Source of the DNA: an uncultured Chloroflexia bacterium | GTDB lineage: Bacteria > Chloroflexota > Limnocylindria > Limnocylindrales > CSP1-4 | Assembly (NCBI GenBank): GCA_963752475.1 | Contig: CAVVYR010000007.1 | Location: 288,001 to 352,000 of the forward strand | Reading direction: 5' to 3' | DNA length: 64,000 nucleotides | In this document: positions 1 through 64,000 of the stretch, in pieces | Numbering within the stretch: the stretch's first letter is position 1 | Layout: every line of letters starts with the position of its first letter | Translations under genes and position numbers: made by a program | The notes under the pieces: model-generated | The model's database searches: none | Told to the model about the DNA's origin: nothing | Seen by the model: the letters and a program-made list of their open reading frames with translations, nothing else

Positions 1-2
1 GC

Positions 3-1760
3 GGCGCCGGCCTGCGTGCCGCGGTCGCCTGTATCGAGGCCGGCCTGTCCGTGGGCGTGGTGTGCAAGTCGCTGCTGGGCAAGGCCCACACGGTCATGGC
101 CGAGGGCGGCATGGCCGCCTCGCTGGCCCACGTCGACGATCGCGACGGCTGGACCACCCACTTCCGCGACACGATGGTCGGCGGCTACCGGCTGAACAAC
201 CCGCGCATGGCCGAGCTCCACGCCAAGGAGGCGCCCGACCGCGTCCGCGAGCTCGAGGAGTGGGGCGCCGTCTTCGACCGCACCCGCGACGGTCGGATCC
301 TGCAGCGGCCCTTCGGCGGCCACACCTACCCGCGCCTCGCGCACGTCGGCGATCGCACCGGCCTCGAGCTCATCCGCACGCTGCAGGACCGCAGCGTGGC
401 CGTGGGCGCACAGGTCTACCAGGAGGTCATCATCACCCGCCTCTCGATGAAGGACGGGAAGGTGAACGGTGCCATCGGCTACAGCCGCATCGACGGCGAG
501 CCCATGGCCTTCCCGGCCAAAGCCGTCGTGCTCGCCTCGGGCGGTGTCGGCCGCGCCTTCGCCGTGACCTCGAACTCGTGGGAGTCCTCGGGCGACGGCC
601 AGGGCCTGGCCTATCGCGCCGGCGCCGAGTTCATCGACATGGAGTTCGTCCAATTCCACCCCACCGGCATGGTCCACCCCGCGGGCGTCAAGGGCCTGCT
701 CGTGACCGAGGCCGTGCGCGGCGAGGGCGGCATCCTGCGCAACTCCGAGGGGGTGCGCTTCATGTGGGACTACCTGCCTGAAGCCCGCCGCGACGAGTAC
801 GCCGCCACCGACGAAGAGGCACGTGCCTGGGTCGACGACCTGACCGAGGGCCGTCAGAGCCAGCACCGCCGTCCGCCCGAGCTGTCCACCCGTGACAACG
901 TGGCTCGTGCCATCTACACCGAGGTCAAGGAGGGCCGCGGCTCACCCCACGGCGGTGTGTTCCTGGACATCAGCTACCTGCCGGCCGAGCGCGTACGGGC
1001 CAAGCTGCCCTCGATGTACGAGCAGTTCAAGGAGCTGGCCGACGTCGACATCACCGCCGGGCCGATGGAGGTCGGGCCGACGATGCACTACATCATGGGC
1101 GGCATCAAGGTCGACGCCGAGGTCGGCCAGACCACGACCCCCGGCCTCTATGCCGCGGGCGAGGTCGCGGCCGGGCTCCACGGCTCGAACCGCCTCGGTG
1201 GCAACTCGCTGACCGACCTGCTCGTCTTCGGGCGGCGCGCCGGCGAGGCAGCCTCGGAGGCCGCAGCATCCACCACGGCCATGCCGGACTTCGAGCAGGC
1301 CTTCATCGACGAGTCGGTCGAGGCCATGTTCGCGCCCTTCGAGCGCGAGACCGGCGAGGATCCCAACGTGCTCCATGCCGAGCTGCAGCAGACGATGTCG
1401 TCGCTGGTCGGCATCTTCCGGCTGGAGTCGGACCTGGAGCAGGCGCTCGAGCGCATCGAGGGCTACAAGGCGCGCTGGGACGGCCTGCGGGTCACCGGGC
1501 CACGCCGCTTCAACCCCGCCTGGGACCTCGTCTTCGAGCTACGCAACATGCTCGTCGTGTCGGAGGCCATCGCGCGCTCGGCCCTGGAGCGGCAGGAGAG
1601 CCGTGGTGCGCATTCGCGCCTCGACTTCGTCGGCCCGCAGGAGGGCTGGGACCAGGTCAACGTGCACACCCATCGAGACGGCGACGACATGGTCGTGGAG
1701 CAGCGACCGGTCGTGGAGCTCCCCGAGGAGCTGGCCGAGCACTTCGTGAAGAAGGCGTAG
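3..1760 (+). CDS. sdhA: Succinate dehydrogenase/fumarate reductase flavoprotein subunit (5'-truncated by window edge)
   Basis: Frame is open from base 3 (GAGLRAAVA, end of the FAD GxGxxG motif). Motifs AHTVMAEGG, QFHPT, EAVRGEGG, HYIMGG, LHGSNRLGGNSL, ESRGAH. Followed by the Fe-S subunit. Confidence 0.93.
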   Translation, partial: GAGLRAAVACIEAGLSVGVVCKSLLGKAHTVMAEGGMAASLAHVDDRDGWTTHFRDTMVGGYRLNNPRMAELHAKEAPDRVRELEEWGAVFDRTRDGRILQRPFGGHTYPRLAHVGDRTGLELIRTLQDRSVAVGAQVYQEVIITRLSMKDGKVNGAIGYSRIDGEPMAFPAKAVVLASGGVGRAFAVTSNSWESSGDGQGLAYRAGAEFIDMEFVQFHPTGMVHPAGVKGLLVTEAVRGEGGILRNSEGVRFMWDYLPEARRDEYAATDEEARAWVDDLTEGRQSQHRRPPELSTRDNVARAIYTEVKEGRGSPHGGVFLDISYLPAERVRAKLPSMYEQFKELADVDITAGPMEVGPTMHYIMGGIKVDAEVGQTTTPGLYAAGEVAAGLHGSNRLGGNSLTDLLVFGRRAGEAASEAAASTTAMPDFEQAFIDESVEAMFAPFERETGEDPNVLHAELQQTMSSLVGIFRLESDLEQALERIEGYKARWDGLRVTGPRRFNPAWDLVFELRNMLVVSEAIARSALERQESRGAHSRLDFVGPQEGWDQVNVHTHRDGDDMVVEQRPVVELPEELAEHFVKKA

Positions 1761-1763
1761 CGC

Positions 1764-2591
1764 ATGGCAGATCAGGCGAAGCTCTGGGTCAACCGGGGCG
1801 AGGAGAACGACGAGGGCGAGTTCTTCGAGTACGTGGTGCCGGCGGGGGAGGGCATGGTCGTCCTCGACGCCATCCACTGGATCCAGCAGAACGTCGAGCC
1901 GGACCTGGCCGCCCGCTGGAACTGCAAGGCCGCCAAGTGCGGCTCGTGCTCGGCGGAGATCAACGGCAAGCCGGGCTTGATGTGCAAGACGCGCCTGTCG
2001 GACTTCGAGGAGGGCGAGGCCATCACGGTCGAACCCATGCGCACGTTCCCGCGCATCCGCGACCTCGTCACGGACGTGTCCTGGAACTACTCCATCAACG
2101 CCAAGCTGACGCCGTTCACGCCTCCCGCTGCTCCGCAATCCGAATGGCGCTGGCAGCAGGAGGACGGCGAGCGGAGCCAGGAGTTCCGCAAGTGCATCGA
2201 GTGCTTCCTGTGCATGGACACGTGCCACGTGCTGCGCAACCACGAGACCGACTTCGAGTTCTTCGGGCCGCGGTTCCTGGTTCGAGCCGCGTCGCTCGAG
2301 ATGCATCCGCTCGACCAGGCCGATCGGAAGGAACAGCTCAAGTACGACGGTGGCATCGGGTACTGCAACATCAACAAGTGCTGCACCGAGGTCTGCCCCG
2401 AGCACATCAAGATCACCGACAACGCCATCATCCCGCTCAAGGAGCGGGTGGCCGACGACTACTACGACCCCATCCGCTGGCTCTGGAACAAGATCCGCGG
2501 CGGTCGCTATGGGTCCTCGGCCGATGGTGCGGGCATCGAGGTCAGCGACGAGGCGAAGGCACTCGACGAGAAGCCTGGCTCCGACGACTAG
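1764..2591 (+). CDS. sdhB: Succinate dehydrogenase/fumarate reductase iron-sulfur subunit
   Basis: Cys clusters CKAAKCGSC...C, CIECFLCMDTC and CNINKCCTEVCP; RIRDLVTD motif; 3 nt after sdhA. Confidence 0.93.
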   Translation: MADQAKLWVNRGEENDEGEFFEYVVPAGEGMVVLDAIHWIQQNVEPDLAARWNCKAAKCGSCSAEINGKPGLMCKTRLSDFEEGEAITVEPMRTFPRIRDLVTDVSWNYSINAKLTPFTPPAAPQSEWRWQQEDGERSQEFRKCIECFLCMDTCHVLRNHETDFEFFGPRFLVRAASLEMHPLDQADRKEQLKYDGGIGYCNINKCCTEVCPEHIKITDNAIIPLKERVADDYYDPIRWLWNKIRGGRYGSSADGAGIEVSDEAKALDEKPGSDD

Positions 2592-3056
2592 ATGGCCGAC
2601 CGACTCCTGATCCGCACCGACGGTGCGTCGCGCTCCAACCCCGGGCCGGCTTCGGCTGGCGCCGTACTCATCGACGCGGCCCTGCCCAACGCGACGGCGG
2701 TGGACGCGCCGGTGCTGTCGGTGGTCTCGCGACCGCTGGGGGTCCAGACCAACAACGTGGCCGAGTACACCGCGCTCGTGCTGGCGCTGCGTGAGGCGCA
2801 GCGACTGGGTGCCTCATCCATCGACCTGCGCCTGGACTCGAAGCTCATCGTGGAGCAGCTGCACGGCCGCTGGCGGGTGAAGGACGCCAAGATGCGCGAG
2901 TTCTGGACGGAGGCGAAGTCACTGCTGGCGGGTTTCGACTCGTGGGACGCGACGCATGAGCCACGCGCCACCAACAAGGCTGCCGATGCGCTGGCCAACC
3001 TGGCCCTGGACGATCCTGCCGCCGCCGCCGAGCTGGAGGCCAAGTACCGGGAGTAG
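2592..3056 (+). CDS. rnhA: Ribonuclease HI family protein
   Basis: TDGASRSNPGPA, TNNVAEY, DSKLIVEQ and NKAADALAN supply the D-E-D-D catalytic set. Confidence 0.88.
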   Translation: MADRLLIRTDGASRSNPGPASAGAVLIDAALPNATAVDAPVLSVVSRPLGVQTNNVAEYTALVLALREAQRLGASSIDLRLDSKLIVEQLHGRWRVKDAKMREFWTEAKSLLAGFDSWDATHEPRATNKAADALANLALDDPAAAAELEAKYRE

Positions 3057-3149
3057 GGCATGGGCCTGCCGCAACGGTGGCCGTGGTCGGCAACAGCGGC
3101 TCGCGGCCTATCACCGCCGAGTGACGCGCGGTCCTGCCGGTTTGCGTGG

Positions 3150-3373
3150 GGCGGGCATTGGGCGTGGCCGCGAAACCGTGGCGAGAGCGCTGTGCGCCGA
3201 GCGAGCAAACTCGACCCGTCTGCCCTCGTTCTTGCTGGTCTCGTGCACGTGGCGTGCGGCGATGACGTTCGTGCTCGTGGGGCGGGCAGGATCAGCAGAT
3301 TCCGGGTCAGGCTGGTCGAGATCGTCTGCGGGGTGCACATCGTGGCCGGGACGGGCCGAGCAGGCCGCCTGCC
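3150..3373. repeat. Long imperfect inverted repeat (rod-like hairpin, ~220 nt)
   Basis: Nested arms centred near 3265: TGTGCGCC 3191/GGTGCACA 3332, CTCGACC 3210/GGTCGAG 3314, TGCTGGTC 3233/GATCAGCA 3290, GGCGGGC 3150/GCCTGCC 3367. Confidence 0.6.
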
Positions 3374-3388
3374 GTGCACGGGCGCTGG

Positions 3389-3397
3389 TGGTAGAGT
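3389..3397 (+). promoter_or_regulatory. Extended -10 promoter (TGgTAGAGT) for rnpB
   Basis: TGn-TAnnnT element ending 7 nt before the rnpB 5' stem. Confidence 0.55.
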
Positions 3398-3404
3398 CCG
3401 TCGG

Positions 3405-3742
3405 CCAGTGAGGTGGCCGGATGGTCGCGTGTGGCGGGGCGACCCGTCACCCGAGGAAAGTCCGAGCACCACGACGCAGGGTAGCGGGTAACTCCCGTCC
3501 GCCGCGAGGCGCGGACCAGCGCCACAGAGACGAGTCGGTTCGGCTTCGGCCGGCCGGGTGAAACGGGCAAGCTCTACCTGGTGCAAGGCCAAATAGGAGG
3601 GCATGTGCCGGCGAAAGCCGCACAGGGGTGCGTCGCCCTGCCTTCGGGTCGGCTGCAAGAGGCGTCGGGCAACCGGCGTCCCAGATGGATGACCATCCCC
3701 GCGCGAGCGGGACAGAACTCGGCTTACAGGCCACCTCGCTGG
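3405..3742 (+). ncRNA. rnpB: RNase P RNA, class A
   Basis: GAGGAAAGTCC (~3453), AGCGCCACAGA, GGGTGAAACGGGCAAGCTC, GCAAGGCCAAATAG and ACAGAACTCGGCTTA. 5' CCAGTGAGGTGGCC pairs with 3' GGCCACCTCGCTGG (P1). Confidence 0.96.
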
Positions 3743-3836
3743 TGTCACTTCGGGCGTCGTCATCGACTCGTCGCACGAACGTCGCAGATTCGTTCCATCT
3801 ACCCCAAACGCCCCGACCCTCATGAGGTAAACCCCG

Positions 3837-4757
3837 ATGCGATCCACTACTTCCGCGCTGACAGCCAGCTTCCTGCTCGTGGCCCTCGCCGTCCCCGCGG
3901 CGGCGCAGGACGCAGCCCTCGACCGGATCGAGATGCCGAACGCCTGGGAGCCCGAAGGCATCACCACCGACGGCGAGTCCCTCTTCGCCGGCTCACTGGC
4001 CAACGGTGCCATCCTCGTGGCCGATCCGGAGACTGGCGCGACGGAGGTACTCATCGAGGGCGCTGAGGGCGACATCGTCGCCGGGCTCGACCATGACGGC
4101 GCCGGTCGGCTCTGGACCGCCGGCGCGACCACTGGTGAGGTCCGTGCCTATGATGCCGCGAGCGGCGAGCTGCTGGCGTCCTATCCCTTCGAGTCCGGTT
4201 TCCTCAACGACGTCGCGGTGACGCAAGACGCGGTGTACGTCAGCGACTCCTTCGTGCCGCAGGTAGCGGTCATCCCGTTGGGCGAGGATGGCGCGCTGCC
4301 GGACCCGGCCGACGCCTTCACCCTGCCCATCAGCGGTGACCTCGAATACGGCGAAGGCTTCAACGCGAACGGCATCGTCGCCGCTCCCGCCGGGCTCGTG
4401 CTCGTGCACTCGGGCCAGGGCCAGCTCTACCGCGTGGACCCTGAGACCGGCGAATCGAGCCTCATCGACACCGGCGACGCGGATCTCACCGCCGGCGACG
4501 GCCTCGAGCTCGTCGACCAGACGCTCTACGTCATGCGCAACCGCGCTGGAGAGATCGTGGCGGTCGAGCTGGACGCCGAGCTGACGACCGGCATGGTCAC
4601 CGGCTCTGCGACCTCCGATGACTTCGCGGTGCCCACCACCGTGGCAGCGCTCGGCGACGACCTGTGGGTCGTCAACGCACGATTCGGTATCGAGGTGACG
4701 CCCGAAACGTCCTACTGGATGAGCCGGGTCGACGTGCCCGCCCCGACCGACGGCTAG
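3837..4757 (+). CDS. Secreted SMP-30/gluconolactonase-like beta-propeller protein
   Basis: Signal peptide ending AAA-Q; propeller motifs PEGIT, FLNDVAV, YVSDS, NANGIVA, GDGLEL, VPTTVA. Confidence 0.7.
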   Translation: MRSTTSALTASFLLVALAVPAAAQDAALDRIEMPNAWEPEGITTDGESLFAGSLANGAILVADPETGATEVLIEGAEGDIVAGLDHDGAGRLWTAGATTGEVRAYDAASGELLASYPFESGFLNDVAVTQDAVYVSDSFVPQVAVIPLGEDGALPDPADAFTLPISGDLEYGEGFNANGIVAAPAGLVLVHSGQGQLYRVDPETGESSLIDTGDADLTAGDGLELVDQTLYVMRNRAGEIVAVELDAELTTGMVTGSATSDDFAVPTTVAALGDDLWVVNARFGIEVTPETSYWMSRVDVPAPTDG

Positions 4758-4880
4758 GCCCACCTCCGGATGGGCCCACGTCCGGATCATCGGTCCACCG
4801 CGGCGCTCAGCAGTGCCGCTAGACTTCAGCGCCCAGGCACCACCCGAGGTGCCAACACACGAGAAGGAGTCGTCGAACTC

Positions 4881-5570
4881 ATGACCAACCCCCGCAGGCG
4901 CATGGCCGCCGTCGCCGGCAGCATGGCCCTCTCGATGTCGCTGGCGCTGGCTCCGGCGGCGATGGCGCAGGACGGCCCTGAGGCCACCATCGAGAGCTTC
5001 CTCGACGCTGTCGCCGCCAAGGACTTCGAAGCCCTCCCTGGTTTCTTCTGCGAGGAACAGGCCGGGCAGGCAGCCAACTTCGATATCGCCGCCGCCGCCG
5101 GCGAGATGCCCGACGGGATCGACGTCCAGTCCCTGCTGGATGCTGTGGTCTTTGATGTCACGCTCGACTCGCTCGAGGTCATCAGCGAGTCCGAGACCGA
5201 GGCCGTCGTGCGCGTCGCAGGCAGCATGGCCATGGATCTCGACCAGGATGCGCTCGTACCCTTCGTCGAAGTCATCATCGAGATGAGTGGCATGGAGGCC
5301 GACGAGGCCACGCTGGCGATGTTCATGGACATCGTCGCGTCCGAGTTCGAGGCTGAGGCCCAGGACCTCGACGGCGACGTCACCCTCGTCCCCGGCGATG
5401 CCGGCTGGGTCATCTGCAGCGACCTCGACTTCGGGGGCGACGACATGATGGAAGAGGACATGGCCGACGACTCCGTGGACGACGAGATGTCCGATGACAT
5501 GAGCGACGACGACATGGCCGAGGAGGGCATGGAAGACGACGACATGGCCGAGGAGGACGACGGCGAGTAG
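4881..5570 (+). CDS. Secreted acidic hypothetical protein with C-terminal DDM(A/S)(D/E)(D/E) low-complexity repeats
   Basis: GAAGGAG RBS before ATG 4881; signal peptide (AMA-Q); strong GC3 bias; acidic repeat tail. Confidence 0.75.
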   Translation: MTNPRRRMAAVAGSMALSMSLALAPAAMAQDGPEATIESFLDAVAAKDFEALPGFFCEEQAGQAANFDIAAAAGEMPDGIDVQSLLDAVVFDVTLDSLEVISESETEAVVRVAGSMAMDLDQDALVPFVEVIIEMSGMEADEATLAMFMDIVASEFEAEAQDLDGDVTLVPGDAGWVICSDLDFGGDDMMEEDMADDSVDDEMSDDMSDDDMAEEGMEDDDMAEEDDGE

Positions 5571-5610
5571 GCCGCCTCTTGCCGGCCACTCAGCCGGCAC
5601 CAGACGAAGC

Positions 5611-5639
5611 GACGCCCGTCCCTGCAAGGGGCGGGCGTC
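5611..5639. terminator. GC-rich hairpin between convergent genes (probable bidirectional terminator)
   Basis: GACGCCCGTCCCT-GCA-AGGGGCGGGCGTC stem-loop. Confidence 0.6.
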
Positions 5640-5668
5640 CTGCTGTCCGTGGGTCGAAGTGGGTTCGG

Positions 5669-6007
5669 CTAGTCCTCGTCGGGACGGAAGATGCCCGTGG
5701 CGGTGCAGGCCTCGCACACGCCGCGGGCCTCGCCGACGTCACCCAGGGCTAGCGGCTCGTCGGTGCCGTAGAGGCACATGACCTCATAGCTCGTTCGCTG
5801 CGGGCGGCCGGGCAGGGCCGAGACCTGGTCGATGCGTCGGAAGGTGCAGCGGCGTAGACGACCGACCGGTGTCACTGACTCGGGCGCGGGCGCGTCGCCG
5901 AGTGGCACCGGGACACCGATCTCGGGCGCGGGTGGGCGCACCACGGGGCTGGTCGGCATGGGGGCGATGGCATCGAGGGCGCCGGGTCGGCGCCGAGCGA
6001 TCGTCAC
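5669..6007 (-). CDS. Small hypothetical protein (~112 aa) with four Cys (CTFRR...C...CxxC), divergent from mraZ
   Basis: GAGGA RBS before GTG at 6007; C-terminal CEACTATGIFRPDED. Confidence 0.6.
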   Translation of the reverse strand: MTIARRRPGALDAIAPMPTSPVVRPPAPEIGVPVPLGDAPAPESVTPVGRLRRCTFRRIDQVSALPGRPQRTSYEVMCLYGTDEPLALGDVGEARGVCEACTATGIFRPDED

Positions 6008-6166
6008 TGGCAGGTCCTCTGCAGTCGGCTGGGAATCCGAACCTAGGCCAGTGGAACCGCTCCCACCATGACCGATAGGTACCCCGGCAAGAACCACCGG
6101 AATCACCCCGGGCCCACGTTTCCTCGATGAATTCGTGACGGTGGGCCGATTTCTGCGAAACGACCC

Positions 6167-6194
6167 TTGACGAGGCCCACGGATTGGGTATGAT
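6167..6194 (+). promoter_or_regulatory. Sigma70-type promoter of the dcw operon
   Basis: TTGACG (6167-6172), 16 bp spacer, TATGAT (6189-6194). Confidence 0.7.
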
Positions 6195-6202
6195 GCCCAT
6201 CC

Positions 6203-6228
6203 AAGTGGCACAAAGTGGTGCAAAGTGG
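6203..6228 (+). promoter_or_regulatory. MraZ operator boxes (3x AAGTGG, 10-bp period)
   Basis: AAGTGG at 6203, 6213 and 6223, just downstream of the -10; matches the known phased GTGG/TGGG MraZ boxes. Confidence 0.8.
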
Positions 6229-6376
6229 GGAAGAAGGGAGAACCGGGGACGTAGAACCACCGCCGTGGTGGGGAAGACGGACCAGGGAAACCAGCTTCAC
6301 CGTCAGTGAGGGAGTCGGGAGAGACCCGGCCACTGAAGCGTCGTCGATGTCACTAGTCGGAGCCAGCCCAAGCCCC

Positions 6377-6805
6377 GTGTTCACTGGTGAGTATCGACAC
6401 ACGGTCGACGACAAGGGACGTCTCGCGATCCCGACGCGTCTCCGTGCGCAGCTCGCCGAGGGCGGTCAGGTCAGCGCCTGGATGGATGGGTGCGTCGCAC
6501 TCCATCCGAAGGACGAGTGGGAGCAGATGACCTCCAAGGTCGATGCCCTTCCGTTCACCGCCGAACCGGCACGGAAGCTACGGCGCTTGCTCTATGGCTC
6601 GGCCTACGAGGCCAAGCTCGATCGACAGGGCCGGTTCGTCCTGCCGCAGAAGCTTCGCGAATACGCGGGCATCGAGGCAGAGGTCGTCCTGGTCGGTGCG
6701 GGAAGCCGCATCGAGCTGTGGTCACCCGAGCGGTGGCGCGAGTTCAGCGAGCAGATGGATCAGCCCGAGGCTCTAGCCGAGTCGCTCGACGGGTTGGGTA
6801 TCTGA
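6377..6805 (+). CDS. mraZ: Division/cell wall cluster transcriptional repressor MraZ
   Basis: MFTGEYRHTVDDKGRLAIP, LDRQGRFVLP, IELWS; GTG start chosen at the conserved N-terminus. Confidence 0.95.
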   Translation: MFTGEYRHTVDDKGRLAIPTRLRAQLAEGGQVSAWMDGCVALHPKDEWEQMTSKVDALPFTAEPARKLRRLLYGSAYEAKLDRQGRFVLPQKLREYAGIEAEVVLVGAGSRIELWSPERWREFSEQMDQPEALAESLDGLGI

Positions 6806-6857
6806 ACCATATGAGCCTCCAGGGTCTGGATGGACCGTCGGGGCAGTCGAATCGGTG

Positions 6858-7811
6858 ATGGAACAGGAAGTAGGGCACCTGCCCGTGATGCTTGAGGAGG
6901 TCATCTTGGCTCTCTCGCCGCACCCGGGCAGCTTCCAGATCGATGCGACTGTCGGCGGCGGAGGGCACGCTGTTCGGATCCTGGAGGCCGCCACACCCGG
7001 CGGCCGGCTGCTGGGCATCGACGCCGATGCTCGCGCGGTCGAACGATCCACCCGGCGACTCGCACCCTACGGCGAGCGCGCGGTCGTTAGGCAAGCTAAC
7101 TTCGAGTCGATCGCCGACGTGGCCGTCGACAACGGCTTCGAGGCCGTCGACGGAATCCTCATGGACCTGGGCGTCAGCTCCCAGCAGCTCGACGATGACG
7201 ACCGCGGTTTCAGCTTCCGCTCTGACGACGACCTGGACATGCGTTTCGACACACGCTCGGGCATCCCGGCCAGCGCGGTCGTAGCCACCTACAGCGAAGC
7301 CGAGTTGGCCGGGGTCTTCAAGCGCCACGGTGAGGAACCGCACGCACGCCGCATCGCCCGCGCCATCGTGGCCGAACGCGCGATGGAGCCCATCGAGAGC
7401 CCGGCCCGGCTGGCCGAGATCGTGACCAGGGCCACGCCGCGTCCCCGGAACCCGCGCCGGCGACGCATCCACCCTGCCACCCGCGTGTTCCAGGCACTGC
7501 GCATCGAGGTCAACCGTGAGCTCGAGACGCTGCCGGCCGCGCTGGAGAAGGCGATCGACCTGCTCAAGCCCGACGGACGCCTCTGCGTCATCAGCTACCA
7601 CTCCCTCGAGGACCGCATCGTGAAGCGCCTCCTGGCGCGGGAACGGCGCGGTTGCATCTGTCCACCCGAGTTCCCCGTGTGCGTCTGCGGCAAGGAGCCG
7701 CGCGTCGCGAACGTGGGTGCTCAGCCACAGACGCCAAGTGAGGCGGAGGTGGCGTCCAATCCCCGTGCGCGCAGCGCCAAGCTGCGGGCCGCCAGGAGGC
7801 TTCCAGCATGA
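6858..7811 (+). CDS. rsmH: 16S rRNA C1402 N4-methyltransferase RsmH
   Basis: HLPVMLEE, DATVGGGGHA, DLGVSSQQLD, LDMRFD, HPATRVFQALRIEVN, ISYHSLEDRIVK, NPRARSAKLR. Confidence 0.97.
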   Translation: MEQEVGHLPVMLEEVILALSPHPGSFQIDATVGGGGHAVRILEAATPGGRLLGIDADARAVERSTRRLAPYGERAVVRQANFESIADVAVDNGFEAVDGILMDLGVSSQQLDDDDRGFSFRSDDDLDMRFDTRSGIPASAVVATYSEAELAGVFKRHGEEPHARRIARAIVAERAMEPIESPARLAEIVTRATPRPRNPRRRRIHPATRVFQALRIEVNRELETLPAALEKAIDLLKPDGRLCVISYHSLEDRIVKRLLARERRGCICPPEFPVCVCGKEPRVANVGAQPQTPSEAEVASNPRARSAKLRAARRLPA

Positions 7812-8011
7812 GCAGCCGTCACGGCAACTCGCGGCGCCAGGCGTATGGCCGCCGCATGAAGGATCTGCGCACCCGTCGCAGCTCGGACTTCGAGGTCGAT
7901 CTCGAGGGTCCCAATGGCTGGAACCGGGGTGGATCTTGGGACAGCGACCGGTCACTCCATAGCGGCGCCCTCGACGTCGACAGCAGCAGCTCGAGCGCTC
8001 GCGCCCGCTGA
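7808..8011 (+). CDS. Small basic hypothetical protein (67 aa) inside the dcw operon
   Basis: ATGA overlap with the rsmH stop and TGATG overlap with the next start; AGGAGG upstream. Confidence 0.6.
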   Translation: MSSRHGNSRRQAYGRRMKDLRTRRSSDFEVDLEGPNGWNRGGSWDSDRSLHSGALDVDSSSSSARAR

Positions 8012-8382
8012 TGGCTGTCTACCAGGGTGCACGCCTGCGCACGAACGCACTGCCGGCGGCCGAGGCATCGGCCCGTCCGCCGCGCGCGGCTGCGCCGGCG
8101 AGCGTCGGTGCCGCCGCACGGGTCCGTCCCGTGGGCCTCCTCATGGCTGCCATCGTGGCCGCCACGATCGTGGGCATGGTGTACCTGACGCAGACTCTGG
8201 GTACCAATGCCGCCTCGACCGAGATCGATCGGCTCGAGGTGCAGCGCAACAAGCTCATCACCGAGATCAAGCGACACGAGATCGTGGCGCTGGACATGAC
8301 CCAGGCTGAGGTCGTGGAGCCCAAGGCCCGCGATCAGAAGCTCAAGCGGCTGGGCGATCCCGTCGTCCTGTCCGCGCCCTGA
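8011..8382 (+). CDS. ftsL: Cell division protein FtsL-like
   Basis: Lies between rsmH and the PBP; single TM followed by a coiled coil (IDRLEVQRNKLITEI). Confidence 0.7.
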   Translation: MAVYQGARLRTNALPAAEASARPPRAAAPASVGAAARVRPVGLLMAAIVAATIVGMVYLTQTLGTNAASTEIDRLEVQRNKLITEIKRHEIVALDMTQAEVVEPKARDQKLKRLGDPVVLSAP

Positions 8383-8383
8383 T

Positions 8384-10405
8384 ATGCCAGCTCTCGGTCG
8401 CACCGACAGCCGGCTACGCATGGTGGCCATCCTCCTCGTGTTCGCCGTCATCGGCACAGCCGCCGGGCTGCGCCTGGGCTACTGGCAGGTCGTCGCCTCC
8501 GACGAGCTGACGGCCCAGATCGATGAGGTCAAGGCACGCAGCGAGGCCGCGTCGCAGAAGGTCGTGCGGGCCGACATCGTGGATCGCGATGGCGTGGTCC
8601 TGGCCAAGACCTCGTCGTTCGACAAGCTCGTGGCCTACCCCGACATCATCGTCGCTGACGACCTCGAGCCGGCCGTGGAACTGCTCGCGGCGTTGCTCGA
8701 CCTCGACACTCGCCGGCGCCTCGAGTACGTGGACATCCTGACCAAGGGTCTCGAGGACGGATCGCGTTTCGTCACGCTCGACACCAAGCTTTCGCTGGCC
8801 CAGAGCGAGAAGGTGCGTGACGCGATGGAGGATAGGCTCCTGCCGGGATATGGGCTCGAGGCCATGGACGTGCGCTACTACCCGCGCAAGGGCGGCGAGC
8901 CAAACACCTCGCTCGCGAGCCACATCCTGGGCTTCGTCCGTGCCGACGGCCGTGGCGGCGAGGGCGTCGAGCGCTACTACGACGAGGAGCTCACGACGGT
9001 CGACCCCGAGCTCGTGGACCTGGCCACGCTCGACGGCACGGCCGTCACGCTTCGCGGCATCGAGCCTGATCCGCTGCGGCTGACCATCGACGCCAAGCTC
9101 CAGCGGGCCATGGAGAAGGAGCTCCACACCGCGTATCTCGCGAACCAGGCCGAGAGCGCCAGCGCCATCGTCATGGACCCGCACACAGGCGCCATCCTCG
9201 CGGCGGCCACGGTGCCGGCCTACGATGCCGAGGACTACGCGGCCATCGCCAACGACGACATGAGCACGCTCGTGAACCGCGTCTTCCAGCACGCGTACGA
9301 GCCCGGTTCGGTGATGAAGATCTTCACCGCCACGGCCGCGCTCGACCTGGGGCTGGTCACGCTCAACACGGTCATCAAGGATCAGCGCGAGCTCGAGTTC
9401 TGGAAGTACACGGTACGCAACGCCGATCACAAGTCGAAGGGCAACCTGAAGGTCAAGGACGTCATCGCCCTCTCGCGGAACGTAGCCACGGCCAAGATCG
9501 CGCGCAAGCTGGGGCCCAACAACACGCAGAAGGCCGCCAAGCGGCTCTACAACCTGTGGGACAAGGTGGGCATGACCGGCCGCACCGGTGTCGACATCTC
9601 AGGCGAGGCCAGCGGCGCCTGGTACGACCCCAGGGACTACCAGTGGGCGCCGGTCGACCTGGCCAACCGCGCCTTCGGCCAGGGCGTGTCGGTGACGTTG
9701 CCACAGCTGGCCCGCGGCTTCTCGACCATCATCAACGGCGGCTTCCTGGTGCAGCCGCATTTCAACTCCGACACCGACGACGCCCTGGCTGAGCCCGAGC
9801 GGGTGCTCAAGGCCAAGACCGCCAAGCAGGGGCGGGAGATCCTGCAGCACGTCACCGGCTCGGTGCCGTGGTACGCGAAGGGCTCGCTCATCCCCGGCTA
9901 CGAGATCGGCGGCAAGACCGGCACGGCCCAGATCTGGGACGTCAAGAAGGGCCAGTGGAAGGAGCGGCGCTTCAACCACAGCTTCATCGGCTACGTCGGC
10001 GGCAGGCACCAGGAGTACGTCATCGCGGTGCGGCTGGAGGAACCCAAGCCGATCAAGATCGAGCAGGGTGCCATCCCGCTGCGCATCGAGTCCTACGAAC
10101 TCTTCCAGATGATCGCGCGTTCGACCATCAAGCAGATGAAGATGAAGAAGTCCAAGGACCCCAGAGCCGGGCTACCCATCCTCGGCACCGACGCCGCCAA
10201 GAAGCTGAGCCCCGTTCGCAACCGCGCCGTCGTCCAGAACGCCCAGGAGCAGGCCTCCGTGGAGAGGACATCGGCTCCTGCGGGCAAGAAGCAGACGACC
10301 AAGAAGCAGTCCGCGAGCGGACCGGCAGCCTCGGTCGGCCGGAACGTGCAGTCCGCCGGCATGCCCGTCGCGACGGAACCACCCGCCTCCGATCAGGGCA
10401 CGTAG
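8384..10405 (+). CDS. ftsI: Class B penicillin-binding protein (FtsI/PBP3)
   Basis: N-terminal TM, RADIVDRDG, RYYP; EPGSVMK (SxxK), SRN (SxN), GKTGT. Confidence 0.9.
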   Translation: MPALGRTDSRLRMVAILLVFAVIGTAAGLRLGYWQVVASDELTAQIDEVKARSEAASQKVVRADIVDRDGVVLAKTSSFDKLVAYPDIIVADDLEPAVELLAALLDLDTRRRLEYVDILTKGLEDGSRFVTLDTKLSLAQSEKVRDAMEDRLLPGYGLEAMDVRYYPRKGGEPNTSLASHILGFVRADGRGGEGVERYYDEELTTVDPELVDLATLDGTAVTLRGIEPDPLRLTIDAKLQRAMEKELHTAYLANQAESASAIVMDPHTGAILAAATVPAYDAEDYAAIANDDMSTLVNRVFQHAYEPGSVMKIFTATAALDLGLVTLNTVIKDQRELEFWKYTVRNADHKSKGNLKVKDVIALSRNVATAKIARKLGPNNTQKAAKRLYNLWDKVGMTGRTGVDISGEASGAWYDPRDYQWAPVDLANRAFGQGVSVTLPQLARGFSTIINGGFLVQPHFNSDTDDALAEPERVLKAKTAKQGREILQHVTGSVPWYAKGSLIPGYEIGGKTGTAQIWDVKKGQWKERRFNHSFIGYVGGRHQEYVIAVRLEEPKPIKIEQGAIPLRIESYELFQMIARSTIKQMKMKKSKDPRAGLPILGTDAAKKLSPVRNRAVVQNAQEQASVERTSAPAGKKQTTKKQSASGPAASVGRNVQSAGMPVATEPPASDQGT

Positions 10406-10446
10406 GGGTGACGGGATGGACGTCGGTGCGTGATGAGGCGAGGCGG

Positions 10447-11892
10447 ATGACACCAGACGCGGCGTCGATGAACGACGCCGCGACGCGATTCGATGCGCCC
10501 TCGCTCGCAGCCGCAGCCGACGGCCGACTCCTGATGGCGGGAGGAGCTGCCATCAGCGGTGGCGCCATCGACTCGCGTCTGGTGACCGAGGGCGTGGTCT
10601 TCTTCGCCCTGCCGGGCGAGCGCACTGACGGCCATGCGTTCCTGGAGCAGGCCGTGGAGGCGGGCGCGGCAGCGCTCGTGGTCAGCGACGAGCTGACGCC
10701 GGTGCGCATCGAGTCCCTCAGCGCCGATGGGCGCGTCACGATCGTGCGCGTAGCGGACACCAAGGTCGCGCTGCGGGCCGTCTCGGCCGCCTACCGCGAC
10801 CGCTTCACGCCGCTCGTCGTGGGCATCACCGGCTCGCTGGCCAAGACCTCGACCAAGGAGCAGATCGCCGAGGTCCTCGAGGAGGGCTTCGAGGTCCTGC
10901 GCAACCCGGCCAACTGGAACAACGAGATCGGCCTGCCCATGACGCTCCTGCGCCTGCGTCCCGAGCATCAGGTCGCGGTCCTCGAGATGGGCCTCTACAC
11001 CACCGGCGAGATCGCCCTCCTCGCGCGCCTGGCGCGACCGTCGGTCGGCGTGGTCACGGCCGTGCGCGGTGTACACCTCTCACGCGCCGGCTCCATCGAG
11101 GCCATCGAGACCGGCAAGCGCGAGCTGGTCGAGGCGCTGCCGGCCGACGGCTGGGCCATCCTCAACGCCGACGACGATCGCGTCCGCCGCATGGCCGATC
11201 ACACCGCTGCCGGTGTGCGCACCTACGGCTTCGCCGACGATGCCGACGTCCGCGCCACCAACGTCGTCTCGCTGGGCACCGAGGGCATGCGCTTCACGCT
11301 GCACATCGATGGCGAGGCCTACGAGGTCAGCACGCCCGTCCTCGGTCGGCACGGCGTGCACAACGCGCTGGCCGCGGTGGCCGTGGCGGAGCGTGCCGGC
11401 ATGGACATCGCCGAGGTCATCAGCGGGCTGGCACGGCCGCTCCGGATGCCCCACCGCTCGCAACTCGTGACGGCCGGTCCGTGGCGCATCCTCGACGACT
11501 CCTACAACGCGTCTCCTGACGCTGTCCTGGCAGCTCTGGACCTCCTCTCAGAGCTGCCGGGGCGGCACTTCGCGGTGCTCGGAGAGATGCTCGAGCTGGG
11601 TGACAGCGCCGAGGCCGAGCATCGTCGTGTCGGCGAGTACGCCGCGGCCGTCGCCGACGGGCTGGTCGTCGTGGGCGAAGGCGCGCGCGGCATCGCGGAC
11701 GCCGCGGTCGAGCGTGGCCTCGATGCCGACCGCGTTCACATGGCCGCCGATCGCGAGGAGGCGCTCGCGATGCTGCTGGCACAGCTGCAAGGGGGTGACT
11801 CGGTCCTCGTCAAGGCCTCACGTGGGGCTGCGCTCGACCTTCTCGTCGAGCGCCTGGTGCTGGCCGCTGAGGCAGCAGGGGGGAGCGCATGA
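10447..11892 (+). CDS. murF: UDP-MurNAc-tripeptide--D-Ala-D-Ala ligase
   Basis: IDSR, DGHAF, GITGSLAKTSTKE, NNEIGLP, LEMG, DDSYNASP, LGEMLELG, VLVKASRG. Confidence 0.95.
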   Translation: MTPDAASMNDAATRFDAPSLAAAADGRLLMAGGAAISGGAIDSRLVTEGVVFFALPGERTDGHAFLEQAVEAGAAALVVSDELTPVRIESLSADGRVTIVRVADTKVALRAVSAAYRDRFTPLVVGITGSLAKTSTKEQIAEVLEEGFEVLRNPANWNNEIGLPMTLLRLRPEHQVAVLEMGLYTTGEIALLARLARPSVGVVTAVRGVHLSRAGSIEAIETGKRELVEALPADGWAILNADDDRVRRMADHTAAGVRTYGFADDADVRATNVVSLGTEGMRFTLHIDGEAYEVSTPVLGRHGVHNALAAVAVAERAGMDIAEVISGLARPLRMPHRSQLVTAGPWRILDDSYNASPDAVLAALDLLSELPGRHFAVLGEMLELGDSAEAEHRRVGEYAAAVADGLVVVGEGARGIADAAVERGLDADRVHMAADREEALAMLLAQLQGGDSVLVKASRGAALDLLVERLVLAAEAAGGSA

Positions 11893-12878
11893 TCGGCGGC
11901 GAGTCCATCGTCTACGGCGTCCTTGTCTCGTTCGCCATCGTGGTCGTGCTCATGCCGGCGTTCATCCGGCTGCTCAAGCGTGTGGGCATGGGCAAGCGCA
12001 TCCGCCTCGAGGGGCCGCAGACGCACTACACCAAGGAAGGCACGCCGGCCATGGGCGGCCTGCTCATCGTGCTCGTGGTCCTGGGCATCGCGGGCGTCAT
12101 CGAGCTCATGACCGGCAACTTCCTCGACGGCTCCACCATCGCGCCACTGGCCACGCTGGCGCTGGTGGGTGGGCTGGGCACGGTCGACGACTGGCTCAAC
12201 GCCCGCACTGGCGACGGCATCAGCGCGACCCAGAAGCTGCTGTGGCAGACGGTCGTGGCCGGGGCTGCGGCGTGGCAGATCCAGAACACCTATGGCATCG
12301 ACCAGCTGGCGGTGCCGTTCGTCGGCGCGGTCGACATCCACCCGTCCCTGTTCATCCTCATCGCGGCCTTCGCTATCGTGGCCACGAGCAACGCGGTCAA
12401 CATCACCGACGGCCTCGACGGCCTCGCAGGCGGCACGCTCATCTTCGCCTTCGTGGGCTACATGATCATCGCCTACACCTTCGGTCAGCCCAACCTGGCC
12501 GAGGTCTGCGCGCTCATCATCGGCGCCCTCCTCGCGTTCCTCTGGTTCAACGTCCACCCGGCGCAGATCTTCATGGGTGACTCCGGCTCGCTTGCGCTGG
12601 GCGCCACGCTGGCGGTCACCGCCGTGATCTCGGGCCAGGTCCTGCTGCTGCCGCTGATCGGCCTCATCTTCGCGGTCGAGACCCTCTCGGTCATCCTGCA
12701 GGTGGCCTCGGTGAAGCTCCGCGGCAAGCGCATCTTCAGGATGTCGCCGCTGCATCACCACTTCGAGCTGTCAGGCTGGGATGAGGAGAAGATCACCCTC
12801 CGCTTCTGGATCATCGGCGCCCTTTCGGCACTCATCGGCGTGGCCTTCTACATGGCCACCGTCGGGCTCCTGAATTGA
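11889..12878 (+). CDS. mraY: Phospho-MurNAc-pentapeptide transferase
   Basis: KEGTPAMGG, VDD, NAVNITDGLDGL, IFMGDSGSLALG, PLHHHFE; multi-pass membrane protein. Confidence 0.97.
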   Translation: MIGGESIVYGVLVSFAIVVVLMPAFIRLLKRVGMGKRIRLEGPQTHYTKEGTPAMGGLLIVLVVLGIAGVIELMTGNFLDGSTIAPLATLALVGGLGTVDDWLNARTGDGISATQKLLWQTVVAGAAAWQIQNTYGIDQLAVPFVGAVDIHPSLFILIAAFAIVATSNAVNITDGLDGLAGGTLIFAFVGYMIIAYTFGQPNLAEVCALIIGALLAFLWFNVHPAQIFMGDSGSLALGATLAVTAVISGQVLLLPLIGLIFAVETLSVILQVASVKLRGKRIFRMSPLHHHFELSGWDEEKITLRFWIIGALSALIGVAFYMATVGLLN

Positions 12879-14356
12879 CGGCGATGGAGACCCCACCGGC
12901 GTCCGCCATCGATCTGGAGGGACTGGGCCTGGAGGCCTTCCGCGACCAGCCGGTGGCCGTGCTCGGGTTGGCGCGCAGCGGCACCGCCCTGACGCGCTTC
13001 CTGGCCGACCACGGGGCCCGGGTCACCGTCTATGACACCCGCACCGCCGACCAGTTGGCCGACGCCATCGCTGGGCTCGGCGACCGACAGCTCCGCTTGC
13101 TGTTGGGTCCCGATGTCGATCCGGCCGAGGCGCTCGCGGGCCAGGCGCTCATCTGCACCTCGCCCTCGGTCAGCAGCCGCTATCCCACGACCGAGCCGCG
13201 CCTGCGCGCCGCGCTCGCCGCGGTCGAGGCCGAGGGGCGGGTCGCGGTGGTCAGCGAGGTCGACCTCTTCCTGCGCCTGTGCCCCGCGGCCACCGTCGGT
13301 GTCACCGGCACCAAGGGCAAGACCACGACCTCATCGCTCACGGCCGCGGTCCTCGCCGCCGGCGAGCCGCCCGTCCTGCTCGGCGGCAACATCGGGGTCC
13401 CGCTCATCGAGCGCCTGCCGGAGCTGACCTCGAACCATCGCGTGGTGCTTGAGCTCTCGGAGCTGCAGCTGCCCACGCTCTCGCGCGGCACCGACATCGC
13501 GGTCTACACCCACGTCACCTCCGATCACCTCGATCGCCACGGCTCCCTCGAGGCCTATCGCGCGGTCAAGCAGCGGCTGGTCGAGCTGCTGCCGACCGGC
13601 GGCGTGCTCGTGCGCAACGACGACGACCCGGTGGTCTCGGCATACGCCGCGCCCGAGCGCGCTCGCACGGTCACCTATGCCCGATCCGCTCCCGAAGCCG
13701 CGTCGGTGGGCATCGCCGATGACTGGGTCGTGGCCGGCTCGGCCATGGTTCCTGCGGGGCACGACGGCCGGGTCCTGCCACTGGCCGACATCCCCATCCC
13801 CGGAGAGCACAACGTCTCCAACGTGCTCGCGGCGGTGGCCGTGGGCCTGCTCTACGGCGTGGTGCCCGACGCCATCGCCGACGCGGTGCGCGGGTTCGGC
13901 GGCGTCGAGCATCGGCTCGAACGCGTCGACGAGATCGCCGGCGTGACCTACATCAACGACTCCCAGGGTACGCAGCCCGACGCCGTCATCGCGGCCGTTC
14001 GTGCCTTCGAGCAGCCGCTCGTGCTCATCGCCGGCGGTCGCTCCAAGGGGAACCCCATCGAGTCACTCGCGGCAGCCGTCGCGGAACGTGCCACGGCCGC
14101 GGTGCTCATCGGCGAGACGGCCGAGGAGCTGGCCGCTGCCTTCAGCGCGGCAGGGCTCGAGCGCATCGAGCGTGCCGGCTCCATGGACGACGCGGTCGCC
14201 CTGGCCACCAGGATCGCGGGCGAGGCGACACCGGCGACCGTGCTGCTGAGTCCGGCTGCCGCTTCGTTCGACATGTTCATCGACTACGAGGCTCGCGGAC
14301 GGGCCTTCAAGGCTGCCGTGGCCGCGATCGCTGTCCCGGGGGAGGGGACCCGATGA
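12875..14356 (+). CDS. murD: UDP-MurNAc-L-Ala--D-Glu ligase
   Basis: GLARSG, GVTGTKGKTTT, GGNIG, LELSELQL, DHLDRH, EHRLE, INDSQGT, LLSPAAASFD. Start may be ATG 12884. Confidence 0.95.
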   Translation: MTAMETPPASAIDLEGLGLEAFRDQPVAVLGLARSGTALTRFLADHGARVTVYDTRTADQLADAIAGLGDRQLRLLLGPDVDPAEALAGQALICTSPSVSSRYPTTEPRLRAALAAVEAEGRVAVVSEVDLFLRLCPAATVGVTGTKGKTTTSSLTAAVLAAGEPPVLLGGNIGVPLIERLPELTSNHRVVLELSELQLPTLSRGTDIAVYTHVTSDHLDRHGSLEAYRAVKQRLVELLPTGGVLVRNDDDPVVSAYAAPERARTVTYARSAPEAASVGIADDWVVAGSAMVPAGHDGRVLPLADIPIPGEHNVSNVLAAVAVGLLYGVVPDAIADAVRGFGGVEHRLERVDEIAGVTYINDSQGTQPDAVIAAVRAFEQPLVLIAGGRSKGNPIESLAAAVAERATAAVLIGETAEELAAAFSAAGLERIERAGSMDDAVALATRIAGEATPATVLLSPAAASFDMFIDYEARGRAFKAAVAAIAVPGEGTR

Positions 14357-15834
14357 TGGAGGCCCTGCGCTTCCCTTGGGACGACGACAGGCGGCGCGAG
14401 GTCGCGCCCAGCGCCTTCCGGCCGCGCTCGCGCCGCAAGTCGAGCCGCTCACAGGCCAGCCGCCAGCCACGCAAGCCTTCGACCCGACGCCGGCCCAGTG
14501 TCTCGCGCACCGCCGCCACCCTGCCCCTGCCCGAGGCGACGACGCGGGTGGGCACCAGTCACGCCTCTCGCGAGGCTGCGCGCGACCGCACGGCCGGACG
14601 TGTGGTCAAGGGCCCGCAGCGCGAGCGCCACGAGCCCGACTACGTGCTCATGGCCGTGGCCGCGGCGCTCTCGGCCATCGGCATCCTCATGGTCTATTCC
14701 AGCGGCGGCCACAGCGCCGCGCTCGAGGGCAGCGTCTTCGATGCTGTCAGCGAGCAGCTCGGCTGGGGCCTGCTCGGCGGTCTCGTGCTCTTCCTCATGA
14801 TGCGCATCGACTACCGCTACTGGCGCTCGTTCTCGATCCTCGGCATCGCCATCTCGATCGTGTTGCTGATCCTCGTGATCGGACCCAGCCTCCCGCCGCT
14901 ACTTCAACCCATCGACGCCAACGGCGCCACGCGCTGGTTGAAGATCGGCGGCCTGCCCTCGTTCCAGCCGACCGAGATCGCCAAGATCGCGCTGGTCATC
15001 TTCCTGGCCCACTGGCTCAGCCTCAAGGGCAAGTCGGTCGGCTCGTTCCGAGGCGGGCTCGTCCCGTTCGTGCTGCTCATCTCGGTCTTCGCGGGACTGA
15101 TCCTGCTGGAGCCCGACCTGGGCACGACCGGCGTTATCGTGCTCACCGCCTTCACCATGTTCTTCGTCGCCGGCTGCAGCATCTGGCAGCTGATGCTGAT
15201 GCTCCCGCTGGGTGTCGCGGCCGTGGCCGGCGTGGTCCTGATGAAGCCGTACATGCTCCAGCGCGTGACGATCTTCCTCGATCCGTTCGCCGATCCGGCC
15301 AACGCCGGTTACCAGACCGTGCGCGGCATCTACTCGCTGGCCTACGGCGGCATCACCGGCAAGGGCCTCGGCGTCAGCCAGCAGCCGGCCGGCCTCTCGG
15401 TCCCGGCCGCGGAGAACGACTTCATCTTCGCCGTCGTGGGCCAGGAGTTCGGCCTCTTCGGCGGGCTCCTCGTCATCGGCCTCTTCCTCGTGCTCGCCTG
15501 GCGAGGCATGCAGGTGGCCATGAACGCACCCGACACGTTCGGCGGCCTGATGGCCCTGGGCATCACCGCCTGGCTCACCTTCCAGGCCTTCATCAACATC
15601 GCCGTGGTCGTGAGCCTCATCCCCATGACCGGCATGCCGTTGCCGTTCCTGAGCAAGGGCGGGACCTCGCTCGTGGTCGTTCTCGCGGCCGTCGGTATCC
15701 TTCTATCCATCTCCCGAGAGACCGTTACCCGAGGTGCCAGCGCGCATGAGGATCCTCATCGCAGCCGGGGGCACCGGCGGCCACATCTATCCCGCCCTGG
15801 CCGTCGTGACCCAGCTGCAGACTCGCCAGCCTGA
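14353..15834 (+). CDS. ftsW: SEDS peptidoglycan polymerase FtsW
   Basis: MVYSS, NGATRW, FQPTEIAK, EPDLGT, ENDFIFAVVGQEFG, PMTGMPLPFLSKGG. Confidence 0.92.
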   Translation: MMEALRFPWDDDRRREVAPSAFRPRSRRKSSRSQASRQPRKPSTRRRPSVSRTAATLPLPEATTRVGTSHASREAARDRTAGRVVKGPQRERHEPDYVLMAVAAALSAIGILMVYSSGGHSAALEGSVFDAVSEQLGWGLLGGLVLFLMMRIDYRYWRSFSILGIAISIVLLILVIGPSLPPLLQPIDANGATRWLKIGGLPSFQPTEIAKIALVIFLAHWLSLKGKSVGSFRGGLVPFVLLISVFAGLILLEPDLGTTGVIVLTAFTMFFVAGCSIWQLMLMLPLGVAAVAGVVLMKPYMLQRVTIFLDPFADPANAGYQTVRGIYSLAYGGITGKGLGVSQQPAGLSVPAAENDFIFAVVGQEFGLFGGLLVIGLFLVLAWRGMQVAMNAPDTFGGLMALGITAWLTFQAFINIAVVVSLIPMTGMPLPFLSKGGTSLVVVLAAVGILLSISRETVTRGASAHEDPHRSRGHRRPHLSRPGRRDPAADSPA

Positions 15835-16891
15835 TCTCCACCTGCGCTGGCTGGGCGGACGCCGTGGCCTCGAATCGGAGATCGTGCCCGCCGCGGACAT
15901 CCGCCTCGACCGGCTATGGCTGCGGTCGCTGCGCACCGTCGATGCTTCGCTGAACACGATCCTCGACCCGCTGCGCCTGGGGGCATCGGTGCCCCAGGCC
16001 ATCTGGAAGCTCATCCGCTGGCGGCCGGACGTCATCTACACCACCGGTGGCTACGTGGCCATCCCGGTGCTGGCCGCGGCCGCGCTGCTGCGGATCCCCA
16101 CGCTGCTGTGGGAGGGCAATGAGACCCCCGGTCGCAGCGTGCGCCTGTCGGCTCGGATGGCCACGCTGCGGTCCGTCTCCTACGCCGTCACCAGGGACCG
16201 GCTGCCGGCCCCGACGTTCGTCACCGGCACGCCCATCCGTGATCTCGGTGGTGGCGACAAGGCCGCGGCCCGCTCGCGGCTGGGCCTGCCGGGCGATGTG
16301 CCCGTGATGCTCATCTTCGGTGGGTCGCAGGCCGTGCGCCGTCTCAGCGACGCGGTGGCCGGATCGATCGGCGACCTCGTCGATCGCTGTTGCGTCGTGC
16401 ACATCACCGGCAGCGCGGCCATCGACGAGGCCGAGGCGCTGCGCGCGACGTTGCCGCAGGACCGACAGGAGCGTTACCGGCCCTTCGCCTTCCTGCACGA
16501 GGACATGGACGCCGCGGTGACCTCGGCCGACCTGCTCATCGGTCGGGCCGGGTCCTCGACACTGGCGGAGGCTACCGCTGCCGGACTGCCCATGGTGGTG
16601 GTGCCGTATCCGCACGCCGCGGCTCACCAGAAGGCCAACGCGGCCGAGATGGTCGACGCTGGGGCGGCCATCCTCATCGACGACGAGAACCTCGATGGCG
16701 GCACGCTGCTCGAGGCCTGCGACCTGCTGTACGACGACCGTCTGGCCGAGATGTCCGAGGCGGCCCTGCGTATCGCGCGACCCGGGGCTGCCGCTGCCGG
16801 CGTCCGGCTGCTGGAGGTCCTCGCCGCCGGCGAGCCCCTGCCCACGCAGGACGAGCTCGACGTCCTGACGCGCAGCGCGAGCGGCACATGA
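15746..16891 (+). CDS. murG: Lipid II GlcNAc transferase MurG
   Basis: AGGTGGHIYPAL, TGGYVA, GTPIR, FGGSQA, RAGSSTLAE, HQKANA. Confidence 0.96.
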   Translation: MRILIAAGGTGGHIYPALAVVTQLQTRQPDLHLRWLGGRRGLESEIVPAADIRLDRLWLRSLRTVDASLNTILDPLRLGASVPQAIWKLIRWRPDVIYTTGGYVAIPVLAAAALLRIPTLLWEGNETPGRSVRLSARMATLRSVSYAVTRDRLPAPTFVTGTPIRDLGGGDKAAARSRLGLPGDVPVMLIFGGSQAVRRLSDAVAGSIGDLVDRCCVVHITGSAAIDEAEALRATLPQDRQERYRPFAFLHEDMDAAVTSADLLIGRAGSSTLAEATAAGLPMVVVPYPHAAAHQKANAAEMVDAGAAILIDDENLDGGTLLEACDLLYDDRLAEMSEAALRIARPGAAAAGVRLLEVLAAGEPLPTQDELDVLTRSASGT

Positions 16892-17844
16892 GGCGCCTGA
16901 CACACGACGAGCAGCTCAAGCTCGGCGGCGACATCCAAAGGCGCCTGGGTATCAAGACCTCACGCGATGAGCCGCTGGAGCGGTTCTCGACGATGCGCGT
17001 CGGTGGCCCGGCCGACCTCTTCGCCGAGGTGCGCAACCTCTTCGAGCTGCGCGGCATCGTGCGCTTCGCCCGCCAGCGCGACATCCCGCTGTTCCTCATC
17101 GGCCGCGGCTCCGACCTCGTCATCAGCGACGCCGGTATCGGCGGCCTGGTCGTGGTCGTGCGTGCCGCGGGCCTGCGCGTCACAGACGAGCGTGTCAGTG
17201 CGGAGGCCGGCGTGCAGATGGCCAAGCTGGCCACCATCGGCAAGCAGAACGGGCTCTCCGGTCTCGAGTTCGGGCTAGCCATCCCAGGCTCGGTCGGTGG
17301 CGCCGTGTGGGCCAACGCCGGCGCCCACGGCTCGGATGTCAGCGGCGTGCTCACCACCGCCCTCGTCGTCGACGCCGAGGGCGAGGAGCGAAAGCTCGGA
17401 CCCGACGAGCTGGGCATGGCCTATCGTGAAACGCGCCTGAAGCACAGTGTCCCGGGCCGGCCCGACGTCGTACTCGAGGCGTCGTTCGCACTGCAGCCCG
17501 CCGAAGCCGATACCATCGCCGAGCGCCTCGCCGCCATCCGTCGCTGGCGCCAGGAGCATCAACCGATCGGCCAGAAGTCGGCCGGTAGCGTCTTCCGCAA
17601 TCCCGAGGGGGACTCGGCCGGGCGCCTCATCGACGAGCTCGGGCTCAAGGAGCACCGCGTGGGCGGCGCCCAGGTGAGCCCCAAGCACGCCAACTTCATC
17701 GTCAACACCGGTGGCGCCACCGCTGCCGACGTGCGCGCGCTGGGCGACCACGTTCGCGAGACCGTGCGTCGTGAGCGCGGGATCGATCTGGCCTACGAGG
17801 TCGAGTTCGTCGGCGACTGGCCAGCCCAGGAGGAGGGGACATGA
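16888..17844 (+). CDS. murB: UDP-N-acetylenolpyruvoylglucosamine reductase
   Basis: TMRVGGPAD, IGRGSDLV, GLEF...IPGSVGGAVWANAGA, SAGSVFRNP, KHANFIVN, YEV. Confidence 0.96.
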   Translation: MRRLTHDEQLKLGGDIQRRLGIKTSRDEPLERFSTMRVGGPADLFAEVRNLFELRGIVRFARQRDIPLFLIGRGSDLVISDAGIGGLVVVVRAAGLRVTDERVSAEAGVQMAKLATIGKQNGLSGLEFGLAIPGSVGGAVWANAGAHGSDVSGVLTTALVVDAEGEERKLGPDELGMAYRETRLKHSVPGRPDVVLEASFALQPAEADTIAERLAAIRRWRQEHQPIGQKSAGSVFRNPEGDSAGRLIDELGLKEHRVGGAQVSPKHANFIVNTGGATAADVRALGDHVRETVRRERGIDLAYEVEFVGDWPAQEEGT

Positions 17845-17875
17845 CCGCCATCTGCATCGAGCTGGGCACGAGCGC

Positions 17876-19003
17876 ATGAGCTTGCCGCCGACCGCCATCG
17901 CGGTCCTCCTCGGTGGGCCCTCCGCCGAGCACGATGTCTCGCTCGTTTCGGGACGAGCCATCGCGGGCGCGCTCAGCGGTGCCGGACATGACGTCACCGG
18001 CTGGCTCCTGACGCTCGACGGCGTCTGGTGGCGGCTGCCGCCCGAGGCCCTCGATCCGACGTTGCCCCTCGATGCCTTCCGCGCACCGGCCCGGCTCGGA
18101 GCGGACGGTCCTTACGCTGCCTCGGCGGCGCTCGAGGCCATCGCCGGTGCCGACCCCACGCCGGTCGTGTTCCCCGCGCTGCACGGTCCGTTCGGTGAGG
18201 ACGGCCAGGTCCAGGCGCTGCTCGAGTCGGCTGACCTCACCTATTGCGGCGCCGGTCCCGCGGCTTCAGCGGTGGGTATGGACAAGACGCTCTTCAAGCG
18301 CGTCGTGGGCACGCTCGAGCTGCCGGTCCTGCCCTGGGCGGAGGTCCGCGCCGCGGAATATCGCGCCGACCCCGATAGCGTCATCGACGGCCTGCGGCGG
18401 TTCGCGGCTGGCTTCGCCGATCCGCGCCTCATCGTCAAGCCGGCTCGGCTCGGGTCGAGCATCGGGATCACCATCGTCCATGAGGTCGGCGGGTCCGATC
18501 TGGCCTCGGCCATCGAGACGGCCCTGCGCTACGACGACCTGCTGCTCGTCGAGCCATACCTCGACCACCCGCGCGAGCTCGAGACCGCGGTCATGGGCAA
18601 CAGCCGCATCGATGCCGTGGCCTACGGCCCCGGCGAGGTCCGGCCCGGCAACGAGTTCTACGACTACGAGGCCAAGTACCACTCGGCCGAGAGCGAGGTC
18701 ACCGCGTCCGCCGATCTCGACCCGGAGCTGGTCGAGTCCATCCGCAGCGCGTCCGTGGAGGTCTTCCTGGTCATCGGTGGGACCGGCTTCGCACGCGTGG
18801 ATATGCTCCTGAGCACCGATGGCATCCCCTACATCAGCGAGATCAACACGTTGCCCGGCTTCACGCCCATCAGCCTCTTCCCGCGCATGACCGCGCTCGG
18901 CGGCCATGACTTCGCGAGCACCTGTGAGCGCATCGTGGAGCTGGCCCTCGAGCGTGCTGCCGACCGCCCCAGCCACGAACTGACGCCAGACGAGCTGCCG
19001 TGA
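17876..19003 (+). CDS. ddl: D-alanine--D-alanine ligase
   Basis: GGPSAEHDVSLVSG, LHGPFGEDG, MDK, VKPARLGSSIG, FYDYEAKY, EINTLPGFT. Confidence 0.96.
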   Translation: MSLPPTAIAVLLGGPSAEHDVSLVSGRAIAGALSGAGHDVTGWLLTLDGVWWRLPPEALDPTLPLDAFRAPARLGADGPYAASAALEAIAGADPTPVVFPALHGPFGEDGQVQALLESADLTYCGAGPAASAVGMDKTLFKRVVGTLELPVLPWAEVRAAEYRADPDSVIDGLRRFAAGFADPRLIVKPARLGSSIGITIVHEVGGSDLASAIETALRYDDLLLVEPYLDHPRELETAVMGNSRIDAVAYGPGEVRPGNEFYDYEAKYHSAESEVTASADLDPELVESIRSASVEVFLVIGGTGFARVDMLLSTDGIPYISEINTLPGFTPISLFPRMTALGGHDFASTCERIVELALERAADRPSHELTPDELP

Positions 19004-19962
19004 CCTACGCCCGCCCGGATCGCGCCGGCGCCATCGCGCCTCGGGATGCGGAACCTCCGCGGCGGCGACACACGGCCTTCGCGCGCCTGGTCGGCGCCAT
19101 CGGGCTGGTGCTGCTGACCTCGCTGCTCTTCTGGATGCTCACCGACGACGCCTTCAGCGTGACCGAGGACAGCGTCCGGTTCGAGGGCCTTGCGCACGCC
19201 GAGGAAGCCGCGGTGCGTGAGCTGCTTTCCGATCTCGAGCGCGGCCCCAACGCCTTCCGGGTTCGGACCTCGGAGATCGTCAGCGAGCTCTCGACGCTGA
19301 CCGAAGTGGACGCCGCCTCCGCGCGGGTCACGCTGCCGGCCGAGGTCACCGTCGAGCTCGACGAGCGCGACCCCGTGTTCATCTGGAGCAACGGCGCGCT
19401 CTCCTGGCTGGTGGACGAGGAGGGCATGCTCTTCGCACCTGCCGACGAGGCCACGGCCACGGCCGTGCGCGACGCCGTCGACGGCGGTTCGCCCGCCACG
19501 CCGGCTCCAGTCGAGGAGACGGCCGCCGACGGGGGCGCCGCTGCCGATGGGGCGGCCGACGACGAGGTCGGGCTCGACCCGACGCTGGCGGCACGTGCTG
19601 CCCTGCCGGTCGTCGAGGATGGCCGCATGCCGCCGGAGCCTCCGACGGTGGGGACGTACCTGCCACCCTCCGACCTGGCCGTGATGCGACAGCTGCTGGC
19701 GGTGACGCCGGAGCTGCTGGGCAGCCTCTCCAAGGACCTGCACCTGCGCGTCGACGAGGCCGGTGGCTACGTGCTCGAGAGCCAGGATCGCAGCTGGCGC
19801 GCGCTCTTCGGCTACTACACGCCCACGCTGCAGCCGCCGGAGGTCATCCCTCGACAGGTGCAGTGCCTGCAGTGGTTGCTCGCGAACGAGGAACGCAAGC
19901 TCGAGACCGTCCGGCTGGCGCTGTCGGAGGAGACTTGCGGGACCTTCACGAAGTACGGGTGA
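19000..19962 (+). CDS. ftsQ: Cell division protein FtsQ/DivIB (POTRA domain)
   Basis: Between ddl and ftsA; TM plus POTRA-like VDAASARVTLPAEVTVELDERDP and LVDEEG. Confidence 0.8.
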   Translation: MTYARPDRAGAIAPRDAEPPRRRHTAFARLVGAIGLVLLTSLLFWMLTDDAFSVTEDSVRFEGLAHAEEAAVRELLSDLERGPNAFRVRTSEIVSELSTLTEVDAASARVTLPAEVTVELDERDPVFIWSNGALSWLVDEEGMLFAPADEATATAVRDAVDGGSPATPAPVEETAADGGAAADGAADDEVGLDPTLAARAALPVVEDGRMPPEPPTVGTYLPPSDLAVMRQLLAVTPELLGSLSKDLHLRVDEAGGYVLESQDRSWRALFGYYTPTLQPPEVIPRQVQCLQWLLANEERKLETVRLALSEETCGTFTKYG

Positions 19963-20087
19963 GATAGTCGGACGAGCGCCGCGCCGGGTCCTGCGCGACC
20001 GCGCCGCATCGCCCACAATGTAGGAGCCGTGGTGCGTCGACGCACCGGGCCAGAGGGCAGGCCCAAGAGGTCGAGGAAGGGAAACAC

Positions 20088-21323
20088 TTGGAGTACGAAG
20101 CGATCCTGGTGGCGCTTGACGTCGGGACGAGCAAGGTCGTCGTGCTCGTCGGCGAAGTCACCAACGATGGCGCGCTGGACATCATCGGCAAGGGCGCCAT
20201 GCCCACGACCGGAGTCAAGAAGGGGCTCGTCAACAACATCGACCAGACGGTCAGCTCCATCCACGGCGCCATCGAGCAGGCGGAACGTCTCTCCGGCCTG
20301 CGTCTCGAAGCCGCCTTCGTCGGCGTCGGTGGCGACCACCTCGAATCGCTCAACTCCCGCGGCACGGTCGCGGTCAGCGGCGCCCATCGCGAGATCACGC
20401 GCGAGGACATCGAGCGCGCCACGGAGGTCGCCCGCGCGGTGACCATCCCCTCGAACCGCGAGGTGCTCCACGTCCTGCCCCGCGACTTCACCGTCGACGG
20501 CCAGGAGGGTGTCAAGGATCCGGAGGGCATGAGTGCCATCCGCCTCGAGGTCACGACCCATATCGTCCACGGTGGCGCGACGGCCCTGCAGAACCTGACC
20601 AAGTGCGTCCGCCAGGCCGGCGTCCGGCCCGATGAGCTGGTGGTCTCCGCCATCGCCTCCGGTGAGGCTGTCCTGACCGAGACCGAGCGAGAGCTGGGTG
20701 TCGCCGTGGCCGACATCGGTGCCGGCACCACCGACCTTGCGCTCTATGCCGAGGGCTCGCCCTTCCACACCTCGGTCATCCCGCTCGGCGGCGTCAACGT
20801 CACCAACGACATCGCCATCGGGCTGCGCACGAACCTCACTGCGGCCGAGGAGCTGAAGATGCAGTTCGGCTCCGAGGACGCCAAGGGTGCAGCCGATGAC
20901 GCCGAGGCGCCCGTCGAGATCATCGACGACGGCGTGGCTCGCCCCGCCCGCAAGTCCGACGTGACCGAGATCATCGACGCCCGCATGCGCGAGCTCTACG
21001 AGAAGATCGGCGACGAGGTGAACGAGAATGCCAGCGCCCACCGGCTGCCGGCCGGCTTGGTACTCACCGGCGGTGCCGCGCAGTTGGCCAACGCCGCCGA
21101 GCTGGCACGCGATGTACTCGACATCCCCGTGCGCGTGGCCTCGCCGGAGGGCGTGGGGGGATTGACCGACCACCTGCTCTCGCCGCAGTACGCCACCGCC
21201 ATCGGCCTGCTCGAGTGGGCCGCCCACGTCGTCACCACCGAGGACCTGCAGCGCTACGAGCCGCCACCGCGGACCCAGAGCTGGGACAAGCTGCGCGAGG
21301 CCGTTCGTCGCTTCTTCCCCTAG
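20088..21323 (+). CDS. ftsA: Cell division protein FtsA
   Basis: ALDVGTSKV, GVKKG, DIGAGTTD, GGVNVTNDIA, AEELK, VLTGG, YATAIGL; TTG start after GAGGAAGG. Confidence 0.96.
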   Translation: MEYEAILVALDVGTSKVVVLVGEVTNDGALDIIGKGAMPTTGVKKGLVNNIDQTVSSIHGAIEQAERLSGLRLEAAFVGVGGDHLESLNSRGTVAVSGAHREITREDIERATEVARAVTIPSNREVLHVLPRDFTVDGQEGVKDPEGMSAIRLEVTTHIVHGGATALQNLTKCVRQAGVRPDELVVSAIASGEAVLTETERELGVAVADIGAGTTDLALYAEGSPFHTSVIPLGGVNVTNDIAIGLRTNLTAAEELKMQFGSEDAKGAADDAEAPVEIIDDGVARPARKSDVTEIIDARMRELYEKIGDEVNENASAHRLPAGLVLTGGAAQLANAAELARDVLDIPVRVASPEGVGGLTDHLLSPQYATAIGLLEWAAHVVTTEDLQRYEPPPRTQSWDKLREAVRRFFP

Positions 21324-21614
21324 GTGTCCGACTCCACGGCGGTCGCCCGTGCCGCGCCGTGCTGGTCCGCTATGTGTGGGGTAGGCACGCTAAGGATGGT
21401 GAGGTGCCGCGAGGGGTGGCCGTTGACAGAATGCGACACATAGCCGCGCTCGGCGGACGCTTACGCACGATTCAGGCCATGGCCGCACTATCCCTCAGTC
21501 GAGCAGCGACGATATACTCGCCCGCAGACCAGGTGCTCTGATGAGCCACCCTGACCGTGCGGGTGGCCAACGGGCTGCAGATGCCTGGTGCGCGATCTTT
21601 GGAGGGTTCAGTAC

Positions 21615-22829
21615 ATGCCGTTGCGTTCAGACTCAGAGAACTTCGCCCTGATCAGGGTCATCGGAGTCGGCGGTGGTGGCAGCAACGCCGTCAACCGCAT
21701 GATCCGAGCCGAGCTGATGGGCGTCGAGTTCATCGCTGTCAATACCGACGCCCAGGCCCTGCTGCAGTCGGACGCCCCCAACAAGATCCGTATCGGCGAC
21801 AAGATCACCCGTGGCCTCGGCGCCGGCGGTGACCCCTCCATCGGCCAGCGCGCCGCTGAGGAAGACTCCGAGAAGATCGCCGACGCCCTTCGTGACTCCG
21901 ACATGGTCTTCATCACCGCCGGCATGGGTGGTGGGACCGGTTCGGGTGCCGCACCCGTCATCGCTGAGATCGCGCGCGATATGGGTTCCCTCACCATCGG
22001 CGTCGTGACCAAGCCCTTCGCGTGGGAGGGCGCGCGCCGCCGTCTCAACGCCGAGAAGTCGGCCGAGCTGCTGCGGGACAAGGTCGACACCCTCATCACC
22101 ATCCCCAACGATCGCCTCAAGGAAGTCGTCACCGAGGAGACGTCGATCGTCGACGCCTTCCGCGTGGTGGACGACGTCCTGCGCCAGGGTGTGCAAGGCA
22201 TCAGCGACCTCATCACCGTGCCCGGCCTCATCAACCTCGACTTCGCCGATGTGCGCGCGGTCATGCGCTCGGCCGGCTCGGCCCTCATGGGCATCGGCCG
22301 CGCCAGCGGTACGGACCGTGCCGCCGAGGCCGCCCGCGAGGCCATCAGCAGCCCGCTGCTCGAGGTCAGCATCAGCGGCGCCCAGGGCATCCTCTTCAAC
22401 GTGACCGGCGGTCCCAGCCTCGGCCTCTTCGAGGTCGACGAAGCAGCCGAGATCATCAAGGAGATGGCGGACCCGGAGGCCAACATCATCTTCGGCACCG
22501 TCATCGACGAGCGCATGGGCGACGATCTCCAGATCACCGTCATCGCCACCGGCTTCGACCACAACCGCGCCAATGCCTATCCGGGCCTCGAGGCGCAGGT
22601 GGACGAGGGTGCCGGCGTGCAGGCGGGTCTCGAGAACCGCGATTTCATGCAGGAGCTCGCGCGCCAGCGCACTGCCGCCGGCGACCAGGCCAGGACCGAG
22701 GGCGAGACCGAGGCCAAGCAGGCCGTGGCCGTCCCGGTGTCGAGCGGCGAGCCCGTCGCCGCCGGCGAGAAGACCGCTGCCAAGGAGGAGGATCTCGACA
22801 TCCCGGCGTTCCTGCGCCGCAGCCGCTGA
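21615..22829 (+). CDS. ftsZ: Cell division protein FtsZ
   Basis: [35 protein letters not shown]-terminal LDIPAFLRR; GGAGG RBS. Confidence 0.98.
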
Positions 22830-22883
22830 TCCACGCCCACGAACACTGAAGCCGGCCCGCTCGACGAGGGGGCCATCTCCGAG

Positions 22884-23576
22884 TTGGCCGCTGCCCGCGC
22901 CGAGGTACTCGAGCGCATGGCGGCGGCCTGCGTGCGTTCCGGGCGCTCGCCCGACGCCGCCGTCCTGGTAGCGATCTCCAAGACCTGGCCGGTCGAGCGG
23001 CTGCGGTTGATCCAGGCGGCCGGGCACGACGTGCTGGGCGAGAACCGGGTGCAGGAGGCGGCCGGCAAGATCCCGGAGCTGGGCCCGGCGACTTGGCACC
23101 TGGTGGGACACCTGCAGAAGAACAAGGCGGCCAAGGCGGTCGAACTCTTCGACGTCATCGAATCGGTCGACTCGGTCGCGCTGGCCGCTCGGCTGGACCG
23201 GCTGGTGGGGGAGCGTGGTTCGCGCTCGGGCGGTCCGCTGCCCATCCTGCTGCAGGTCAACGTCGATGCTGACCCGGCCAAGGCCGGCTTCGAGCCCGAG
23301 CCGCTGGAGCGGGAGCTCGAAGACGTCCTGGTGCTATCGAACGTGCGCGTCGATGGGCTCATGACCGTCGGCTTCCACACCGGGGGCGGGGATGTGGCGC
23401 GGCCGACCTTCGTCCGACTCCGCGAGCTGTCCGAGCGTCTGCGCGCAGCCGATGAGCGGCTCGGCCCCGAGCTCTCGATGGGCATGACCGACGACTACGA
23501 GGTCGCGATCGAGGAAGGCAGTACGCTGGTACGCGTGGGTCGGGCGCTCTTCGGGGAGCGACCCAAGCCCGTCTAG
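22884..23576 (+). CDS. yggS: YggS/YlmE family PLP homeostasis protein
   Basis: LVAISKT, LGENRVQE, WHLVGHLQKNK, LQVN, GLMT, LSMGMTDDYEVAIEEGSTLVRVG. Confidence 0.93.
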   Translation: MAAARAEVLERMAAACVRSGRSPDAAVLVAISKTWPVERLRLIQAAGHDVLGENRVQEAAGKIPELGPATWHLVGHLQKNKAAKAVELFDVIESVDSVALAARLDRLVGERGSRSGGPLPILLQVNVDADPAKAGFEPEPLERELEDVLVLSNVRVDGLMTVGFHTGGGDVARPTFVRLRELSERLRAADERLGPELSMGMTDDYEVAIEEGSTLVRVGRALFGERPKPV

Positions 23577-23597
23577 TCCGAGGGGAACCCGAATCGA

Positions 23598-23849
23598 GTG
23601 GAAGACTTCCTACGCATCCTGCTGCAGTCGCTCGTCACCACCGCCTGGGTGGTCATGCTGGGACGTGTCCTGATGAGCTGGATCGACCCGCAATTCGAGA
23701 AGCCGCTGGGCCAGTTCCTGTACAGCCTCACCGAGCCGTTCCTGGCGCCGATCCGCAACATCCTGCCGCAAACAGGCATGTTCGACTTCAGCCCGCTGGT
23801 GCTGCTGATCGGTCTGGGCATGCTGATGCGGGTGACCTGGTACCTGTGA
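23598..23849 (+). CDS. yggT: YggT/YlmG family membrane protein
   Basis: RVLMSWI, LTEPFLAPIRNILP, FDFSPL. Confidence 0.92.
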   Translation: MEDFLRILLQSLVTTAWVVMLGRVLMSWIDPQFEKPLGQFLYSLTEPFLAPIRNILPQTGMFDFSPLVLLIGLGMLMRVTWYL

Positions 23850-24130
23850 GCGCCGTGATCGCGGTGCGCGTGGCGCCGCGGTCGAGCCGCGAAGCCATCG
23901 AGGGAGTCGATGACGCTGGCGAGTTGCGCGTGCGCGTGACCGCGCCACCGGCCGACGGTGCCGCCAACGCCGCGGTCATCAAGCTGATGGCCAAGGAGCT
24001 GCGCCTGCCCAGGAGCGCGGTGAGCGTGGCCTCCGGCAGCACGAGCCGACACAAGCGCCTGCGGATCGAAGGCGTGGACGCGGCCGAGCTGCGGGCGCGT
24101 TGGCCGGGCGTGAGCTTCAAGGAGCGCTAG
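23846..24130 (+). CDS. yggU: DUF167/YggU family protein
   Basis: VRVAPRS, VTAPPADGAANAA, SGSTSRHK. Confidence 0.9.
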   Translation: MSAVIAVRVAPRSSREAIEGVDDAGELRVRVTAPPADGAANAAVIKLMAKELRLPRSAVSVASGSTSRHKRLRIEGVDAAELRARWPGVSFKER

Positions 24131-24146
24131 AAGCACATCAGTCGCC

Positions 24147-24400
24147 GATCGGACGCCGTCAGTCGACCGTTCTGTGGATCCTCGTTCCAGGCTGTGCTTC
24201 GCGACCAGCGGCTATCCCCTGATGGCTGAACCCGACGTGCTCGATGGCCAAGTTGCCGCATCTCAGCCTCCGGCAGGCTCGGATCGACAGTCCGAGTCCC
24301 CATCGGGCTGATGGCGCGCACCCAGGGCCCCAGGCTGGTCGAGTTCAGCCCGCCAGGGATGATCGAGTCACGGAGCAGCCCAACCTGACAGCGCCAGATC
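24147..24400. repeat. Long imperfect inverted repeat (rod-like hairpin, ~254 nt); candidate structured RNA or MITE
   Basis: Arms 24147-24162/24385-24400, 24190-24205/24367-24380, 24214-24236/24338-24360, apical CTCGGA 24278/TCCGAG 24291. Confidence 0.7.
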
Positions 24401-24446
24401 GCTTGCAGGCGCATCGTCGCCGTCGGGCTATACTCTTCACTCCCAC

Positions 24447-24523
<77 letters not shown>

Positions 24524-24525
24524 CC

Positions 24526-24571
24526 GTGACCCAAGAACGAAGGCGGAGTCGATGACGGCTCCGCTTTCGTG
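24526..24571 (+). terminator. tRNA-Val intrinsic terminator; left copy of a 46-nt direct repeat
   Basis: GGCGGAGTCG-ATGA-CGGCTCCGCT-TTCGT hairpin; near-identical copy at 40877-40922. Confidence 0.75.
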
Positions 24572-24722
24572 TTGCGGGCGTATGGGCGGCCACCGACGCC
24601 ACCATCGACAGCACCTGACAGCGGAATCGGAAAAGACTCCTCGACTCAACCCCTCGTGCACATAGAGGTCGGTGCCGCGTGCTTCACTAGCACGGACGCA
24701 GGCCGGACGGAACGGGAGGGGT

Positions 24723-25283
24723 ATGGATCCGGAGGTCGTGGTGCGAGCGCAACACGGGGACGAGGCCGCATTCGAGTCGATCACCGTCGCCGCCTACCCG
24801 CGGCTCTATCGCATCGCCCACGGCATCCTGCGCGAGCATGGTGCCGCCGATGATGCCGCCCAGACCGCGCTCGTCGATATCTGGCGCCGGCTCCCGCGCC
24901 TGCGTGACCCCGAGAGGTTCGACGGCTGGTCCTACCGGCTGCTCGTGCGCATCTGCTACGCCGAGGTCAAGCGCCGGCCGAAATGGCTGCCCGACGAAGC
25001 CATCACGCGCTCGAACGAGCCTCGCGCCGCCGATCCTTTCGGCGCCGTGCTCGACCAGGACCAACTGGAGCGAGCGTTCGGCGCCCTGAGCGTGGACCAT
25101 CGCGCGGTCATCGTCCTGCGCTACCTGCTGGACCTGCCCCTCGAGCAGGTGGCCCAGGCGCTCGACATCCCGGTCGGCACGGTCGGCTCGCGGCTCCATC
25201 GTGCGCTCGAGGTCCTGCGCGCGAGCGTCGAGGCCGGCGACCGCACTGAGCCCTTGCACGCCGAGTCGGAGGGACGCTCATGA
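24723..25283 (+). CDS. ECF-type RNA polymerase sigma factor
   Basis: Region 2 DDAAQTALVDIWRRLPRLRDPERFDGW; region 4 LSVDHRAVIVLRY...VAQALDIPVGTVGSRLHRA; GGAGG RBS. Confidence 0.93.
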   Translation: MDPEVVVRAQHGDEAAFESITVAAYPRLYRIAHGILREHGAADDAAQTALVDIWRRLPRLRDPERFDGWSYRLLVRICYAEVKRRPKWLPDEAITRSNEPRAADPFGAVLDQDQLERAFGALSVDHRAVIVLRYLLDLPLEQVAQALDIPVGTVGSRLHRALEVLRASVEAGDRTEPLHAESEGRS

Positions 25284-27928
25284 ACGACGAGCAGTTCACC
25301 CCGGTCATCCAGTCCTGGCTGCGCTCGAATGACACCGTGCCGCCCGAGCCGCTCGAGCGCACTGACCGCGTGATGGCCCGCGTCCGTTCCACGCGTCAAC
25401 TCGGGCGCCACTGGCCGCCGGAGGCCCTCGTCCCGGAGGTCGAGCCGACCACGGACGGCCCAGGACTCGGCGTCCACCCCGCTCGAGACCGACAAGTCCA
25501 CTGGCTGCCGAGTCGGTTCTCGATCGTCATCGCGATGCTTGCTGCGCTGGTCGTGCTACTGACCGCCAACCTGCTCCTGCTCGACCCGGCGCGGACCGAG
25601 CAGCGCGGTGTCGCCCCACTCCCGGGAGCCGAGGAGTCCGCCGAGCCGAGCAAGGCCATCAGCTGGATCACCGAGCCGGTCAGCCTCGAGGCGGACGCGC
25701 TACGGCTCCACGTCGGCGACATCGTCGTGACAGCTGTGGCCGAAGCGTCCGTCGAGGGCTCCGGAGACCAGGCTCGCCAGCGAGAGCTGGCAGTCGACTG
25801 GCAAGAGAACGACACGTGGCAGCACCTGCAGCTGTACCTCGCCGCGGACGACACGCACTGGTGGATCAGCGAGCTCTTCACCAGCCATGGCACCGAAGCC
25901 ACCAGCACGGTCACCTTCGATACCACGCGCCTGCCTCGGACCACGATCGGAAGCGCGTTGACCACGGATCTCCGACTCACCGGGACGCCGGACGGCGACA
26001 GCGCCCAGACCGGACCCGTCGAGCTGGAGATCGATGGGCTGGTGCTTCGAGCGTTCGAGCCCGGCACCGGTGTCGACCGCGTGGCCACGGAAGTCGGACG
26101 TGTGACCGCGACCGGCGATACCGTCGGCCCAGGGGTACTGCGTGTCGTCGACGACGGCACGAGTCATGGCCTCGAGAGCGTGTTGCACGTCGCCGTGACC
26201 CCCGACGGGCGCGCTTGGGCGGCCACGACCACCCACATCTACGAGCTGGGCGTCGAGGGCGGCTTGCGCGCGATCGACGGTGGGCCGCGTACGATCGAGG
26301 GGCTGGCTGCAGGGGCGGACGATCGCCTGCTTCTGCCCGCGGACGGTGGCGGGTGGCTGCCGACGGATGGCCACTCGTGGCTCGAGTCGGCGTGGTCGGG
26401 ATCGGCGTCCTTCGACGAGGCCGTGATCAGCGCGGACGGTTCGCTCTGGGGCGTCACGAGCGAAGCCGGAGAGATGTTCGGACGGATCGATGCCCTGGGC
26501 ACGATGACGACCAGCGGCATGGCGCTCGCTGATGGGTCGCCCGTCGACCTCGAGGACGGTGCAGCCGCGGGGTCGATCGTGGCCCTCGCGGACGGTTCGG
26601 TCTGGGTCGCGACCGGCCCTGGAGGCGCCATCAGGCGATTCGATGGCGAGGACCGGGGCGCGATCGATGAGATGCACGAACCGTTCGGAACGTATGAGGC
26701 CGGGCAGCATGTCCTCGATCTTGCCGCCAGCACGAACGGGGTGGTCTGGGCCCTGCTCGAGGACCACGCCGGGCAGTATCTCGGGCGTTTCGACGGCACG
26801 ACGTGGTCCCTGCACGTCTGGGACGACGTGGTTGCCGGGTTGCCCGACGATGCCCAGCGGTCATGGGCCTTCCCGGATGGCATCGCCGCTGTGCTCTCCG
26901 ATGGCGCCGTGCTGGTCGCTCCCGTCGACGTCTACGCTGACACGGGCTCCTCGGGGTTGCTCCGCTACGACGGCCGTGCCTCGAGGGTGGCGGCCGATGT
27001 CGCGTTCGACGACTTCGCGGCAACGCCCGATGGGCGGGTGTGGGCCGCGGGTTGGTCAGGCCTGCATCTGCTCGACCCGACCGCGTGGCCCGAGGCGGCG
27101 GGTCCGGTCACGGCCGATGACCAGGTCCCTCCCGGACGAGTGGTGCTCGACCTGCGGCCCAGCCGCCGGCTCGAGCAGGTCGTGGCGTATCTCCAGCGCC
27201 AGAGCGAACAGACCGACCTCGGGCTCGACCCCGAGGCCTTCCTCCGACTCGCCCGCGACCCGGGCGACCACTGGCGTGAGCAGTACCCGTTCCTGAAGGA
27301 AGCCCCGGAGGGCAGCAGCCTGGAGGGTTTCCTCGCCTCCGGCACGTACGAGGGACCGTCGGACATCGCCGCCGAGGACCTCGTCGCGCGGATGCTCGAG
27401 GAGTGGGACGAACGGATGTCGCCGTACGTCGCGGAGGCGGAGCGGAGAGGTATCGACTTCTACGATGCGCTCATCGTCGCCAGTCTCGTCGAGCGGCAGG
27501 CCCGCGACGACGCCGACCGTGCGAGGATCGCCGGCGTCTACTGGAACCGGCTCGACCCCGACGTCTACGGCGATCAGACCGGCGGCCTCCTGAACGCCGA
27601 CCCGGCCGTGGTCTACGCGACCGACTCGATGGCGCTCGAGGATCTGCCGGTCGAGGACTGGGACGGCTATCGCTTCTGGGACCTGCTCGGGATCGATGAC
27701 TACAGCGTCGTCGAGGTCGACCCCGAGTACGCGTCCTTCCAGACGTATCGCACGAAGGGGCTGCCCGAGTGGCCCATCGTGACCCCGGGCGCAGCCTCGA
27801 TGGCGGCAGCGCTGGATCCGGATACCGGCGACGGCAGCCTCTTCTTCTTCGCTTGTCCGGGCTCGACCACGCACGTGTTCGCCCAGACCTTCGACGAGCA
27901 CCTCGAGAACATCGAGCGATGCGACTGA
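25280..27928 (+). CDS. Membrane-anchored anti-sigma-like protein with extracytoplasmic beta-propeller region and C-terminal MltG/YceG-like domain (catalytic Glu appears as Gln)
   Basis: ATGA overlap with the sigma gene; short N-terminal domain plus one TM; xxDGxxW repeats; MltG motifs LEGFL..GTY, ASLVERQ, IAGVYWNRL, LNADPAVVY, TY..KGLP..PI..PG, HVFAQTFDEH. Confidence 0.8.
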   Translation: MNDEQFTPVIQSWLRSNDTVPPEPLERTDRVMARVRSTRQLGRHWPPEALVPEVEPTTDGPGLGVHPARDRQVHWLPSRFSIVIAMLAALVVLLTANLLLLDPARTEQRGVAPLPGAEESAEPSKAISWITEPVSLEADALRLHVGDIVVTAVAEASVEGSGDQARQRELAVDWQENDTWQHLQLYLAADDTHWWISELFTSHGTEATSTVTFDTTRLPRTTIGSALTTDLRLTGTPDGDSAQTGPVELEIDGLVLRAFEPGTGVDRVATEVGRVTATGDTVGPGVLRVVDDGTSHGLESVLHVAVTPDGRAWAATTTHIYELGVEGGLRAIDGGPRTIEGLAAGADDRLLLPADGGGWLPTDGHSWLESAWSGSASFDEAVISADGSLWGVTSEAGEMFGRIDALGTMTTSGMALADGSPVDLEDGAAAGSIVALADGSVWVATGPGGAIRRFDGEDRGAIDEMHEPFGTYEAGQHVLDLAASTNGVVWALLEDHAGQYLGRFDGTTWSLHVWDDVVAGLPDDAQRSWAFPDGIAAVLSDGAVLVAPVDVYADTGSSGLLRYDGRASRVAADVAFDDFAATPDGRVWAAGWSGLHLLDPTAWPEAAGPVTADDQVPPGRVVLDLRPSRRLEQVVAYLQRQSEQTDLGLDPEAFLRLARDPGDHWREQYPFLKEAPEGSSLEGFLASGTYEGPSDIAAEDLVARMLEEWDERMSPYVAEAERRGIDFYDALIVASLVERQARDDADRARIAGVYWNRLDPDVYGDQTGGLLNADPAVVYATDSMALEDLPVEDWDGYRFWDLLGIDDYSVVEVDPEYASFQTYRTKGLPEWPIVTPGAASMAAALDPDTGDGSLFFFACPGSTTHVFAQTFDEHLENIERCD

Positions 27929-29208
27929 TCGCGGCGCTGGCGATCTGCCTGGTGCTGTCGTCGGCCGCCGCCACGCAGGCGGCAGGCTCGGAGGACGCGC
28001 GCTACACCTGGACGGAGTTGAGTCGAGCGACGCACGAGGCACACCGGACCAGGTCGGGACTGCCCGGTGCCGGGCAGTTGGGATCAGCCTGGGTCGATGT
28101 CGAGAAGAACCGGGTCGGCCTGCGTTTCGAGCGCGGCGCCCTCGAGCGGGCTGACTTGGCGTCGGCTGAACGCAAGTGGGAGCGGGCGCTGGGTGTGCCG
28201 GTCTACATCTGGCGCGAGGAGATCGTGCCGTCGATACCGCGCGCCGGAGCGTGGGTGAAGCTGCCCGACGCTCCGTGGGGTGCAGCCAACGCCGTCGCGG
28301 TCGCCATCGATGGGGACATGCTCGTGCTCGACCGTGAGACTGGGCGGGTCCTGCGGTTCGATCCGGAAAGGAACACCTGGATGCGCGGCGCCCGTGCGCC
28401 GAAGCCATTCCGGTCGTACGGCGCGTCGATCGGGACCGGCAGCGAGCTGATCCTGCCGCACACGAAGGACGCCAGTCGGATCGCGACGTACGACCCCACT
28501 GCTGACAGGTGGCGTACGCGCAAGCTCCCGCCATCACCGCTTTCGGGTCCTGACGCCGTGGTCTGGGCCGACGGGCGGTTGGTCGTGGCGGACATCGAGA
28601 CCGAGAGCGAGGTCGACATCGAACGGTCCCTCGCCCTACTGGACCTCGATACCGGCGAGTGGACCGAGCTGCCGGCACCCGAGGCCCCGAGCCAGCTCGT
28701 CGGCCTGCATTGGACCGGATCAGTCATCCTGGCCGTGACGACGGACGAGTACGAAGACCTCGTCCAGGTCACTGTCCTTGACCTCGACGACCGCGAATGG
28801 AGCGAACCCCTCACCGGGCCTCTGAGCTGGTGGTATCGGCACGGGGTCTGGATCGGTGACCGGCTCCTCTTCACGGGCGGCGGCGATCATGGGCCGAGTG
28901 ACGCCTCGTTCGACCCGGTCACGATGACTTGGACGGAGGAGGACTACGTCTGCCCCGTCGGTACACGCGAGGCGATCTGGACTGGCGAGCTCCTCGTCAG
29001 CGAGTCGAGCCGCTACTCGCTCGACCCTGACACTGGCACCTGCTATCGCTTCACCGGGCGCGATCGCACGATGAACTCCAACGCCGTCGTCTGGACCGGC
29101 GATCGCGTCATCTACTGGTCCGGCGGTGGCGCGGAGGAGGGGCAACCGGACCCATACCGCCACAACGGCCACGCCTTCGTGTTCTTCGACGAAGAGGTCC
29201 AGGGATGA
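27919..29208 (+). CDS. Secreted Kelch-like beta-propeller protein with N-terminal alpha-lytic-protease prodomain-like segment
   Basis: Signal peptide MRLIAALAICLVLSSAAATQA; repeats FDPERNTW, YDPTADRW, VWTG/HWTG/IWTG. Confidence 0.75.
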   Translation: MRLIAALAICLVLSSAAATQAAGSEDARYTWTELSRATHEAHRTRSGLPGAGQLGSAWVDVEKNRVGLRFERGALERADLASAERKWERALGVPVYIWREEIVPSIPRAGAWVKLPDAPWGAANAVAVAIDGDMLVLDRETGRVLRFDPERNTWMRGARAPKPFRSYGASIGTGSELILPHTKDASRIATYDPTADRWRTRKLPPSPLSGPDAVVWADGRLVVADIETESEVDIERSLALLDLDTGEWTELPAPEAPSQLVGLHWTGSVILAVTTDEYEDLVQVTVLDLDDREWSEPLTGPLSWWYRHGVWIGDRLLFTGGGDHGPSDASFDPVTMTWTEEDYVCPVGTREAIWTGELLVSESSRYSLDPDTGTCYRFTGRDRTMNSNAVVWTGDRVIYWSGGGAEEGQPDPYRHNGHAFVFFDEEVQG

Positions 29209-29306
29209 CGCCAGCCAGCTGCCAACGTGGCCCTGACGCGGACCGGCCGTCCTGTGAGTGAGAGCGGCATGATCGGTCCGGCGAACCGCGCCACCGAGCG
29301 TGATCC

Positions 29307-31506
29307 ATGGCTCGCGTGATCGGCGCCCGAGCTCGGCCGTGGATCGCATCGATCGCGATGGTCCTGTGCCTGGCGACAGTGAACGCTCTGATGTCGCCGC
29401 CGATCGTGGCCAAGGCTCCGGTGGACACAGATGAGCTAACACTCGACTACAGGGGCTGGGATGGCCGCATCACACGGCCGCTCGGCTACTGGTGGGAGCA
29501 GGGATCCGGAGGTGAGTGGTGGGTCGAACGCGCCAACCTCCGCCCGGACGGTCGCCTCACGCTGCACCTGGCGATCGATCCGATCGAAACGACCGTGCCT
29601 CTCGACCCTGGACCCGCGGTCCTCTTCGCATCTGCCCACCTGTCCGGCGACGGCGGCAGCGTCGGCCTCGGGGCGCGAGTCGGCAAGCCAGTGCACGTGA
29701 CCACACGTCCTTGTCGAGGCTCACAGCGATGCGAGATGCGTGCGAACGTCGTGCTTCCGACGCACCGGCTGGAGTCGGCCGCTGCCGGCGTTCGACATCC
29801 GGCCACTTGGCATGCACTCGGCGTGAACCTGACACTCGTTCGCACCTTCGGCCAGGGGACGTGGGTCCAGGTGCTCCCGCTCGAGGGACGCGGGCTCACG
29901 GGACGCGTCGGTACGGTTTCGGACCCCGGCACGTTCAAGGCGCACACCCGCTACTTCGGTGCGTTCCCGCTCGAGCAGGGCGAGCGCTGGCTGGCGAACC
30001 TCCCTCGCGAGGTCCGGTACGAGCCGGTGCTTCGCATCACCGAGCGTATCCGGCAGAAGGGGGACGAGAGCCAGATTCCCGAAAGCGTCCCGTTCCAGCT
30101 CGACGTGGACGCGGGCGACTGCCTGGGCTGGAGCCTGATGAACGCCACTGGTGACATCGCCTTCGACGAGACCGAGCGGCTGTTCGGCCGGGAGGTGCGC
30201 ACGGTCGATGTGCCCGTCGGGTCGGAGTGGTACGTGCGCTCGCCGAGCCTCGAGAACCTCGACATGCCCTCCGAGACGGTCCATAGCTTCGGACCCTTCT
30301 CGGCGGATAGCGACGGTCTGCGGATCGAGGGTTCGTGGCGCTGCGGCGAAGTCAGCGGTGATGTGACGACGTCCGCGCTGGCGGCGCAAGTCGCGAGCGC
30401 AGCCGCATCACCGTACGTGTGCGAGGAACCTCGTGATCGGATCGTCGAGGAGCCGGGCGTCCTGGCGGGGGAGTGGTCGAGCATCGCGACCGCGCCGATC
30501 CCTGGGCGGCACTCCCACACGGTCACCTGGACCGGCGAAGAGGTCATCGTCTGGGGCGGCATCGAGACCGCCGAAGACGGCTCCACGAGCATGCCGGCCG
30601 ACGGCGCTGCCTATGACCCCGCAACCGATACGTGGCGACCGATCAGCGAGGCGCCGATCAGGGGCCGGATCGGGCACACGGCGGTGTGGACCGGTGATCA
30701 GCTCATCATCTTCGGTGGCCGACGAGGAGACCGGCTTCGGGGCGATGGTGCCGCGTACTTCCCGACAACGGACACATGGCGTCAGATCCCCACGCTCGAG
30801 AGCGGCCTCCGACGCCGCTCGCATCATGCCTTCTGGACGGGCAAGCAGATGCTCATCTGGAGCGGCATCGGGCCGAGCGGCAGTCGCTATTGGCGAGATG
30901 ACGTCATGCTCGCGTACGACCCTTCGACCGACGACTGGTACGGAGATCGGTCGCCACTGTTCCGGCGCTGGGGACCTGATGGCCTCGCCGGTGACGGGGA
31001 GTTCGTCTTCGCCGTCAGCTACGGCGGTGGCGAGCGGCCCGAGATGGCGGTCTACGAGGTCTCCACCGAGCAGTGGCATGCCATCGCCGAGCCTGGAATC
31101 TCTGGACGGGCCCCGGCGTCACCCATCTGGACCGGCGCTGAGCTGCTGCTCTTGCGCCCGAGTATCCGGCTCGGCGGGGATCGATCTGCCGGCGAGTGCC
31201 GCCTACGACCCATCCGGCTCGTGCTGGCGCAGCGTCTCAACAGCGATACCGACGCATTCCGTCGCCTCGGCACCGTCGTGGACCGGGGAGCTGGCGGTGT
31301 TCGCCGGTCGCGAAGGCTTGGCCTACGACCCTGACGCCGACCGATGGCTGGCGATGCCGGCAGACGATCGCGCGGCTCGCACCGAGACGCCGTTCGTGTG
31401 GGCAGGAGATCGCATCTTCGCCTGGGGTGGGGTGGACCCGGCCACCGGGGCCGTGCTCGAGGACGGCGTAACGTACCGAGTACCGCTGGAGGGCGAGCCC
31501 AGATGA
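29307..31506 (+). CDS. Secreted Kelch-repeat protein (one +1 frameshift near 31154)
   Basis: Signal peptide; TWTGEEVIVWGG, AAYDPATDTW, VWTGDQLIIFGG; continues in the +1 frame as AAYDPSG...FVWAGDRIFAWGG; span is 3n+1. Confidence 0.72.
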
Positions 31507-31561
31507 GAAGTATCGTGTTCGCTCGGCTTCGCTTGGCCATGCTCGCCTGCCTGTTCAGGTC

Positions 31562-33587
31562 ATGAGAGCGCCACTCGCGATGGCTGCCGTCGTGGTGGTC
31601 CTACTTACCGGGATGATCGCCGAGGGTCAGCCTGCCGCCGCGGCAGAGTCCGAAGCCACCGATCTCAGACCCAACGCGGAGCGGCCGCTCACCCACGAGG
31701 AACTGCTGATGATCCGGGGTGAACGCGAGCGCTCCGCGACGTGGGGCTCCGCCATGCTCGTGGCCGAGACCGTCCTCGAACGCGACCGGCCGCTGCGCGG
31801 CGGCGACCAGTGGTCGGGTGAGGGTCCGGCGTTCGGCGCCTTGCCGCGCGACGAAGTCCACCCGGGAGATCCGCTCGTACTGGCTTCCAGGACCGTGACC
31901 GCACGGCTCCCGGCCGACGACGGTCCCGTCCGCGGCCTCCTCGCTATCTCCGACAGCCGGTCCGACGCGTTGCGCTTGCAGGGCACCGTCGAGATGCCTG
32001 CTGGCACATATCTCACCCCCGTCGAGACGTCGGCCATCGCCGACGCCGACGCCTTGCCCGGCGGGGCCCTCATCGTGGTCCGAGGGTGGCTCTCCAGTCT
32101 TCCATCGAGCGAGGCCTGCCCGGAAGTCCCCAGCGCGCTCGACCCGCACGACACCGGTGGTCGTGACTCGCCCTTCGTGCGCTGTCCCGGCGGCTGGCTG
32201 ACCGCCGGCGAGGTGGTCGAGCTCGACCCCGACGACCCGACCAGTCCGCTCGCCTTCGGCATCCCGGTCCAATCCGGCGCGCTCGAGCGGTATGGGCGTC
32301 AGAAGGACGAGCAGCCGGTCCCGGGGCCGGCGAGTTTCCTGCTGCGCCACGTGGTGAACCCGATCGACGGTGCCACCTCGGCACGCGCGTGGCTGGTCAT
32401 CGGGCGCCTCGGGCCGATCAACGTCCCGGACGTCACCCCGCCGGCCGATCGTGCCGACATCGCCCGCCCGGGCGGGCTCGACTGGCAGCCGGGCATGGAC
32501 CGGCAACCGCCGGCCGACGGCTGGTCGCTCGACTCGACGGCCTGGGACGGCGGTTTCGCATCGGTCCATCTGGGTCGCGACCGCGTGATGTCGTCGTGGG
32601 TCTCGTCCGACGGCCGCAGCTGGGAAGGCACCGAGCTGCCGACCGGCATCGCGACGGTCTCGGCGCTGCTGCCGCTACGTGATGGCCTCGTGCTCATCGC
32701 CAACGAGCTGCGCTTCGACGAGCCCTGGACCTACGAGGTCTGGGAGATCCTCCGACGGCCTGTCCTGGCGTCGCGTGTCGCGCCAGCGGGTCCCGCAGCC
32801 GGACCGCTTCGACGGCTACCGGCGGAACGTCCAGGGCTTCTGGTCATTGGGCGACCGGATCGTGGCGCTCGCGACGTACACGACCACACCTTGCTGTGGC
32901 CGATCGTCCGGTTGGACCGTCGTCGCGAACGACCGACGCGCGTCCGACGTCACCTTCGCCTGGACCAGCTCGAACGGCAAGCGCTGGAAGCGGCAGCGCA
33001 CGCGAGGCATTCCCAAGGACACGGTGGACTCGTTCGGTTATCTCGTCACCCAGGGCGACGGCGAACTGCTCGGGCGCTGGGGCGGGGCGGACCGGACGAT
33101 CGGGCGCACGACCGACGGGGCCCGCTGGCGGACGATCGGCGCTCTTCCCGACGGGTTCGACGTCTACTCGCCGTCACTGCTGGTCCGGACCGATGACGGC
33201 TTCGTGCTCGGTGACCGCGTCGAGGTGGAGGGACGCGCACGGGCACGCATGACCCTCTGGCGAAGTAGCGACGCGGAGCGATGGCAGCAGACGTTCGCAC
33301 GGTTCGGCGGCCGAGCCACGTCGATCGTGTCGAGCGGCAGCTCGGTCATCGTCGCCGGCAACGACGGCTACTCGCGTGGCACGGGCCACGAGCTCCCGTG
33401 GCTGCTGGTCTCGGACGACGGCGGCCGGACGTGGGACGAGAACGACACCTGGGTCGGTGACTCCGAGTGGTGCTTCGAGTCGCTCACCGCCAACGGTCCG
33501 ACCGTGACGCTCGACGCTGCCTGTGCCACGCCGGATGCAGCCTCGACATACGTGACCACGCTCGAGACCCAGGCCGGGGGTACCTGA
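31562..33587 (+). CDS. Secreted BNR/Asp-box (SxDGxxW) repeat protein (one +1 frameshift near 32743)
   Basis: Signal peptide; SSDGRSW, then +1 frame SSDGLSW, SSNGKRW, TTDGARW, SDDGGRTW. Confidence 0.72.
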
Positions 33588-33589
33588 GG

Positions 33590-35072
33590 ATGGCGGTTCG
33601 TTCGATGGACAGACCCCTCCACTCGGGCGTGCTGCGCTCGGTGGCCGTGGTGCTCGCCCTCGTCACGCTCAGCGCATACGCGTCGATGGGGGCCGCCGGA
33701 GCCGATGCCGATGAGATACCGGCCTGGCGCGGCCGCTGGAACACCGAGGCCGAGCTCACGATCGAGCCGCGGACCGACGGATCCGTGGCGGTGGCAGCCG
33801 GCACCCCACATGGCGTGGTGGTGTGGGGCGGAGTCGCGCAGGACGGGCGGCTCTTGAACGATGGCCTGCTCATCGACTCGGCCGACCCATCCCACTGGCG
33901 GGTCATGCCCGAGTCCCCGCTCGCCCCGCGCCGCGACTACGGTTGGGCCTCGGTCGGCGACCGCGTCCTCGTCTGGGGCGGCGTCGACGAGGACGGTCGA
34001 CCACTCGATGACGGGGCGCTGTTCCAGCACGGCTGGATGTCGCTGCCACAGAGCCGAATGCCGGGCGGCCCAGCTTCGATGGCCGTCGCGGACTATCGAC
34101 TGTGGGTCGTCGCGACGGACCCTGACACCGGGCTCGCCAAGATCGAATCCATGGGCGTGGGTATCGAGGACGGCGCGAGCTGGGGCCTGGTGGCGGACGT
34201 GCCGCTGCCTTCGGGTGAGCGCTACGAGGTCGCCGGCTGCTGTGGCGACGAGGTCAACGAGCTCATCGTCTTCAGCATCATGCCCGATGGCTCCGCGGTG
34301 GCTGCGAGCTGGAACATCGGCGCCGCCCGGGCTCCCGACTTCATCGGCGGGGAGTGGACGCAGCTGGGCACGATCCCGGCTCCGGTCGGCGCGCCGGTCG
34401 TGGGTCGCGCCATCGAACAGCAGCTCGCGGCATGGGTGAGCCCCGTGGACCCCGCACCGGCGGACGCCGGCGATGGATCGGTCGCGGTCCTGCGGCAGGT
34501 CGGCTACGGCCAAGAGGAGCAATGGCGAACCGCGCCGTCGCCGGGTCGGCTCGGCGTCGCCTCGGGCCTGGTGCTCTCGCCGCGGCACCTCATCAGCCTC
34601 AGCGACCGGGCCGTCTACGATCTCGCCGACGAGCGCTGGCTACGGCTGCCCGAGCTCCACCGCCGGGCGAGCTTCGCCACGCCGACCGGTGCGGCGACGT
34701 GGTGGGATCGTGGCCGGCTCTGGGTCCTCGGCGGCGTGGCCCCCGACGGCACGATGCGCTCCGACTCTCCGCTCGTTCACGCCGCGGCTGCCCAAGGGCA
34801 CGTACACCCTGCCCATCGGCCCGATGCCGCTGTGGAAGACGGATGCGGGCACCTGCTACTACGTGGGCGAGCCGGGCACCTGGACGCTCCGGGGCGATCC
34901 CCGGTCCCGGCCGCGCGTGTGGATGCAGCAGGGCGCTCGCACCGAGCCGCTCCGGCTCCCCGATGGCTGGCACGCTCGGTTCGGACCGAAGCTCTCGATC
35001 ACCGACTCCACCGGCGCGGTGCGCTTCCGCGGAGGCGAGACGTGCGAGGGCAACACGGGTACCGGTGGATGA
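33590..35072 (+). CDS. Secreted Kelch-like protein with small C-terminal domain (one +1 frameshift near 34766)
   Basis: Signal peptide; VVVWGG...DGLLID, SPLAPR, VLVWGG...DGALF, YDLADERW, LWVLGG; tail in the +1 frame. Confidence 0.68.
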
Positions 35073-35193
35073 AGCACACACGGAAGCGCCTGAGACACCC
35101 GGACGACCCGGCTGGGAACCGGACGGTCACGTCGAGCGTCTCCCCAGGTTGCCCGAGGACGGAGTCCGTCGTGGTCCGCGAGGAGTCTGGCCC

Positions 35194-36595
35194 ATGACCG
35201 ACCGACGACGTATCGTCGCGGCTCTGTCCCTCGTCGCGTTGCTCGCGCTGCCGGCCGCTGTCATGGCCCAGTCGCCGTCGCCCTCGGACCCGGACGCCGG
35301 GTTCGTCGAGATCGTCGGGCCCGACCCACGCGGTCCTGCCCCGTCGCCACCGATCGGCCCAGCCTGGCAGGTCGGCCTCGAGCGCTCGTTCTGGAACGTG
35401 GGCGACGTCGACCTCGTCGCCTGCGAGGGTGGCTTCACGCTGCTGGGCTGCGTGCACGACAAGCTCGCCGGGCAACGGTACCGGTCGCGTGGACTCGTGT
35501 GGACCTCGTCCGATGGCTTCGAGTGGTCGCGTGCCGGGACCCTCCGACCGAGCAACGACCCCATCGAGGACGAGTGGGCGGTCTTCGACCTCGTGGAGTA
35601 CGGGGGTGAGCTTCTTGCGCTCGGTGCTGAGGGTCGGCGCCTCGTGGTGTGGCGTTCGCGCGACTGCGGCGAGACGTGGGGGCGCCTGCGCGACCGCCCG
35701 GTGTTCTCGGTCGGTCGGAAGGCCCTCTCGCTCGACTTCGTGCGTGGTGTGGCCACCGACGACACGTTGCTCGTGCTCGGGACCCAGGCCGGCGAGATGA
35801 TCCCGTACCGGCGGTGGGCCTGGACCCTCGACGAGCGCGGCTGGCGTCGCATCCGCGGTGGCCTCGAGGGCGTGGTCGACTTCGGCCTCGTCTCGGATGG
35901 CCGGCGGTTCCTGGCCAACCGCGAGGAACACATCTCCGGAGCCCGGCGGGCGGGCCGACTCATCACCTCGACAGACGGTCGCCGCTGGCAGGAGCTCGGC
36001 GTTCTTCCCGACGACAGCCGGTCGGTGGTCCCTGACCCTGTCCGTGATCGCGTGTTGGCCCAATCCAGTGTCTACGGCGATGGCTGGATCAGCCGCGAGT
36101 TCCAGGCCTCCACCGATGACGAGACATGGAGCCCCGCGGTTCGCGTGGCTCCTGCCCCCGAGGCACCCGTCGGGCACGCTCTTCGAGGTTGACGGCGCGC
36201 TGGTCTGGATCTTCGATGTGTGGGACGACACCGACAGCAACGCCTGGAGCTGGATCGCGCTCTCCGAGGACGGCGGCTCGACCTGGACCGTGAGCGTGGG
36301 CCACCCGGACATGCGACTGGCCGGGCTACGGTCGGTCGCGGCCACCGACGAGGCGATCGTCCTCGCCTTCACGGGCGAGGGCTTCGATGCCATCAAGACC
36401 TGGACCCTGCCGCGACATCTCGTGCCCACGGGGCGGATCAATGAGCGGTCCATCGGCCCCGACGCCTCCGATGACTGGGGGTTCGCCTGCCCGGTCGGCG
36501 ATGTCGTGCTCCTCCTCGTCGGCAGCGTCGCCGATCCGGCCACGATGCCGCGGCTGGTCCTTGAGGCGCTGCCCGGGGCCGCGAGCGAATCATGA
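35194..36595 (+). CDS. Secreted BNR/Asp-box repeat protein (one +1 frameshift near 36167)
   Basis: Signal peptide (VMA-Q); TSSDGFEW, RSRDCGETW, TSTDGRRW, STDDETW, then SEDGGSTW in the +1 frame. Confidence 0.7.
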
Positions 36596-38654
36596 AGACG
36601 CGACAGCGGACTGCGTGGGTCCCTCGAGTGCTGGCCGCCGCGCTGGTCCTGGCCATGATGGCGATACCCCTGTCGTCCGTTCCGGCGGTCGAGGACCGCG
36701 GCGATGACATGGCCGTGGAAGCTGCTGCGGAGATCTGGCAACGCGCCGAGTCGACGGACGGGACCAGACTCGGGTTCAGCGGTCTCACGACCTGGGGCGA
36801 TGGGTTCGCCGCGCTCGGCTGGCCTCAGGGCTCCCGCTGGCGGGGGGAGGCTGTCACGGTGCCGGTGTGGCTGACGGACGACGGGGCCGAATGGCGGGAG
36901 ACCGGGTCCATCACGTTGCCCCGGAAGCGGACACGCGCGAGTCATATCGTCGAGCTCGACGGCAAGCTCTTCGTCATCGGCACCGAGGGTCGACGCTTGG
37001 TCGTCTGGCGATCACCCGACGGCGAGTGGTGGCGTCGCCTGAACGGTCGAGCGTCGTTCGAGGCGAACCCGCCAGGGACCGGCAACCGGTTCTTCATCGA
37101 CATCAGCGACGTGGCCACCGGGCTCGGCCAACTCGTCGTCTCGGGGGACTACTGGACACGTGACCCGGATCCGGCGGTCGAGCCGGTCATCTGGACGTAC
37201 GACGGCGAACGCCGCTGGCGGCGAACCTACCCAACCCTGCCACCACCGGACAACGCGGTCTGGAACCTCGCCGTGCTGCCGCGGTCCTTCATCGGCATCG
37301 TCGACACGAACAGGCCGATCGACTGCCTCTACGGCGACTCGGCCAACCGGCTCCTCGGCTCCGCTGACGGTCGCGAGTGGACGCGGGTCAAGGGCGCCAG
37401 GCCGATGTGCGGCCTGCAGGACATCACCTTCGATGTCCTGAGCGCGCGCTACTACGCGCTCGCCAACGCAGCCGTCGACGACGCCACCGATGTCGTGCTC
37501 GCGAGCGACGACCTGCGCACCTGGGAGGAGGTCTATCGACTGCCCGAGACGTGGGATGGCGAGGGCTGGGCGCCCGGCGCCATGGGTATCGAGAGCGCGG
37601 GCGGCGGCATCGTCGTCGTGGGTGAGGCCGAGTGGGACGACCGCGACGGCGGCACCGTCTGGGTCGCGACTTCGCCCGATGGAGAGGAGTGGGAGCTTCA
37701 CGCCGACTGGATGGCCGAACGGGAGAGGCTCGGAGATCAGGGCATGGGGCGTCGGCGACGAGCGAGTCGTCGTCAGCCTGGAACGGATCGACGTGGTATG
37801 CCGACCTTGACGAACTGGGGATCCGGTCGATCGAGCCACTGGGCAAGCGGGAGCAGAACCGGGCCGACCGAGCCAGCGGCACGATCAACGGCATCCTCGC
37901 CGACGAGCGGCCGGACATCTACATCGGCGGCGCGGTCTCGAGCGCGCCCGGTGGCGCGCCGTCGGTCTACGTCAAGGGTCCCGCTCCGCGGATGCTGCAC
38001 GACCTCATCGCGGACACCGGCTACCCCATCGACATCGTTGACGAGCAGCCGTACGACCGGGCGGAGCTCGAGGAGCGCGCCGAGCGCGTCCATCAGGCAC
38101 TCGTCGACGCGGGCTATCCGAACGTGGCCACCGCGACCGACATCATCGGCGGCGGGGTCATCCCGGTGTGGGTCCAGCAGATGGGCGATCTCCCGGCCGA
38201 TCGCGACGGCATCCTCGCCTTCGTGCCAGAGGACCTGCGAGCCGACGTCGCCCTCGATGTCACCGTGGCCCCGCCCCGCCCATCGGCCGAGCCCGAGGCG
38301 TGGGGTCCGCTCGCGGTCGTCTACCGCCCGCAGGGCTTCGGTCCGGGTGTCGGGCTGGGACCGGTGACGCTGCGGATCAGCGACCGGTGTGTCACCGCGA
38401 AGTCGATCAGGGGCGGGCGGGCGATGACGCTCGTGTGGGAGGGCAACCACGTCGACTGGCGCCCGGGGCAGGAGCGGATCGTCTTCACGGACCGCAAGGG
38501 TCGGACCGCCCGCCTCTCCGACGGCCATCGCATCGAGGGCGGTGGCGTGAGCATCTGGTGGACAGCCGTGAACGAGGACGACTGGCTGCAGGAGCCACAT
38601 CGCTCCTGCCCTGGGCAGCTGTTCTTCCTGACCGAAGTGAACGTGAGGAAGTGA
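36592..38654 (+). CDS. Secreted BNR/Asp-box repeat protein with prodomain-like and small Cys-pair C-terminal domains (two +1 frameshifts, ~37700 and ~37777)
   Basis: Signal peptide; TDDGAEW, SPDGEWW, SADGREW, SDDLRTW, SPDGEEW; coding-like sequence continues through two successive +1 frames; span is 3n+2. Confidence 0.68.
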
Positions 38655-39635
38655 CCGAGATGATGCGATCCATGGCCGCGGCCCTGGCCGTGGCACTGCT
38701 GCTGCCAGGCGGAGTCGCAGGACAGGACGACGAGCCCGAGCGATGCCCTCGGGGTGAGCTGACGAATGCCGACCGCCTCGAGCTGACCCGTCCCTGGGTC
38801 GAGGGCCTCTCATCCTTCTACGCGACCGGCGATGCCTCCGCGCTCGAGGCGCTGAGTACACCCAACGGGCTCGAACGACTCGACGCATTCGATTGGCGCT
38901 TCCGAGCGGTGCGTGACGGTCGCGTTCAATTCGAGGAGTCGGCCGAGATCGTCGAGTTCGACGATTGGCACGAGTGGTGCGTAGATCGCAGGAAGCGCGT
39001 GCAGCTGGATATCGCACCGGTCTACGACATCGCACCCGGTGCACGAACACCCTCGACCTCGAGCGGCAGGGTCGTGGAAGCGGTCGAGGGTGGTCAACGA
39101 CGAACCCTCAGCCTCACGTTCGTTCGGGAGCCCGAGACGCAGGCATGGCTGGTCGATGATGTGTCAGAAGGCCTTCACTGGCCTCGGTATGTCCAGCCGC
39201 GTCCGGCCAAACCCTGTCCGGGACTGAAGAACACGGCACGTGCGGCTGACCCATGGAACCTGGAGCCCTGGTGCACAGCCAACGGCGACGGTCGTAAGGT
39301 CTTCGAGTGGCGAGGCAAGCCCGGTGGCGAACTCGCCATCGGCAAGGTGACATGCTGGGCCGGAGCACACTCGATCATGCTCGGCCTGCCACCCGGGACA
39401 CCGATCGGCTTCGGCAACGTCCGCGAGTACGTCCGGGACCCAACGCGGAACGTCTCCAGACGGAGATCGCTACCGGCGCGACTTCCGCCCGCCCAAGGAC
39501 GCGATCTCGACCGGCATCACCAACGGCCACGGCACGATCTGGACGAGCGAGAAGCTCGGCGACGAATGGCTCATCGTGCAGGTCGGAGACCGTTTCGAAC
39601 GCTGGCCAGCCACGGTCGCCTGCCCAGCGAACTAG
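38651..39635 (+). CDS. Secreted Cys-containing hypothetical protein (one +1 frameshift near 39460); stop codon coincides with the IS630 target
   Basis: GTGA overlap with the previous gene; signal peptide (VAG-Q); +1 frame gives PKDAISTGITNGHGTIWTS...FERWPATVACPAN-TAG. Confidence 0.62.
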
Positions 39636-40806
39636 TGCCTCATGCCGCAATGGCGGGGAGCGAATGATGGACCTCGGCCTTGATGCGCCAGGGCTTGGCT
39701 GGGCGGCAGTTCCGGTTGTGCCAGCGGAGGTAGGCATGGATGGCCGCACCCTGCTCGTCGTGGCTGGCGTGGTCGCTGCCGTTGAGCGCGAAGCGCCGGA
39801 GGGCCTGGAACTGGCACTCGATGAGGTTGAGCCAGCTCGCGTAGGTGGGCAGGTACACGAGTTCGATGTCGTGCGCGTCGGCCCACTCGCGGAGTTCCTT
39901 CTTGAGATGCGGGCTGAAGTTGTCGAGCACCACGATGAGGTGCTCGTCGAAGCGGGCCCGCAGCGAGCGCAGCAGCTCGCGCACCTCGCGCCAGGTCTTG
40001 GTCGCGCGGATGTGGCCGTAGAGCTTGCCGCTCGCGGGATCGTAGGCCGCGAGCAGCTGGCGCACGCCCGCGGTGCGCGTGTAGGTGGCCCGGAGGCGGG
40101 CCGGGTGCTTGCTCGGATGCCAGCCCGCTCCGAGGCGTGGCTGCAGGTTCAAGGGGCCGAACTCGTCGAGGCAGAGCACCCGGCTGCCCGCGGGCGGATG
40201 GGCGTAGAGGTCGAGCACGCGGTTCTTCTTGGCCTCGAAGTCCGGATCGGGCGAGGCCTTCCAGGTCTTGTGGTGCAGGAAGCGGATGCCATGCTCACGC
40301 AGGATGCGCCGGAGCTGGCTCCCGCTGATGGTCGGCACCACTCGCGTCCGGAGCAGGTGGTCGCGCAGCTTGGTCAGACTCCAGTCGGTGAAGGGCTCAC
40401 CGAGGTCTCGGGGACGGGCGAGAGCCACCTTCACGATGGCCGCGCGCTGGGCCTCATCGATCCGGCGTGGTCGGCCCCCGCCCTTCCGAGGGTCCAGGGC
40501 CGCGAAGCCCCGCTCGTCGAAGGCGTGGATGAGTTCGGCCACGTGCGTCGCGCTGGCGCGGTGCAGCCGCGCGATCTCGGGCACGCTCTGGCCCTGGAAC
40601 GAGGCGAAGAGGAGCATCGCCCGGTGCTGCGTGGTCGGGTTCGTACTGCGACGAGCGAGCCTGAGCAGGTGCATCGCCTCCCCATCGCTGAGCTCACGGA
40701 TGAACAACTCGGGCCGGCGGGCCATCTGCACCTCCCTGCGACGACGGGCCGAGGATCGACCCTTGCGACAGTGCGATTACCTACCGGACATTATGAATCG
40801 AGGCAC
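39635..40806 (-). mobile_element. IS630-family insertion sequence
   Basis: CTAG at both ends (39632-39635 and 40806-40809; TA duplication). Imperfect terminal IRs GTGCCTCatgccgcAATG and GTGCCTCgattcatAATG. Single transposase gene. Confidence 0.9.
39640..40725 (-). CDS. IS630-family transposase
   Basis: HTH with GGGRPRRI and WSLTKL; DDE motifs CLDEFGP, VLDNFSPH, LPTYASWLNLIE; GGAGG RBS. Confidence 0.93.
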   Translation of the reverse strand: MARRPELFIRELSDGEAMHLLRLARRSTNPTTQHRAMLLFASFQGQSVPEIARLHRASATHVAELIHAFDERGFAALDPRKGGGRPRRIDEAQRAAIVKVALARPRDLGEPFTDWSLTKLRDHLLRTRVVPTISGSQLRRILREHGIRFLHHKTWKASPDPDFEAKKNRVLDLYAHPPAGSRVLCLDEFGPLNLQPRLGAGWHPSKHPARLRATYTRTAGVRQLLAAYDPASGKLYGHIRATKTWREVRELLRSLRARFDEHLIVVLDNFSPHLKKELREWADAHDIELVYLPTYASWLNLIECQFQALRRFALNGSDHASHDEQGAAIHAYLRWHNRNCRPAKPWRIKAEVHHSLPAIAA

Positions 40807-40876
40807 TAGCCAGCCGGCAGTCGCAGATCGAAGCGCGGCGTACGGCTCCAGCCGATCTGACGGCTCGGAGGCGCGA

Positions 40877-40922
40877 GTGACCCCAAGACCGAAGCGGAGT
40901 CCATGACGGCTCCGCTTTCGTG
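40877..40922 (+). repeat. Right copy of the 46-nt direct repeat (duplicate of the tRNA-Val terminator)
   Basis: GTGACCCCAAGACCGAAGCGGAGTCCATGACGGCTCCGCTTTCGTG versus 24526-24571: 43 identities in 47 aligned columns. Confidence 0.8.
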
Positions 40923-41014
40923 ATTCCTGGTGAGGTTTCCTTCACTTCCCTTGCCCGGAGCTCGCGACATGCGGGAGGCTGTGTGGGCACCACTGGTGCG
41001 ATAGGGGGAACACG

Positions 41015-42211
41015 ATGAGACGAGTGGCGACCGGCATCACGCTCGCGGCACTGGTCGGGGCCATGCTGGCCGGACCGGCGACCGCTGCTGACACGGAGAA
41101 CTGGGTCTTCGATGCCTGCCTCACGGTCGAGGGACAGCAGGATGCCCTGTACGCCTTCGGCGACACCGACGAGGCCGTAGCCGAGGAGGTGATGGCCGGC
41201 AACGCCGACGTCATCGGCGCCGGCGGATCGTGCGGTCGGCAACGCAAGCCGACGGTGGCGGTGCCGGTCGAAGGCCTCGTCGACATCGGCCGGGCGAGAT
41301 GGTCCGAACTGGTCTTTCGCGACGGCGGTCGGAAGCTGGACGTGTACTTCAGCGCCGGCGTGCCCAGTTGCAAGGCGCTCGACCGAGTCGAAGTCACGGT
41401 CGGCGAGGCGGGACTCGACGTCGGCGTATTCGTCGGCTCATACCCGCCCGCAGAGGGTATGGCCTGCCCCGCGGTGCTGCACAGCTGGGTCACGACGGTC
41501 GACCTCACCGACCCCATCGCCTTCGGCAGCAGCAGGGAACGCGATGAGGCCTGGCGCGAGTGGCAGGACGAGGTCCGCGAGATCAAGCTGGCCGCCATCC
41601 ACCAGTTGGCTGACGTGATGCCGGGCACCATCCGATTCGTCACCGACGAGCTGGGCCGAGAGGACTTCCGCTTCACCTCAGAAGGCCGGGCATATGCCCT
41701 GCAGTACTTCGACGACCCCGAGACCACGCGGGACACCCTCGTGAACTACCTCCTCGAGCGCGAGGGGCTGAAGCCACGGTATCCGGCCACGCCCGGTCAG
41801 GAGCCGTTTTCAGAGGAATGGCTCGAGCTCGGCCAGGTCACGGTCGAGGATGGGGGTGACTCGTGGGTCGCGGACTGCGACTTCGTGAAGGAGGACAAGT
41901 GCCGCGGCGCGGCGGAGACCTTCGTGGACAACCTCTCGAGATCGAATCGGGCCGTGCGGGAGTCGAGTGGGGGCGAGATCTCGATCGAGCGTCGCTCTGC
42001 CTGTCCGAAGATGCCCAGGGGCTTCATCCGCTCAGCTTGCTGGCAGGCGACCGCGGAGGGGCCGGATGGTCCGGTCTGCATGGTCCTGGCCAAGATGTCG
42101 AAGGGCTTCATCGAGAAGAGCGGGTCGGAGCTCGGCTTCGGCCAGGTCGGCGGAGATCTTCTGGCTGGTCTGGCCGGCGATCCGCCCAAGGGCTGGCCGA
42201 CCTGCGAGTGA
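41015..42211 (+). CDS. Secreted Cys-rich multidomain hypothetical protein
   Basis: Signal peptide (ATA-A); several Cys pairs; GVPSC..LDRVEV...ACPAV...VDLTDPI module. Confidence 0.7.
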   Translation: MRRVATGITLAALVGAMLAGPATAADTENWVFDACLTVEGQQDALYAFGDTDEAVAEEVMAGNADVIGAGGSCGRQRKPTVAVPVEGLVDIGRARWSELVFRDGGRKLDVYFSAGVPSCKALDRVEVTVGEAGLDVGVFVGSYPPAEGMACPAVLHSWVTTVDLTDPIAFGSSRERDEAWREWQDEVREIKLAAIHQLADVMPGTIRFVTDELGREDFRFTSEGRAYALQYFDDPETTRDTLVNYLLEREGLKPRYPATPGQEPFSEEWLELGQVTVEDGGDSWVADCDFVKEDKCRGAAETFVDNLSRSNRAVRESSGGEISIERRSACPKMPRGFIRSACWQATAEGPDGPVCMVLAKMSKGFIEKSGSELGFGQVGGDLLAGLAGDPPKGWPTCE

Positions 42212-42214
42212 CCC

Positions 42215-43214
42215 TCAGCTCGCGTCCGAGCGTGCCCAGAAGTTCCTGACCATGTCGGCGAGACGACGCTTCGTGTCCTCGTCGGCGAAGGAGGCGGCGA
42301 TGGCGTAGCGGGTGTGGCGCTCGACGTCGAGTTCGATGAGCGCTGCCACCTGGCGCAGGTCGCCGGCGACCGAACACCCGAAGTACGTCGGGTCGTCGCT
42401 GTTGATGGTCACGCGGGCGCCACGCTCGATGAGCTCGACCACCGGATGCTCGGCCCACGATGAGACCACGCCGGTGCGGATATTGGAGGTGGGGCAGACC
42501 TCCAGCGGTACCTGCTCGGCCACGAGGTGCTCCACCAGCTTCGGATCCTCCACCGCGCGCACGCCATGGCCGATGCGATCGACGCCCAGCTCACGCAACG
42601 CCGTCCACACGTTCTCAGGGCCGCCGGCCTCGCCGGCATGCACGGTTCGCCCCAGGCCAGCCTCGCCTGCACGGCGGTAGACCTCGGCATACGGCCCGGG
42701 TGGGAAGTCGTGCTCGGAGCCGCCGATGGTGATGCCCACGATGCCCGCCTCATCGGCGACCTCGATGATCTCTTCGAGCGTCCGCGCGCACCAGGCGGGC
42801 CCGGTGTCACGCACAAGGTCCACCAGCAGGTTCACCTGCGTGCCCTCGACGCGATCGAGCCCGCGCCGGACGGCCACGGCGATCTCAGCCACCGGCAGCT
42901 CGTGCTGGCGGAAGTCGGTGGGCGAGATCGAGGCCTCGGCATAGACGATGTGCTGCGCGGCCAGCGAGCGCGCGACCGCCTCGGCGACCGCGGTCCAGTC
43001 GTCGGCCGTCCTGATGAACGGCAGCATCCACTGCCAGGTCTCGATGAAGTGGGGGAAGTCGCGGTACTCGAAGCGCGACGTCATGGCTTCGAGCGTGGGT
43101 GTCTCGGGATCGCCGTACGCCTGCACCAGCTCGCCACAGCGCCTCGGGCGGGATCGCGCCCTCGAGATGGAGGTGGAGCTCGACCTTGGGTGCGAGATCC
43201 AGGTCATCGGGCAT
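42215..43214 (-). CDS. add: Adenosine/adenine deaminase (one +1 frameshift near 43133)
   Basis: PKVELHLHLEG in one frame; TVHAGE, RIGHG, EVCPTSN, INSDDP in the next; span is 3n+1. Confidence 0.88.
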
Positions 43215-43269
43215 GAACCGAGGGTAGCGAATACACCGGACGAGTGGCATCGGCGGTACGCTGTCTGGC

Positions 43270-44100
43270 GTGTCCGTGACCATCACCACGCGTGGCCTGC
43301 TCGCCATCGCCCTCACCTGCGCCCTCGCGCTGGCTCCTGGTGCCAGCCTGGCCCAGGACGAGACCCCCGGGCCGTCGCCCTCGGCCGAGCCGATCACGAG
43401 TCCGGCGGGCGATTGGGTGGTGACGGCGTTCGACGCCTGGGAGCAGGGGCTGGCCGAGCCATTGCCCGGCAGCACACTGCGCCTCAGCCTGCTCGACGAC
43501 GGGACGCTCGACGGCGAGACCGCTTGCGGCCGCTTCACGGGTGGCTGGTCGGCCGAAGGCGCTGAGCTGTTCATGGGCGTCGCCCCCACCGGCAACCTCG
43601 GCTGTGCCCAGGAGCCGACCGCCGAGGCCATCGGGCTGTCGACCGCGCTGGCTGCCGTCGCGACCTGGGAGGCGATCGACGACGCGATCGAGCTCCGCGA
43701 TGCGTTCGGGGCCACCCGCGTGGTGCTCGGGACCGACAGCGCTGGCGATCCGATCGGGGAGTGGGACATCGTCCGCTTCCAGCGACCGAACGGCGAGATG
43801 CGCGAACCGCGCGCCGATGGCCCCATGACCGTGACGCTCGGCGACGACGTCATCGGCGGCGACACCGGCTGCCGGCCGCTCGTAGGGGCCTATGCCCTCG
43901 ATGGCGCCGGAATCACGCTGGGCCCGCTCGAGGCCGACGGGGAGGCGTGCGACGGTCCTCTTGCCAGGGCGGAGCGTCAACTGCTACGGGCGCTTGGCGA
44001 GGTCGTGTACTGGCGACAAACGGGCGCTGCGCTGACGCTCCTTGACGGCTTCGATGAGCCGCTCGTGGACCTCATCCGCGTGCCCGAAGCGGAGGAGTGA
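43270..44100 (+). CDS. Secreted META-domain (HslJ-like) protein, two META domains
   Basis: Signal peptide; GETACGRFTGGW and GDTGCRPLVGAY, each followed by C...E...L.AL. Confidence 0.75.
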   Translation: MSVTITTRGLLAIALTCALALAPGASLAQDETPGPSPSAEPITSPAGDWVVTAFDAWEQGLAEPLPGSTLRLSLLDDGTLDGETACGRFTGGWSAEGAELFMGVAPTGNLGCAQEPTAEAIGLSTALAAVATWEAIDDAIELRDAFGATRVVLGTDSAGDPIGEWDIVRFQRPNGEMREPRADGPMTVTLGDDVIGGDTGCRPLVGAYALDGAGITLGPLEADGEACDGPLARAERQLLRALGEVVYWRQTGAALTLLDGFDEPLVDLIRVPEAEE

Positions 44101-45326
44101 CCCGGCAGAAGCGGACCGTCGGCTCGGGCGTCGTCTTCAACATCGCCATCATCGTCCTCGGCATCGCCGGCATCATCATTCTGCTCATCGGTCGGACGTT
44201 CCTGGGGGAGGAGGAAGCCGCAGGCCCCATCGACCTGTCGGTCGAGCTCACGGCCGTGGCCTCTGGGCTCGAGTCGCCGGTCTTCCTGACCGGCGCCGGC
44301 GATGGCTCGGGCGTGCGCTATGTCGTCGAGCAGCGTGGCACCATCCGCACCCTGGCCGACGACGGGGGCATCGAAGCCGACCCGTTCCTCGACATCCGCG
44401 ACCGCGTGCTCCACCACCACGAGCGCGGTCTGCTGGGGCTGGCCTTCCATCCCCGGTTCGAGGAGAACGGCAGCTTCTACGTGCTCTACTCACAGAAGGA
44501 CGCCGACGGCGCGACGTCGATCAGCGAGTTCACCGTCACCGAGGACACCCTCGTCGAGTCGACCGAGCGGTCGCTGCTGACGATCCCCTCGTTCAGCACG
44601 ATGCACAAGGGCGGCATGCTGGCCTTCGATACCGAGGGCATGCTCCTCGCGGGTATCGGCGATGGCAGCACCGGCAACGACACCGAGGGCAACGGCCAGG
44701 ACCGCGCCTCGCTGCTCTCGACGCTGCTACGCCTCGACGTCGATCGTGGCTTCCCGTATGCCGTCCCGCCGGACAACGGCTTCGCCGGCGACCGTGAGGC
44801 GCGCGGCGAGATCCACGCCATCGGCCTGCGCAACCCGTGGCGCTTCAGCGTCGACAGCGAGACCGGCCACGTCTACATCGGCGACGTCGGGCAGAGCGAG
44901 TGGGAGGAGATCGACGTGCTCGCTCCCGACACGCGTGGCCCCTCGTTCGGTTGGTCGGTGATGGAAGGCGATGACTGCTTCTTCGGTCGCGACTGCGACC
45001 CGGCCGACCACATCGCGCCGGCCATCGCCTATCCACACGTGGATGGCGACGTGGGCCACTGCAGCGTCATCGGCGGCTACAGCTACCGTGGGGCGGCTGG
45101 CACGCTGCCGGAGGACACGTACCTCTACACCGACTACTGCAGCGGCACGATCTGGGGCGTGGACGGAGCGCAGCTGCGAAACGGACGACCGGAGCCAGCC
45201 GTAGTCGGACAGGTACCGGCCAAGCTGGGTCAGCCCCAATCATTCGGGATCGACGACGACGGCGAGCTCTACCTGCTCACCAACGCCGGCTATGTCGTGG
45301 GCATCACCGAGGCCGGCCCTGGCTGA
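44097..45326 (+). CDS. PQQ-dependent sugar (aldose) dehydrogenase, GSDH family
   Basis: VVEQRG, ERGLLGLAFHPRF, HKGGMLAF, GDG, GLRNPWRFSVD, GDVGQSEWEEID, SFGIDDDGELY. Confidence 0.88.
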   Translation: MTRQKRTVGSGVVFNIAIIVLGIAGIIILLIGRTFLGEEEAAGPIDLSVELTAVASGLESPVFLTGAGDGSGVRYVVEQRGTIRTLADDGGIEADPFLDIRDRVLHHHERGLLGLAFHPRFEENGSFYVLYSQKDADGATSISEFTVTEDTLVESTERSLLTIPSFSTMHKGGMLAFDTEGMLLAGIGDGSTGNDTEGNGQDRASLLSTLLRLDVDRGFPYAVPPDNGFAGDREARGEIHAIGLRNPWRFSVDSETGHVYIGDVGQSEWEEIDVLAPDTRGPSFGWSVMEGDDCFFGRDCDPADHIAPAIAYPHVDGDVGHCSVIGGYSYRGAAGTLPEDTYLYTDYCSGTIWGVDGAQLRNGRPEPAVVGQVPAKLGQPQSFGIDDDGELYLLTNAGYVVGITEAGPG

Positions 45327-45381
45327 TCGCGGCTCCGTCGCCGGGTGTCGCCCACGCCGATGCTATCGGCGGCCAGCCGGC

Positions 45382-45451
45382 GGCCAGGCGATGCAGCACC
45401 GTCGGCAGGATGCCGCCGTTGCGGTAGTAGTCGACCTCGATGCCGCCGTCG
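45382..45451 (-). repeat. 70-bp copy of the acnA 3' end
   Basis: 68/70 identical to 46064-46133; encodes DGGIEVDYYRNGGILPTVLHRLA on the minus strand. Confidence 0.92.
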
Positions 45452-45502
45452 GTCCGGGTGTCGCCCCTGTCGCTCCCGGGGTGTCGCCTCCGCCGGGCGC
45501 GT

Positions 45503-45702
45503 CCACCGACGTTATCAGCGCTCCAGGCCGCCTGCTGTAGCCCTGTCGCCCCCACCGACGTTATCGGCGCTCCAGGCCGCCTGCTGTAGCCCGCGTCGCC
45601 CCCACCGACGTTATCAGCGCTCCAGGCCGCCTGCTGTAGCCCCCGTCGCCCCCACCGACGTTATCGGCGCTCGAGGCCGCCTGATGTGGACATCCGTCGC
45701 CC
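45503..45702. repeat. Tandem repeat, 4 x 49-50 bp
   Basis: Unit CCACCGACGTTATC(A/G)GCGCTCCAGGCCGCCTGCTGTAGCCC..GTCGCCC starting at 45503, 45552, 45602 and 45652 (last copy degenerate). Confidence 0.92.
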
Positions 45703-45905
45703 GGGTCGACGGTAGGCCCACAGATGGTCCGCCATGCCGAGGGTTCGTGACACTGAGTGTCGGCGGATATGCCCGGACACGCTCGTCGCCGCGCGGAGCG
45801 CGCTCGGGTGCGATCGTTCGAGCGACTACGACCAGGACTATGGTCGACCCAGGCGACACGTGACTACATCGGCAGCCAGACGGCACTCGGATATGCCCTT
45901 GATGA

Positions 45906-46054
45906 CTAGCCGGCGGCCAGGCGGGCGTGAGTGCCGCTATCCGGCGGCCACGCGGTGCGCGCCCCTAGCCGGCGGCCAGGCGGGCGTGAGCGCCGCTAGC
46001 CGGCAGCCAGGCGGGCGTGAGTGCCGCTAGCCGACAGCCAGGCGGTGCGCGCCG

Positions 46055-46073
<19 letters not shown>
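45906..46073. repeat. Tandem repeat of 28/31-bp units resembling the acnA stop region
   Basis: Units beginning CTA(G/T)CCG at 45906, 45937, 45965, 45996 and 46027, plus the acnA stop itself at 46055. Confidence 0.88.
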
Positions 46074-48730
<2,657 letters not shown>

Positions 48731-48859
48731 GAGGCGGTCTCCGATAGGGCGCGGCGGGCGCGCTCGTGATGTCGGCACCTGACGGGAGTGCCCGCCTCGG
48801 GTCGTTCGAGTTGCGGACCCAAGTATACGTGCGACGCCTGGGGCCGATACGCTTGGACC

Positions 48860-49786
48860 ATGAACGAGGACCACGGCGGCGCACCGGGCCACCGACACCC
48901 GCACCCGCCGGAAGATCCCAGCGGCCACCCCCGCATCGGGTTCGTAGGAGCCGGCCGCGTGGCCAAGGCCCTGGGCGTCGTCTTCACCCGGGCCGGCTGG
49001 CCGGTGGCCGCGGTCGCCACCCGAGATGAGGCCAACGCGGCGCGCTTCCTCGAGCTCGTGCCGAGCGCCCACGCGGTCTCCTCGATCGCGGCCGCCACCG
49101 ACGACGTCGATCTCATCTTCGTGACCGTGCCCGATGACGCCATCGCCGACGTGGCCGCCGAGCTGCGCCTCTACGCCGGCCAGGCCGCCGTCCATACCTC
49201 CGGAGCGCTGGACGTGACGGTGCTGGAGCCGGCACGCGCAGCGGGGACCCAGCTGGGTTCGTTCCATCCGATGGTCGCCTTCGCCAACCAGGAGGCCGCC
49301 GTGCGCGCGCTACCGAACAGCACCATCGCGCTCGAGGGCGACGACGAGCTCGTGGCCCTGCTGGGTCAGCTCGCGACGGACATCGGCGCTCAGCCCGTGC
49401 GCCTGCCGCCCACCGGCAAGACCGCCTACCACGCCGCAGCGGTGCTCGCGGGCGGCGGCGTCATCGGCCTGCTCGATGGCGTGGCCGAGGTCGCACGCGC
49501 TGCCGGTCTTGACGAAGCCGGCGCGTTGGCCATCTACGTGCCGCTCATCCGACAGGCGCTGACCAACGCCGAGGCCATGGGCATCGGTGATGCCCTCACC
49601 GGCCCGTTCGTGCGTGGCGACGTCGGCACCATCCGCAACCACCTCGAGACCATGCGCCGCCTGGCGCCCGGCGCCGTCGAGATGTACCGCGCCACGGCCG
49701 CTCGCGAGCTGGACCTGGCCGTCGCCAGAGGCGCCATCAGCGAGGAGCAGGCGCTGCCACTGCGGCGACTGCTGGAAGAGGAATAG
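48860..49786 (+). CDS. Rossmann-like and DUF2520 domain oxidoreductase (PanG-like)
   Basis: IGFVGAGRV, VPDDAI, HTSGA, FHPM, YHAAAV, LTGPFVRGD. Confidence 0.85.
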   Translation: MNEDHGGAPGHRHPHPPEDPSGHPRIGFVGAGRVAKALGVVFTRAGWPVAAVATRDEANAARFLELVPSAHAVSSIAAATDDVDLIFVTVPDDAIADVAAELRLYAGQAAVHTSGALDVTVLEPARAAGTQLGSFHPMVAFANQEAAVRALPNSTIALEGDDELVALLGQLATDIGAQPVRLPPTGKTAYHAAAVLAGGGVIGLLDGVAEVARAAGLDEAGALAIYVPLIRQALTNAEAMGIGDALTGPFVRGDVGTIRNHLETMRRLAPGAVEMYRATAARELDLAVARGAISEEQALPLRRLLEEE

Positions 49787-49802
49787 GCGGTACCATCGGC
49801 AC

Positions 49803-50120
49803 ATGCAGCGAGGCGTCGGCTCCATCCGCGTGACACACCGAGGGACGAGGTTCGTGTCGCGGTCCGGCTCCGCTCGTGCACCGCATCCGCTCTCGCGCAG
49901 CCACTCGCGCATCACCCCGCGGGTGCCCTCGGCCATCCGCGCCGCGGTCGTGCGCGATCCGGTCGGGGCCATCCGTCGCTCGGCACGCAGTCTGACGCCT
50001 GAGCGCGCAACCGCCTCGACCCCGGCGGCCACCATCCGGCCCGCATCGATCCACTGGTCTTCCCCCCACCGGGCGCTCCGCGACCCGCGTTCGTTCCGCG
50101 CGGTGACCCGGCCCCGCTGA
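49803..50120 (+). CDS. Putative Arg/Ser/Pro-rich small protein (105 aa), possibly leaderless
   Basis: TACCAT 6 nt before ATG; mostly G/C third positions; stop 1 nt before the NUDIX start; no recognisable domain. Confidence 0.35.
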   Translation: MQRGVGSIRVTHRGTRFVSRSGSARAPHPLSRSHSRITPRVPSAIRAAVVRDPVGAIRRSARSLTPERATASTPAATIRPASIHWSSPHRALRDPRSFRAVTRPR

Positions 50121-50121
50121 C

Positions 50122-50580
50122 GTGGGCAGATCGAGGCCCGATGCCGGTCTTCCCATCGAGCACGCCTTCAGTGCTGGAGGCGTGGTCATCCGCCACGGGC
50201 ACGACGGTCCGGAGCTCGTGCTCGGCCTGCGTCGCCATGATGGCCGCCGAGCCATCTGGTCGCTGCCCAAGGGCACACCCGACGGGGACGAGACGCCCGA
50301 GCAGACGGCCCTGCGCGAGGTCAACGAGGAGACCGGCCTCCAGGTCCGCATCCTCGACACCATCGGCGACATCCACTACCGCTTCGTGCGCGACGGTCGG
50401 CGTATCGACAAGACCGTCCACTACTACCTGATGGAGGCCACCGGCGGCGATCTGGCGGACCACGACCACGAGTTCGAGGACGTGCGCTGGGTCGAGGTCG
50501 CCGAAGCCGAGACGCTCATGCGCTTCCCGACCGAGCGCGACATCCTGGCCCGGGCCCTACCGGTGGCCGGCCTTGCCTGA
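50122..50580 (+). CDS. NUDIX hydrolase
   Basis: SAGGVV, WSLPKG and Nudix box GETPEQTALREVNEETG (as GDETPEQTALREVNEETG). Confidence 0.9.
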   Translation: MGRSRPDAGLPIEHAFSAGGVVIRHGHDGPELVLGLRRHDGRRAIWSLPKGTPDGDETPEQTALREVNEETGLQVRILDTIGDIHYRFVRDGRRIDKTVHYYLMEATGGDLADHDHEFEDVRWVEVAEAETLMRFPTERDILARALPVAGLA

Positions 50581-51680
50581 GGACGAGCTCCGTCGCACCG
50601 CGCTCCATGAGGTCCATGCCGGGCTGGGCGCCCGCTTCACCGAGTTCGGCGGCTGGGACATGCCCGTGCGCTACGGCTCGATCATCGACGAGCACGTGGC
50701 CGTGCGAACCGCGGCCGGGCTCTTCGACCTCTCGCACATGGGTGAGCTGCGCGTTGAGGGGCGTGGAGCGGGAGAAGGGCTCGCTGCCGCGCTGGTCAAC
50801 GACCCCTCGCGGTTGGCTGTCGGGCGGGCGGGCTACTCGCTGCTGTGCCAGCCCGATGGTGGGGTCATCGACGATCTGATCGTCTATCGGCTCGCCGACG
50901 AGCGCTACCTGGTCGTACCCAACGCCTCCAACCGTGAGGTCGTGGCAGCGGAGCTGGCCCACCGGCTGGCGGGCCACGACGCGCGACTGACCGACGAGAC
51001 ACTGGAGACCTCGCTGGTCGCCATCCAGGGTCCGGCAGCGTCGGGTGTCCTGGCCCGCGTCACCGACCAGCCGCTCGACTGCTATCCGCAACTACGGCGC
51101 GGCCGCGGCGGTCGTCGCCGGGCTTGACGTGTTCCTGGCCCGCACCGGCTACACCGGCGAAGACGGCTTCGAGCTCTTCTGCGCCTGGGGCGATGCGCCC
51201 GCGCTCTGGGCGGCACTCGCGGATGCCGGCGACGGGGCCGGCGTGAGGCCCTGTGGCCTCGGTGCCCGCGACACGCTGCGCCTCGAGGCCGGCATGCCGC
51301 TGTACGGCAACGAACTCGATCGCGAGACCACGCCGTTCGAGGCTGGCCTCGGCTGGGCCGTCACGCTCGAGCGCGACTTCATCGGCCGGGAGTCCCTCGC
51401 CAAGAGCGCCGAGCACCCACGCAAGCGGCTCGTCGGGCTCATGCTGCGGGCACGAGGCATCGCCCGCCATGGCTATCCGGTGACATGCGCCGGCGGCTCG
51501 GAGTTCATCGGTGTCGTCACCAGCGGCAGCCAGTCGCCCACGCTCGGCCAGGCTATCGCCATGGCCTACGTTCCGCCCGAAGACGCGGCCGCGGGTACCA
51601 TGCTCGACATCGCCGTTCGCGGAGCTGCCGTACCCGCGGAGGTGGTGCCGCTGCCGTTCTATCGCCGACCGGGCCGTTGA
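50573..51680 (+). CDS. gcvT: Glycine cleavage aminomethyltransferase T (one +1 frameshift near 51080)
   Basis: FGGWDMPVRY, FDLSHMG, IDDLIVY, AIQGP in frame 1; RTGYTGEDGFE, GLGARDTLRLEAG, TSG, VPLPFY in the +1 frame. Confidence 0.93.
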
Positions 51681-51743
51681 GCCCGGCCTGTGAGGCCCGC
51701 CGGGCGAACGTCGGGCTGTCGTTGATCGTTGGAGGACCGTGAC

Positions 51744-52124
51744 GTGGATGTACCCGAGAGCCTGCGCTACAGCAAGGATCACGAGTGGCTGCGGACCGAG
51801 GGCCACGAAGCCGTGGTCGGCATCACCGCCTATGCCGCCGAGGAGCTGGGCGATATCGTCTTCGTCGAGCTGCCAGAGGTCGGCCGGGTGCTGACCAAGG
51901 ATGAGACGCTCGGCGTCATCGAATTGGTCAAGACCGCGAGCGACCTCTTCGCGCCCGTGGCCGGCGAGGTCGTGGCCGTCAACGAGGCCCTCGCTGACGC
52001 GCCCGAGCTGGTCAACAGCGAGCCCTACGAAGGCGGCTGGATGGTCCGCCTCAAGCTCGACGATGTGTCCGCCGCCGAGTCCTTGATGGACGCCGCTGCC
52101 TACCGCGAGAGCCTCGCCGGCTAA
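51744..52124 (+). CDS. gcvH: Glycine cleavage system H protein
   Basis: YSKDHEW, GITAYA..LGDIVFVELP, lipoyl-Lys region IELVKTASDL, PELVNSEPY..GW; GGAGG RBS. Confidence 0.95.
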   Translation: MDVPESLRYSKDHEWLRTEGHEAVVGITAYAAEELGDIVFVELPEVGRVLTKDETLGVIELVKTASDLFAPVAGEVVAVNEALADAPELVNSEPYEGGWMVRLKLDDVSAAESLMDAAAYRESLAG

Positions 52125-52129
52125 GCATC

Positions 52130-53479
52130 ATGGTCTACGGCCCCCATACCCCCGAGACCCGCGCGCAGATGCTGGCCACGCTCGGCCTTGATGCGGTGGA
52201 GCGGCTGTTCGACGACATCCCCGGACCCGTCCGAGCGGACGGCCTGGCGCTGCCCGAGCCGATCTCCGAGCTCGATCTCAGCCGCGAGCTGGCGGCGCTG
52301 GCCGGCGCCAACCGCGTCGACCTGGCCTCCTTCCTCGGCGCCGGCGTGTACCAGCACCACATCCCCTCGGCCGTGGACGCCGTGCTCTCGCGGGGCGAGT
52401 TCTACACCGCCTACACGCCCTACCAGCCCGAGATCAGCCAGGGCACGCTTCAGACGATCTACGAGTTCCAGTCGTTGCTGGGCCAGCTGACGGGCCTGCC
52501 CGTCGTCTCGGCCTCGCACTACGACGGGGCAACTGCCACCGCGGAGGCGGCACTGATGACCGTGCGCGCCACGCGACGTGATCGCGTGCTCGTGAGCCGT
52601 GCTCTCCATCGCCACTACATCGAGACCGCGCGCACGTACTTCGCGGCCGGCACCCGCGAGCTCGAGGAGCTGCCCACGACGCCCGATGGCCTCACCGATC
52701 TCGAAGCCCTAGAAGCGGCCCTGGCGGACCCTGACCGGCCGGTCGCCGGCGTCATCCTGGGTCAGCCCAACGCCTTCGGGCTGCTGGAACCGATGGCACG
52801 GGCGGCTCAGCTGGCACACACGGCCGGCGCGCTCTTCGTGGCCGTGGTCGAGCCCACGTCGCTGGCCGTGCTGGCACCGCCCTCGGACTACGGCGCCGAC
52901 ATCGCCGCGGGGGAGGGGCAACCGCTGGGCATCGCGCCCCAGTACGGCGGTCCCTACCTGGGCCTGCTCGCCTGCACCAAGGAGTTGATGCGTCAGATCC
53001 CCGGCCGGCTCGTGGGCAAGACCACCGACATCGAGGGCCGCCGCGCCTTCGTCATGACGTTGCGCGCGCGAGAGCAGGACATCCGCCGTGACAAGGCCGC
53101 CTCCAACATCTGCACCAACCAGGCGCTCTGTGCGCTGGCGGCGACGACGTACCTGGCCACGCTCGGCCCCCACGGGTTGCGTGATGTAGCCGCGGCCGGT
53201 GCGGCCGCCGCCCACCGGCTCGAAGCGGCCCTGTCTACGGCCGGCTTCGAGCGCGTCCACTCGGCGTCATACCTCAACGAGTTCGCCGTGCGCGTGCCTG
53301 ACGCTGCCTCGACCCATGCCCGGTTGCTCGAACGCGATGTGCTCGCGGGTCTGCCGCTGAGCACCTGGTATCCCGATGACCCCGCGCTGACCGATGCGCT
53401 GCTGCTGTGCACCACGGAGTTGACCACCGACGACGACATCGAGCGCCTCGTGGCGGGACTGACGGAGGTGGCGGCATGA
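52130..53479 (+). CDS. gcvPA: Glycine dehydrogenase subunit alpha
   Basis: FLGAGVY.H, EFYTAYTPYQPEISQGTLQ, YDGATA, GEGQPLG, REQDIRRDKAASNICTNQ. Confidence 0.95.
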   Translation: MVYGPHTPETRAQMLATLGLDAVERLFDDIPGPVRADGLALPEPISELDLSRELAALAGANRVDLASFLGAGVYQHHIPSAVDAVLSRGEFYTAYTPYQPEISQGTLQTIYEFQSLLGQLTGLPVVSASHYDGATATAEAALMTVRATRRDRVLVSRALHRHYIETARTYFAAGTRELEELPTTPDGLTDLEALEAALADPDRPVAGVILGQPNAFGLLEPMARAAQLAHTAGALFVAVVEPTSLAVLAPPSDYGADIAAGEGQPLGIAPQYGGPYLGLLACTKELMRQIPGRLVGKTTDIEGRRAFVMTLRAREQDIRRDKAASNICTNQALCALAATTYLATLGPHGLRDVAAAGAAAAHRLEAALSTAGFERVHSASYLNEFAVRVPDAASTHARLLERDVLAGLPLSTWYPDDPALTDALLLCTTELTTDDDIERLVAGLTEVAA

Positions 53480-55038
53480 CCGAGCCGAACCTCGCCACCA
53501 ACCGACCGCGCCCTATCCTGCAGCCGGAGAACACCCGGCGTTCGGCCGTGGGTCCGGACCTGCAGCCGCTGCTCTCCGAGCTCCACGCCCCGGGTCGCTC
53601 CTCGTTCAAGGTGCCTCACACCCCGGCCGACGCGCTGGAGGGTGTGCCTCCGGAGCATGTGCGCACCTCACCGCTGGCACTGCCGGAGATCGACGAGCCC
53701 ACGGTCGTGCACCACTTCGTGCGCCTCTCGCACCTCAACTACTCGGTCGACAGCGGCCTCTATCCGCTGGGCTCGTGCACCATGAAGTACAACCCCAAGA
53801 TCAACGAGCAGGCTGCCCGCCTGCCCGGTTTCGCCGGCCTCCACCCGCTGGCCCCAGACGCCCTGGCGCAGGGCAGCCTGGAGCTGATGTGGACGCTGCA
53901 GCGGCAGCTGGCCGAGATCGGCGGCTTCGACGCGGTCTCCCTGCAGCCGGCGGCCGGGGCCCACGGTGAGCTCGCGGGCATCCTCGTCATCCGCGCCTAC
54001 CATCTCGAGCGCGGCGAGGTCGAGCGTGACGAGGTCATCGTGCCCGACTCCTCGCATGGCACCAACCCAGCCACGGCCTCGATGGCCGGGTTCAAGACCG
54101 TGACCATCAAGTCCACCGCTGACGGGCTCGTCGACATCGAGGCCCTGCGTGAGGCGCTGGGTCCCAGCACGGCCGCGGTGATGCTCACGAACCCATCCAC
54201 GCTCGGGCTCTTCGAGCACCACGTGGTCGAGCTGCTCGACGCGGTCCACGAGGCCGGCGCGCTGGCCTACATGGACGGCGCCAACATGAACGCGGTGCTG
54301 GGCCACTTCCGTCCGGGTGAGGCCGGCTTCGACGTCATGCACTTCAACCTGCACAAGACGTTCTCGACGCCCCACGGCGGTGGCGGTCCGGGTGCCGGCC
54401 CCATCGCGGTCGCGGAACACCTGCTGCCCTACCTGCCCGAGCCTCTCGTGGTCCGTGAAGACGACGGTTCGTTCCGGCTCGAGGCGCCAGGGGAGCGCCC
54501 CGGCTCGATCGGCCGCATGCGCGCCTACGGGGGCAGCGTCGGCGTGCTGGTCCGTGCCTATGCCTACATCCGGGCCCACGGCGGATCGGGCCTGCGCGAG
54601 GTGAGTGAGGACGCGGTGCTGGCGGCCAACTACCTGCGCGCTCGCGTCGGTGAGGCCTACGTCCTGCCCGTCGATGGTCTCTGCAAGCACGAGTTCGTGG
54701 CCAGCGCCAGCACCATCAAGGAGGAGACGGGCGTGCGCACGCTCGACATCGCCAAGCGCCTCATCGACCACGGCTATCACCCACCTACGATCTACTTCCC
54801 GCTCATCGTCGACGAGTGCCTGCTCATCGAGCCGACCGAGACCGAGTCGCTCGAGACGCTGGACGCTTTCGCCGACGCCCTCATCGCCGTCGCTCGTGAG
54901 GCCTACGAGGACCCCGAGCTGCTGACCTCCGCGCCCCATGATGCACCGGTGCGACGGCTCGATGAGACCACCGCGGCCCGCAAGCCGGACCTGCATTGGC
55001 AGCCGATGACCGGATCGGAGCGTCCATGCCCCCAGTGA
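53476..55038 (+). CDS. gcvPB: Glycine dehydrogenase subunit beta
   Basis: YPLGSCTMKYNP, QPAAGAHGE, HGTNPA, DGANMNA, HFNLHKTFSTPHGGGGPG, IEPTETES. Confidence 0.95.
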   Translation: MTEPNLATNRPRPILQPENTRRSAVGPDLQPLLSELHAPGRSSFKVPHTPADALEGVPPEHVRTSPLALPEIDEPTVVHHFVRLSHLNYSVDSGLYPLGSCTMKYNPKINEQAARLPGFAGLHPLAPDALAQGSLELMWTLQRQLAEIGGFDAVSLQPAAGAHGELAGILVIRAYHLERGEVERDEVIVPDSSHGTNPATASMAGFKTVTIKSTADGLVDIEALREALGPSTAAVMLTNPSTLGLFEHHVVELLDAVHEAGALAYMDGANMNAVLGHFRPGEAGFDVMHFNLHKTFSTPHGGGGPGAGPIAVAEHLLPYLPEPLVVREDDGSFRLEAPGERPGSIGRMRAYGGSVGVLVRAYAYIRAHGGSGLREVSEDAVLAANYLRARVGEAYVLPVDGLCKHEFVASASTIKEETGVRTLDIAKRLIDHGYHPPTIYFPLIVDECLLIEPTETESLETLDAFADALIAVAREAYEDPELLTSAPHDAPVRRLDETTAARKPDLHWQPMTGSERPCPQ

Positions 55039-57110
55039 ACCCATCGCGCCTGAAGCTGCCTGCGGCCGCGCTCGCGGGCCTCTTCGTGGTCAGCGCCTGC
55101 CTGACCGACCCCGCCACGCCCCCACCGGAGGAGACGGCGACGGCGGGCCCCACCGAAGTGGCCGCGAGCACCGAGGAGGGCGGCGAGGAGACGACCGAAC
55201 CCACCGCTACGCCGGCGCCGACGCCGGCGCCGACGATCCGACCGACCACCGACGACAGGCTCGTCGTCATCGCGCCCGAGCACCCCACGCGCCTGCTGCC
55301 GGGCGACAACCTCAACGCCACCGAGCAGCTCCTCGTCGACGTGCTCTACGACCCGCTGTACCGGCTGGACAAGGACATGCGGCCGGTGCCGGAGCTGGCC
55401 AAGGACTTCCCCCAGATCAAGAAGACCGACGACGGCTACGAGTGGACGATCCCCATCAAGATCGATGCCCGCTTCCACAGCGGCCAGAAGCTCAAGGCCA
55501 GCGATGTGCTGTTCTCGTTGCGCATGGCCGCCTCGCACTCCTGTCCGCTGGGCCGAAACCTGTGTGAGACCGTGCGCACTTACATGACCGAGGACCCCGT
55601 CCGCGACGACAACGTCGTGACCTTCACGCTCTCGGAGCCGTACGCACCGTTCCTGACCGAGGTCCTCGCGCAGCTACCGATCCTCTCGCAGGAGGACGTC
55701 AAGGACGCCACGCGCGACCTCATCAGCGCCGCCGACCGGCTCAACGAGAACCGGCCGGACAAGCTCATCGCCGATATCTACGACGCCGTCCTCAGCGACG
55801 AGTGCTCCGAGGCCGATCCGCCCAGGGGCTGCCGCCTGACCGACTACCGCAGGCAGCTTGAGCAGGTCTTCCGGCGTGCCGAGATCGAGCTACCCGCGGA
55901 GGCGCCCTATACCGACAGCACGGGCTACTTCGACGAGGACACCTACCTCGGCGATCTGCTCGACCGCCTGGCCGCGCTGGCGCAGGTCTTCGACAGCGAG
56001 GACCAGGACAAGAACTCGGCCGCGCTGGGTCTGCTCGACGCCTCGGTCACGCCCTTCGGTGGCGGCCCCTACGAGCTCGTGAACATCCGCAGGGACGGGA
56101 CCTACGTGCTCAAGGCCAATCAGAAACACACCCGCAACGTGGCCAACATCGGGCGCATGGAGGTGCGCATCGAGCAGGATCCGGAGGTGGCCACCGCGCA
56201 GCTGCTCAACGGTGCCGCGGACTGGGTGCTCGAAGTGCGCGACGACCAGGCTGACATCATCGAGGCGGCCGAGGGCTACCGTGCTGCCGCCCGCCCCACC
56301 GACGTCCAGTACGGCGTGCTCTTCAACGTTCGACCGGACAAGGTCTACTTCGACATCCAGACCCGTCGCGCCTTCGTCGAGTGCATCGACCACGAAGGTC
56401 TGGCCACCGTCCTCGAGGAGGATCAGCCGCTGGCGACCACGCCCTACACGGCCACGTCGTGGGCCATACCCGAAGGCGTGGAGCTGACCCCTCGCAACGT
56501 CGAGTCTGCCAACCAGTGGCTGGACATGGCCGGCTGGCAGATGGCGGCCGATGGGGTGCGCGTGCGGGAGGACGGCACCCGGTTGTCGACCTCGATCGCG
56601 GTGCGTCCCACCAACGTGGAGCTGTTCAGGTTCGCCACCGCTGCCACCGAGCAGCTGGCCGAGTGCGGCATCGAGCTGGTCGTCGACGAGCTCGATCTCA
56701 CCGGCGGCGACATGCTCAACCAGCTGCGCTATCCGAACGACTTCGACACCCTGATGTGGACGCGCTGGCTCGGAGCCGATCCGGACACGGCCGTGCGCGC
56801 CTTCGAGTCGTCGCGCATCACGACCGAGGACCATGTCGCCGACGAGAACGCCAGCGGCTTCACCTCGGAGCTGGTCGACCTGCACGTGGCCAACGCGCGC
56901 GAGACCATGTCGGAGGAAGAGCGAGCCGCGTCGTACGCCTCGGTCAACGAGGAGATCGAGAAGCTCATCCCGTACTGGCCGCTCTGGTACGAGTCCCAGA
57001 CCAGCGCCGTCTCGGCTCGCCTGAAGGACAGGGAGGGTCCAGTGGACCCCGCGGTCTCACGCTACCACTGGGACGTCTCGAGCTGGTCGTTCACCGGCGA
57101 GGCTGAGTGA
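55035..57110 (+). CDS. ABC transporter substrate-binding lipoprotein, family 5 (Opp/Dpp)
   Basis: GTGA overlap with gcvPB; lipobox VSAC; LYDPLY..PVPELA, FHSG..LKASDV.FS, GGGPY, GVRVREDG. Confidence 0.85.
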   Translation: MNPSRLKLPAAALAGLFVVSACLTDPATPPPEETATAGPTEVAASTEEGGEETTEPTATPAPTPAPTIRPTTDDRLVVIAPEHPTRLLPGDNLNATEQLLVDVLYDPLYRLDKDMRPVPELAKDFPQIKKTDDGYEWTIPIKIDARFHSGQKLKASDVLFSLRMAASHSCPLGRNLCETVRTYMTEDPVRDDNVVTFTLSEPYAPFLTEVLAQLPILSQEDVKDATRDLISAADRLNENRPDKLIADIYDAVLSDECSEADPPRGCRLTDYRRQLEQVFRRAEIELPAEAPYTDSTGYFDEDTYLGDLLDRLAALAQVFDSEDQDKNSAALGLLDASVTPFGGGPYELVNIRRDGTYVLKANQKHTRNVANIGRMEVRIEQDPEVATAQLLNGAADWVLEVRDDQADIIEAAEGYRAAARPTDVQYGVLFNVRPDKVYFDIQTRRAFVECIDHEGLATVLEEDQPLATTPYTATSWAIPEGVELTPRNVESANQWLDMAGWQMAADGVRVREDGTRLSTSIAVRPTNVELFRFATAATEQLAECGIELVVDELDLTGGDMLNQLRYPNDFDTLMWTRWLGADPDTAVRAFESSRITTEDHVADENASGFTSELVDLHVANARETMSEEERAASYASVNEEIEKLIPYWPLWYESQTSAVSARLKDREGPVDPAVSRYHWDVSSWSFTGEAE

Positions 57111-57340
57111 GCCGCGGGTGCGCTGAGTCAGCCGCGGGTACAAGGTCGTCCGTCCCAAGGACCTCTGGCTCTGTGGTCGACGCTTTCGTAGAGGCTCTAT
57201 ACAATCCAACGATGCCTGCGACCCTCCATGGGAGACGTGCGCCTGCGTGCACGGATAGGGATGGTCCGCAGTCGAGAGCCCCAATCGCGATCCCTCGGCC
57301 ATCTAGGCCAGGGACGCGCCAAAGAGGAGGAACCTCTCTG

Positions 57341-59299
57341 ATGAGTCATCGGACTCGCACCGGGATCGCCTTTGGTGCGGCCGCGGCCCTGACAGCCACT
57401 GCGCTGCTCTCCGGCCCCGTCGCCGCCCAGGACGAGACCGCGCTCGTCTACGCCATCGACGGTGAGATCAGCGCGCTGAACAATGGCGCTGACGACGTCC
57501 CCACCGACGAGGCGAACACCTGGCTGCACAACGGCCTGTACACGCTCGATGAGAGCCTGACGCCCGTCCCCGACATCGCCGCCGATCTCGCTGAGATCAG
57601 CGAGGATGGCCTGACCTGGACCATCAAGCTCCGCGAGGATGTCTACTTCCAGCCGACCGGCGAGCAGGTCACCGCTGAGGACGTCGTCTTCACGTACGAG
57701 CTCGCCAACAGCGACAACTGCACGTTCAACCCGGACAGCTGTCTGGCCTTCGTGACCGTCACCCCCGAGGGTGCCGAGGAGCCCATGAAGGTGCTGCAGA
57801 GCGCCACCGCGCTCGACGACTTCACCGTCGAGTTCGTGCTGGCCGACAAGTACGCACCCTTCACCACCGTCTCGCTGCCGGGCCTGGCCATCGACAGCAA
57901 GACCGCCACCGAGGCTGCCTTCGCCGACTTCCAGGAGGGCCTGGGTGCGGTCACCGCGGCTGACGTGGACGGCCTTCTCGCCGCCACCGATTCCGAGACC
58001 TTCATCGCCGACGCCGAGGCACTGCTGAGCTCCGCCGAGTTCGCGATCCCCGACCAGGCCCTGCACCAGAGCGAGGATGGCTCCCTCAACGAGGAGAGCT
58101 ACGCCACCGCGCTGCAGACCGAGCTGACCAGCCTGAGCACGATCCTCAACGCCAGCGAGATCGACCAGATCGCCGCGGCCTACAAGCTCATCGATACGGC
58201 CCGCATGCCCGTCGGCACCGGCCCGTTCTACGTCACCGAGTTCCGCCCCGGCCAGGACATCACGGCCCAGCGCAACCCGACCTACCACTGGGGCCCCAGC
58301 GCTTTCGAGACGCTGTACATGCCCATCATCAAGGACGACGTCGCTGCGTCCGCCGCTCTCGCCGGTGGCGACATCGACTGGAAGTACAGCCTGACCGCCG
58401 ACGGCTACGAGCAGCTGAGGGACAACGCCGGCGTCAAGTTCGCCCTCTACCCCGACTTCGGCTACTTCAACCTGCAGTTCAACCTGCGTGAAGGCAACAT
58501 GTTCGCCGACAAGAACGTGCGCCAGGCGCTGGCCCACTGCATCGACAAGGAAGCCACCGTCGAGGCCGCGACCGACGGCCAGGGCGTGCCCATCTACGCC
58601 GACATCCCGCCCGCGAGCTGGGCCTACAACCCCGACGTCAAGCGCTACGAGCTCGACGTCGACAAGGCCATCTCCCTTCTCGAGGAGGCCGGCTGGACCG
58701 AGGTCGCTGACGACGGCGTTCGCATGAACGTGGACGGCGATCGCCTCGAGACCCACATCCTCCTGCGCGCCGGCAAGCCCGACCGCAGCAAGTTCATGCA
58801 GCTCACCGCCAGCCAGGCCAAGGAGTGTGGCTTCAACCTGACCCTCGAAGAGGCCGACTTCGGTACGGTCCTCCTGCCGGGTCTCGAGTGGCCGCTCGTC
58901 ATGGCCGGCCAGGACGAGCAGTGGCAGGCCTACTTCGGCGGCTGGGGCACCAGCTACGATCCCGATCCCTACAGCCTGTATCACAGCAACAACATCGTGA
59001 CCGAGGATCTGCCTGACGCCTACAACTACATCGGCTTCAGCAACGAGCGTGCCGATGAGCTGATCGAGGCTGGCCTGGCCGAGCTCGATCAGGCCAAGCG
59101 TGCCGAGATCTACCAGGAGTTCGAGGCCATCATGGCTGAGGAGCTCCCGGCCCTGTGGGCCTGGTCCGACGAGGCCCGCGAGGGCCTGACCGCCACCGTG
59201 ACCGGCGACGTCGAGTGGGACGAGTCCGTCATGAGCACCCCGACCTGGTTCTGGGAGCTCGAGAAGATCTCCAAGGGCGGCGCGACCGTCCAGGACTAG
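57341..59299 (+). CDS. oppA: ABC transporter substrate-binding protein, family 5 (OppA/DppA-like)
   Basis: GAGGAGG RBS; signal peptide (VAA-Q); PDIA...SEDGLTWTIKLRE, TAEDVVFT, PVGTGPF, VRQALAHCID. Confidence 0.85.
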   Translation: MSHRTRTGIAFGAAAALTATALLSGPVAAQDETALVYAIDGEISALNNGADDVPTDEANTWLHNGLYTLDESLTPVPDIAADLAEISEDGLTWTIKLREDVYFQPTGEQVTAEDVVFTYELANSDNCTFNPDSCLAFVTVTPEGAEEPMKVLQSATALDDFTVEFVLADKYAPFTTVSLPGLAIDSKTATEAAFADFQEGLGAVTAADVDGLLAATDSETFIADAEALLSSAEFAIPDQALHQSEDGSLNEESYATALQTELTSLSTILNASEIDQIAAAYKLIDTARMPVGTGPFYVTEFRPGQDITAQRNPTYHWGPSAFETLYMPIIKDDVAASAALAGGDIDWKYSLTADGYEQLRDNAGVKFALYPDFGYFNLQFNLREGNMFADKNVRQALAHCIDKEATVEAATDGQGVPIYADIPPASWAYNPDVKRYELDVDKAISLLEEAGWTEVADDGVRMNVDGDRLETHILLRAGKPDRSKFMQLTASQAKECGFNLTLEEADFGTVLLPGLEWPLVMAGQDEQWQAYFGGWGTSYDPDPYSLYHSNNIVTEDLPDAYNYIGFSNERADELIEAGLAELDQAKRAEIYQEFEAIMAEELPALWAWSDEAREGLTATVTGDVEWDESVMSTPTWFWELEKISKGGATVQD

Positions 59300-59343
59300 C
59301 TTCGACCGTACCTAGTGCATCGAACGTGGCCTAGGCCACGTCA

Positions 59344-59378
59344 GGGGGCCGCTCCGCGCCAGACGCCGGGCGGCCCCC
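59344..59378 (+). terminator. GC-rich hairpin after the binding-protein gene (terminator or stabiliser)
   Basis: GGGGGCCGCTC...GGGCGGCCCCC stem, preceded by the perfect palindrome ACGTGGCCTAGGCCACGT (59324-59341). Confidence 0.5.
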
Positions 59379-59457
59379 AGAGCACCCCCTCCCGCATCAC
59401 CGGTTCCACGTGCGTGTACCCTCCTTCACCTGTATGCCCCGCCAGGTAGTGCGCTAG

Positions 59458-60477
59458 ATGGCGCAGTACCTGCTTCGCCGGGTCATCCAGGCGATCCCCA
59501 TCCTCATCGGCGTCTCGATGATCGTGTTCCTGATCGTCTATGCCTCCCCGGGTGACCCCACCGACCGCTTCCGCACGCCGCGCGTGCCCCCGGAGCAGAT
59601 CGAGGCGCTCATCCGCCAGTACGGCCTCGACCGCCCGCTGCCCGAGCAGTACCTCTCGTGGGCGTCCACGTTCTTCAGGATCATCGACTTCAACGCCAGC
59701 TTCGACCCGCGGGTGTGGACCATGAACTGGGACGCCTGGGGCTATAGCTTCACCGACGGACGCGAGGTGATGGAGAAGGTCTTCTTGCGCCTGCCCCCGA
59801 CGATCCTGCTCATGGGCACGGCGCTGATCGTCACCATCATCTTCGCCATCCCCATCGGCATCCTCGCTGCCGTTCGCCAGTACAGCTGGACGGACAAGAT
59901 CATCACCACCGCGGCCACGTTCGGCTACGCCATCCCCTCGTTCCTGCTGGGCACGTACATCCTCTATCTCGGAGGCGTGCTCCTCAAGACGTGGACCGAC
60001 GGCGCGCTGGGCTTCCCGACCTTCGGCATGGAGAGCCTTGGCAAACGCGGCGACCCGGTGGACATCGCGATGCACATGATCCTGCCGGTGACCTCGCTGG
60101 CGATCCTGAGCATCGCTGCCTGGAGCCGCTACACGCGTTCGGCGATGCTCGACGTGCTGCACCAGGACTACGTGCGCACGGCCAAGGCCAAGGGCCTGCC
60201 GCGCCGCACGGTCATCTTCAAGCACGCCCTGCGCAACGCGCTCATCCCCATCGTGACCCTGCTGGGCCTGTCGATCCCCACGCTCATCGCGGGTGCGGCC
60301 ATCACCGAGACCATCTTCAGTTGGCCCGGCATCGGTTCGCTGTTCATCGACGCCGTGGGCGCCAAGGACTACCCGGTGATCATGGCCGTGGCCATGCTCT
60401 CGGGCATCGCCGTCATCGTGGGCAACCTCGTTGCCGACGGGCTCTACGGCGTGGTCGATCCGCGCATCAAGTACTAG
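59458..60477 (+). CDS. oppB: Oligopeptide/dipeptide ABC permease B
   Basis: YLLRRV, PGDP, YGLDRPL..QY, R..MLDVLHQDYVRTAKAKGL, ETIFSWPGIG, DPRI. Confidence 0.9.
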   Translation: MAQYLLRRVIQAIPILIGVSMIVFLIVYASPGDPTDRFRTPRVPPEQIEALIRQYGLDRPLPEQYLSWASTFFRIIDFNASFDPRVWTMNWDAWGYSFTDGREVMEKVFLRLPPTILLMGTALIVTIIFAIPIGILAAVRQYSWTDKIITTAATFGYAIPSFLLGTYILYLGGVLLKTWTDGALGFPTFGMESLGKRGDPVDIAMHMILPVTSLAILSIAAWSRYTRSAMLDVLHQDYVRTAKAKGLPRRTVIFKHALRNALIPIVTLLGLSIPTLIAGAAITETIFSWPGIGSLFIDAVGAKDYPVIMAVAMLSGIAVIVGNLVADGLYGVVDPRIKY

Positions 60478-60487
60478 GAGTGACGTC

Positions 60488-61441
60488 ATAGCTACGGCAA
60501 AGCCCCAGGAGACCGCGAGCCCCATCGCGGCGACGCCTGCCAGTGGCGGAGGGGCGGACGAGTTCGACGAGATCGACAAGACGCCCGTCCGGACCTACTG
60601 GCAGCTCGTCCGACAGCGTTTCCTGCGCCATCGCCTGGCGGTGCTCTCACTCATCGTCCTGTCCGTCCTCATCGCCTACGGCTTCATCGTGCCCTGGCTC
60701 ACGGGCGACCTCTACAAGACCGCCAGCCTGCAGAACATCTGGGGTGAGCCGTCCTTCCCGGAAGCGCCGCTGGGCTACGACGAGATCGGCCAGAACGTCT
60801 TCGTGCGCCTGGCCAAGGCCACGCAGACGTCGCTGGTCATCGGCTTCGCGGCCGTGCTCATCATCGTGGGCATCGGCAGCTTCGTCGGCTCCATCGCCGG
60901 ATACGTCGGCGGCTGGGTCGACAACGCCCTGATGCGCTTCGTCGACATCGTGCTGACGCTGCCCATCCTCTTCATCATCCTCATGATCGTGGGCTTCTTC
61001 GGCCAGGGCAACCGCGCAGTGGTCATCATCGCCATCGGCATCACGGGCTGGACGCTGGCCGCGAGGTTGATCCGCGGTGAGTTCCTGATGCTGCGAGAGA
61101 TGGACTTCGTCCACGCCGCCAAGGCGCTGGGCGCAGGCCATCGCCGCATCATCGGGCGACACATGCTGCCGCCGGCCATGAGCCCGCTCATCGTGGCCGC
61201 CGCCATCGGCGTGGCCGACGCGGTCGTGGTCGAGGCTGCACTCTCGTTCCTCGGGTTCGGCATCAGCCGGCCGGAGGCCAGCCTGGGCAACATGCTCACC
61301 AATGCGCAGGACTACTTCATCCGCGCGCCCCTGATGGTGGTCTGGCCGGGCCTCATCCTCATCCTCATGGTCCTCTCGGCGAGCTTCCTCGGCGACGGCC
61401 TCCGTGACGCGCTCGACCCGCGCCAGAAGCTCGACGCCTGA
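60488..61441 (+). CDS. oppC: Oligopeptide/dipeptide ABC permease C (start codon uncertain; in-frame ATA after RBS)
   Basis: W..F.RHRLA N-terminal motif, LGYDEIGQ, ARLIRG..L..REMDFV.AAKALGA, EAALSFLGFG, GDGLRDALDPR. Confidence 0.88.
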   Translation: MATAKPQETASPIAATPASGGGADEFDEIDKTPVRTYWQLVRQRFLRHRLAVLSLIVLSVLIAYGFIVPWLTGDLYKTASLQNIWGEPSFPEAPLGYDEIGQNVFVRLAKATQTSLVIGFAAVLIIVGIGSFVGSIAGYVGGWVDNALMRFVDIVLTLPILFIILMIVGFFGQGNRAVVIIAIGITGWTLAARLIRGEFLMLREMDFVHAAKALGAGHRRIIGRHMLPPAMSPLIVAAAIGVADAVVVEAALSFLGFGISRPEASLGNMLTNAQDYFIRAPLMVVWPGLILILMVLSASFLGDGLRDALDPRQKLDA

Positions 61442-62592
61442 TGACGACCCAGACCGAGTCCCGTACCCCGGACCCGACCAGGACGGCTGTGAGCACGGAG
61501 AACGTCCTCGAGATCAAGGGCCTGCGCACGCACTTCGGCACCATCGACGGGACGGTCAAGGCCGTCGATGGCGTGAGCTTCGAGATCAAGCGCGGGCAGA
61601 CGCTCGGCGTGGTCGGTGAGTCCGGCTGCGGCAAGAGCGTCACGGCCATGTCGGTCATGCGCCTCATCGAGCGACCCGGCCGGATCGTGTCTGGCTCGGT
61701 CACGCTCAGTGGCACGGACCTGCTGGCGCTGAGCGATCGCGAGATGGAGTCCACGCGCGGTGACCGAATGGCCATGATCTTCCAGGAGCCCATGACCTCG
61801 CTGAACCCGGTCTACACCTGCGGCGACCAGATCGCGGAGGCGCTGACACTGCACATGGGCATGGGTCGCGGAGCCGCGCGTGAGCGGGCCATCGAGATGC
61901 TTGCGAGGGTCGGGATCCCTGAGCCGAAGCAGCGGGCCAAACAGTATCCGCACGAGCTCTCCGGTGGCATGCGCCAGCGCGTGATGATCGCGATGGCGCT
62001 GTCGACCGAGCCAGAGCTGCTCATCGCTGATGAGCCCACCACCGCGCTCGACGTCACCATCCAGGCGCAGATCCTGGAGCTGATGAAGGGCCTGCGCGAG
62101 CAGAACGACATGGCCATCATGCTCATCACCCACGACCTTGGCGTCGTGGCCGAGATGGCGGACGAGGTCGTGGTCATGTACGGCGGCAAGGTCGTCGAGC
62201 GTGCTGACGCGATGACCATCTACGAGCGGCCGCACCACCCCTACACCAAGGGCCTCCTGGCCTCGATCCCGAAGCTCGGCGAGCGGCGCAAGCGGCTCGA
62301 TGTCATCAAGGGTGTCGTGCCCAACCCGCTCAACCTGCCCGCCGGCTGCATGTTCAAGCGCCGCTGTGCCGCGGCCATGCCCGTGTGCGACTCGATGCCG
62401 CCGATGCGTCAGCTCGAGGACGGCCACATCTCGCGCTGCTGGTTGGAGCCGGATGGCTCGGTGCCCGCGATCGGTGCCGATGCCGGACCGGCGCAGGCCC
62501 AGCGCGCGGCGGAGGAGATCTCCATCGAGCCCATCGCCCTGCCCGACCCGCGCACCGATGGCGACGAGCCGCGCGAGGAGCTCGGCTCGTGA
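61441..62592 (+). CDS. oppD: Oligopeptide ABC ATP-binding protein D
   Basis: [46 protein letters not shown]-terminal Cys motif. Confidence 0.92.
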
Positions 62593-63821
62593 CGGACCAG
62601 CAGGCAAAGGACCGCGCCCCCAGGTCGTCGAACGGCAAGCCCGAGGTACTCCTGAAGGTCGAGGACCTCTACAAGTACTTCCCTGTCAAGGGCGGCCTAC
62701 TGGGCCTCCAGACGGTGGCCCATGTGCATGCCGTCGATGGCGTCTCCTTCGAAGTGCGCCAGGGGGAGACCCTTGGTCTGGTGGGCGAGTCCGGTTGCGG
62801 CAAGACCACGCTGGGCAAGGTCATCCTCCAGCTCCTGGAGGCCACCGAAGGCGACGTCGAGCTCCACGGCAAGAACATCGCCACCATGACCAAGGCGGAG
62901 CGCGCGGAGATCCCCAAGCAGATGCAGGTGGTCTTCCAGGACCCTTACGCCAGCCTCAATCCCCGCATGACCGTGGGCGAGATCGTGGGCGAGGGCCCCA
63001 TGGTCAACGGTCAGTCCGACAAGAAGGAGCGCGAGCAGAACGTTCGGGAGCTGCTGGCCAAGGTCGGCCTCAACCAGAGCCACGCCGGTCGCTACCCTCA
63101 CGAGTTCTCCGGCGGCCAGCGCCAGCGCATCGGCATCGCCCGCGCCCTCGCGCTGAACCCGGACTTCATCGTGCTCGACGAGCCGGTCTCCGCGCTCGAC
63201 GTGTCGATCCAGAGTCAGGTGCTCAACCTCCTCGCGGACCTGCAGGAGGAGTTCGGGCTGACCTACCTCTTCATCGCCCACAACCTCGCGGTCGTACAGC
63301 ACATCAGTGACCGCGTGGGCGTGATGTACCTGGGCAAGCTCGTCGAGCTGGCCGAGGTGGACAGCCTGTATCGGCAGGCGCGCCACCCGTACTCGGTCGC
63401 GCTGCTCTCAGCGGTGCCGGAAGCCGATCCGCGCCGACGCAAGAAGCGCCTGGTGCTCAAGGGCGACGTGCCCAGCCCCGTGGCGCCGCCACCCGGCTGT
63501 CGCTTCAACACACGTTGCTGGCTCAAGGAGCAGCTGGGCGATCCGGAGCGCTGCGAGACGGAGGTCCCGGAGCTGCGTGACATCGGCAGCGGGCACATGA
63601 GCGCCTGTCACTTCGCCGAGGACGTCACGCCCGAGACGGTGGCCAAGGCCGCCGAGGCGCAGCAGCGGGCGCACGATGCCGCGATCGCGGCCGTGGCCAG
63701 CTCGGACCCGGCTGATGGGTCGGACGATGCTGGTGACGCCGGCGCCGGCAGCTCCGGCAAGCGTCGTCTCCCGCTCGGCGCCGGAACCCTGCTCCGCGGC
63801 GGCCGCTCGAAGAAGGACTGA
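62589..63821 (+). CDS. oppF: Oligopeptide ABC ATP-binding protein F
   Basis: [55 protein letters not shown]...ACHF. Confidence 0.92.
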
Positions 63822-63829
63822 TTCAGGGA

Positions 63830-63873
63830 ACGACGAAAGTGCCTCAGCCGAGCGGGCCGAGGCGCTTCCTCGT
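63830..63873. terminator. Hairpin between convergent genes
   Basis: ACGACGAAAGTGCCTCAGCC...GGCCGAGGCGCTTCCTCGT imperfect stem. Confidence 0.5.
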
Positions 63874-63897
63874 GTCTGACGCGGCGTCGAGGCTAGC

Positions 63898-63999
63898 CTA
63901 GGCCGACATCCGGTCGATGCGCACGGACCACGTGCCGCAGCTGTCGTCGAGCTGCTCGATGGTGTACATCCCTTCCGGCACGTCGTTGATGGTGGCTGA
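63898..63999 (-). CDS. 3' end of an unknown CDS (truncated by window edge)
   Basis: Open minus frame SATINDVPEGMYTIEQLDDSCGTWSVRIDRMSA-stop with high GC3. Confidence 0.55.
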   Translation of the reverse strand, partial: SATINDVPEGMYTIEQLDDSCGTWSVRIDRMSA

Positions 64000-64000
64000 G

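Follow-up and report, generated by a model that had tools for sequence, protein, structure and literature searches.

An apparently inactive MltG domain on a probable ECF anti-sigma factor: a candidate glycan sensor in an uncultured bacterium

In the stretch of DNA analysed here (the window, 64,000 nucleotides), an ECF sigma factor gene overlaps a gene for an 882-residue membrane protein, whose C-terminal domain belongs to the MltG family of endolytic transglycosylases and carries glutamine at the position of the catalytic glutamate. This raises the question of what a transglycosylase fold does at the outer end of a sigma partner. The first-pass annotation read it as a non-cutting glycan sensor that controls the sigma factor. 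The analysis below supports that reading; that the MltG domain receives the signal, and does not just serve as an anchor, is what we infer. The features on which the argument rests are collected in Table 1.

Table 1. Features of the sigma locus, with positions counted from the first letter of the window
Feature	Position	Strand	Remarks
tRNA-Val	24447-24523		hairpin and T-rich tail lie just 3'
Hairpin and T-rich tail	24543..24572	+	GCGGAG...CTCCGC, then TTTCGTGTT; read by eye
Candidate ECF-type promoter-like/leader motif	24629..24694	+	resembles upstream regions of paralogous sigma genes; GGAAA 24629-33, CTCGTGC 24653-59, TAGAGG 24663-68, small hairpin 24678-94
ECF sigma factor gene	24723..25283	+	186 aa; regions 2 and 4 only
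Sigma-partner gene, 882 aa	25280..27928	+	start overlaps sigma stop by ATGA
Cytoplasmic head, aa 1-78	25280..25513	+	putative sigma-binding module
Single transmembrane helix, aa 80-101	25517..25582	+	hydrophobic stretch FSIVIAMLAALVVLLTANLLLL; model helix 81-95
Membrane-proximal beta-prism, LAMP-domain-like fold, aa 126-265	25655..26074	+	structure search
Beta-propeller, aa 266-598	26075..27073	+	model strand pattern; weak Reg_prop match
MltG-like domain, aa 594-882	27059..27925	+	PF02618 match aa 623-879
CAG, Gln740, at the MltG catalytic Glu position	27497..27499	+	HMMER alignment
Kelch-like protein gene, 429 aa	27919..29208	+	signal-peptide-like start; weak Kelch matches

The sigma operon and the build of the partner protein

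The sigma gene product matches the Pfam families Sigma70_r2, Sigma70_r4_2 and Sigma70_ECF and passes the NCBIfam sigma70-ECF model TIGR02937 (72 bits, cut-off 42.9). With this superfamily match and no other regions than 2 and 4, it is an ECF (group 4) sigma factor; the nearest NCBIfam subfamily, SigE-fam_strep, scores 115 bits, under its cut-off of 141.55. Orthologues stand at the same position in two related genomes, G022 and G014, at 92-93% identity, and the ATGA overlap with the partner gene is present in both. The Kelch-like gene, which overlaps the 3' end of the partner gene in the window, has a homologue after the fused gene in G014 (75% identity) and in G022 (73%), and is a probable member of the operon.

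On the 5' side, the hairpin with its T-rich tail probably ends the upstream unit, and the sigma operon would thus be a transcription unit of its own. The terminator scan did not list this hairpin, because its loop exceeds the length that the scan permits; the single site that it gave lies inside the second Kelch gene, and the sigma-70 promoter scan gave no site; both scans carry little information here. Most of the 20 paralogous sigma genes of this genome appear to share an upstream pattern with the sigma gene of the window, aligned by eye and with MAFFT: (A/T)GGAAC, about 17 nt, a C.TAC-like element, TAGAGG or TGAGAG, and a GC hairpin. The genes ftsZ, yggS and yggT also lie upstream in the window, and the first-pass annotation had placed the system next to the dcw cluster; these genes are not within about 5 kb upstream in the orthologous loci (0 of 2), and a functional link to the cluster was rejected.

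Open reading frames, Pfam and an AlphaFold model of the full protein (mean pLDDT 80.2) agree with the arrangement first described for the partner. A short cytoplasmic head is followed by one transmembrane helix, a LAMP-like beta-prism, a beta-propeller and the YceG/MltG domain; the modelled segments are helices at residues 7-15 and 28-36, the membrane helix, a beta domain at 127-258, the propeller at 267-598 and the MltG fold at 620-882. The prism, which has no Pfam family match, reaches a pLDDT of 92.7 when folded alone and retrieves 4akm_B (Z 13.7, rmsd 2.8, 125 aligned), 8ath_B (Z 12.9) and 6xbw_s (Z 12.6) in the VIA wide search, with the next unrelated row at Z 5.8. A bacterial domain with a LAMP-like fold has come to light here as a side observation. 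For the propeller, Foldseek returns the Bacteroides hybrid two-component sensor propellers 4a2l/4a2m (E about 1e-8) and streptogramin B lyase 2qc5. The likeness to such BT4663-type periplasmic sensors is one of fold only, with low TM-scores (0.13-0.29) and output machinery of a wholly different kind.

The C-terminal domain is a clear member of the YceG family (PF02618, E 1.5e-39; 136.6 bits against a cut-off of 32.4), which bears out its identification as MltG-like. The match covers profile positions 71-274 of 275, whereas the genome's canonical MltG covers 1-274; the first 70 positions, which we take to be the LysM-like lobe, are absent. On TIGR00247, the endolytic transglycosylase MltG equivalog, the domain scores 68.5 bits, under the cut-off of 103.4, and Foldseek matches it to 4iiw (E 1.2e-10) and 8yq7 (TM 0.76). 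It has no N-terminal membrane helix of its own; in the model the only such helix belongs to the anti-sigma part, and the domain stands about 500 residues from the membrane.

The head and its predicted grip on the sigma factor

The conserved part of the head, residues 1-48, holds two helices, with the signature ..W-L.., a Pro-rich loop and ..T-R-Q-x-G-R-x-W-P. A partner with the same head, one membrane helix and a -3 overlap follows 18 of the 20 paralogous ECF sigma genes of this genome. These sigma genes show 41-57% identity, and the outer domains of their partners differ, for example beta-helix types or propellers, with no MltG among them. The head matches no Pfam family in the window's protein or in 17 paralogous partners, and a sequence-profile search of the head alignment against the PDB (E <= 10) returned five chance-level rows, none of them an anti-sigma factor. 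A profile built on the head finds 275 proteins at E <= 1e-3; among the 120 of these matches that were listed, 3 have sigma-70 domains in the same gene call and about 95 have beta-helix or pectinesterase-type domains.

The predicted complex of the sigma factor with the 78-residue head scores 0.79 (0.78-0.80 over the runs), against 0.01 for the best of three controls. The mark for this score is reached by 58 of 80 solved complexes and by 2 of 110 mismatched pairs, proportions that hold only roughly here because the alignments were our own. Between runs, 75% or more of the contacts coincide, and the partner pLDDT is at least 62. Partner residues 1-43 lie against sigma residues 10-59 and 110-170, so that both region 2 and region 4 are touched, and the best-defined contacts are those of head helix 2 with region 2. 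The head is thus predicted to bind the sigma factor, as had been supposed for the N-terminus, and the recurrence of the head behind the paralogous sigma genes is in line with this. On these models, the 882-residue protein is probably an anti-sigma factor that holds back the ECF sigma factor. Predictions of this kind may lean on the ECF/anti-sigma complexes already solved.

As for the class of the head, a class I domain is a four-helix domain of about 100 residues, with Hx3Cx2C in the zinc type. No Pfam model of this class, such as zf-HC2 or RskA, gave a match in the window's protein or the 17 paralogues, and residues 1-78 contain no cysteine and are modelled with two helices, which places the head outside class I (ASDI). 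RsgI_N has no match in the 882-residue protein, and the sigma factor has region 4, so the pair falls outside the RsgI family as well. Class II (CnrY-like) is defined by a two-helix domain of fewer than 50 residues, one membrane helix and contacts with regions 4 and 2; the modelled head would fit it in shape and predicted contacts, with no sequence link in the PDB profile search. According to passages of PMC7406223, CnrY has this short two-helix cytoplasmic domain followed by a single membrane helix, its helix 1 binding sigma region 4 and its helix 2 region 2. The periplasmic part of CnrY is small, whereas the present protein has about 780 outer residues.

A substituted catalytic residue in a conserved domain

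The MltG-like domain owes its interest to residue 740. In the HMMER alignment Gln740 falls on the Glu of 'IIEKEA', 'LLQREA' and 'IVEKE' in 4iiw, 8yoa and 8yq7. The first-pass annotation had cautioned that CAG might be a one-base error and that the fusion might be a misassembly, and neither concern held. The codon is CAG in G014 and the synonymous CAA in G022, and among 36 homologues Gln occurs in the three orthologues (P0001, P0002, P0004) and Glu in the other 33; all four fused copies have Gln and all 33 non-fused homologues have Glu. In addition, a 180-base contig of the public run X1, which may be the source sample and holds only parts of the stretch as short contigs (share 0.18), spans 27346-27525 with 0 differences. 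As both orthologous genomes, one of them with CAA, and all three database orthologues have Gln, the codon is not a read error and the glutamine is real. The fusion itself is shared by four assemblies (the window, P0001, G014 and G022) and is therefore not a misassembly.

The notion that fusion or glutamine is an assembly or sequencing error, or the gene a pseudogene remnant, is largely refuted by these observations and keeps next to no credence. The window comes from a draft genome whose contamination stands at 5.83%, and the fused gene has single-base frame breaks in G014 and G022, both of which could be held in favour of this notion; however, canonical mltG is also broken by frame breaks in the same two genomes, for which reason we attribute the breaks to noisy assemblies, and dN/dS of the fused gene stays at 0.16-0.32 beyond the break points. 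On both grounds the breaks were dropped as evidence of decay, though real decay may play a part in these two genomes.

The gene has a narrow distribution. It is known from three species genomes and one further metagenome contig, and the organism from metagenome assemblies alone. Its full length was found in 3 of 41 relatives searched, and its first 600 residues in 2 of 401 genomes of the family, in a draw without G022. A YceG scan across the phylum, the tally of which includes the unpublished genomes G563, G460, G746, G589 and G639, matched 352 of 401 genomes; with the best 150 of its matches listed, it tells little about further fusions. Five genomes with several YceG matches were re-examined and contained no long fusion: in four of them, frame breaks or stops have divided one gene into several matches, and the fifth, G476, has tandem copies.

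In passages of PMC8135044, the E218Q form of E. coli MltG serves as the inactive enzyme and gives no anhydro product; by this analogy, the fused domain would have lost its cutting activity and looks catalytically dead. We consider it very improbable that the protein is an anti-sigma factor joined to a working transglycosylase, with Gln740 tolerated or replaced in function by another residue. In favour of such an enzyme, the conserved residues are intact apart from position 740, but the E218Q result and the invariance of Glu in the non-fused homologues speak against it, and the four fused copies have no new acidic residue in common at the changed conserved columns. The first-pass annotation had also pointed to an LNADPA motif as a sign of inactivity. 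The motif is present, as LLNADPA, but its interpretation was rejected, since LLNADP occurs in all 10 outgroup MltGs that keep Glu and is a lineage trait.

Over residues 586-881, the domain shares 57% identity with the MltG of its own genome, and this canonical housekeeping enzyme (437 aa, VEREA) is still intact in the window's genome. In the tree, the four fused copies group together as a single clade (100/100; stem 0.47) that lies within the MltGs of the genus (96/94). Judging from this placement, the domain arose recently, by duplication of the housekeeping mltG within the genus, and stands on a long stem branch. Of the 62 family-conserved columns, each shared by 17 or more of 18 other MltG domains, all four fused copies retain 56; within the core, they are uniformly changed at one position alone, by Glu740Gln. 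Within the gene, dN/dS is 0.30-0.63 for the prism, 0.24-0.27 for the propeller and 0.18-0.23 for the MltG-like domain, which is under the strongest purifying selection; the value for canonical MltG, about 0.54, is a rough one because of the frame breaks in the noisy G014 and G022 assemblies.

Proposed mechanism, parallels and meaning

We propose the following for this system. On balance, we lean towards a pair of ECF sigma factor and membrane anti-sigma factor in which the dead MltG domain binds glycan strands without cutting them and signals the state of the wall to the sigma factor. The two short helices of the head, residues ~1-48, would clamp regions 2 and 4 and keep the sigma factor at the membrane, a step drawn from the complex prediction and the repeated gene pairing. 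Outside the membrane would stand the prism, the propeller and, at the tip, the MltG paralogue, which would still bind the glycan strands of peptidoglycan without cleaving them. The substrate of MltG is nascent, poorly cross-linked strands. Occupancy of the groove would thus report the state of the cell wall, and a change in occupancy would expose the anti-sigma factor to degradation or shift its conformation; the released sigma factor would activate the operon in which it is encoded, and with it the gene for the conserved secreted Kelch-like protein. The steps from occupancy to release follow other membrane anti-sigma factors by analogy; glycan binding, sigma release, the regulon and the MltG domain as signal input are what we infer. 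Some points weigh against the sensor reading: the missing first 70 YceG positions might weaken binding to the wall, the real sensor could be the prism or the propeller, the latter being similar to glycan-sensing propellers of the Bacteroides systems, and the gene is confined to a small group.

Two other roles for the dead domain need to be weighed. First, it may tether the anti-sigma factor to glycan as an anchor, while the propeller or the prism perceives the signal. The propeller resembles the ligand-binding propellers of the Bacteroides sensors, paralogous partners function with quite different outer domains, and the prism module recurs in many other, partner-like proteins, all of which would suit an anchor. 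Even so, we regard this role as rather unlikely, because no other part of the gene is under such constraint as the MltG-like domain, and the conserved residues of this domain are nearly all kept; a near-complete set is more than a simple tether seems to need, an argument that is not decisive. Second, the domain may dock onto peptidoglycan synthases and report that the machinery is engaged, rather than the presence of free strands. Indeed, the abstract of PMC8135044 describes MltG as associating with peptidoglycan synthases, and in the same paper the inactive E218Q form of E. coli MltG still reduces transpeptidation by PBP1A and PBP1B in vitro. However, where canonical MltG has its membrane helix and juxtamembrane part, this protein has other segments, the domain is displaced far from the membrane, and docking of this kind seems quite improbable.

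Returning to the dead MltG domain as a glycan sensor, a sharper form of this reading may be put forward tentatively, as a possibility short of our main proposal: the domain would be a direct receptor for nascent un-cross-linked strands, and an imbalance between polymerisation and cross-linking would be read straight into an ECF sigma factor. If true, this would be the first ECF system with the wall polymer itself as input, bound by a pseudo-transglycosylase that is a substrate-trapping relic of the cell's own strand-terminating enzyme. The head would also belong to an extensive family of short anti-sigma heads, so far unannotated, most of which are coupled to carbohydrate-enzyme-like domains.

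The first-pass annotation knew of no described fusion of an anti-sigma factor with MltG/YceG, and none was found in the literature searched; subscription papers and the supplements of ECF classifications may hold this group of sigma factors and partners, and passages of PMC11256431 concern a neighbouring gene only, not the fusion. The nearest parallel is the GH10 module of RsgI6 from Clostridium thermocellum. As described in passages of PMC4711584, RsgI6 is a single-pass membrane anti-sigma-I factor with a C-terminal GH10 sensing module that originates from an enzyme encoded in the same genome; the module shows very little activity but still binds polysaccharide, and its identity to the working xylanase Xyn10D is 57%, the same value as between the present domain and the MltG of its genome. 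The design principle is therefore already known, and the MltG version of it is new. The present system differs in that the partner is a true ECF sigma factor with region 4 and not sigma-I, the head is of about 48 residues without an RsgI_N match, the substrate of the parent enzyme is the cell's own peptidoglycan and not a food polysaccharide, and the apparent inactivation comes from a plain exchange of the catalytic residue.

Compared with MltG/YceG proper (E. coli MltG, Listeria Lmo1499 4iiw), the domain has the same fold and family and descends from the mltG of its own genus, but it has Gln for Glu, lacks the start of the profile and sits at the end of a 600-residue anti-sigma-type protein. 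In Bacillus subtilis, RsiV, the anti-sigma factor of sigma-V, binds the attacking enzyme. It is likewise an ECF anti-sigma factor tied to attack on the cell wall and is degraded when lysozyme is present (PMC6066255), whereas the sensor here would be an enzyme relic that binds the wall polymer.

How envelope-stress sigma factors perceive peptidoglycan damage is known for few systems, and the signal there is usually indirect. In the present case, the sequence itself suggests what the ligand may be: the sensor would have been copied from an enzyme working on nascent glycan strands and disabled by the change of Glu to Gln, as in the laboratory-inactive MltG. From this reading comes a prediction, namely binding without cutting, coupled to sigma release. 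For the biology of the bacterial wall, the system would be a case from nature of a pseudoenzyme that has become a receptor. It also exposes an unannotated family of anti-sigma heads, and the prevalence of beta-helix and pectinesterase-type domains among the listed head matches suggests that this lineage has further ECF systems of the glycan-sensing kind.

Architecture of the sigma gene and the fused gene

The ECF sigma gene is followed by the fused gene for an 882-aa protein, a putative anti-sigma with a C-terminal MltG-like domain. The features that the first-pass annotation had read here from sequence alone, namely the overlap of the two genes, a transmembrane helix, a propeller and a C-terminal MltG domain, were borne out by the open reading frames, Pfam and the structural model. 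The sigma factor matched regions 2 and 4 and the ECF family in Pfam and passed the NCBIfam sigma70-ECF superfamily model; its nearest NCBIfam subfamily is SigE-fam_strep, with a score under that model's cut-off. A HMMER check for YceG/MltG placed PF02618 at aa 623-879 of the fused protein (E 1.5e-39), spanning profile positions 71-274 only, and Pfam also gave a faint Reg_prop match.

The AlphaFold model of the 882-aa protein, built on a 45-row alignment (mean pLDDT 80.2), shows short helices (7-15 and 28-36), a disordered linker and a membrane helix (81-95), followed on the outside by a beta domain (127-258), a propeller (267-598) and an MltG fold (620-882). In Foldseek, the MltG-like part matched Listeria YceG (4iiw, E 1.2e-10) and Acinetobacter MltG (8yq7), and the propeller resembles the sensor propellers of Bacteroides hybrid two-component systems and streptogramin B lyase. 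The beta domain, a prism without any Pfam family, folded on its own at pLDDT 92.7 and matched the luminal domains of LAMP-1/2/3 and V-ATPase Ac45 (Z 12-13.7); LAMP-3 (4akm_B) was best at Z 13.7, LAMP-1 and Ac45 stood at about Z 12-13, and the first unrelated row followed at Z 5.8. With aa 85-600 as query, 219 matches were obtained at E <= 1e-3, mostly to the prism part. Prism-related modules are common to many proteins of 250-350 aa.

Features of the sigma operon and its surroundings (positions within the window) and the paralogous loci
Feature	Position	Remark
tRNA-Val(CAC)	24447-24523	with hairpin and T-rich tail, between upstream genes and sigma gene
Promoter-like and leader motif	24629-24694	GGAAA, about 17 nt, CTCGTGC, then TAGAGG
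ECF sigma gene	24723-25283	stop overlaps start of 882-aa gene (ATGA)
882-aa fused gene	25280-27928	start overlaps sigma stop (ATGA)
Membrane-proximal beta-prism	25655-26074	aa 126-265 of 882-aa protein; LAMP-like fold
Kelch-type propeller protein	27919-29208	first of run after fused gene
Kelch-type propeller protein	29307-31334	
Kelch-type propeller protein	33467-35197	
Paralogous sigma/partner loci	L015-L050	same genome, contigs C4, C5, C6, C8, C14, C19, C25, C29, C36

The catalytic position and the origin of the MltG-like domain

The Gln at the catalytic position is real. As first read in the active-site motif, the codon at 27497-27499 is CAG (Gln740); it lies opposite the active-site Glu of three solved MltG/YceG chains in a HMMER alignment, and Gln is also found in the two genomes with orthologous loci, as CAA in G022 and CAG in G014. 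Since these codons are synonymous within Gln, one read error at a Glu codon cannot account for their difference. Among 36 homologues of the MltG part, 33 have Glu and three, the fused-gene orthologues P0001, P0002 and P0004, have Gln; all fused-gene orthologues found read Gln, which answers the objection, raised beforehand, that homologues might read Glu. A 180-base contig from the public sequencing run X1 covers 27346-27525 with 0 differences from the window; as independent evidence this is weak, because the run may be the source sample. In E. coli MltG the change E218Q serves as the standard way to inactivate the enzyme, and it gave no anhydro product (PMC8135044). The LNADPA motif, put forward as a further sign of inactivity, fails as such: LLNADP is also present in each of the 10 outgroup MltGs, which retain Glu, and thus the motif says nothing on inactivation.

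Frame breaks occur in both orthologues. In G022 a single base is inserted into the fused gene at about aa 762. In G014 two breaks at aa 222/254 compensate each other and enclose two TGA codons, and a further insertion lies at about aa 782. We read these as probable indel noise of the assemblies, because the canonical mltG is also frame-broken in both genomes (breaks in both genes at L004, L005, L032 and L033) and dN/dS past the break points is still 0.16-0.32.

A canonical MltG is kept in the genome (437 aa, full profile 1-274, motif VEREA). When the catalytic parts of 22 MltGs (four fused, seven canonical from the genus, the metagenome protein P0003 and 10 outgroups; G021 and G008 were left out because the motif filter picked no ORF for either) were placed in a maximum-likelihood tree, the fused copies formed one clade (support 100/100) with a long stem of 0.47 changes per column and short branches inside, nested within the genus's own MltGs (96/94). 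The nearest outgroups carry the source name 'Candidatus Limnocylindrales bacterium', a hint at the lineage. In the alignment, 62 columns are conserved in 17 or more of the 18 non-fused sequences, and all four fused copies retain 56 of these; of the other six, three lie at the N-terminal edge, two differ in part of the four copies, and the last, Glu740Gln, is the sole uniform core change. Over three pairs, the MltG-like part had a pairwise Nei-Gojobori dN/dS of 0.18-0.23, the propeller 0.24-0.27, the head (the cytoplasmic N-terminus, aa 1-78) 0.20-0.27 and the prism 0.30-0.63; the canonical MltG comparison, at about 0.54, is rough and carries the same frame-break noise. The pattern points to duplication, a burst of change including the catalytic residue, and later purifying selection.

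P0003 (880 aa), from the same clade, is a long MltG of another type: it has the full YceG profile (2-274) with Glu kept and about 540 extra residues between a signal/anchor-like start and the enzyme, and the anti-sigma head is absent. In one genome of the same phylum, two YceG genes lie in tandem (G476:C50:13883-16387), their open frames being 452 and 461 aa long.

The cytoplasmic head as a candidate anti-sigma module

Some 20 paralogues of the sigma factor (41-57% identity) are encoded in the genome. Of the 20 examined, 18 are followed by a gene that begins at the same -3 overlap (ATGA). The first ~50 residues of these partners align with the head (..W-L.., a Pro-rich loop, ..T-R-Q-x-R-W-W-P). 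Beyond the head, each has a single membrane helix and then an outer part that varies. Pfam scans of 17 partners gave beta-helix/NosD/pectinesterase-type matches in four, weak propeller-type matches only in three and nothing in ten; the head had no match in any of the 17. A head profile found 275 proteins at E <= 1e-3 among 7999 scored. Among the 120 listed, about 95 (hand count) carry beta-helix or pectinesterase-type families, five DPP-IV/TolB-type propellers, one a GH5 cellulase family and two, the orthologues P0001 and P0004, PF02618; three have sigma-70 domains in the same gene call. None of the matches listed is named anti-sigma by any source, and the head family is unannotated.

The first-pass proposal depended on an N-terminus that binds the sigma factor, and such binding is predicted. 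With the sigma alignment (A1) and aa 1-78 of the head alignment (A2), the complex scored 0.79 (0.78-0.80), and the best of three controls 0.01; 58 of 80 solved complexes attained this mark, as did 2 of 110 mismatched pairs, but since our own alignments served as input these counts apply only approximately. Contacts agreed by at least 75% between runs, with partner pLDDT of at least 62. The predicted interface joins partner residues 1-43 to sigma 10-59 (region 2) and 110-170 (region 4), resembling the class II anti-sigma CnrY, whose short two-helix domain is described as contacting both regions (PMC7406223). The score may in part reflect the general mode of ECF/anti-sigma complexes, since such complexes have been solved; a PDB sequence-profile search with the head found no relative. 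The pairing of head and sigma factor is thus a predicted one, with support from the repeated gene association.

Neighbourhood, distribution and likeness to RsgI6

In the window the sigma and fused genes are followed by that of a Kelch-like protein of 429 aa, whose start resembles a signal peptide, and G014 and G022 have the three genes in the same order, which speaks against a misassembled fusion; only the first gene of the Kelch-type run is syntenic at both loci. Upstream of the sigma gene in the window lie ftsZ (recognised visually by its motif), yggS, yggT and DUF167 (Pfam), and none of the four occurs within 5 kb upstream at either orthologous locus; the suggested link to the dcw cluster is therefore abandoned and this neighbourhood taken as incidental. 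Because the flanks differ between genomes, the sigma operon cassette may have moved. The operon stands about 200 nt past a tRNA in two genomes, a different one in each (tRNA-Arg(CCT) in G022, L054 5143-5218); the G014 locus has none.

The promoter-like arrangement fits a candidate autoregulated ECF promoter. Its type recurs in the 160 nt compared upstream of most paralogous sigma genes, and the common pattern, (A/T)GGAAC, about 17 nt, C.TAC-like, TAGAGG/TGAGAG and a GC-rich leader hairpin, could be a candidate ECF promoter with a conserved 5' leader structure. Among 41 relatives searched, three had the full-length fused gene (the window's genome, G022 and G014); its first 600 aa were found in 2 of 401 family genomes drawn (G022 lay outside the draw). 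The gene is therefore young and narrow in distribution.

A known anti-sigma with a barely active enzyme-derived outer module is RsgI6-GH10 of Clostridium thermocellum (PMC4711584). In both cases an anti-sigma or putative anti-sigma in the membrane carries, on its outside, a copy of one of the glycan enzymes of its own genome, and this copy has lost all or nearly all activity, in the fused protein by prediction. The fused protein differs from RsgI6 in that its donor is a peptidoglycan transglycosylase for the cell's own wall, its inactivation is a clean swap of a single catalytic residue, and it pairs a short, unannotated head with a true ECF sigma; these three features are new here. A literature search confined to openly available papers and supplements found no anti-sigma/MltG fusion, in agreement with the first-pass remark that none was known to have been described.

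The core of the first-pass interpretation, an ECF sigma with a non-cutting MltG sensor, stands against the three objections named beforehand: Glu in homologues, an N-terminus that does not bind the sigma factor, and misassembly. The sequence data show that the two parts are fused, that Gln is conserved, that the domain arose by duplication and that it is under purifying selection. We infer that the MltG-like domain has kept glycan binding, that this binding would be a signal rather than an anchor, and likewise the way in which the sigma factor is released. Duplication, a burst of change and then purifying selection are to be expected of a domain that has taken on a new, non-catalytic role.
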